Below are positions 1 to 32,000 of a DNA stretch of 32,000 nucleotides, piece by piece. Where the stretch lies: positions 1 to 32,000 of the forward strand of contig JAECRW010000003.1 in assembly GCA_016294985.1 (NCBI GenBank). The letters run 5' to 3'. A program made the position numbers and the translations under genes. The notes under the pieces were generated by a model. It was not told the DNA's origin, searched no databases, and saw only the letters and a list, made by a program, of their open reading frames with translations. Numbering within the stretch: position 1 is the first letter of the stretch; each line of letters begins with the position of its first letter. The DNA is from Candidatus Sifarchaeum marinoarchaea (lineage in GTDB: Archaea; Asgardarchaeota; Sifarchaeia; Borrarchaeales; Borrarchaeaceae).

Positions 1-1685
1 ATTATCACGAAACTGACGAAATAAAAATCAACTGTGATCCAGGACGTGTAAGACGTCCGCTAATGATTGTAGAGAATGGACAACCAAAGATTACTCCAAA
101 ACAAGTTGAAAAACTCATAAATGGAGAATTGAAATGGAATGATCTGATTTTAAATGGACTAATCGAATATCTTGATGCAGAGGAAGAAGAAAATGTGTAT
201 ATTGCGATTAGTCTAGAAGACCTTACACAATCGCACACACATCTTGAAATCGCTATTTCCACTATTTTGGGAATTTGTGCAAGTATTATACCCTTTCCAC
301 AGCACAATCAATCACCAAGAAATACTTACGAAGCGGGTATGTCAAAGCAAGCCCTTGGTTTATACGCCAAGAATTTTCAATTACGTGTTGACACCAGAGG
401 GCATTTCCTCCATTACCCCCAAGTTCCTCTTGTAAAAACACGAGCAATGGATGTAATTGATTTTGATAAATGTCCCGCAGGACAAAATTTTGTTGTTGCA
501 ATCCTCAGTCATGGTGGCTATAATATGGAAGATGCTCTCATAATAAATAAGGCATCGCTTGAAAGAGGACTTGCGCGATCTACATTTTTCCGATGTTATG
601 ATGTTGAGGAGAAACGCTACCCAGGCGGACAAGAAGATCGTTTTGAAATACCTGGTAAAAATGTAAGAGGATATAGAGTTAGTGAAGCTTATAGGCATCT
701 CGCTGACGATGGGCTTATCGAACCAGAGACTGATGTTTCTGGAGGAGATGTTATCATAGGGCGCACTAGCCCTCCCAGATTCTTGGAAGAATACACAGAA
801 TTCGAAATGCCAGCACCTATTCGTAGGGAGACTTCAATCAGCCTGCGCCACGGCGAACGGGGCACTATTGACACAGTAATTGTTACAGAAACCGTTGATG
901 GAAATCGATTAGTGAAAGTAAGAGTCCGAGACCAGAGGATTCCAGAACTCGGAGATAAATTTGCCTCAAGGCACGGACAAAAAGGAGTCTTAGGAATTAT
1001 CGTTCGGCAAGAAGACATGCCCTTTACGGAAGATGGGGTAGTTCCCGATTTGGTAATCAATCCTCATGCAATACCTAGCAGAATGACAGTAGGACAAATA
1101 ATTGAAGCCATATCCAGCAAAGTAGGTTGTATTCAAGGCATAAGAAAGGATGGAACTGCATTTTCTGGGAGTGAAGAAACACTACAAGAGGAAATGAGAA
1201 ACTCTGGCTTTGATCATAGAGGTCTAGAGAGTATGTATAATGGTATGACAGGGGAAAAATTCGAGGTAGATATCTTCATTGGAGTAGTTTATTATCAGAG
1301 GCTCCATCACATGGTTGCTGACAAACTCCATGCCCGAGCAAGAGGACCTGTCCAAATATTGACTAGACAACCCACCGAAGGCCGTGCAAGAGAAGGTGGA
1401 CTTCGTTTTGGCGAAATGGAACGAGATTGTTTGATAGGTCATGGTGCAGCACTATTACTAAAAGAACGTCTATTAGACGAGTCCGATAAGACTGTAGTAA
1501 TAGTTTGTGACGAATGCGGAATGCTAGCAGTACAAGATCGCTCACGAGATCGTTATTATTGTCCAATATGCGGTGACAAAACAACTGTGAGCCGTGTAAC
1601 TATGTCATATGCGTTTAAATTATTACTCCAAGAATTAATGAGTCTTGGAATTTCTCCACGTTTAAGATTAAAAGAACCTGCCTGA
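1..1685 (+). CDS. rpoB: DNA-directed RNA polymerase subunit B, C-terminal part (5'-truncated by window edge; B' if the gene is split)
   Basis: Frame 3 is open from nt 3, so [20 protein letters not shown] precedes the tracked Met at 63. Conserved beta-subunit blocks are present: [63 protein letters not shown]. There is a C-terminal CxxC...CxxC zinc ribbon. rpoA1 follows 14 nt downstream. Confidence 0.96.
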
Positions 1686-1699
1686 GAGGGAAAAATAGA

Positions 1700-5526
<3,827 letters not shown>

Positions 5527-5835
5527 ATGGCGGATATAGCGAAAAGTATTCAAATCGCAGTAAAAACGGGTAAAACTATATTAGGAGCTAATGAATCTAT
5601 AAAAGCTGTTAAACATGGAGATGCAAAACTAGTTATACTTGCAGCAAACACTCCATCAACAATAAGAAATGATATTATACATTATTCTAAATTATCGAAA
5701 GTACCAACATTAGAGTTTGAAGGATCCAGCTTAGATTTGGGGTTTATTTGTGGTAAACCATTCTTAGTATCGGTTGTATCGGTTCAAGAACCAGGTGATT
5801 CAGATTTACTCAATTTATTGGGGGGCAATATTTGA
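5527..5835 (+). CDS. rpl30e: 50S ribosomal protein L30e
   Basis: 102 aa with the L30e pattern (AVKTGKTILGANESIKAVKHGDAKLVILAAN...GKPF). Its ATG directly abuts the rpoA2 TAA. This is the conserved position between rpoA2 and nusA. Confidence 0.9.
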   Translation: MADIAKSIQIAVKTGKTILGANESIKAVKHGDAKLVILAANTPSTIRNDIIHYSKLSKVPTLEFEGSSLDLGFICGKPFLVSVVSVQEPGDSDLLNLLGGNI

Positions 5836-6257
5836 GTAGCGTTAAAATAACAAGCGATGAAATCAAGTATATTGCATTATTTGAAAACATTACAGGTGCC
5901 ATCACAAAGGATGTTATTATTGATGATGACCGTCTGATTTTTGTAGTCAAAGAGGGGGATATAGGGAGAGCTATTGGGAAGCGTGGGATAAACATAAAAA
6001 GAGCCAAGGACATGCTACACAGAAACATCGACATTGTTGAATACGCAGATTCTGAGGTTGAGTTCATCAAAAACACTCTGGCGCCTGCTCGGATTAAGAG
6101 TGTAAGCGTTTCAGAAAAAAAAGAGCGGAAAGTAGCTATTGTAAATGTTGAACCCAAAGACAGAGGTATTGCAATAGGTAAAAATGGAAAAAACGTTGCA
6201 CGTGCACGCCTTCTTGCAAAAAGATACCTCAATATCGATGATGTAATAATTTCATAA
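5832..6257 (+). CDS. nusA: Archaeal NusA-like transcription termination/antitermination factor (two KH domains)
   Basis: 141 aa with two GxxG KH signatures (IGKRGINIKRA, IGKNGKNVARA). The TTG start overlaps the L30e TGA (tTTGA). GGGGGG lies 6 nt upstream. Confidence 0.9.
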   Translation: MSSVKITSDEIKYIALFENITGAITKDVIIDDDRLIFVVKEGDIGRAIGKRGINIKRAKDMLHRNIDIVEYADSEVEFIKNTLAPARIKSVSVSEKKERKVAIVNVEPKDRGIAIGKNGKNVARARLLAKRYLNIDDVIIS

Positions 6258-6296
6258 CCTCTTGATGGCGTAGATCAGAAAAGGTGGTATTATAAA

Positions 6297-6740
6297 ATGC
6301 CAGGAAGCAAGGCACCAAAAGGAGAATTTGCCGCAGGATTATTAACACGTAAGAGAAAAAAGTTTAGATGGAAAGATCGCTATTACAAACGAAGACAATT
6401 AAAGCTTGACATTAAAGCAGATCCATTGGAAGGAGCGCCTCAAGCACGGGGTATAGTTTTGGAAAAAGTAGGTATCGAGTCCAAACAACCGAACTCAGCG
6501 ATTAGAAAGTGTGTTCGTGTTCAGCTGATAAAAAATGGAAAGCAAATAACTGCCTTCTTACCAGGAGACGGCGCACTTCTTTATGTAGATGAACATGATG
6601 AAGTAATAGTGGCGGGCATTGGTGGGTCTAAAGGTAGAAGTATGGGTGATCTTCCAGGAGTTAGGTGGAAAGTTACTCAAGTTAATGGTGTAGCGTTAGA
6701 TTCGTTGATATTGAAAAAGAAGGAGAAACCTATCCGGTAA
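6297..6740 (+). CDS. rps12: 30S ribosomal protein S12 (uS12)
   Basis: 147 aa containing [20 protein letters not shown] and GDLPGVR blocks. Position in the cluster is conserved. Confidence 0.95.
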
Positions 6741-6777
6741 ATGCTTCTTCATACTAATTCAAGGAGATGGAATAACG

Positions 6778-7371
6778 TTGTCAGATAAAAAACAAAAAGG
6801 TGGGACTTCTGAGATACTTCTATTTGGCAGATGGTCAACCGATGGAATAGAAGTCGAAGATCTTGGGTTAAAAAGATATATCTCTTTAAAGCCTGTAATC
6901 GCGCCACATTCAGGAGGCCGCCACGAACACCATCGCTTTCGAAAATCACAAGTATCAATTGTGGAGCGATTTATAAATAAATTAATGCGCGGCGGACGTA
7001 ATACTGGCAAAAAGATGAAAATAACTAAGGCCATAATGGTTGCCTTTGAAATTATTAATTTACGAACCAAAGCAAATCCTGTTAAGATTTTGGTAAGAGC
7101 TGTAGAAAATAGTGCGCTTCAAGAAGAAACAACCCGCATTTCCTATGGTGGTATTGTATATCATCAAGCAGTTGATGTTGCACCCCAAAGAAGGGTCGAT
7201 CTGTCTTTACAGTTTCTGGCTCAAGGAATAAAAAAGGCTAGTTTTAGTACTGTGAAGTCATTTGAAGAATGTGTTGCTGAAGAATTGATTGCAGCTGCAA
7301 ATAATGATACACGAAGTTTTGCGATTAAAAGACGCCAAGAAAAAGAGCGAATTGCATTGTCTGCACGTTGA
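6778..7371 (+). CDS. rps7: 30S ribosomal protein S7 (uS7)
   Basis: 197 aa with the LLFGRWS N-terminus and the typical uS7 C-terminal region. It follows S12. The start is TTG 6778, with in-frame ATA 6772 an alternative. Confidence 0.95.
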   Translation: MSDKKQKGGTSEILLFGRWSTDGIEVEDLGLKRYISLKPVIAPHSGGRHEHHRFRKSQVSIVERFINKLMRGGRNTGKKMKITKAIMVAFEIINLRTKANPVKILVRAVENSALQEETTRISYGGIVYHQAVDVAPQRRVDLSLQFLAQGIKKASFSTVKSFEECVAEELIAAANNDTRSFAIKRRQEKERIALSAR

Positions 7372-7437
7372 GTCAAAGTTCGGTGCGTGTGGACATTTAC
7401 CACTTGTAAACATTAAAGTAATTTGTATTAGTTCACC

Positions 7438-7461
7438 AGCTTGTTATCTCACAAGCTTTTT
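7438..7461 (+). terminator. Hairpin plus T-run downstream of S7
   Basis: AGCTTGT (7438-7444) and ACAAGCT (7451-7457) form a perfect 7-bp inverted repeat with a 6-nt loop. A TTTT(T) run follows immediately, 67 nt after the S7 stop. Confidence 0.35.
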
Positions 7462-7477
7462 AAAACGAATTTACAAT

Positions 7478-7497
7478 CTTTAAAAGAATATAAATCA
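7478..7497 (+). promoter_or_regulatory. TATA-like elements upstream of EF-1alpha
   Basis: ctttaaaagaatataaatc lies 60-80 nt upstream of the ATG at 7558, with SD GGAGG at 7546-7550. Placement is plausible for an archaeal TATA box plus a short SD-bearing leader. This rests on sequence only. Confidence 0.25.
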
Positions 7498-7557
7498 ATA
7501 AATTCAATACATTAGAAACTACCTTAGAACAACTAGAAAAGGTTTGGAGGAAAGGAT

Positions 7558-8859
7558 ATGTCAAAATCCGGAAAACCACATATGAACCTTGTGATTATTG
7601 GACATGTTGATCATGGCAAATCTACGCTTGTAGGACATCTTCTCGTCCTAACGGGAGCTATTGACGAGCGAACTATTGCAAAGTATGAAGAAGACGCTGA
7701 TAAGATTGGAAAGGGAAGTTTCAAATATGCATGGGTACTGGACAAGTTAAAAGAAGAACGTGAACGTGGCTTAACTATAGATATCGCATTTTGGCAATTT
7801 CAGACACCCAAATACTACTATACTATTATTGATTGCCCGGGCCATAGGGACTTCGTAAAGAACATGATTACTGGAACCTCACAAGCTGATGCTGCTATCC
7901 TCGCGGTATCAGCCCGTAAAGGCGAGTTCGAAGCTGGAATCGGCAAAGGCGGTCAGACCGTTGAGCATCTTGTGCTTGCAGCTACTCTAGGTGTCGATCA
8001 ATTCATTGTTGCTGTTAATAAGATGGATGTTGCAGATTGGAGCCAAGATCGGTTTGAAGAGATCAAAAGCAATGTTGAGAACGTCTTCAAATTAATTGAA
8101 AAAGAACTTGATATGAAAATTACACGCTTCTACATTCCAGTATCGGCTTGGACTGGCGATAATATAACTAAAGCGAGCGATAATATGGGATGGTTCAAAG
8201 AGAATACGATCCTTCAGGCTTTGGATGAAATGAAAATTCCACCGCAGCCGACCGATAAACCGCTTAGAATTCCAATTCAGGACGTCTATACTATCACTGG
8301 TGTGGGCACTGTGCCCGTCGGCAGGGTTGAGACTGGTGTTCTCAACGCAGGTGATAAGATCCAAATTGAGCCTGTCTCAAAAGTGGGTGAGGTAAAATCT
8401 ATAGAAATGCACCACGAGCAGATGCCAAAAGCAATGCCCGGCGACAACATCGGATTTAATCTCAAAGGAATTGCTAAATCAGAAATTCGACGTGGAGACG
8501 TAGCAGGAGACACTAACAACCCGCCCAGTGTAGCAAAGGAATTTACTGCACAGATATTCATATTGCATCATCCAACTGCAATTGCTGCAGGATATACTCC
8601 AGTTATACACGCACACACAGCTCAAGTTGCATCTACCTTCCTAGAACTTCAAGCAAAGATTGACCGAAGATCTGGAGAAACAGTTGAAGAGAATCCGCCA
8701 TATCTGAAAACAGGAGACGGTGCAATCGTAAAATTAGTACCCACAAGACCACTTTGTATCGAAGAATATGCAAGCCTTCCTCAATTAGGTAGGTTCGCTA
8801 TAAGAGATATGGCTAAGACAGTAGGTGTAGGAATCGTAAAGAATATAGTAAAACGGTGA
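7558..8859 (+). CDS. tuf: Translation elongation factor 1-alpha (aEF-1A)
   Basis: 433 aa with GTPase motifs GHVDHGKST, DCPGHRDF and NKMD. Domain II/III blocks are conserved. A strong SD is present. Confidence 0.97.
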   Translation: MSKSGKPHMNLVIIGHVDHGKSTLVGHLLVLTGAIDERTIAKYEEDADKIGKGSFKYAWVLDKLKEERERGLTIDIAFWQFQTPKYYYTIIDCPGHRDFVKNMITGTSQADAAILAVSARKGEFEAGIGKGGQTVEHLVLAATLGVDQFIVAVNKMDVADWSQDRFEEIKSNVENVFKLIEKELDMKITRFYIPVSAWTGDNITKASDNMGWFKENTILQALDEMKIPPQPTDKPLRIPIQDVYTITGVGTVPVGRVETGVLNAGDKIQIEPVSKVGEVKSIEMHHEQMPKAMPGDNIGFNLKGIAKSEIRRGDVAGDTNNPPSVAKEFTAQIFILHHPTAIAAGYTPVIHAHTAQVASTFLELQAKIDRRSGETVEENPPYLKTGDGAIVKLVPTRPLCIEEYASLPQLGRFAIRDMAKTVGVGIVKNIVKR

Positions 8860-8932
8860 TTTTTTTCTAGGAAGCCTGCGAAGGCTTTCTCTATCAATTT
8901 TTATTATTTAAATTATAAGAAGAGGCAAGAAG

Positions 8933-9241
8933 ATGGTACAGCGAGCACGTATCAGACTGTTAGGTAAAGACACAACAGAACTGCAGAATGTTTGTAATCA
9001 ACTCAAAGAAATCGCTCAGAAGACCGGCGCGCGATTTAATGGACCTATTCCACTGCCAACGAAAAAGATAAAGATTCCTGTAAGGAAAACTCCTTGTGGC
9101 GAAGGTACGCCAACATGGGAACAGTGGCAAATGAGGGTTCATAAACGGATCGTTATACTCGATGCGAATGAAAGGACAATGTCACAAATTATGAGGATTA
9201 GGGTGCCAGATTCAATCTATATCGAAATAGAACTTGTGTAA
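8933..9241 (+). CDS. rps10: 30S ribosomal protein S10 (uS10)
   Basis: 102 aa containing ARIRL, GPIPLPTK and MRVHKR blocks. It occupies the canonical position after EF-1alpha. Confidence 0.95.
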   Translation: MVQRARIRLLGKDTTELQNVCNQLKEIAQKTGARFNGPIPLPTKKIKIPVRKTPCGEGTPTWEQWQMRVHKRIVILDANERTMSQIMRIRVPDSIYIEIELV

Positions 9242-9259
9242 TTAATTCTTACTTTCGTA

Positions 9260-9270
9260 TTTTGTTTTTT
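9260..9270 (+). terminator. Oligo-T tract after S10
   Basis: ttttgtttttt begins 19 nt after the S10 stop. Archaeal RNA polymerase terminates at oligo-T tracts. Confidence 0.35.
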
Positions 9271-9373
9271 AAGCATTATTTGCCAATTTTGCCTCATATT
9301 AACTTTTGAAAATCTCAAATCGGAAATGTTAATTTTATTTGAAGAGTCAATGCTAACAAAATCAGAATAAAAA

Positions 9374-9539
9374 TGGTGGGTCCGGCGGGATTTTCATTCT
9401 TGAGGGAGCTCTGAGAATTTTGAACCCGCGAATCGAAGTTCCCCTCCTTATTGAAGTGGAACTTTTCCGGCTCCGCAGGCATACGCCTTAGACTAGTTTT
9501 ATCTAAGTCGGCGCCCGATCCAGGCTAGACTACGGACCC
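9374..9539 (-). tRNA. tRNA-Arg (anticodon GCG) with three putative introns and encoded CCA
   Basis: Minus strand reads GGGTCCG-TA-GTCT-AGCCTGGATC-GGGC-G-CCG[28 nt]GC-CTGCGGA-GCCGG-[37 nt including the variable loop]-GCGGG-[35 nt including the TTCAAAT T-loop]-CCCGC-CGGACCC-A-CCA. The acceptor pairs 7/7 and the T-stem 5/5. The anticodon stem CCGGC/GCCGG forms only after excising 9481-9508. TTTTT follows the CCA directly. Confidence 0.8.
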
Positions 9540-9598
9540 GTGTAATTTGCAATATGTTTTTGTTGGGTGCGCATATAAGTCTTTCAGTTATGATTTCA

Positions 9599-10240
9599 TT
9601 AAAGGAGTGCCTTACACTTTTCAACACCTTGCGTGGCATCGACAGCGTAGCCATCTACTCCTACTTCTTTAGCAAAATCTTCTGTTACAGCAGCACCTCC
9701 GATTATCACCTTTACCTGATCTCTGAGCCCCTCTTTTTCTAATTCTTCAACAACACTCTTAATTTGATCTACTGTGGACGTTAAAAGAGACGACATAGCC
9801 AAAATATCTGCTTTCGTTTCTTTGAGGGTTTCAATAAATTTAGATGCAGGTACATCAACGCCCAGGTCAATAACTTCGAATCCTGCTACCTTTAATAGAG
9901 AGATCATGATGTTTTTTCCTATGTCGTGAATATCGTCTTTGACTGTGCCAAACAAAATTTTACCGTGTGCCTTAGGCGTTTCACCTTCTGCAAGATACGG
10001 TTTGAGGACTTCTATATTCTGGCTCATAATCTCTCCCGCTATCAACAACTCAGTAACAAAGTAGACTCTTTCTTCATACAATCTCCCCACTTCCGCCATG
10101 CCTTCTGTCATACAATTAATAATTTCCAGTGGATCCATTGATTTAAGTGCATCTTCGACAATTATTTTGGCAGGCTCGGGATCTACATCAATGATCGCTT
10201 GTTTTACTTTTTCACATAATTCGGGATTTGCCTTTTCCAT
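9599..10240 (-). CDS. Corrinoid (cobalamin-binding) methyltransfer protein, MtaC/MtbC/MttC-like
   Basis: 213 aa. An N-terminal helical cap is followed by a B12-binding Rossmann domain with DxHxxG (DDIHDIGKN), SxL (SSLLTST) and GG (IIGGAA). SD TAGGAGGA lies upstream of the ATG, 17 nt after the upstream gene. Confidence 0.85.
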   Translation of the reverse strand: MEKANPELCEKVKQAIIDVDPEPAKIIVEDALKSMDPLEIINCMTEGMAEVGRLYEERVYFVTELLIAGEIMSQNIEVLKPYLAEGETPKAHGKILFGTVKDDIHDIGKNIMISLLKVAGFEVIDLGVDVPASKFIETLKETKADILAMSSLLTSTVDQIKSVVEELEKEGLRDQVKVIIGGAAVTEDFAKEVGVDGYAVDATQGVEKCKALL

Positions 10241-10257
10241 TAATTGTCCTCCTAAGC

Positions 10258-11298
10258 TTACTCTTTTGAATACTGTCGAGCCACTTCTGTTATAGCTTTC
10301 AAATTCTCATTTTTTACTCTAGTTGGAATCGCACATTCGGGAGCAAGAATCTCAACACCAGCTTTAGCAGCATAAAGCGCTTCTTTTTTTACTTCTTCAG
10401 GGCTTTTGTATAGCAGAGTTTCGGGATTGTTAATATTTCCCATAAGTGAAATCTTATTTCCTACAATCTTTTTTGCTTCAACTGCATCTACTTTAGAGTC
10501 AAAATGAAAACAATCAAATCCGGCTTGTGCAATGTATGCCAGGCGATCTGTCGTATTACCACAGATATGTAGGACGATAGGAGCTCCAATACGTTTAGTG
10601 ACATCTTGATGGACTTCCAATAAAAACTTACGATACGTTTCAGCGCTCACTAGATCTCCTGTCGCATGGTCTGCCAGCATTATTACGTCTGCCCCCGCAT
10701 CTACTTGTGCCTTTCCAAATTCAACTGTTAACTCTTTTAGAACCTCCATGAAGCCGTGTAATCGCTCTGGGTTTAGACGCACTGACATCAGAATATTTTT
10801 AGTGTCTGCGACGTGATACGAGAGTGTCCAGGGTCCCATGACTTTGCCAACAATCGCAACTCTGTCGCCATATTCATGATGTAGGATGTTAATTGCATCG
10901 AGCAAGGCTCTTGGTGCCGTTCTTTCGAGGAAATCATCGGGGATGGTCACTTGATCAGGTTCTTCCCAGAATTTGATGTTTTTGCCGTCCGGCATGCGAT
11001 CTGTGTCCCCCCAATCCATTTCTCCTGGAAGTGGATCGCCATTTTCTATGAATGCAGCGCCTTCAACCCATACGGAAAAGTACGGTAGAATGCAGTCGTA
11101 ATCAAGCATGGTATGCGCAGTGGCGGCTAATTTTGCCATCTTTTCTGCATCATAGTGTGCCTCAGGGAAGTATGTTCCACTTGCATCCATACATTCTACA
11201 GTTACTACACTGGTTACTGAGCCGACTGGTAACCTATCAACTCTTCCGCCAAACAATCCGGATAAAAATCGCCTTTTAGGTGTCATCCATTCGCTCAT
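10258..11298 (-). CDS. URO-D-family methylcobamide:thiol methyltransferase (MtaA/MtbA-like MT2)
   Basis: 346 aa with a URO-D/MtaA-like fold signature. It carries the H-x-C...C zinc motif known from MtaA/MtbA (VLHICGNTT and LAPECAIP). It is apparently co-transcribed with the corrinoid protein. Confidence 0.8.
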   Translation of the reverse strand: MSEWMTPKRRFLSGLFGGRVDRLPVGSVTSVVTVECMDASGTYFPEAHYDAEKMAKLAATAHTMLDYDCILPYFSVWVEGAAFIENGDPLPGEMDWGDTDRMPDGKNIKFWEEPDQVTIPDDFLERTAPRALLDAINILHHEYGDRVAIVGKVMGPWTLSYHVADTKNILMSVRLNPERLHGFMEVLKELTVEFGKAQVDAGADVIMLADHATGDLVSAETYRKFLLEVHQDVTKRIGAPIVLHICGNTTDRLAYIAQAGFDCFHFDSKVDAVEAKKIVGNKISLMGNINNPETLLYKSPEEVKKEALYAAKAGVEILAPECAIPTRVKNENLKAITEVARQYSKE

Positions 11299-11368
11299 TT
11301 TATGTCCCTCTTAGATCATTAAAGGAAATAATCGAGTTAAGAAGAGAAATCATTATTTGGATGAATAA

Positions 11369-11383
11369 AGAGATATTATCTCT
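11369..11383. promoter_or_regulatory. Perfect palindrome in the divergent methyltransferase promoter region
   Basis: AGAGATA-T-TATCTCT has 7-bp arms and a 1-nt centre. It lies 69 nt upstream of the 11452 ATG and 71 nt from the 11298 start, directly beside the A/T-rich tttttaaaattata. Confidence 0.3.
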
Positions 11384-11451
11384 GTGCTTTTTTAAAATTA
11401 TACTGAAGATACATTTCAGAATGATTTTCATAACACCGCTGAGGGAAAAAT

Positions 11452-12096
11452 ATGGAGACAACTATTTTAGACAACATTGCAAACTCGTTAGGGAATCTTG
11501 AAAATGGTGAAAAGCTTACAGAACTCTTGAGGAAAGCTCTCGAAAGTGAAATATCCATGGCGGATATTATCGAAAAAGGGCTACGAAAAGGATTGGAGAC
11601 TATCGGCAACAAATATGAAGGCGGGGAGTATTTTCTTTCCGAACTTCTATATGGTTCCGACCTTACTAATGCTGTTTTTGAAATATTAAAACCGTATTTG
11701 CAACAGCTTGAAGCAGATGTGAAAGGCATAATCGTTACTGGGACAGTAAGAGGAGATATGCATGATATCGGAAAGAACGTTTTCAAAATGTTTGCAGAGG
11801 CATCTGGTTTCAAGGTAGTTGATCTCGGTGTAGATGTAGATCCTGAATTATTCATCAACGCTGTTGAAGAGAATAAAGCAGAAATACTCGGATTATCTGC
11901 CTTACTGACTACAACTATTTCTGAGATGAAAATCGTGTTAGAAAAACTAAACTCAGCGGGAATAAGGAATAGAGTTCGGGTGATACTTGGGGGTAATGCT
12001 GTGTCAGAAGAATTTGCTGAAGAGATTGGCGCTGATGCCGCAGTTTTAGATGCCGTGCAAGGAGTACAACTTTGTAAGGAGTGGATGGGAGAATGA
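11452..12096 (+). CDS. Corrinoid (cobalamin-binding) methyltransfer protein, second paralog
   Basis: 214 aa with the same architecture as 9599-10240: GDMHDIGKN, SALLTTT, ILGGNA. SD GAGGG lies upstream. Confidence 0.85.
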   Translation: METTILDNIANSLGNLENGEKLTELLRKALESEISMADIIEKGLRKGLETIGNKYEGGEYFLSELLYGSDLTNAVFEILKPYLQQLEADVKGIIVTGTVRGDMHDIGKNVFKMFAEASGFKVVDLGVDVDPELFINAVEENKAEILGLSALLTTTISEMKIVLEKLNSAGIRNRVRVILGGNAVSEEFAEEIGADAAVLDAVQGVQLCKEWMGE

Positions 12097-13268
12097 GTAC
12101 AAATAGAGAGCGGTTTAAACAAGTAATCCATCATAAGAAACCAGATGTTCTTCCGTGGATCGAGATAATCTTCGAGGAGACCCTTATGAGGTGGTTTAGG
12201 GAAGGGCTTCCTGCGGATGAAGTTACAGTCATAGGGTACGAGATTGGTCGCGGCGGGACTTTTTTTACAAACTGGCCAATCTTTAAAGGTTTTGGTAAAA
12301 TTTACGACCGTTTCGGCTGCCAGTCTTTCTTCGGTTGTATGCTACTCATAGATGTTGGACCAGTTCCAAGATTTAAACAAAGAAAAATTGGTGAAACTGA
12401 GAAGCATGCTGACTATCTAACCGAAACTGGTGCTATTGTAAGACGACCGAAGAGGGCTGATTTTGAGTTTTATGCTATGCCACAGTTCATTGAATTCCCT
12501 GTAAAAGATAAAAAAACTTGGGAAGAATATAAGAAGCGTTTAAACCCAGAAGACCCTCGAAGGTATCCTAAAGACTGGGAAACAGAAGGCTATATTGATC
12601 TCTTTGAATCTTATCATAAGGGGCCTACCTTGCTCAGGTTTAACGGGTTTTACGGTTTTGGCGCAGAGTTAATGAGTATTCCTAGATTTGTTACAGCCTT
12701 TTACAAAGATCCAGAATTAATACATGAAATGCTTGAGCACTGGGAATATTTTACAATCGAAACAATCAGGGAAGCTGTCGAGACCCTGAAAGATAGAATT
12801 GATGTAATTTATTGGTGGGAGGATTTAGCAGAGAGACACGGTCCTTGCATCTCACCAAAGCTTTTTAGAGAATTCTTCCTGCCGCACTATAAGCGTGTTA
12901 CAGGATTTCTAAAAAAGAACGGAATCGATCGGATAATGTTCGATAGTGACGGAAATCTCAATCCACTACTCGATGAAATCATTGAGGCGGGAAGTACTGG
13001 CCTCTGGCCGCTAGAAGTTAATGCAGGCATGGATGCGCTCGAAATTAAGCAAAAATATGGCGATAAATTATTTCTAATTGGAAATCTCGACAAAAGGGAA
13101 CTTGCCAAAGGCGGAGAGGCTATGAGAAAAGAAGTTGATTCCAAAGTCCCGATATTAAAAGAAATGGGTGGATATATACCTAGTGCGGATCACGTAATTC
13201 ATGTGGAATTTTCTCTTGAGCACTTCAGAGAATACAGCGAATATATGAAGAAATCTTGTATAATATAG
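12093..13268 (+). CDS. URO-D-family protein lacking the MtaA zinc motif (candidate corrinoid-dependent methyltransferase)
   Basis: The tracked ORF starts at GTG 12081. ATG 12093 forms an ATGA overlap with the corrinoid gene stop and follows GGATGGGAGA, so I prefer it. C-terminal blocks (FDSDGNLNPLLDEIIEAG, LIGNLDKRELAKG, GYIPSADHVI) resemble clostridial/archaeal URO-D family proteins found next to corrinoid proteins. Confidence 0.7.
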   Translation: MSTNRERFKQVIHHKKPDVLPWIEIIFEETLMRWFREGLPADEVTVIGYEIGRGGTFFTNWPIFKGFGKIYDRFGCQSFFGCMLLIDVGPVPRFKQRKIGETEKHADYLTETGAIVRRPKRADFEFYAMPQFIEFPVKDKKTWEEYKKRLNPEDPRRYPKDWETEGYIDLFESYHKGPTLLRFNGFYGFGAELMSIPRFVTAFYKDPELIHEMLEHWEYFTIETIREAVETLKDRIDVIYWWEDLAERHGPCISPKLFREFFLPHYKRVTGFLKKNGIDRIMFDSDGNLNPLLDEIIEAGSTGLWPLEVNAGMDALEIKQKYGDKLFLIGNLDKRELAKGGEAMRKEVDSKVPILKEMGGYIPSADHVIHVEFSLEHFREYSEYMKKSCII

Positions 13269-13303
13269 TCTTCTATTTATAAATAAAACGCGCCCGCAAA
13301 ATA

Positions 13304-13322
13304 CTTTGAATACTGTTCAAAG
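13304..13322 (+). terminator. Hairpin downstream of the URO-D-family gene
   Basis: CTTTGAA-TACTG-TTCAAAG forms a 7-bp perfect stem with a 5-nt loop, 36 nt after the TAG stop. No strong T-run follows. Confidence 0.25.
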
Positions 13323-13424
13323 CAAAAGAATTCACACTTCAAACTATTTATGCAGGTACTATTATACACTGTTGTACTATTATTTTGCTAAATAACCATT
13401 CAGCTTAAGGGAGAGGATGAGACT

Positions 13425-13901
13425 ATGGCTGAGAAAGTGACACTACCTTGTGAATTTAAATACGATTATGCTATGAGAGGATATGTTAACACGCTCAGAG
13501 CATGGTTATATGTGACCCGAGAGGAATATGGTGCAGCTACAGCGCTCAAACTTTATGAAAAGGTCTGCAAAATTGATGATAGAGCAAAGGGGCTTACAAA
13601 TACAATTCTAAAAATCTTCAAACTGGAGGGAAACGATGTTGAGACAATAGGGCAGTGGTTTGACATCTGGTTCGAACTGTGTGGGATGGAATATACTTGG
13701 CTTGAGCTGTCAAAAACAAGAGCTACAGCCAAAATAACTAAGTGTGTGTGGAAAACAGGGTACAAAGATCTCAGCGGTTGGTGTTCAATCTGGCTCAATA
13801 TTATTGGTGAGACCATAAATCCAAAGGCAACTTTTGAACAACCTAAAAGAATGTGTGCCGGGGATCCCTATTGTGAGTTGGTATTCAAAATAGAAGAGTG
13901 A
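13425..13901 (+). CDS. Hypothetical protein with C-terminal CAGDPYCELVF motif
   Basis: 158-aa ORF with a strong SD (GGGAGAGGA) and normal-looking composition. The C-terminal G-D-x2-C-x-[LVF]-x-F resembles what I recall of the 'ATC hydrolase'-type small proteins often adjacent to corrinoid methyltransferases. That family call is low confidence. Confidence 0.55.
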   Translation: MAEKVTLPCEFKYDYAMRGYVNTLRAWLYVTREEYGAATALKLYEKVCKIDDRAKGLTNTILKIFKLEGNDVETIGQWFDIWFELCGMEYTWLELSKTRATAKITKCVWKTGYKDLSGWCSIWLNIIGETINPKATFEQPKRMCAGDPYCELVFKIEE

Positions 13902-13974
13902 AGGGTAATTATTTTTACATTTAGCAGAAAACAATCTTCTCTAAGAAGGCAGGTCTTCAGCATGTAGCAGTATT

Positions 13975-14943
13975 TTAAAATGTATTTACTGCGTTTTGAG
14001 GGCGTTCATTTTTAATTACTCGAACCGCTTCCTTTGCAATCCCCATAGACACGTTGTAGATTGCCTGATCGGTTAAGAATGCAATGTGAGGAGTTACAAC
14101 TACGTTTTTCATACGAAGTAAAGGGTTTTCTGGATCAACAGGCTCGTCAACAAACACATCCATTGCAGCGCCTGCTATCTTTTTCTCCTGTAAAACTCTG
14201 ATGAGTGCTTTTTCATCTATTACTGCACCTCTTGCTGCATTAACCAAATATGCTGTTTCTTTCATCATTTCGAGTTCTTTTGCACCAATATAATGCTTTG
14301 TTGCAGGAATTAATGGAACATGAAGTGTTATAAAGTCGCTTTCTCTAAGAAGCGTCTCTTTGTTCACATATTGGACTGCTAATTCTTTTTCTAGGTTCTC
14401 AAATCTTATGACATCATGGTATAATACTTTCATCCCAAAGCCGTTTGCTATTTCAGCTACAATTCTTCCAATATTTCCAAGTCCGAAGATTCCAAGTTTT
14501 TTTTCAAATAGCTCTAACCCTATAAAGTTCAGGGGTCTCCAATTTCCTTTTTTAGTGTCAAAATCTGCTTTTGAGATCTTTTTTGTTACGGCTAGCAAAA
14601 GGGCTATTGTTAATTCAGCAACTGACCGTGCATTTGCACCAGGTTGATTTATAACGAAGATTTTTCGTTCAGTAGCAGCCGCAACATCTATGTGATTAAC
14701 ACCGACACCATGAACTAAAATGCCTCTTAAATTTGGTGTCATATCCATGACCTTTGCTGTTATTGACACGGCGTCAGCAATCATGATCTTTATAGAATCT
14801 TTGTCAATGATCTCCTGCAATGCCGCCACAAGTTCTTCCTCGTTACGGGCAGTTCCTTGTTGAACACCAGTAATAGATTTCATAAGTGAAATGGCTTCTT
14901 CATCAAGTGCACATTCATCTACGATTAGTATTTCATTTTTCAT
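13975..14943 (-). CDS. D-isomer-specific 2-hydroxyacid dehydrogenase family (phosphoglycerate/glyoxylate reductase-like)
   Basis: 322 aa. NAD-binding site GIFGLGNIGRIVAEIANGFGMKVLYHD is present. Catalytic-region blocks NAARGAVIDEKAL and VVTPHIAF are present. Confidence 0.85.
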   Translation of the reverse strand: MKNEILIVDECALDEEAISLMKSITGVQQGTARNEEELVAALQEIIDKDSIKIMIADAVSITAKVMDMTPNLRGILVHGVGVNHIDVAAATERKIFVINQPGANARSVAELTIALLLAVTKKISKADFDTKKGNWRPLNFIGLELFEKKLGIFGLGNIGRIVAEIANGFGMKVLYHDVIRFENLEKELAVQYVNKETLLRESDFITLHVPLIPATKHYIGAKELEMMKETAYLVNAARGAVIDEKALIRVLQEKKIAGAAMDVFVDEPVDPENPLLRMKNVVVTPHIAFLTDQAIYNVSMGIAKEAVRVIKNERPQNAVNTF

Positions 14944-15287
14944 TTAATGCACCATTTTCGTCTTATGAGAGCATAGTTGCAAAAAAAGTATGCTGCTGCT
15001 CAAAAGCAGCAAAGATCAGCAAAAAATGTTCAATCATCTAGTTGATGAGACTATCAGAACCGTCACATTCTCGTCATCTAATAATAGTTTTAGTGGTACT
15101 TCCTTTATAAAAAACACGGAATAGTAGTTAAAGAAAAATCACAGGTGGTAGGAACAGTCCTGTTAACTTAAAAAAGGAAAAGAAATTTTTCATACTTGAT
15201 AATTTAAAAAGAGAAGTTATATACGAGACATAACAATTTGAAACAGATTTATTGGTTTTGACATCTAAAGATAATGGAGGAAGTCTA

Positions 15288-16583
15288 TTGACAGAGTTAT
15301 CTGACGTTAAACAAAAAGTGCTTACAAAGATTGATGAGGAAAAAGAAAGTATAATCAATCTGTTAAGAGGTATGGTACAGATCCCTAGCGTTGTTGGAGA
15401 TGAGAAAGCAGTCCAAGAATTCATGGCGAAAAAATTTGGTGAGATGGGGCTCACGGTTGACATGTGGGTTCCGGATTACGATGAACTGAAGACGCATCCT
15501 GGATTCGCATCTCCGAACACATCGTTTGAAAATCGCCCGAATGTGGTGGGAGTGCTAAAGGGCGCGGGAGGAGGCAGATCGCTCATATTAAATGGACACA
15601 TGGACGTTGTCAGCCCTTACGATGAAAGCCTCTGGGAACACGGTCCGTGGTCTGCAGATATAGTAGGCAATAGAATGTATGGGCGTGGAAGTTCTGACAT
15701 GAAGGGCGGTATAGCAGCTATGACGATGGCTGTGGCATTGATTAAAAAGGCAGGAATACAATTGAAAGGTGACGTCATCATAGAAAGCGTCATTGAGGAA
15801 GAAGCAGGAGGAGTAGGAACTCTAGCTTGTGTTGTGAGAGGCTATAAGGCTGATGCTGCACTTATAACGGAGCCTACAGTAGTGGAAGAAGGCGGTGTGC
15901 CTATGGTATGTCCCGCTCAGGGAGGTTCGATGTGGTTTAAAGTGCATGTACAAGGAAAGTCCGCCCATGCAGGATTACGTTATGAAGGTGTCAGTGCAAT
16001 TGAAAAAGCGCTTAAAATATGCAATGCACTTTGGGATCTTGAAAAATTCCGAAATGAGAAACTTAAACATCCACTCTATCAGAGATATAAGATACCGGTA
16101 CCACTCAACATTGGCATATTAAATTCTGGTGTGTGGCCATCTTCAGTTCCTGAGGAAGCAACAATCCAATGTCGTATCGGAGTAGCGCCTGGAGAGAATA
16201 TTGAATCTGTAAGAACGCAAGTTAAAACATATATACAAAAATTTGCAGAACTTGACTCGTGGCTAGTTGATCACCCACCAAAGGTGGAATTTTTCGGTGG
16301 GACATGGATCCCTACGGAATTGCCTCTTGACCATCCATTTGTCAAAATAGTCACCGATTCATACAAAAAGATCTTTAATCAAGAACCTGAACTTGCAGGT
16401 ACGCCTTGGGGTGCAGATGGCGGTCTTTTAGTTCACCATGGAGATACTCCAGTAGTAATATTTGGTCCTGGGGACATGCGAGTAATTCACTTCCCAAACG
16501 AATTCATAGAAATTGACAAACTAATTGCAGCGACAAAAGTGATCGCATTTGCTATATTGGACTGGTGTGGCTACGAAGCCTGA
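15288..16583 (+). CDS. M20-family metallohydrolase (ArgE/DapE/acetylornithine deacetylase-like)
   Basis: Contains LNGHMDVV, GRGSSDMKGG and IEEEAGG metal-ligand blocks. The tracked start is TTG 15252. In-frame TTG 15288 sits 6 nt after GGAGGA (15276-15281) and is preferred. Confidence 0.85.
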   Translation: MTELSDVKQKVLTKIDEEKESIINLLRGMVQIPSVVGDEKAVQEFMAKKFGEMGLTVDMWVPDYDELKTHPGFASPNTSFENRPNVVGVLKGAGGGRSLILNGHMDVVSPYDESLWEHGPWSADIVGNRMYGRGSSDMKGGIAAMTMAVALIKKAGIQLKGDVIIESVIEEEAGGVGTLACVVRGYKADAALITEPTVVEEGGVPMVCPAQGGSMWFKVHVQGKSAHAGLRYEGVSAIEKALKICNALWDLEKFRNEKLKHPLYQRYKIPVPLNIGILNSGVWPSSVPEEATIQCRIGVAPGENIESVRTQVKTYIQKFAELDSWLVDHPPKVEFFGGTWIPTELPLDHPFVKIVTDSYKKIFNQEPELAGTPWGADGGLLVHHGDTPVVIFGPGDMRVIHFPNEFIEIDKLIAATKVIAFAILDWCGYEA

Positions 16584-16601
16584 CCAAGAAAATCATAAAA
16601 A

Positions 16602-17603
16602 CTAAGAGAGCGGTAATTTTACCATTTCTCCGCTTTCCTGCGATTTGTATGCTGCTAGTACTATTTCCATTGCTTTTTTTCCATCTTCACCGCTTACTGC
16701 AGGCTGCGAATTTTGTTTTATACAATCAACAAAATGCTCGATTTCCCGAACCCAGCCACTTTTCGGTTGTTTAAAAGTACTTTGTACAGATCTTGATCCA
16801 TATCTGATGTCCATAGTGTTACCAAATATATCACAAATAACACGACCACGTGTGCCGATAAATTCGATCCAATGTTCTTCGTATGGGAAGTAACCCAATG
16901 AAATGTCGCCTATGATACCATTTTCAAATCTTAGATGAACGTTCGCTCGATCATAGACCTGGATATCTGGCTTAGCACCGTATATATCTGTGTGGGCGTA
17001 CACACCGACAACATCACCACACAACCATCTTACTAGATCGGTAACATGCGGTCCATAATTATGGAGCACATCTCCACCAAGATGCCGTTTTTTATAATAG
17101 TCCGATTGAGTTTTCCATCCCCCAAAGACTGCACTTTTGCCAAGCCAAAGGCATTTCATCATTGTAATTCTTCCAAAATCCTCATTTTCAATGAGCTCTT
17201 TCAGTTTCAGAAAGTTTTCTTGAAAACGAAGGTGATGTCCAATCATTAGAAGCACATTATTCTCTTTGGCGGCTTTAATCATCCGATCGGCATCTTCTAA
17301 AGTAAGTGCAATAGGTTTTTCACAAAGAATATGTTTTTTTCGTTCGGCTGCTCGAACCGCTATTTCTGCATGAAGAGAAGGGGGTGCACAGATACTAACA
17401 GCGTTTATGTCTTCACGATCCAGTAATAAATTGTAATCTGTGAATGGCTGTGCCCTGTATTGCTTTGCTATCAATTTCACCTTGTCTTCATCAATATCCG
17501 ACACTCCAATTAACTTTGTATCTGGAAGAGATCTATAAGTCGGCAAGTGTGCCCTATTTGCTATAGCACCTGTTCCTATAACGCCAATTCCTATTTTTTT
17601 CAT
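16602..17603 (-). CDS. Gfo/Idh/MocA-family NAD(P)-dependent oxidoreductase
   Basis: 333 aa with an N-terminal Rossmann motif IGVIGTGAIANRAHLP, the conserved CEKP motif, and a C-terminal alpha/beta domain. Confidence 0.85.
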   Translation of the reverse strand: MKKIGIGVIGTGAIANRAHLPTYRSLPDTKLIGVSDIDEDKVKLIAKQYRAQPFTDYNLLLDREDINAVSICAPPSLHAEIAVRAAERKKHILCEKPIALTLEDADRMIKAAKENNVLLMIGHHLRFQENFLKLKELIENEDFGRITMMKCLWLGKSAVFGGWKTQSDYYKKRHLGGDVLHNYGPHVTDLVRWLCGDVVGVYAHTDIYGAKPDIQVYDRANVHLRFENGIIGDISLGYFPYEEHWIEFIGTRGRVICDIFGNTMDIRYGSRSVQSTFKQPKSGWVREIEHFVDCIKQNSQPAVSGEDGKKAMEIVLAAYKSQESGEMVKLPLS

Positions 17604-17718
17604 ATAGAATCGCCACGATATCTGAGGTTTTACAACAATGGATGATAGGTGGCATATCTTAAAACATATATATGCACTCCGTTGTCATATCAAGTCAAAA
17701 ATGTAGGGACGGAGAAAG

Positions 17719-18711
17719 ATGAAACAATCATTAGTTTCAACATTTAGTTTGAAAGATAGAAGCCGAGCACAAATAATGAAACATTGCTTCAAATATCTTA
17801 ATAAATTCGAGGAAGGGAGTGCTGTTCAGGTAACAATAAAACCTAATTTATGCCGCGCCATGAAATCGACGACAGGTGCAACAACTGACTCTAAACTTGT
17901 TGAAGACGTCATTAAATATCTCCTTGATGAGAAAGAGATCTCTTCTATCAAAATCGTTGAATCTGATTCGGTTCAAAGAACCGCCGAAGAAGTTTTTGAT
18001 CGCTGCGGTTATAAAGAGTTGGAAGAGAAATACAACGTCAAATGTGTTAATCTCAGCAAAGATGATACTTTTCCTATAGAAGATATAAGCATTCCAAGAA
18101 GACTGAGAATTCCAAAAACTCTCGTCTTGAGTGATTATTTCATTTCAATCGCTAAACTGAAGACACACGCCGAAGAGAAGATCTCATGTGTCTTAAAAAA
18201 TCAGTTTGGTTGTATCCCTTCAAAAATAAAATCGGTTTACCATCCCTACATGTCAGAAACCCTAACAGAAGTGAATAAGATCATTAAGCCTGATGTATGC
18301 TTGGTCGATGGAATTATAGGAATGGAAGGGCTCGGCCCAACCAAAGGAACACCGAAGAAATCAAATCTCATTATTTGTGGAAACGACCCAGTTGCGACAG
18401 ACGCCATAGCTGCGAAAACAATGGGCTTTGATCCTCATTCAGTTCCTCACCTCCAATTTGCCGCTAAGCAACGGATTGGCAATATTGACAATATTAAACT
18501 CCTTGGAGATGATATAACTCCAATACCCTTTTCCTTCATACCTAATGACGTATATAATTTATATCGACTAGAAATTGGATTAGAGCGGACTGGACAGAAA
18601 ATCCATGACAAGTTCACAAGATTATCACAGATTTCGAGAAGAGTCGGCGATTTGTGCCGAGAAGGCGGTTGGTCATACGTTTTTACCCGATTCTGGAACA
18701 AAATAAGGTGA
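17719..18711 (+). CDS. DUF362-domain protein
   Basis: 330 aa. Blocks IKPNL, KLKTH, VDGIIGMEGLGPTKGTP and ICGNDPVATDA match my recollection of DUF362. An SD is present upstream. Confidence 0.6.
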   Translation: MKQSLVSTFSLKDRSRAQIMKHCFKYLNKFEEGSAVQVTIKPNLCRAMKSTTGATTDSKLVEDVIKYLLDEKEISSIKIVESDSVQRTAEEVFDRCGYKELEEKYNVKCVNLSKDDTFPIEDISIPRRLRIPKTLVLSDYFISIAKLKTHAEEKISCVLKNQFGCIPSKIKSVYHPYMSETLTEVNKIIKPDVCLVDGIIGMEGLGPTKGTPKKSNLIICGNDPVATDAIAAKTMGFDPHSVPHLQFAAKQRIGNIDNIKLLGDDITPIPFSFIPNDVYNLYRLEIGLERTGQKIHDKFTRLSQISRRVGDLCREGGWSYVFTRFWNKIR

Positions 18712-18746
18712 GCCTTCTAAGAAAATCAGGGAAAAAAGAAAATTCA

Positions 18747-19457
18747 TCAAGACTTCTTAGCATGCCGCATTGCGTTTTTAACGGCAGCTTGAATCATATA
18801 ACCCGCCCTATGAAGAATAGTATCTCCAAGAACATTATCGATTGCCATACTGGCGGTACATGGATATGCATGGTGGTACTTGGAAATATCCTTTTCAACA
18901 TCAGAAATATGCTTCATTTTTAAATTCTCAATGACGTAATAACTTGATCCGCACGGAGCGCTTCGAAGAACTTTGCAGTCCTCTGTAAACAATTCATTTT
19001 CGATATCTACCTCTACAAGAGGCATGCCCATGCTAGAAAGTTCTATGAATTCATTGATTATGGGTGTGGTGTCATCTGGCTTCAAGCTACAAAAAGGCTT
19101 TGGGAAACTATATTCAACATTCATCTGCTCTAAATCTGGCTCTATTTGTTTCTGGAGGCCAAGCGGACACCAAGTTGGATCTTCAAGAGGGACTATAACC
19201 GCTTTTGCACCTGTTTTTTCTACAATTTGCGGTAAAGACGCAAGAATATCTTGATGAACACCTATGACGATTAAAAGGTCTGAATCGGGCATATTATCGG
19301 GGAGATATGGAGAGACGTCCTCTACAAATGAGGGTAGATCTTTTGATGATTCTTCTAAACCAATAATAGACGCCGCTAATAAAGGTGAATGAGTTGCTAG
19401 AGTCTCCACAAAACGATTTACGTATTCTCCATAGCTGTGAAGGACATAAATTCTCAA
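18747..19457 (-). CDS. Uncharacterised Cys-containing protein, DUF166-like
   Basis: 236 aa with a TTG start 7 nt after GGAGGG. Candidate conserved Cys contexts are WCPLG, PFCSL, APCGSS and YPCTASM. The family assignment is from memory only. Confidence 0.45.
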   Translation of the reverse strand: MRIYVLHSYGEYVNRFVETLATHSPLLAASIIGLEESSKDLPSFVEDVSPYLPDNMPDSDLLIVIGVHQDILASLPQIVEKTGAKAVIVPLEDPTWCPLGLQKQIEPDLEQMNVEYSFPKPFCSLKPDDTTPIINEFIELSSMGMPLVEVDIENELFTEDCKVLRSAPCGSSYYVIENLKMKHISDVEKDISKYHHAYPCTASMAIDNVLGDTILHRAGYMIQAAVKNAMRHAKKS

Positions 19458-19580
19458 GAATTTGCCCTCCTAAAAAATGATTCAATTTCAAATATGAGCG
19501 TTTGATTTGGATTAAGTTCAAAAATGCAAGAAAATAGAGTTTCAAGTTTCAGAATAAAACAAAAGATGTTATGGACTATT

Positions 19581-19748
19581 TTATTCTAACTCCTCAACTT
19601 CATTATATACCTCTTCACAAGTCAAACACTGGTAAAAAGTGCTCTTTTTTGTCTCGATCTCTTCAATCGTCTTATTACCACATTTTTTGCAAACAAAATC
19701 AGTTGGTCTTTTTGCCAAAATCCTTTGCATTCCAGCTTTTTTGCCCAT
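19581..19748 (-). CDS. Small zinc-ribbon protein
   Basis: The tracked ORF starts at TTG 19763. ATG 19748 sits 8 nt after GGAGG (19761-19757) and is preferred, giving 55 aa. It has CKKC-x19-CLTC and an acidic tail. TATA-like TTTATAT lies about 45 nt upstream. Confidence 0.5.
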   Translation of the reverse strand: MGKKAGMQRILAKRPTDFVCKKCGNKTIEEIETKKSTFYQCLTCEEVYNEVEELE

Positions 19749-19925
19749 GAATCTTGCCTCCAAATAACGCTTCTAAGGTTCTACCCTTGGATATAAACCA
19801 AATACGTTTTATTTTTGATTTACAATTAATCTACCGCGAAAATCAAGAATAAAAGGATTACGACATAGGCATAGCAAAAAACAAGTGCTAAACATAAAGA
19901 AAAACAGATGTGAAGGCAGCAAGTC

Positions 19926-22079
19926 CTATATGCGCTCTCTAACCAGATTATCGGCTAGTTCAGTAAACTTTCTAAAAGTCTTGTCTTTAATGCGGCCATT
20001 TTGGTGTAAAGTTTCCAGGCCCTTTTTTAATTCTGGTACAAATTCATCTTTCGAAAGCAGGTTTTGTGAACTTAGGGCTTTTTTAACGGCCTCGTTTAAT
20101 TGTTTCTTTGAAACAAACAATCTCTCTAATTTCTCTTTCAGGTCATAAAATGAGTCAGTTGCATAAATCCGCAAGTTTTTGTTGATTAGTTTTTCAGATC
20201 CAGAAGCCATTGAAATAAACTGCATAGGTGGATAAACCAGAAGACGTGATGTATCCTGAGTAGGCTCTATAAATTGTGAAAGATAAATTGGGACTTCAAC
20301 TTTCTGTGTCTGTTTAAACTTTAAAAGATTGGAGAGTATAAATTTTTTAAATTGTTCTTCTTCTTCAAGAAGTGTTTCTTTTTTGCCATTAATGAACTCG
20401 ATAAGTTGATTGGTTTTCTCTGCGATCTTTTTTGCTATATCGACTAACTCGTTAATTTGGTTATCTCTTTCTGTTTCTATCTCAGAGAGCTGCTTTTGTT
20501 GTTCGTTCTTTAGTCTTGCTAATGATTCGGTTCTTTCTGCTTCTGTTTTCTCTATAACTTCTCTTTGTTCTTTCATTAGACGTTCAATGTTTTCATTTTG
20601 TTCCTTTGTTACACGATCAACATGCTCATTCAAATCATTTATCTTCTTTTTTGACTCATCTTCGATTGTGTTTATCTTCGATTGGGTATCTTTCTCCATA
20701 GCAGATAATTCTCTGCCACCATCCTTTATGCGGGATTTTAATTCTTTTATCTCGCTTTTGCTAGCATCTTTCATATGAGATTCCATTGAATTTGCTAGAC
20801 CACTTATCTGAATTTCAAGGATATCCTTTACGTCAGCAAATTGAAAGTTTTTTGCTTTTATCTCATCGTATTGTCCCTGAACTGAGCTTATCATATCGCC
20901 AAAGCGGTTTAATAAAGTTTCTAGAGTGCCGCCAATACTAGTTTTTAGGATATTAGTCGCATTTAGATCTCTTGCAGAAATCGTATCAGCATTCTTTTTT
21001 TCTTTTTCCTCTAAAACCATCGTAATTTGTCTATCAGTATCCTCTCTTAATCGCCTGAGGGTTTCTTTGTATTCGACTCTAGTGTCATCGAGATGGCGAG
21101 CAGTGCTTGATCTGGTTTCTACAAGCTTTTCATCCCATTCCTTCTTCTTAGCATCAATTTTCATTTGGGTGTTCTCTTTGGTTCGTTGAAGTACTTTACC
21201 ATACTTATTGTTCAGTTTTTCGATATTTTGCTCGATCTTGTTTGTGAATTCACTTCGTTTTCTCGAAATAAGAGCCTGTATGGTTGGTAAAGTCTTCATA
21301 TTTTCCTCAATGGTATGAAAGGCTTCATCAAAGATTGAAGTAACCTGAGATAATTCATCTTTTGAGATTTCGAGTGGTAACTCTGTAAATTGTGGGATTG
21401 ATCGTGGTTTTCTAAGCCAGTAAAACTCTGTAATATCTTCCAAATATTTAAGAGTGCTAAGAGTATATACAAGATACTTCTCAGCACTCAGATCTGCTAA
21501 GAAATTTTCAACACGTGTAAATGCACTAATGAAGTCAGAAATTTCAGATACTGATAACATACTTTCAAAATCAGTTAAAATTAATGAAGTCATGGTTTCA
21601 ATTGTCGTGGGCACGGAAAAGGTGTCAACCAATAATGCACCTGTTCTATAAGGCAATACCCAGATTGGGACGTGAAGTGCACAAATAGAGTCAAGAATTT
21701 CTTTTTTCTTTCTCTCATCTTCACACAACATGAATATTGATGCCAGTTCTGTATTGAGGTCTACTTCCGTAATCTTCCGTTCCTTATTTTCTAAGTAAGG
21801 AAACTTTTCAATCAAAAACGGCATCATTGTTTCAACTGCAAAGAGTTCTGAAGGTAGTGCTTCCTCAACTGGTGCAGATATTTTGTCAATTTGACTTGTA
21901 TAGGATCTACGAACGTTTAAATCTGGGTCGATGTCATATACAACTATATGGTCATCGTGTACGATTGTCTTGCTAAGAATAAACATACCTGGCGGGAGTT
22001 GTTCAAATTCTTCTTCTGAAACGTCCAAAGATTCCTGTTTTCCACACTTTGGGCAAGTGACTTTGAGATTATTCTTCAT
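19926..22079 (-). CDS. Large uncharacterised protein: N-terminal CPKC knuckle, globular region, ~270-aa E/K-rich coiled coil, C-terminal globular region
   Basis: 717-aa uninterrupted ORF with ATG preceded by GGAG. Residues ~290-560 are heptad-like and charged (e.g. KEQNENIERLMKEQREVIEKTEAERTESLARLKNEQQKQL). I could find no Walker A or other catalytic motif. Confidence 0.8.
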   Translation of the reverse strand: MKNNLKVTCPKCGKQESLDVSEEEFEQLPPGMFILSKTIVHDDHIVVYDIDPDLNVRRSYTSQIDKISAPVEEALPSELFAVETMMPFLIEKFPYLENKERKITEVDLNTELASIFMLCEDERKKKEILDSICALHVPIWVLPYRTGALLVDTFSVPTTIETMTSLILTDFESMLSVSEISDFISAFTRVENFLADLSAEKYLVYTLSTLKYLEDITEFYWLRKPRSIPQFTELPLEISKDELSQVTSIFDEAFHTIEENMKTLPTIQALISRKRSEFTNKIEQNIEKLNNKYGKVLQRTKENTQMKIDAKKKEWDEKLVETRSSTARHLDDTRVEYKETLRRLREDTDRQITMVLEEKEKKNADTISARDLNATNILKTSIGGTLETLLNRFGDMISSVQGQYDEIKAKNFQFADVKDILEIQISGLANSMESHMKDASKSEIKELKSRIKDGGRELSAMEKDTQSKINTIEDESKKKINDLNEHVDRVTKEQNENIERLMKEQREVIEKTEAERTESLARLKNEQQKQLSEIETERDNQINELVDIAKKIAEKTNQLIEFINGKKETLLEEEEQFKKFILSNLLKFKQTQKVEVPIYLSQFIEPTQDTSRLLVYPPMQFISMASGSEKLINKNLRIYATDSFYDLKEKLERLFVSKKQLNEAVKKALSSQNLLSKDEFVPELKKGLETLHQNGRIKDKTFRKFTELADNLVRERI

Positions 22080-22573
22080 ATCCCAGTCTCCATCATGGGT
22101 GTGTGACTATGAAATTGCTTTTCATATCTTGCATTCTGTCAAAAGGTGAGAGTGCGTATTAGTAACCATATAAATTAAATTTTACATTTTTATGAACACA
22201 GCTAGGTTCAAAAGGATACTAGATCCACTTATTTATACTAATTAAAAAGACTATAAATAATTTTTACTACCTATAAAGGTTTATAAAACATCTTGTAAAT
22301 GATGTAGATACAGTTTCAATCCTTCTTAAGATAGAATGAAATACTAACGAGCGCATCATATGTTATAAGAGAAATAAACGCCTTTAAAATATATTTATCG
22401 CTATTAGTTAAACGGAGAAGCGCAAATTTGCTTATGAAAATTGGAAGGAAAATTCATTGATAAGATGATTTTCCACAAGATACAAATAATATGGTGGTTT
22501 TAATTACTACGAGTTTCAAAAGTCTTCAGCGTATCTTTAGGGCACATAAACGCTCTTTTCAGAGGCGAAACGA

Positions 22574-23737
22574 ATGCGAAAGTGGAACAAATTTGCAGTC
22601 TTAATCCTCTCATGTATATTACTTTTCCAATTTGTATCTGTAACCGTAGCTCAAAGACAAACTGAGACTGTGAACGAGTACTATGAATATTCAGACTCAA
22701 ATGGATATCTTTGTAATCTTAGAGTAAGCTTATTTGGATTTCCAACAATTGAAAATCGAAAAGAAACATACACCGCCACATTAACCGTACAAAATCTTGC
22801 CTCAGATGTAGAAATAAGATTGAAAAGAATCAGTTGGGAAGTTGAAACTGACGATGATACTGAAGATGGTTCTGACGAAATTGACAATTCACTAAAAAAT
22901 ATTGGCGACTCATATGAGTTTCAATTCAATGTAAAGTCGATTTCCGATGAATATTCAGGTGATGCAACACTTACTGCCGAATTTAGGCACGACATTTATC
23001 GTGAAGGTAGTAAAAAAAAGCCTGATGAAAAGTCGTCCATCTCTGCTGATCTTGAGGTTTATGTAGTAGAGGAGGAAAACCCTAGTCCCACAAATCCCAG
23101 TGATGGGAATGGATTCTCTGGAAATACTCCGTCATTTAGAGCTATAAGTAACTTCTTGCCTGGATTAATAGTGCTCATTCTCATATTTGTAATAATAGGT
23201 GCCATTGCCCGAAAGAGGAAGCCCAGGCGTGAAAGCGCAATGATCCCTACAATAAGCACCACACAAATTGAAAGTTTGACTTATGATGAATTATTAGGAC
23301 GAAGAGAAGTTCTAGAAGAAGGATTAAGAAGAATTGAAACTCAATTGAATTCAGGTTTGCTCTCACCTCAACAATATATGGAGACTTATACAAAATATAG
23401 GTCTGAATGGATTAATGTGAACAGAAGGCTTTCTGAAGCGGGAATTAGTGTAAGTGATGATGAAAGTGAAATTGTGACACCCCCTTCAGTTGAAGATGTT
23501 GCATGTCCGTCCTGCGGTGTGCCTTATCCAAGCGAAACACTATTTTGTCCTAATTGTGGTGAAGAACGCGATAAATGTACTGTATGCTTATTACCAATGG
23601 AAGCTGGAAGTGTAATTACTAAGTGTCCACATTGCGGCGGGATTGCCCACAAAGATCATCTACAAGAATGGGTGAAAATAAAAGGATTTTGCCCAAAATG
23701 TAAAAATAAACTCACAGAATACGACCTAATTCAATGA
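22574..23737 (+). CDS. Type-I membrane protein with cytoplasmic zinc ribbon plus RING/PHD-like (C4H2C2) finger
   Basis: 387 aa. Signal-like N-terminus MRKWNKFAVLILSCILLFQFVSVTVAQ. TM helix FLPGLIVLILIFVIIGAIA (23153-23209) followed by RKRKPRR. CPSC-x10-CPNC starts at 23504. C-x2-C-x12-C-x2-C-x4-H-x2-H-x10-C-x2-C spans 23576-23701. Confidence 0.8.
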   Translation: MRKWNKFAVLILSCILLFQFVSVTVAQRQTETVNEYYEYSDSNGYLCNLRVSLFGFPTIENRKETYTATLTVQNLASDVEIRLKRISWEVETDDDTEDGSDEIDNSLKNIGDSYEFQFNVKSISDEYSGDATLTAEFRHDIYREGSKKKPDEKSSISADLEVYVVEEENPSPTNPSDGNGFSGNTPSFRAISNFLPGLIVLILIFVIIGAIARKRKPRRESAMIPTISTTQIESLTYDELLGRREVLEEGLRRIETQLNSGLLSPQQYMETYTKYRSEWINVNRRLSEAGISVSDDESEIVTPPSVEDVACPSCGVPYPSETLFCPNCGEERDKCTVCLLPMEAGSVITKCPHCGGIAHKDHLQEWVKIKGFCPKCKNKLTEYDLIQ

Positions 23738-23847
23738 AGGCAACTTTTCATTACTTTTTCTAACAAATGCCTGATGTTTTAACTAACGTTAATGAAAAAA
23801 AAGGATAGAAGACTTTAGGATCAGAATTTCATTTTTAGCATAATCCA

Positions 23848-24030
23848 TTATCTGTCTATATAAAGAGTGCCTGCTATGGCATAGTTTTCCTTAGGCATAT
23901 CATTAATAATGATTCGCACAGCGTCTTTGGGGCAGTCAAGTGCGTTAACGACAGCCTCTGTAACCATTTCGACTAGTTTGCGCTTTTTTTCTAAAGGTCT
24001 TTCGAACAAAGTGATTTGTAAGATTGGTAT
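23848..24030 (-). CDS. 4-oxalocrotonate tautomerase family protein
   Basis: PILQITLFERPLEKKRKLVEMVTEAVVNALDCPKDAVRIIINDMPKENYAIAG is a typical 4-OT sequence of ~60 aa. The tracked start is GTG 24039. I place the start at ATA 24030, directly before the catalytic-Pro codon (see finding). Confidence 0.8.
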   Translation of the reverse strand: MPILQITLFERPLEKKRKLVEMVTEAVVNALDCPKDAVRIIINDMPKENYAIAGTLYIDR

Positions 24031-24122
24031 TTTGATCACCTTCTAAAGTTTTCTTGATCTACCACTACTATAACCTCACTTTTAAAAACCAATACAGGTT
24101 CATAATGGAAAAAGGTGATTGA

Positions 24123-25274
24123 ATGAATATTGAAGGGCATATTGATGAACTTCGAGCTCAATTTCCGGTCATAAAACGCTATACCTATTTGAATCACGCA
24201 GCGGTGGGACCTCTTCCGCAACGTGTGCTTGATGAAGTGAGTAGGATAAATCAAGATAAGGGGTACAGCGGAGGACTTCACTGGATGGATTGGGAGGAGG
24301 AAGCAGAAGAAACTCGAAAGATCATTGCAAGATTAATTAATGCACATCCCGAAGAAATTGCCTTCGTACAAAATACATCCGTAGGACTTTCAATCATAGC
24401 AAATGGATTAAATTGGGAAAAAACAGACAATATAGTCATAAACGATTTAGAATTCCCTTCAAATTTATTTCCCTGGCAAATTCAAGCAAAAAGACATAGA
24501 CTTGTAACAAAAACTGTACAAAATCGGAATGAAAAACTAGCTATGGAAGATTTCGAAGAAAAAATTGATAGGCATACGAAAATCGTGGCGGTAAGTCACG
24601 TACAGTTTAGCAATGGATTTAAAGTAGATTTACAACGTTTATCTAAGTTGGCACACGAGAATGGTGGATATGTTATAACAGACGCCGTACAAAGCCTTGG
24701 TCAAATGCCTATAGATGTTAAAAAATTAGACGTTGATTTCCTTGCAACAAGTGGATATAAGTGGCTGCTGTCGCCTATAGCTACAGGTTTTTTATATATC
24801 AAAAAGGATTTAATAGACGAAATCGAGCCATCTATTGTAGGTTATCGAACTGATGAGAATTATCACGAGTATTCCTATCGAACTATAAATCCTGCCAAAA
24901 ATGCACGCCGATTTGAGCATGGGCAGATTAATTTTCCTGGGATCGCTGGGATGCGAGCAGCAATTGAAATTCTTGAGAGTTTTGGCATTCATAATATCGA
25001 AAGACGAATTCGAGAACTAGTAGATCGCCTCATAATTGGCATTTCTGAATTAAAAGGGCTTAAAGTACTTTCATCTCTGAAACCAGAACACAGAAACGGC
25101 ATAGTCAAAGTCGGTGGTTTAGAAAGTCCAGATGAAGTAGTAACAAAACTCAAAGAGGATAATATCGTCATTTCCTCACGTGCGGGAGGACTCAGAATTT
25201 CACCGCATTTTTATAATACTGAAGGAGAAATCAAACAATTACTGGATGCATTATCTTTCCTCACTCAAAGTTGA
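24123..25274 (+). CDS. Class-V aminotransferase-fold PLP enzyme (cysteine desulfurase/selenocysteine lyase-like)
   Basis: 383 aa containing HVQFSNG, ITDAVQSLGQ and the PLP-lysine context ATSGYKWLLSP. SD AAGGTGAT lies upstream of the ATG. Confidence 0.85.
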   Translation: MNIEGHIDELRAQFPVIKRYTYLNHAAVGPLPQRVLDEVSRINQDKGYSGGLHWMDWEEEAEETRKIIARLINAHPEEIAFVQNTSVGLSIIANGLNWEKTDNIVINDLEFPSNLFPWQIQAKRHRLVTKTVQNRNEKLAMEDFEEKIDRHTKIVAVSHVQFSNGFKVDLQRLSKLAHENGGYVITDAVQSLGQMPIDVKKLDVDFLATSGYKWLLSPIATGFLYIKKDLIDEIEPSIVGYRTDENYHEYSYRTINPAKNARRFEHGQINFPGIAGMRAAIEILESFGIHNIERRIRELVDRLIIGISELKGLKVLSSLKPEHRNGIVKVGGLESPDEVVTKLKEDNIVISSRAGGLRISPHFYNTEGEIKQLLDALSFLTQS

Positions 25275-26255
25275 TGCAAATCGGTCAGTATGCCAATCGG
25301 ATTTTCGTGAGTGAGCAATTTTACCCTTTTTGCAGTATCCTTCGATTGTATCTCCTTGCAAATGCATTAACCGCTTTAGTATATTAATTACGGATCTTAC
25401 CTCAAAAGTATTTGCTGAAAAGCCTACTTGGTTGGAGATATATTTCCAAAGTTCTTCTTCTGATACTGCTATATTTTCGCATATTGTGGAGTTTTCAATT
25501 ATTTGAACAAATTGCGCAAGACGTTCAAATTTATCTAAGATTTTCAATGTTTTTTCGCCTTTCCCTGTGAGCTGATAATAGAGAACAAAAAAATCTTCTG
25601 GTAAAGGATTCGGTCCAGCCTTTACTACGACACCCCTTCTAGAAAGTTCTGAGAGGCGAGCTTGAACGCTTTTTTCGGCTAAACCAGTTATGTCGGCGAT
25701 TTCTTCGGCTGTCAATTTGAATTTTTCTGGATTTCCTTTAGTAAGGGCTTTTATAATTTCCGAATAATACGTAGGTAGTTTTTGCAAAGCAACTGTTGCT
25801 GTAGCATCTTTAATTTTGTATCTTATTCTTTCTGTTTGCACTATTTCTGCTTCTTTAAGTTGTCGCAACAGTATAGATGCAAATGTGCGTGAAACATCTA
25901 AGATTTTTTGCAACTGTTTGTTAGTTTTTGGTTCTCGGAGAGCGTTAATGCACTGTATTTTACCATTGACTTCCGAAATTTTCAACTTACCTAAAATAAC
26001 AACCGTTAAAACGCATATTGGTGTCGGTACACATGAATCGCCTGTTATTTCGACTAAATCTCGTCCTTGAAGTCTTAAAAGATATCTTGACAAAAATTTG
26101 CTACGGTATCGAGGAGCGTAATCAACAGTTTTCATAATGGTATCGATATCAGTGGTTCCATGCTTGTAGAGTCGATATAATACCTTTGCGCAAATATTAT
26201 TTCCCAGAGCTCGTATTGCTACTCCAGCAGAAACCAGAATAAGACCTCCTAGCAA
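25251..26255 (-). CDS. Protein with about four tandem winged-helix (MarR/ArsR-like) modules
   Basis: 334 aa. The repeated pattern is helix-turn-helix followed by a beta wing, e.g. TNKQLQKILDVSRTFASILLRQLKEAEIVQTE and LTAEEIADITGLAEKSVQARLSELSRRGVVVKAG. The start (TTG 26255) is uncertain. The 3' end overlaps the convergent aminotransferase gene by 24 nt. Confidence 0.6.
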   Translation of the reverse strand: MLGGLILVSAGVAIRALGNNICAKVLYRLYKHGTTDIDTIMKTVDYAPRYRSKFLSRYLLRLQGRDLVEITGDSCVPTPICVLTVVILGKLKISEVNGKIQCINALREPKTNKQLQKILDVSRTFASILLRQLKEAEIVQTERIRYKIKDATATVALQKLPTYYSEIIKALTKGNPEKFKLTAEEIADITGLAEKSVQARLSELSRRGVVVKAGPNPLPEDFFVLYYQLTGKGEKTLKILDKFERLAQFVQIIENSTICENIAVSEEELWKYISNQVGFSANTFEVRSVINILKRLMHLQGDTIEGYCKKGKIAHSRKSDWHTDRFASTLSEER

Positions 26256-26474
26256 CTCAATCCAAGTAAGATCTAGAGTGCAAAGTATCTCGCATTTTAG
26301 AAAAACTTTTTGCGTTATTCGGCTATTTTCCTCGCGGATTCGGATTCAACCTTTATATTTTCGTATGAATATATATCAATTTCCGTTCTTACATGATGCG
26401 GTTACGATTCCTATAAATACATGATATGAAACATCAATGAATGAAATACAATATAATATTTACGAGGACATCAA

Positions 26475-26894
26475 ATGCTTGATGAAATTGATCAAAAAAT
26501 TGTTGAGCAATTACAAAAAGATGCTCGGCAAAAAAATACTGCCATAGCAGAAAAAATCGGTATTGCAGAATCAACAGTAAGAAAAAGAATCAAGGAAATG
26601 ATGCGGAATAGAATCATTTCTAGTTTTTCCGTGCAGTTGGATCCTACTGCAGTAGGTTATACGGTCGCCATTGTAGGAGTCGATACAGATCCTGCTAAAC
26701 TACTCGAAGTGGCAGAAAAGTTAACTTCATTTGAAGAAATACGCTCTGTACAACTTAGTACAGGAGATCATCATATAATGTGCGAAATTTGGGCAAAAGA
26801 AAAAAAATTATCCAAGTATATTGAAGAAATCAGCGTTCTTAAAGGCGTAGAAAAAGTATGTCCTGCAATTGTTATGGAGCGATTAAAACCATAG
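26475..26894 (+). CDS. Lrp/AsnC-family transcriptional regulator
   Basis: 139 aa. An N-terminal HTH (LDEIDQKIVEQLQKDARQKNTAIAEKIGIAESTVRKRIKEM) is followed by a C-terminal RAM/ACT-like domain. Confidence 0.9.
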   Translation: MLDEIDQKIVEQLQKDARQKNTAIAEKIGIAESTVRKRIKEMMRNRIISSFSVQLDPTAVGYTVAIVGVDTDPAKLLEVAEKLTSFEEIRSVQLSTGDHHIMCEIWAKEKKLSKYIEEISVLKGVEKVCPAIVMERLKP

Positions 26895-26928
26895 AATAAA
26901 TATTTACAGAACAGCAAGATCGTAGAAA

Positions 26929-27741
26929 TCAATATATACCCATGCAAATTTTTTCAAAAACTTTTTGCAAGCATGATAATCGTGAAATTTCATTTTGCAA
27001 TTGAGAGATAATCTCGTTAATGATTTTATAGTCCTTTATAAAATTGAGTGCTGAATAATGAACATTGTAGAGTAGCAGACCCCAAGCAGGTGCTGGAGGA
27101 ATTCCTTTTTTAGGAATATAGCTTGGATCCAAAAGTTTTTGGAACTCACTTGAGGTTATTAAACTTTTACTAACTAAAACTAGCACAAGAACGATTTTTC
27201 GTACCATTTCCCATAGGAAACTTTTTCCTATGACATCAAACTGAAGGATGTTATGTATCTTTTTGAGTTTTAGTTGAATTATTTCTCTCATCGGACTAGT
27301 ATGATGATTGACTTTTGAAAGATTTTTAAAATTGTGAATACCGATTAGATGATCTGCGGCGTTTTTCATTTTTTCTAAATTCATAGTCTCCTCATAAGGC
27401 AAGAAATATTTGTAATGCTTAGAAAGTGCATCAAACCTTGGGTTGAATTCCTCTGAAACTTGTGAAATTGCCCAAACGCGTATATCTCGTGGGAGATTGG
27501 CATTTAATTGTCCTAATATTACTTTTTTAGAGGTTGAGAACGCAATTACCTGCCCTAAAGCATGAACTCCTCTGTCAGTCCTCCCAGCCGCCCTATAGCG
27601 AAAAATTTCGGAGTCTTCAATAAGTTCTGCATTTTGAAATGCTTTAAAAAGACATCCTTCGATTGTTTTTAACTTCTTCTGTCGCTGAAACCCATAATAA
27701 TTCGTTCCGATGTAGAAAACCTTAAGTGCGTAGCGAGGCAC
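26929..27741 (-). CDS. truA: tRNA pseudouridine synthase A (TruA/Pus1 family)
   Basis: 270 aa with YIGTNYYGFQRQ and the catalytic-Asp motif AGRTDRGVHALGQV. GTG start lies 8 nt after GGTG. Confidence 0.9.
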   Translation of the reverse strand: MPRYALKVFYIGTNYYGFQRQKKLKTIEGCLFKAFQNAELIEDSEIFRYRAAGRTDRGVHALGQVIAFSTSKKVILGQLNANLPRDIRVWAISQVSEEFNPRFDALSKHYKYFLPYEETMNLEKMKNAADHLIGIHNFKNLSKVNHHTSPMREIIQLKLKKIHNILQFDVIGKSFLWEMVRKIVLVLVLVSKSLITSSEFQKLLDPSYIPKKGIPPAPAWGLLLYNVHYSALNFIKDYKIINEIISQLQNEISRLSCLQKVFEKICMGIY

Positions 27742-27764
27742 TCAGAAACACCAAATGAGCAAGG

Positions 27765-28550
27765 TTACTCAAGTTGAATTTGAAGGTCAATTTCTCGAAT
27801 TTTTTCGGGAACTTCTTTAAGTTCCTTAATAACTCCCATAACAACTGCACGAAACAGATCCTGAACGAACCCTTTCATCACAATATTCTTTCCATCTATT
27901 GTCAAGTCCACTTTGGTGAACATTGTTATACATTGTCTAACGTCTGCCTCACCTGCACGGACAGCTTTAGCAAGATCTTCACAAGTATCATAACCACAAG
28001 ATTTACAGTCAATGCCCGGTAACTGATTGACAAAAATAGTCTGTGCACGAGATTCAAGAAGATTTACTAATTTTTCACTTTCATTTATTTTAACTACCGG
28101 AGCATCGAGATCTAGTTTCTTGAGTTCCTCCGGTTTTTCAACTATCCTTCCAGAAACTGCGATTAAATTTTCCAGATTAATATTTTCCAAATCTTCTGCA
28201 GCATCTGCAACAATAATTTTCGGATATTTTGAATGGCGGAATCCCTCAATTATAACATAGTCTAAATTCTTTGGAAGTTTGTCTAATGCAGTTTCTGGAA
28301 TTATAGGGAGCTCTGATGAATTCCAAATAGTAAGGAGTTCAGAATCTGTTATTACTCCCGTAGCAGAAGCCCCTGCTGTAATGTGTTTCCACGTATCTTT
28401 CTTAGGGGTATCAAATGTACCACCATGAATATGTTTAACTGTTCCAATACGAAGACCCTTTTCTGTTAAGTTTTTAACCAATCCTTCTACTACAGTTGTT
28501 TTACCGACGTTTCTCTTTGGACCGACAACGCAAACTATGTATGTGAACAT
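27765..28550 (-). CDS. mobB: MobB-like P-loop protein fused to a C-x2-C-x4-C-x16-C Fe-S domain
   Basis: 261 aa. The N-terminal part has VVGPKRNVGKTT and VKHIHGGTFDTPKKDTWKHITAGA (MobB pattern). The C-terminal part has DCKSCGYDTCEDLAKAVRAGEADVRQC. Confidence 0.75.
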   Translation of the reverse strand: MFTYIVCVVGPKRNVGKTTVVEGLVKNLTEKGLRIGTVKHIHGGTFDTPKKDTWKHITAGASATGVITDSELLTIWNSSELPIIPETALDKLPKNLDYVIIEGFRHSKYPKIIVADAAEDLENINLENLIAVSGRIVEKPEELKKLDLDAPVVKINESEKLVNLLESRAQTIFVNQLPGIDCKSCGYDTCEDLAKAVRAGEADVRQCITMFTKVDLTIDGKNIVMKGFVQDLFRAVVMGVIKELKEVPEKIREIDLQIQLE

Positions 28551-28718
28551 CTAATCTCACCTGGCTTTCTTAATCCAATAAGGGATAATTTCAATAGATT
28601 ATGTGGAAGTTTTAGGCTTCAACAAATGAGAAAAAACACTACACTTATATGTTTAACCTGTGCGGATTTATTTGCGATTTGAGACTACTTATTTACAAAG
28701 AGTATTGCTGTAGATCGA

Positions 28719-29180
28719 TTAAAGGTTTTTGATGACGTCATCCTTGTCCATAACAATATGGCAGTAATAGCAGCGTATGCGAAGGGGTTCCTCACTTCTG
28801 ATTATAAAATGCGGTTCTACAGGTTCCTTCGTATTAGTGACGCAATTGGGATTAATACAACGTGGATAAGCTTTTACGGTCTTAGGAAGTTTCACTCTAT
28901 TTTTTTCTACAACTTTAAAGTCTCGAATGATGTTAATTGTTGCATTAGGAGCGATTAAAGCAATAATATCAACTTCCTGCGGCTCCAATTCACGATCTTC
29001 AATTTTTACGATATCTTTTCGGCCAGCTTTGCTACTTGGAACATTAATAGCAATGGAAATGGTGTTACCTTCCTTTCCAGATATACCACAAATTTTCAAG
29101 ACAGTTAAGGCATTTCCAGCGGGAATATGGTCAATCACTGTCCCATTACGTATCTTTCTAACTCTTAGTTCATCTTCTAT
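28719..29180 (-). CDS. pyrI: Aspartate carbamoyltransferase regulatory subunit
   Basis: Contains [15 protein letters not shown] and the C-terminal zinc domain CINPNC...CYYC. The tracked GTG at 29138 lies inside the conserved RNGTVIDH block. The frame is open upstream to ATA 29180, which sits 7 nt after GGAGG (29192-29188), giving 153 aa. Confidence 0.9.
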
Positions 29181-29404
29181 GGAAAGCCCTCCATATAGCT
29201 TGTCTTTTAGAGTTGATCATAATCTTCTCTTTAAAATGTTTTACTAATTTGTCGTAGATTTTTTCTCTTATCCATTATTAAACTAAGTCTTTTATCTATG
29301 ATATTAAATCCTAAGTTTTCGGAAATTAAAAATTAAAAAGATAAGACTATCAAAATAATTACAAAGAGAATTAATTATCACACATTCTTGAAGAGGCGAA
29401 AAAC

Positions 29405-30319
29405 ATGGATTTTTCTGGGCGGCATATTATGTCCATTCAGGACTTTTCACGTGATGAACTTGAACATATTTTCAAAGTAGCAAGTGAAATGGAAAATTAT
29501 GTTAAAACAGGAAGTGATATTCTCAAAAATAGAATTTTGGCAACTCTTTTTTTCGAACCATCCACAAGGACTCGTCTTTCTTTCACTTCCGCTATGTACC
29601 GCCTTGGTGGAAATGTTTTAGGTTTTGATGATCCTAAGATGAGTTCTTTCAAAAAGGGGGAAACTCTTGTTGATAGTATCCGTGTCATAGAATCATATGC
29701 AGACGCAATTGTAATTAGACATACTATTGAGGGGAGTGTGACGCTAGCGGCTGAGTATTCGAATGTACCGATCATCAATGCTGGTTCTGGAACGCTTGGT
29801 CACCCCACGCAAGCCATGTTAGATCTTTTCTCAATTCTTAGGGAAAAAAATACGATTGATGGGCTTACAATTGGTATACTTGGGGATCTAAAATTTGGAA
29901 GAACTGTGAAATCACTTGCTTATGGTTTAGCTAATTATGATGTTAAACTGGTTTTCATAGCCCCAGAACTGCTGAGGATGCGCCAAGATGTCTTAGAAGA
30001 TTTAAGCGAAGCAGGGAAATCAATTCGTGAGGTATCAGAACTCGATGAGATCATATCTGATCTTGATGTATTATATGTTACACGAATACAAGAAGAAAGA
30101 TTTCCTGATCCTTCAGAATATGAAAAGGTTAAAGGATTCTATGTGATTGATCGCCGTACCTTAAAATCTACAAAAGAAGATCTAATTATCCTGCATCCAT
30201 TACCACGAGTAGGCGAAATCGCGAAGGATGTAGATTCTACAAAACATGCAAGATACTTTAAACAAAGTTATTACGGCCTAGTAGTTAGAATGGCGCTCCT
30301 TTCATTAATCATGTCCTAG
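29405..30319 (+). CDS. pyrB: Aspartate carbamoyltransferase catalytic subunit
   Basis: 304 aa with STRTRLSF, HPTQAMLD and HPLPR motifs. SD GAGG lies upstream. Confidence 0.95.
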   Translation: MDFSGRHIMSIQDFSRDELEHIFKVASEMENYVKTGSDILKNRILATLFFEPSTRTRLSFTSAMYRLGGNVLGFDDPKMSSFKKGETLVDSIRVIESYADAIVIRHTIEGSVTLAAEYSNVPIINAGSGTLGHPTQAMLDLFSILREKNTIDGLTIGILGDLKFGRTVKSLAYGLANYDVKLVFIAPELLRMRQDVLEDLSEAGKSIREVSELDEIISDLDVLYVTRIQEERFPDPSEYEKVKGFYVIDRRTLKSTKEDLIILHPLPRVGEIAKDVDSTKHARYFKQSYYGLVVRMALLSLIMS

Positions 30320-30364
30320 CACTGTTTTCTTTTCTAGCTCACACTTTTTTTGAAATTGGACTTA

Positions 30365-32000
30365 TCAGAAGAAGAAAATGAGGAAAATTACAGAAGAAAG
30401 ATAAAGTACCGCAAAAAGGACAGGGAAAGTCGTTTTGGCGACATGTGCGGCCTTTGCAACTCCTTCCAAAAGGTTTTCAAAGCTTCTCTCTCCAATTATC
30501 TTTACATTTTCTAGAGTCCCTTTAATCACTCCAACTTCAACTTCCTCAAGGTTCTCACTAGCCTGTTTTATGCCTTCGCGAACATACGCGACAATTTTTT
30601 GATGGTCAATTACTTCTCCAATAGGATGATAACCACTTCTACTCGGACCTAATGCATTTACAGTATGCGTATCTGATGTCATAACCTCAATTTCATCCAT
30701 TTCTTTTATGTTTTGAATGATTTTTTCTCTGAGGCCAATAACCATATTATTGCTATCGAAAAGAACATAAGCGGCTCTTTGTCCAGCGACATTAACGAGC
30801 AATACTGCAATTCCACATTCGCCCATTCCTTCTTCTTTCTTTATGTCTGGATATAAACGATGAATTCCTATTTTAAGTTCAGAACTCTCTTGTTTTTGGA
30901 TTTTTTCTATTGCTTTTTCTCCATCGATTAGTAATTGATTCGCAAGTTCTGATCCCGGAAATATATAAGGCGAATCGTCACCCAAGCAATTATGGGCATC
31001 TATTATGGCAATCTCTGTTCCAAAATGACTTTTTATAAGGTCAATTAAGGATAATCCTACCTCAAGCGAAATATCCTCCATTGTTTTAGGAGATCGTGTG
31101 GCTATCAAAACAATTTTTTCATTGAATTTTTGGCAGCTTATCTGGAATTCTTCACCTATTATTCTTACAAAAGGAGTCGCTGACGATTTAAACACGATCT
31201 CTTTTGTGAGCAGATTCTGTATTTGTGACAGCACTTTTTCATTTTCTCTCTGGCTTACAAGGTTTAACGCGTGCGTTGAAGGACCGTGAAACACCAATAC
31301 TTCACAATTAAATTCTTCTTTCAACTTCTTGCTTAAATAGAAAGGCAAATTACTACTTCCCACATCCTTAAATGGACCTGGATGGAAGGAAGGGATAATA
31401 AATATGGATTTTAACTCTTTTTCTCGACGAAAGAGAAGTATAGTGATTGGGAGACTCGTTACTTCTCCTATGTCTTCAAGGAGTGCCTCTAAGTCATCAC
31501 CTTTTCCTGAAAACCAGTCCTTAACAAATGCACGAAAGAGGGCGTCTCCATGCACTCCAACTATCTTTTTTACAGAATTACTAACATTTTTGAGATAGAG
31601 ATACATTCCAAGCAGTAGAGCAACTGAAATTATGCCAAATGCCAAAAAAATAGGAATTCGATCATCATTGTTGAACTTCAGCCAAGTAAATGCTACCAGA
31701 CTAAGTAACGGATGAATAAACGTGTGAAATAACGTATTACCTATGGTTTGTGGTGTTAGAAATGTAAATGCGAGATATCTCAAAATAACTATGGTTGCCA
31801 CTCCAAGAATAGCCGATGAAAGAAGAAGTCTATCAGATTGAAAGATTGACATGCTAATTCTTCCAAAAAGGAGTATTATTCCTAAGAAGACGTTACAAAT
31901 CACACCGGTTGCAATCAAACGACGTATTGTTAAAACGCTGCGATATTCGCCGAGAAGTGAATATGAAACGATGGCAGAGGCAAATATTGGAAGAAGAAAA
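30365..32000 (-). CDS. Polytopic membrane protein, DUF2070-like (5'-truncated by window edge)
   Basis: The reading frame stays open from the tracked TTG 31918 to the window end (…FLLPIFASAIVSYSLLGEYRSVLTIRRL upstream). It has several N-terminal TM helices, a central soluble region (FHPGPFKDVGSSNLPF, IDAHNC, TSDTHTVNA) and a C-terminal TM helix. The family call is from memory. Confidence 0.55.
   Translation of the reverse strand, partial: FLLPIFASAIVSYSLLGEYRSVLTIRRLIATGVICNVFLGIILLFGRISMSIFQSDRLLLSSAILGVATIVILRYLAFTFLTPQTIGNTLFHTFIHPLLSLVAFTWLKFNNDDRIPIFLAFGIISVALLLGMYLYLKNVSNSVKKIVGVHGDALFRAFVKDWFSGKGDDLEALLEDIGEVTSLPITILLFRREKELKSIFIIPSFHPGPFKDVGSSNLPFYLSKKLKEEFNCEVLVFHGPSTHALNLVSQRENEKVLSQIQNLLTKEIVFKSSATPFVRIIGEEFQISCQKFNEKIVLIATRSPKTMEDISLEVGLSLIDLIKSHFGTEIAIIDAHNCLGDDSPYIFPGSELANQLLIDGEKAIEKIQKQESSELKIGIHRLYPDIKKEEGMGECGIAVLLVNVAGQRAAYVLFDSNNMVIGLREKIIQNIKEMDEIEVMTSDTHTVNALGPSRSGYHPIGEVIDHQKIVAYVREGIKQASENLEEVEVGVIKGTLENVKIIGERSFENLLEGVAKAAHVAKTTFPVLFAVLYLSSVIFLIFFF

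Follow-up and report, generated by a model that had tools for sequence, protein, structure and literature searches.

Closest described RING systems and the architecture of the protein

Work on archaeal ubiquitin cascades has so far relied on small soluble RING proteins. In a small RING protein of Caldiarchaeum the residues I30, W58 and R69 are required for E3 activity (PMC5654768), and the E1/E2/RING E3 cascade of a Helarchaeal operon, which corresponds to locus L021 of this study, ubiquitylated UEV-Vps23 in vitro (bioRxiv 10.1101/2023.07.25.550441). According to the same preprint the Borrarchaeia have kept clusters of ubiquitin, UEV-Vps23 and JAB genes, while the operon RING is absent, which leaves room for another E3 in this group.

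Eukaryotic transmembrane ligases of the PA-TM-RING type (RNF13/GRAIL) and ZNRF3/RNF43 begin with a signal peptide and an ectodomain, cross the membrane with one TM helix and carry their RING on the cytosolic side. The prokaryotic RING family Prok-RING_1 (PF14446), said to have been described by Burroughs, Iyer and Aravind in 2011, reportedly has some TM-linked members and some gene neighbourhoods of the ubiquitin-like kind. In IFT-A and GATOR2 proteins the C-terminal modules serve mainly to assemble complexes.

The gene described here lies in a 32-kb window (the whole stretch of DNA that was analysed) from an Asgard archaeon of Borrarchaeota type. To judge from sequence comparisons and structure models, its product is probably a membrane-anchored RING-type ubiquitin ligase. 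The features, with coordinates in the window, are:

22574..23737, + strand: complete open reading frame of a type-I membrane RING protein, 387 aa, ATG start
22574..22651, + strand: signal-like N-terminus, aa 1-26 (hydropathy; MRKWNK, hydrophobic core, TVA↓Q)
22652..23083, + strand: acidic ectodomain, aa 27-170, modelled as a 9-strand Ig-like beta sandwich (AF2, pLDDT 80-91 over aa 30-163)
23084..23152, + strand: P/S/N/G-rich stalk, aa 171-193 (pLDDT <50; variable among orthologues)
23153..23230, + strand: TM helix, aa 194-212, and predicted cytoplasmic basic patch RKRKPRR, aa 213-219 (Kyte-Doolittle mean up to 3.0)
23276..23443, + strand: helical hairpin, aa ~235-290, related by profile to the Vps23-core/steadiness-box (AF2 helices aa 237-259 and 265-289)
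23504..23557, + strand: zinc ribbon CPSC-x10-CPNC, aa 311-328 (C311-x2-C314-x10-C325-x2-C328)
23576..23713, + strand: RING finger, aa 335-380 (zf-RING_2, PDB sequence matches, AF2 and Foldseek, conservation)

In the protein, a single TM helix joins the Ig-like ectodomain to a cytoplasmic part with hairpin, zinc ribbon and C-terminal RING-fold finger. From its N-terminus onwards the signal-like segment, the acidic beta-sandwich ectodomain, the stalk, the TM helix and RKRKPRR are followed by the helical hairpin, the CxxC-x10-CxxC ribbon and, at the C-terminal end, a finger of the pattern C-x2-C-x12-C-x2-C-x4-H-x2-H-x10-C-x2-C. All the parts named in the initial annotation (signal-like start, ectodomain, stalk, TM helix with RKRKPRR, linker, ribbon and finger) were present in the open reading frame and the hydropathy scan, and its coordinates (23576-23701) and spacing for the eight-ligand finger were exact. 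Full-length orthologues were found nine times, all in Borrarchaeota/Lokiarchaeia-type Asgard archaea, at 59-100% identity.

Two hydrophobic segments were detected by the hydropathy scan, aa 5-26 and aa 194-212 (FLPGLIVLILIFVIIGAIA). At the N-terminus, K/R residues precede a hydrophobic core and the junction TVA↓QRQ, where the -3/-1 rule is satisfied and the signal peptide would be cleaved; the AQRQTET junction is unchanged across the orthologues. The AF2 model has a helix over aa 188-212 that spans the TM segment, and hydropathy together with the positive-inside rule predicts a cytoplasmic C-terminus.

The ectodomain (aa 27-170) contains 33 D/E versus 15 K/R residues and is joined to the membrane by the stalk SPTNPSDGNGFSGNTPSF. 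Its Foldseek matches were all generic beta sandwiches (PolDIP2/ApaG, TRAP luminal domains, the TMEM106B luminal domain and arrestin-N), and Pfam models, the PA domain included, gave no match to aa 27-170. The modelled fold is generic and points to no ligand. As to the likeness to PA-TM-RING ligases that had been noted initially, the topology agrees and the RINGs of RNF13 and ZNRF3 were among the PDB matches, but the ectodomain is a beta sandwich of another kind (ApaG/TRAP/arrestin-like in Foldseek) and the PA domain is missing, which rules out PA-TM-RING orthology. For the likeness to transmembrane RING ligases, convergent architecture is the simplest explanation.

Identity and fold of the C-terminal finger

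The finger is formed around C335, C338, C351, C354, H359, H362, C373 and C376. With the Pfam model zf-RING_2 (cut-off 27.3 bits) the 87-aa module scored 30.7 bits, a 145-aa fragment 29.1 bits and the whole protein 26.9 bits, just under the cut-off; the alignment spans positions 1-44 of 44, and the precomputed database annotation of an identical protein carries PF13639. A phmmer search against the PDB returned RNF165/ARK2C, EL5, Arkadia, RNF38, AMFR and RNF13, the top ones being RING-H2 E3 ligases, and the family profile retrieved the same RING-H2 E3 set at E ~1e-7.

The RING had a pLDDT <50 in the initial full-length AF2 model because the alignment was shallow. Modelled from a 50-sequence alignment, the C-terminal 87 aa reached pLDDT 87; the model shows a beta hairpin and then a helix that starts at H359/H362. 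Foldseek superposed this model on the RINGs of RNF165 (1.2 Å over 46 columns), Rad18 (1.3 Å/53), TRIM37 (3lrq; 1.6 Å/56) and EL5 (1.8 Å/49). By AF2 modelling and Foldseek superposition the finger is a RING with a predicted cross-brace fold. On the basis of the RNF165 alignment and the fold match, site 1 would consist of C335, C338, H359 and H362, and site 2 of C351, C354, C373 and C376.

Two independent zinc ribbons, the alternative against which the initial annotation had proposed to compare an AlphaFold model, were rejected on the match of the 87-aa model to RINGs rather than ribbons and on the end-to-end zf-RING_2 alignment. One reading that depends on such sequential ribbons would make the tail of a surface sensor a generic zinc-ribbon domain for output or binding, which would contact nucleic acid or a signalling partner and have no connection to ubiquitin. 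The ribbon models DZR, Zn_ribbon_3 and Zn_ribbon_6 do score on par with zf-RING_2, one relative weakly matches the archaeal two-component output domain TackOD1, and most family members are named 'zinc ribbon domain-containing protein' in GenBank. We nevertheless regard this reading as highly improbable, given the superposition on RING folds at 1.2-1.8 Å with a helix bearing both H359 and H362, the end-to-end alignment of zf-RING_2 in 49 of 50 modules, and an HxxHLxEW helix and CPxC motif that are conserved as in RING-H2.

The finger had also been described as of RING/PHD type. Its RING half was borne out by zf-RING_2 and by the AF2/Foldseek comparison, but the PHD half was not: the window protein gave no PHD match up to E 10, and ligand 6 is His, against the C4HC3 pattern of PHD fingers. 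The spacing of ligands 3 and 4 is PHD-like, and a Helarchaeal relative gave a partial PHD match only (E 0.036).

Judged by its ligand pattern, C4H2C2, the finger is a RING variant. With the RING-H2 E3s (RNF165/ARK2C, Arkadia, EL5, RNF38, AMFR, HRD1) it has in common the fold, a hydrophobic residue before ligand 2, a Trp after ligand 6 and CPxC[KR]. It differs from them in that ligands 3/4 form CxxC instead of CxH, with four residues to ligand 5, so that the canonical C3H2C3 pattern with C-x-H does not apply, and in that a ribbon precedes the RING. Ligand 4 is a Cys at -3 from ligand 3, versus a canonical His at +2, and Gly occupies the H4 position in the RNF165 alignment; this non-canonical ligand 4 and the His (not Cys) at ligand 6 set the finger apart from the RING-H2 consensus.

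An Asgard RING family, its ubiquitin links and its likeness to IFT-A and GATOR2

All 12 zinc ligands of ribbon and finger are unchanged in the nine orthologues. Among ~164 RING segments of distant relatives the eight finger ligands are conserved to 94-100%: C354, H359, C373 and C376 are invariant, C335, C338 and H362 are conserved in at least 97%, and C351 is kept in 158/168 segments, with a Cys at 353 substituting for it in 'TPCC' variants. Ligand conservation among orthologues, which had been set out earlier as a test, hence holds there and far beyond, and the pattern is not a chance one. Conservation extends to the predicted E2-contact positions, with V or I at 337 in 164/170 segments, W at 366 in 143/164 (Y in a further 11) and P at 374 in 163/164. 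The residues required for E3 activity in the Caldiarchaeum protein are the equivalents of the E2-surface and linchpin residues here, the linchpin position being K377.

Word-indexed homologue searches recovered few relatives (1 match with the short C-terminal query, 14 with its profile), and an exhaustive representative search with the profile was used instead. It placed 1474 representative clusters at 50% identity in the family, and every member with a name or a locatable origin was from an Asgard archaeon. An upstream hydrophobic segment was found in 97 of the top 145 representatives and, on this predictive basis, family members are as a rule anchored in the membrane. The ectodomains vary, with DUF2341, beta-helix and Big Ig domains among them. 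These numbers do not agree with the rarity of RING fingers presumed in the initial annotation, at least for Asgard archaea, where the majority of the top 145 are membrane-anchored. Nor is this an undescribed system, for which it had been named a candidate, since some members already bear the name 'E3 ubiquitin protein ligase' in GenBank; our literature searches found no paper describing transmembrane Asgard RING ligases. Prok-RING_1 matched 35 of 50 modules (best E 4.5e-9), but membership of the window protein in PF14446 was rejected, as its score of 15.7-20.2 bits fell short of the cut-off (29.1) and its alignment covered profile positions 4-33 of 54 only.

The family also includes soluble RING-only proteins of 76-83 aa, which adjoin ubiquitin and E2 genes in eight loci of Hel-, Jord-, Frey- and Odinarchaeota. 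These operon RINGs have the identical ligand pattern and are 51-55% identical to the window RING; sequence comparison shows the two to belong to one family. The small RING proteins (srfp) of Helarchaeota Hel_GB_B contig 4 and Caldiarchaeum subterraneum have the same C-x2-C-x12-C-x2-C-x4-H-x2-H-x10-C-x2-C arrangement. The Helarchaeal one is 52% identical over window aa 330-387, with HxDHLxEW[IV]K[IV]KGxCPxC common to both. Whereas the srfp operon proteins are soluble and encoded beside ubiquitin and E2, the window gene lies outside any ubiquitin operon and its product has, in addition, a signal peptide, an ectodomain, a TM helix, a hairpin and a zinc ribbon. With the eight Asgard loci and the preprint cited above, ubiquitin machinery exists in the lineage.

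In 130/145 representatives the RING is immediately preceded by a zinc ribbon. The four Cys of the ribbon do not vary across 50 diverse modules. When the whole 80-column module was compared by Foldseek, the best matches were WDR19/IFT144 (E 6e-6) and the GATOR2 proteins WDR24, WDR59 and MIOS. The best PDB sequence match of the family profile was WDR19 aa 1248-1327 (E 3.9e-8), a segment with the same spacing, CxxC-x10-CxxC-x6-C, as in the window protein. Among Pfam models, zinc_ribbon_16 matched 23/50 modules and zf-RING_16 22/50. The same ribbon-then-RING-like module, with this spacing, ends the proteins of IFT-A (IFT144/WDR19, IFT122) and GATOR2/SEA (WDR24, WDR59, MIOS, Sea4), where it comes after beta-propeller/alpha-solenoid domains and is often without site 1 and the Trp. 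Our literature searches found no paper tying Asgard RINGs to GATOR2, IFT-A or protocoatomer proteins.

These matches, and a linchpin K or R in only 80/164 family segments (49%), would suit a tail that is a non-catalytic assembly module, an oligomeric scaffold as in GATOR2/IFT-A that transfers no ubiquitin. We consider this rather unlikely. Unlike IFT144, which has lost site 1 and the Trp, the Asgard family has lost none of the eight ligands and retains V/I, W and P at their positions; RING-H2 E3 ligases score equal to IFT144; and RING-only relatives reside in ubiquitin/E2 operons, one of them being an active E3.

The hairpin, ESCRT-I and the proposed function

The hairpin was traced through a chain of profiles from the window protein to Frey/Sif paralogues and on to the Vps23_core of Asgard UEV-Vps23. 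A profile of seven non-Borr pre-RING linkers scored 37.9 bits on window aa 235-287 (E 1.2e-11), its sole match among all six-frame open reading frames of the window, and 49.3 bits on aa 200-256 of Helarchaeal UEV-Vps23, a region that Pfam Vps23_core itself matches with 29.5 bits (cut-off 26.8). Vps23_core also matched 5 of 12 related linkers (best E 1.6e-4). The window hairpin alone had no match in Pfam, and the linker profile found no eukaryotic Vps23/TSG101 in the PDB; matches to SHOCT and GvpG were non-significant (E 0.017-0.07), and both assignments were discarded. The hairpin thus appears to be related, transitively through the profile of related linkers, to the Vps23-core/steadiness-box of Asgard UEV-Vps23. 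The Vps23/TSG101 core of ESCRT-I is also a helical hairpin; in the window protein the hairpin sits between TM helix and RING, without a UEV domain. Apart from the Borr orthologues only 7/145 representatives carry it, and it is therefore accessory to the RING module and not part of its core.

Steadiness-box hairpins of Vps23, Vps28 and Vps37 build the ESCRT-I headpiece (PMC11188069), and the ubiquitylated steadiness box of UEV-Vps23 (bioRxiv 10.1101/2023.07.25.550441) is the Vps23_core region to which the hairpin appears to be related. Both observations would fit a protein that is chiefly an ESCRT substrate or adaptor, its hairpin plugged into an ESCRT-I-like headpiece and its RING regulating only its own turnover. 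This is very unlikely in our view, in light of the few relatives that have the hairpin and of a gene neighbourhood with no Vps28 or ESCRT gene.

If the protein is a membrane-anchored ligase, its RING would bind an Asgard E2~ubiquitin through the conserved surface of V337, W366 and P374, with K377 as linchpin, and would ubiquitylate the protein itself or neighbouring membrane-proximal proteins. The ectodomain may serve as an extracellular binding site, and ligand or partner binding, or clustering, could select the proteins that are marked. The hairpin might oligomerise or dock to steadiness-box proteins (Vps28, UEV-Vps23), and such docking would pass ubiquitylated membrane proteins on to the ESCRT machinery of the archaeon. 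Several observations count against the ligase reading: the 32-kb window has no gene for ubiquitin, E1 or E2, the finger deviates from the RING-H2 consensus at ligands 4 and 6, half of the family lacks the linchpin K/R, the module as a whole is most like the IFT-A and GATOR2 C-termini, the link of the hairpin to Vps23 is transitive and the ectodomain fold is generic. A wider proposal is that the tail physically couples a surface protein to the Asgard ubiquitin and ESCRT-I machinery, as a prokaryotic forerunner of the sorting of membrane proteins by ubiquitin, and that the C-terminal zinc-finger/RING domains of IFT-A, GATOR2/SEA and other coat-like proteins of eukaryotes descend from the Asgard module; it is speculative and seems unlikely as a whole.

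The data indicate that the Asgard RING has expanded into a large family, mostly membrane-tethered behind diverse extracellular domains. Should these proteins be active ligases, membrane ubiquitylation, with which receptor down-regulation and ESCRT sorting begin, would be older than eukaryotes. What is new here is the probable relation of the hairpin to the Vps23-core/steadiness-box and the resemblance of ribbon and RING to IFT-A/GATOR2 C-termini; the two provide testable hypotheses on how eukaryotic trafficking modules were assembled.

RNA families were not found in the 32-kb window. The 717-aa coiled-coil protein encoded nearby lacks a steadiness-box-like hairpin and gave no family match of any informative kind, and the connection to this divergent neighbour that had been suggested initially came down to region-wide synteny in one family: a functional tie was rejected, as the two genes co-occur only in Borrarchaeaceae loci in which the whole region is syntenic. 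Besides the coiled-coil protein, the neighbours encode a tautomerase, an aminotransferase and housekeeping proteins.

Layout of the window protein and its RING finger

The ORF at 22574-23737 (+ strand, ATG start, product of 387 aa) encodes a membrane-anchored variant of the Asgard RING E3 family, distinguished by a tail of steadiness-box-like hairpin (aa ~235-290), zinc ribbon and RING. The initial annotation had proposed an undescribed system, which was not upheld because the protein belongs to this known family. The protein probably has E3 activity, and a ligand for its ectodomain and a role for its hairpin are presumed. The annotated coordinates proved exact when checked against the protein sequence, and a hydropathy scan identified two hydrophobic stretches (aa 5-26 and 194-212).

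Features of the window protein
aa 5-26, signal-peptide-like N-terminus (hydropathy), preceded by MRKWNK and terminating TVA/QRQ, the putative cleavage site
aa 27-170, acidic segment (33 D/E vs. 15 K/R)
between the acidic segment and the TM segment, P/S/N/G-rich stalk
aa 194-212, TM segment (hydropathy scan), immediately followed by RKRKPRR
aa 237-259 and aa 265-289, predicted cytoplasmic helices
aa 311-328, zinc ribbon CPSC-x10-CPNC
aa 335-376, finger C335-x2-C338-x12-C351-x2-C354-x4-H359-x2-H362-x10-C373-x2-C376

Since RKRKPRR directly follows the TM segment, the positive-inside rule places the final 175 residues in the cytoplasm, a topology predicted from the sequence. The earlier reading of a cytoplasmic RING on a membrane protein whose topology resembles that of eukaryotic TM-RING ligases was supported. 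The ectodomain was predicted by AlphaFold as a nine-strand beta sandwich (pLDDT 80-91) that in Foldseek matched only generic sandwiches with E-values of ~1e-5 and low TM-scores (PolDIP2/ApaG, TRAP luminal domains, the TMEM106B luminal domain, arrestin-N, and Spo0M); a Pfam search of the ectodomain gave no match, including none to the PA domain.

The zf-RING_2 Pfam model covered the finger end to end, with scores of 26.9 bits for the full protein, 29.1 bits for a 145-aa fragment and 30.7 bits for the C-terminal 87 aa comprising ribbon and RING (hereafter the module), at a cut-off of 27.3 bits. The top PDB sequence matches were the RING-H2 ubiquitin ligases RNF165/ARK2C, EL5, Arkadia, RNF38, AMFR, and RNF13. 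In the RNF165 alignment ligands 1 and 2 correspond to C335/C338, ligand 3 to C354, ligands 5 and 6 to H359/H362, ligands 7 and 8 to C373/C376, and the conserved Trp to W366, while the canonical His-4 position is occupied by Gly. The fourth ligand must therefore come from C351, three residues ahead of C354, which makes the finger C4H2C2, PHD-like in spacing and RING-H2-like in sequence.

A first AlphaFold model using only nine orthologues as input gave pLDDT <50 in the finger region; supplying an alignment of 50 distantly related sequences raised the module to pLDDT 87, and the model then showed a beta hairpin around C351/C354 followed by a helix that starts at H359-H362. This model was superposed by Foldseek on the RING domains of RNF165 (1.2 Å/46 columns), Rad18 (1.3 Å/53 columns), 3lrq (1.6 Å/56 columns), and EL5 (1.8 Å/49 columns), with further matches to RNF13, RNF38, RNF24, and TRAF6. 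The fold match, together with the alignment, suggests that the zinc sites would be formed by C335/C338/H359/H362 and C351/C354/C373/C376. Of the RING/PHD-type finger originally proposed, the RING part was thus borne out by zf-RING_2, the PDB matches and the Foldseek superposition and the PHD part was unsupported, as was a reading as sequential ribbons.

An Asgard family of zinc ribbon and RING modules

In an exhaustive profile search of representative clusters, only one other cluster matched the window protein at full length, and the module was matched in 1474 clusters, 304 of them at E <= 1e-10, with proteins of 68 to 1864 aa. Both ribbon Cys pairs, C335, C354, H359, H362, C373, and C376 were invariant in 50 diverse modules, and C338 and P374 were conserved in >90%. 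Among about 164 RING segments, V or I preceded ligand 2 in 164 of 170, the W366 position was W in 143 and Y in 11 of 164, P374 was present in 163 of 164, and K or R followed the final Cys in 80 of 164. The V/I, W366 and K/R positions are the counterparts of I30, W58, and R69 in the Caldiarchaeum small RING protein, where their mutation impairs E3 activity (PMC5654768).

The RING was almost always C-terminal in the top 145 representatives, directly preceded by the ribbon in 130; at least one upstream hydrophobic segment was present in 97, and exactly two, the layout expected of a signal peptide and one TM, in 54. Long members carried DUF2341, right-handed beta-helix/NosD or bacterial Ig-like domains ahead of the TM helix, and other members were multi-pass or soluble (e.g., with PCI/winged-helix domains). 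All members that could be named or located were from Asgard archaea (Borr-, Frey-, Sif-, Heimdall-, Thor-, Jord-, Hel-, Baldr-, Odin-, and Promethearchaeota), and some Heimdallarchaeota members of ~1006 aa are already labeled “E3 ubiquitin protein ligase” in GenBank. One complete Freyarchaeota chromosome (CP147778.1; loci L009, L011-L014, L023, and L033) encodes at least eight module paralogues with very different N-terminal regions, including surface proteins of 1000-1690 aa with DUF2341 and beta-helix domains.

The top PDB sequence match of the family profile was the WDR19/IFT144 C-terminus (E 3.9e-8), in which residues 1248-1327 share the CxxC-x10-CxxC-x6-C spacing with module positions 4-84. 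The next matches, trypanosomatid and ciliate IFT144/IFT122, GATOR2 WDR24, MIOS, and WDR59, and yeast Sea4, were intermingled with RING-H2 ligases. The same IFT-A/GATOR2 proteins ranked top in Foldseek over ~80 columns, and Pfam's C-terminal models of MIOS and WDR24/59 matched 23 and 22 of 50 modules, respectively.

Module and matched PDB chains
23504-23713 (+), module; chains 8fgw_C, 8f5o_F, 7uhy_C/D, and 9dx0_A

A literature search retrieved no paper connecting the Asgard module to IFT-A or GATOR2/SEA C-termini. In IFT144, site 1 and the Trp have been lost. RCHY1, another ribbon and RING protein, also scores with the family profile, so the resemblance may reflect convergence of a common ribbon and RING arrangement.

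Ubiquitin operons and the Vps23-like hairpin

RING-only proteins of 76-83 aa, 51-55% identical to the window RING and with an identical ligand pattern, were found at 8 of 31 genome loci in Hel-, Jord-, Frey-, and Odinarchaeota, in each case adjoining genes for ubiquitin and E2.

RING-only/ubiquitin/E2 loci and hairpin-related regions
L021 (Helarchaeota Hel_GB_B contig 4) 4950-5180, with 5209-5457 and 5665-6117; also L027-L033: RING-only/ubiquitin/E2
window 23276-23443 (+); L021 2823-3599 (-); L024 4440-5171; L009 and L011 just upstream of 5001: hairpin or related region

L021 encodes a pro-ubiquitin ending GGSPKN, an E2, and UEV-Vps23; its E1, E2, and RING E3 have been reconstituted, with ubiquitylation of the UEV-Vps23 steadiness box (bioRxiv 10.1101/2023.07.25.550441). 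In Borrarchaeia the ubiquitin/UEV-Vps23 cluster holds a JAB/MPN gene instead of a RING (bioRxiv 10.1101/2023.07.25.550441), so ubiquitin machinery is present in the lineage and the E3 must lie outside this cluster; a candidate for it is the window protein.

In tblastn the last 60 residues of the Helarchaeal UEV-Vps23 matched regions that immediately precede the RING in paralogues from Baldrarchaeota and Freyarchaeota, and the window hairpin matched the same regions. A profile built from seven pre-RING linkers of non-Borr origin scored 49.3 bits on the Helarchaeal UEV-Vps23 (aa 200-256), 48.5 bits on a Baldrarchaeal hairpin-RING protein and 37.9 bits on the window protein (aa 235-287), its sole match among all six-frame window ORFs (E 1.2e-11). 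Vps23_core (Pfam) scored 29.5 bits on the Helarchaeal region, above the cut-off of 26.8, and 24.1 bits on the Baldrarchaeal hairpin, slightly under it, and was the commonest Pfam match among related linkers (5 of 12, best E 1.6e-4). The window hairpin segment alone had no Pfam match, and the linker profile did not find eukaryotic Vps23/TSG101 in the PDB. By sequence comparison the hairpin, present in only 7 of 145 representatives, is likely homologous to the Asgard Vps23-core hairpin; speculatively, it could serve in oligomerisation or docking to Vps28-type hairpins. A Baldrarchaeota paralogue joins a steadiness-box-like hairpin straight to the RING, with the zinc ribbon missing.

Relatives and gene neighborhood

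The nine full-length homologues (59-100% identity) were from Lokiarchaeia/Promethearchaeota-type bins including “Candidatus Borrarchaeum,” and when species-representative genomes were scanned, Borrarchaeota bins supplied the closest loci. These relatives keep the gene order around the RING gene, including the divergent coiled-coil gene (717-722 aa). Because the entire 20-kb region is syntenic, this conservation carries no specific meaning and gives no support to the pairing of the two genes proposed earlier. The 717-aa coiled-coil protein (19926-22079, - strand) combines an N-terminal CPKC motif with a long coiled coil; its gene is separated from the divergent RING gene by an AT-rich spacer of 494 bp. 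It is 79-86% identical among Borrarchaeaceae relatives, more conserved than the RING protein, and profile searches gave neither an informative family match nor a steadiness-box-like hairpin.

No ubiquitin, E1, E2, JAB, or ESCRT genes occur within the 32-kb window. Among its housekeeping genes are an archaeal cluster for RNA polymerase, ribosomal proteins and EF-1α, and genes for corrinoid methyltransferases. The conserved archaeal cluster (63-9241) runs in a single direction through RNA polymerase B (C-terminal part), A', A'', L30e, NusA-KH, S12, S7, EF-1α, and S10. A B12-binding corrinoid protein gene and two URO-D/MtaA-like methyltransferase genes lie at 9599-13268, where ORFs on both strands overlap (11376-12134, -; 11452-12096, +). 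A 334-aa protein (25251-26255, - strand) has several weak winged-helix/TrmB/HVO_A0261-type matches; its gene overlaps the 3' end of an aminotransferase gene on the opposite strand by 24 bp, and its counterparts in relatives vary from 274 to 334 aa.

Follow-up and report, generated by a model that had tools for sequence, protein, structure and literature searches.

Enzymes of the 4-oxalocrotonate tautomerase (4-OT) family use an N-terminal proline, Pro1, exposed by removal of the methionine, as the catalytic base. The window, by which we mean the whole 32,000-nucleotide stretch of DNA that was analyzed, carries on its minus strand a gene of this family in which the codon for that proline is preceded by ATA, raising the question of which codon starts its translation. 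At the 5' end of the gene the minus strand reads TAG AAG GTG ATC AAA ATA CCA ATC TTA CAA, with the in-frame TAG two codons 5' of GTG 24039, the start chosen by gene callers. The initial annotation proposed the ATA instead. The Pro1 rule, the ATG found at this codon in a related species, purifying selection on the gene, an orphan-SD test, and the pyrI and rpoA2 genes of the same window all agree with that proposal, and from these sequence comparisons we judge it highly likely that the tautomerase initiates at the ATA, as one case of a wider near-cognate habit. The features discussed are collected in Table 1.

Table 1. Coordinates of the tautomerase locus and of other candidate starts in the window
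Feature	Position	Strand	Remarks
4-oxalocrotonate tautomerase family gene	23848..24030	-	60 codons counted from ATA, plus stop TAA at 23850-23848
Shine-Dalgarno (SD) motif GAAGGTGATC of the tautomerase gene	24034..24043	-	9 of 10 positions pair with the anti-SD
ATA, proposed initiation codon	24028..24030	-	Immediately 5' of CCA
CCA (Pro) codon of the tautomerase	24027-24025	-	Aligns to Pro1
GTG chosen by gene callers, rejected as start	24037..24039	-	Within the SD
TTTTTAAA, TATA-box-like element, putative promoter	24081..24088	-	Conserved in genus orthologs
pyrI	29178..29192	-	SD GGAGG 29192-29188; candidate ATA start 29180-29178
rpoA2	4340..4356	+	SD AGGAGG 4340-4345; candidate ATA start 4354-4356, which shares bases with the rpoA1 stop codon TAG
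Winged-helix gene	26235..26250	-	SD AGGAGGT 26250-26244; probable CTG start 26237-26235

Re-reading the sequence, we found the succession of SD, AAA, ATA, and CCA to be placed as first described, and the start of the divergent aminotransferase neighbor does read AAGGTGATT-GA-ATG. The product of the other neighbor (22574-23737, plus strand) is a membrane protein of 387 aa that has a zinc ribbon at its C terminus and a domain resembling a RING finger, the latter matching PF13639 at 26.9 bits, slightly below the cut-off of 27.3. The same tautomerase is carried by the Asgard archaea Candidatus Borrarchaeota, Borrarchaeum yapensis, and B. weybense. For comparison, we used four genomes of the same genus, Borrarchaeum (G001-G004, of which G003 is B. 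weybense), and one genome of a sister family (G005).

The 16S sequence of the MAG that contains the window (G000, in which the window is C195:1-32000; 1.81 Mb, 301 contigs, 38% G+C, 69% complete) lacks its 3' end, which falls at a contig end. Therefore, the 16S of G003 served as the anti-SD reference; it is complete and has the 3' end ...GGAUCACCUCCU. The SD motif of the tautomerase fits this anti-SD at all positions but one, confirming the near-perfect anti-16S match noted previously. The ATA lies 3 nt past the end of the SD register, and the canonical starts of G000 lie at 2-5 nt. About 55 nt 5' of the start, the TATA-like box is found at the same distance in all four genus orthologs. This conserved box leads us to predict a leadered mRNA with the SD inside the leader, which, given the usual archaeal distance from TATA box to transcription start, would be about 25-30 nt long. 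The promoter itself is a putative one, recognized by its TATA-like motif.

The assignment of the gene to its family is clear. It matches PF01361 with an E value of 8.7e-17 and 61 bits against a Pfam cut-off of 22, and profile positions 1-56 correspond to residues 5-59 of the GTG-started ORF, so that profile position 1 falls on the proline. Read from this proline, residue 1 of the tautomerase coincides with residue 1 of the mature 4-OT chains 1otf, 1bjp, 4faz, and 4fdx. The Pseudomonas putida enzyme (1otf, 1bjp, 4ota) is likewise a monomer of about 60 residues, with which the tautomerase shares the proline aligning to Pro1. By count, and with a one-residue shift allowed, Arg-10, Arg-38, and Tyr-49 are candidate equivalents of the catalytic residues Arg-11, Arg-39, and Phe-50, and the sequence alignments agree with this. 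Compared with 4-OT, the protein is one residue shorter ahead of the first arginine (ER-P, where 4-OT has EGRS), and the proposed start codon of its gene is ATA.

We searched 400 Asgard genomes with PF01361 and recorded the codon 5' of the aligned proline. Among 65 4-OT loci outside the genus, this codon was ATG in 62 and TTG in 3; at six further Asgard loci ATG, TTG, and in one case CTG stood directly before the proline, and the 4-OT paralogs within the genus have ATG or TTG at this place. No residues ahead of the proline were found in any of the approximately 80 other Asgard 4-OT genes examined, so that a GTG-started MIKIP protein would be unique among them. As judged from these alignments, a start codon at position -1 of the proline is universal in this set, and the Pro1 rule makes this enzyme family an exceptionally clear natural marker of where translation truly starts. 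One locus from another Asgard family (G017:C1:457123-457299, in a 1.4-Mb genome) has CTG before Pro1, behind GGAGGTG; the congeners of this genome have TTG (G006) and ATG (G037) at that codon.

These data bear directly on the possibility that translation begins at GTG 24039 after all, yielding MIKIPILQ... with four residues ahead of the proline, which would then stand at position 5; a free Pro1 would be either unneeded or produced by protease trimming. The GTG is the sole canonical start in the open frame, 3 codons 5' of the ATA, it is conserved in G001 and G004, and public pipelines call the corresponding 63-aa form. However, no SD precedes it, and the TATA-like box is about 44 nt away, a misfit for a leaderless mRNA. 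The position of the GTG within the SD, noted previously and borne out here, accounts for its presence as an SD component: in G003 the same motif, AAGGTGAT, is out of frame and cannot be coding because an in-frame TGA lies inside it. Together with the lack of any comparable extension in other Asgard 4-OT genes and the sequence alignment of Pro1 and of the candidate arginine and aromatic positions with solved 4-OTs, these observations make a GTG start improbable.

The initial annotation had expected standard gene callers to mis-start a gene of this kind. Public collections do contain the 63-aa GTG-started product (MIKIP...), from which we conclude that pipelines have mis-started the tautomerase. 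An entry in NCBI nr (P0009, 60 aa) is identical to the 4-OT of the window except that it starts with MP, which means either that the ATA is already taken as the start by some pipeline or that there is a variant with ATG. The two starts predict different N-terminal peptides, PILQITLFER from the ATA and MIKIPILQITLFER from the GTG.

We then compared the start region among relatives. Both G001 and G004 have an identical gaaggtgatcaaa-ATA-CCA, and the G003 ortholog reads aaaggtgattagac-ATG-CCG, with ATG in place of ATA. In JGI metagenomes, a degenerate pattern matched five contigs of different sample origin; the codon is ATA in four of them and ATG in one (Ga0180437). The 16-nt stretch from the SD to the ATA is invariant across three species genomes and four metagenome contigs, an identity greater than chance, because the synonymous divergence of the gene reaches a pS of 0.61. 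This value comes from the comparison of G000 with G004, both of which bear ATA (pN 0.04, dN/dS 0.03). Among the ATA-bearing orthologs, dN/dS is 0.03-0.04 and frameshifts and stops are absent, indicating that the tautomerase has been kept under purifying selection while carrying ATA. Such values at this synonymous divergence argue that the gene is expressed and functional.

The same comparison speaks against the idea that a start-loss mutation turned ATG into ATA and left the gene silent or decaying. A single mutation does separate the ATA from the ATG of G003, and a paralogous 4-OT in G003 and G004 could compensate for the loss. Nevertheless, the strong constraint between ATA-bearing species, the perfect conservation of the SD and its spacing, and the finding that many intact, essential genes of the genus also have ATA, ATT, or CTG at an SD-defined start (see below) render this scenario very unlikely. 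Still less credible, to the point of being negligible, is that the ATA arose from faulty sequencing or assembly or has been reassigned to methionine in the lineage. An error might be suspected in a single MAG as fragmented and incomplete as this one, but three species-level genomes and four separate metagenome assemblies share the ATA; the initial annotation had counted an error, or ATG in close relatives together with a lack of other ATA cases, as grounds for abandoning its claim.

Reassignment was assessed at 2372 internal ATA sites, where outgroup proteins have isoleucine (0.39), valine (0.20), leucine (0.15), and methionine (0.03). Because this profile is the same as that of ATT and ATC, we conclude that ATA has not been reassigned to methionine and reject this explanation. 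The initial annotation also suggested inspecting the initiator tRNA for peculiarities, and none was found: the single tRNA-Met of G000, with a CAU anticodon, A1:U72, and an anticodon stem containing three G:C pairs, is by its sequence features a standard archaeal initiator. Its gene (G000:C124:2174-2264) is interrupted by a 13-nt intron beside the anticodon loop. In the whole MAG, no more than four tRNA genes are detectable by ARAGORN, and almost none without intron mode. In B. weybense, contig G003:C1 has dense tRNA clusters (107-253, 19436-19895, 74513-74748, and 161784-161928); the contamination estimate of this genome is 8%, and the contig may be foreign or viral.

How, then, would an AUA codon be used? 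In the model we favor, the SD in the leader of the tautomerase mRNA would pair with the 3' end of 16S rRNA and set the AUA in the P site, where the ordinary initiator Met-tRNA (CAU) would read it as a near-cognate codon with a third-position mismatch. The product would be Met-Pro-Ile-Leu..., from which methionine aminopeptidase would presumably strip the methionine, exposing Pro1. Output from the AUA would probably be below that from an AUG, a deficit that the long SD might partly offset.

The initial annotation listed two further SD-ATA cases in the window, pyrI and rpoA2, and both exist. In PyrI, counted from the ATA, profile position 1 of PF01948 falls at residue 5, and a start at the tracked GTG (residue 15) would cut the domain. 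The codon is ATA in G000, G002, G003, and G004, and GTG in G001. For rpoA2, there is an in-frame TGA at 4348, and the ATA is unchanged in five genus genomes, with the first canonical codon shifting between codons 7, 10, and about 14; the G005 gene has a longer N terminus and starts with ATG. This case is weaker than pyrI because its ATA overlaps the conserved rpoA1 stop codon. In B. weybense, the rpoA2 frame (G003:C5:211074-213848) is 925 codons long, compared with 390 aa for RpoA2 of the window, and an open frame of about 1.5 kb splits the RpoA2 match, suggesting an intein or other in-frame insertion.

A fourth candidate in the window, found in the present analysis, is a 334-aa multi-winged-helix gene. 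Its listed TTG (26255) lies 5' of the SD, and the G003 ortholog has the same AGGAGGT-N6-CTG arrangement with no canonical start upstream. Translation of this gene probably starts at the CTG given in Table 1.

To place these loci in a genomic context, we scored triplets that were preceded by an SD run of 6 nt or more, opened a frame of 80 codons or more, and had an in-frame stop no more than 15 codons upstream. Triplets were discarded if a canonical start lay upstream of them, among the 10 codons that follow, or, in any frame, close to the SD. Behind such orphan SDs of G000, ATA, ATT, ATC, or CTG made up 14 of 34 triplets at spacers of 2-5 nt, and at control spacers their share was 7 of 83 (p 8e-5). 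In a stricter first version of the test the shares were 14 of 29 and 1 of 38 (p 9e-6), and in 400 kb of G003 they were 7 of 16 and 1 of 27 (p 0.002). The genome-wide count against background that accompanied the original proposal thus came out in its favor in G000 and in the sampled part of G003. The second-position neighbors ACG, AAG, and AGG showed no enrichment in the test on G000.

Set against canonical SD-led starts, the near-cognate loci number 14 versus 201 in G000 (7%) and 6 versus 45 in G003. About 5-10% of SD-led genes in Borrarchaeum, core genes included, appear to have a near-cognate start. The matched SD run in G000 is longer at near-cognate than at canonical starts (mean 6.93 versus 6.31, p 4e-4), a difference that is not significant in G003. 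A stop codon, considered as a possible signature of coupling, lies directly upstream of 4 of 14 near-cognate and 24 of 201 canonical starts (raw counts). These data uphold the proposed use of AUA as a start codon in this lineage but not its restriction to ATA, as ATT, CTG, and perhaps ATC appear to be used too.

Further evidence was provided by the position of Pfam domains relative to the proposed start and the next canonical start. In the ACD gene, the CoA-binding domain begins at residue 9 from the proposed ATT, and the next canonical start is codon 31. Three genes with a proposed CTG start have their domains at residue 8 (FAD_binding_2 in SdhA-like), 11 (Rossmann in HdrA-like), and 3 (Fer4-like in Tsr3), the next canonical starts being codons 32, 47, and 56, respectively. 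The zinc ribbon of TFB begins at residue 18 from an ATT (next canonical start at codon 26) and the MTS domain of the Mtq2-like protein at residue 26 from an ATA (codon 57). Along with PyrI, described above, the set includes a FYVE protein with an ATA start, in which the FYVE domain begins at residue 12 and no canonical start occurs within the first 60 codons. This last ORF (G000:C88:4765-5070) encodes a FYVE zinc finger in 101 codons, its ATA lying behind GGAGGTGA, which directly follows an in-frame TGA; it is probably missed or truncated by standard gene callers.

Comparison of orthologs shows the codons at these positions exchanging between the near-cognate and canonical sets. For ACD, the ATT of G000 is replaced by ATA in three species and by GTG, with TGA directly upstream, in G001. 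The SdhA-like gene has ATG in G002, where three species have CTG. The ATT of TFB and the ATA of the Mtq2-like gene are retained in G003.

The same orphan-SD test was applied to 400-kb samples of three other Asgard lineages. In G006, a 1.4-Mb single-contig genome from another Asgard family, it identified three ATA loci, among them a HIT-domain gene that would otherwise be cut at codon 47. One ATA locus was found in G016, a ThiF gene with its domain from residue 19 and the next canonical start at codon 38, and one CTG locus in G040, a HEPN gene with its domain from residue 9 and the next canonical start at codon 40; a second locus of G040, with ATC, has no domain to back it. Near-cognate starts relate to canonical ones as 20/246 in Borrarchaeum and as 6/133 in the three outgroups, a difference that is not significant (p 0.29). 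With cases in three other lineages and no significant difference in rate, the trait is not genus-specific. Hence the lineage in question does have the habit ascribed to it in the initial annotation, but ATA or CTG starts with domain support are not confined to it. The use of ATA, ATT, CTG, and occasionally ATC at SD-defined starts would then be a general habit of Borrarchaeum, with at least three other Asgard lineages behaving similarly.

We found no systematic report of near-cognate starts at this scale in the searchable literature, only a single-gene remark. A review of archaeal translation gives AUG, GUG, and UUG as the only start codons (PMC7531240), and ribosome profiling of Haloferax detected alternative sites at near-cognate codons, which were left out of consideration (PMC7261190). 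The single-gene remark concerns AtubA of Kariarchaeaceae, for which a 'likely rare ATT start codon' was noted (Sci Adv 2026, PMC13394414). The likeness to our cases is considerable, because a conserved N-terminal strand lies 5' of the annotated start and the ATT is at a plausible RBS distance. Unlike our analysis, it is a remark made in the course of cloning, without genome-wide or evolutionary analysis, and it comes from a different Asgard class.

The practical consequences lie in annotation. Gene finders, like most pipelines, recognize no starts other than ATG, GTG, and TTG. Because of this rule, the N termini of about one SD-led gene in fifteen in this genus, core genes among them, would be truncated or misplaced, with truncations that delete Rossmann motifs or zinc ribbons or, as in the tautomerase, a misplacement that buries the catalytic Pro1. 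Structure predictions, expression constructs, and comparative studies of the Asgard 'eukaryotic signature' proteins would all be affected, and one published Asgard tubulin has already needed a start correction (PMC13394414).

Near-cognate initiation is best known from bacteria. In E. coli, infC and pcnB have AUU starts, NCBI table 11 includes ATA, ATT, ATC, and CTG as starts, and in bacteria at large near-cognate starts occur in a handful of genes per genome. The likeness to Borrarchaeum extends to SD-directed positioning, an ordinary initiator tRNA, codons one base from AUG, and the same four codons. The differences are in extent, as here some 5-10% of SD-led genes appear to be involved, including rpoA2, TFB, pyrI, TrpRS, and possibly aIF1, and in the fidelity factors, which are the archaeal aIF1 and aIF2 and not IF3. 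A measurement of all 64 codons in E. coli placed ATA, ATT, ATC, and CTG in a second tier at 1-2% of AUG (bioRxiv 10.1101/063800). Eukaryotic near-cognate initiation (CUG, AUU, and AUA among others) likewise uses Met-tRNAi and is policed by eIF1 and eIF5. In eukaryotes, the start is selected by scanning and Kozak context, whereas in Borrarchaeum its position is set by the SD.

A missing aIF1, the homolog of eIF1/SUI1, was considered as the cause of the near-cognate starts. The gene was not assembled in G000; we rejected this explanation, as aIF1 is present in all four congeners. In these genomes, the SD-defined codon of aIF1 (SUI1), behind AAGGTGA with a spacer of 3-5 nt, is ATA in G003 and G004, CTG in G002, and TTG in G001. 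Four codons farther on there is an ATG, at too great a distance from the SD and yet a possible start, so that the near-cognate start of aIF1 is suggestive only. At that same strength, the arrangement hints that aIF1 might itself depend on near-cognate initiation, in an infC-like autoregulatory arrangement.

More broadly, we entertain as a tentative reading, about which we are nearly evenly divided but lean toward doubt, that SD-led initiation in Asgard archaea has a relaxed stringency, with AUA, AUU, and CUG as regular primary starts for several percent of genes, aIF1 maybe included. Such a set would span the genes of RNA polymerase, TFB, and a tRNA synthetase. If this is true, aIF1 behind a near-cognate codon would form an infC/eIF1-like autoregulatory loop, current Asgard proteomes would contain hundreds of mis-called N termini, and near-cognate initiation would be older than eukaryotes. 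A relaxed stringency in the closest archaeal relatives of eukaryotes would also bear on the evolution of eukaryotic start selection. As to the factor itself, the aIF1 proteins of G001-G004 are without the N-terminal Cys knuckle that is found in G006.
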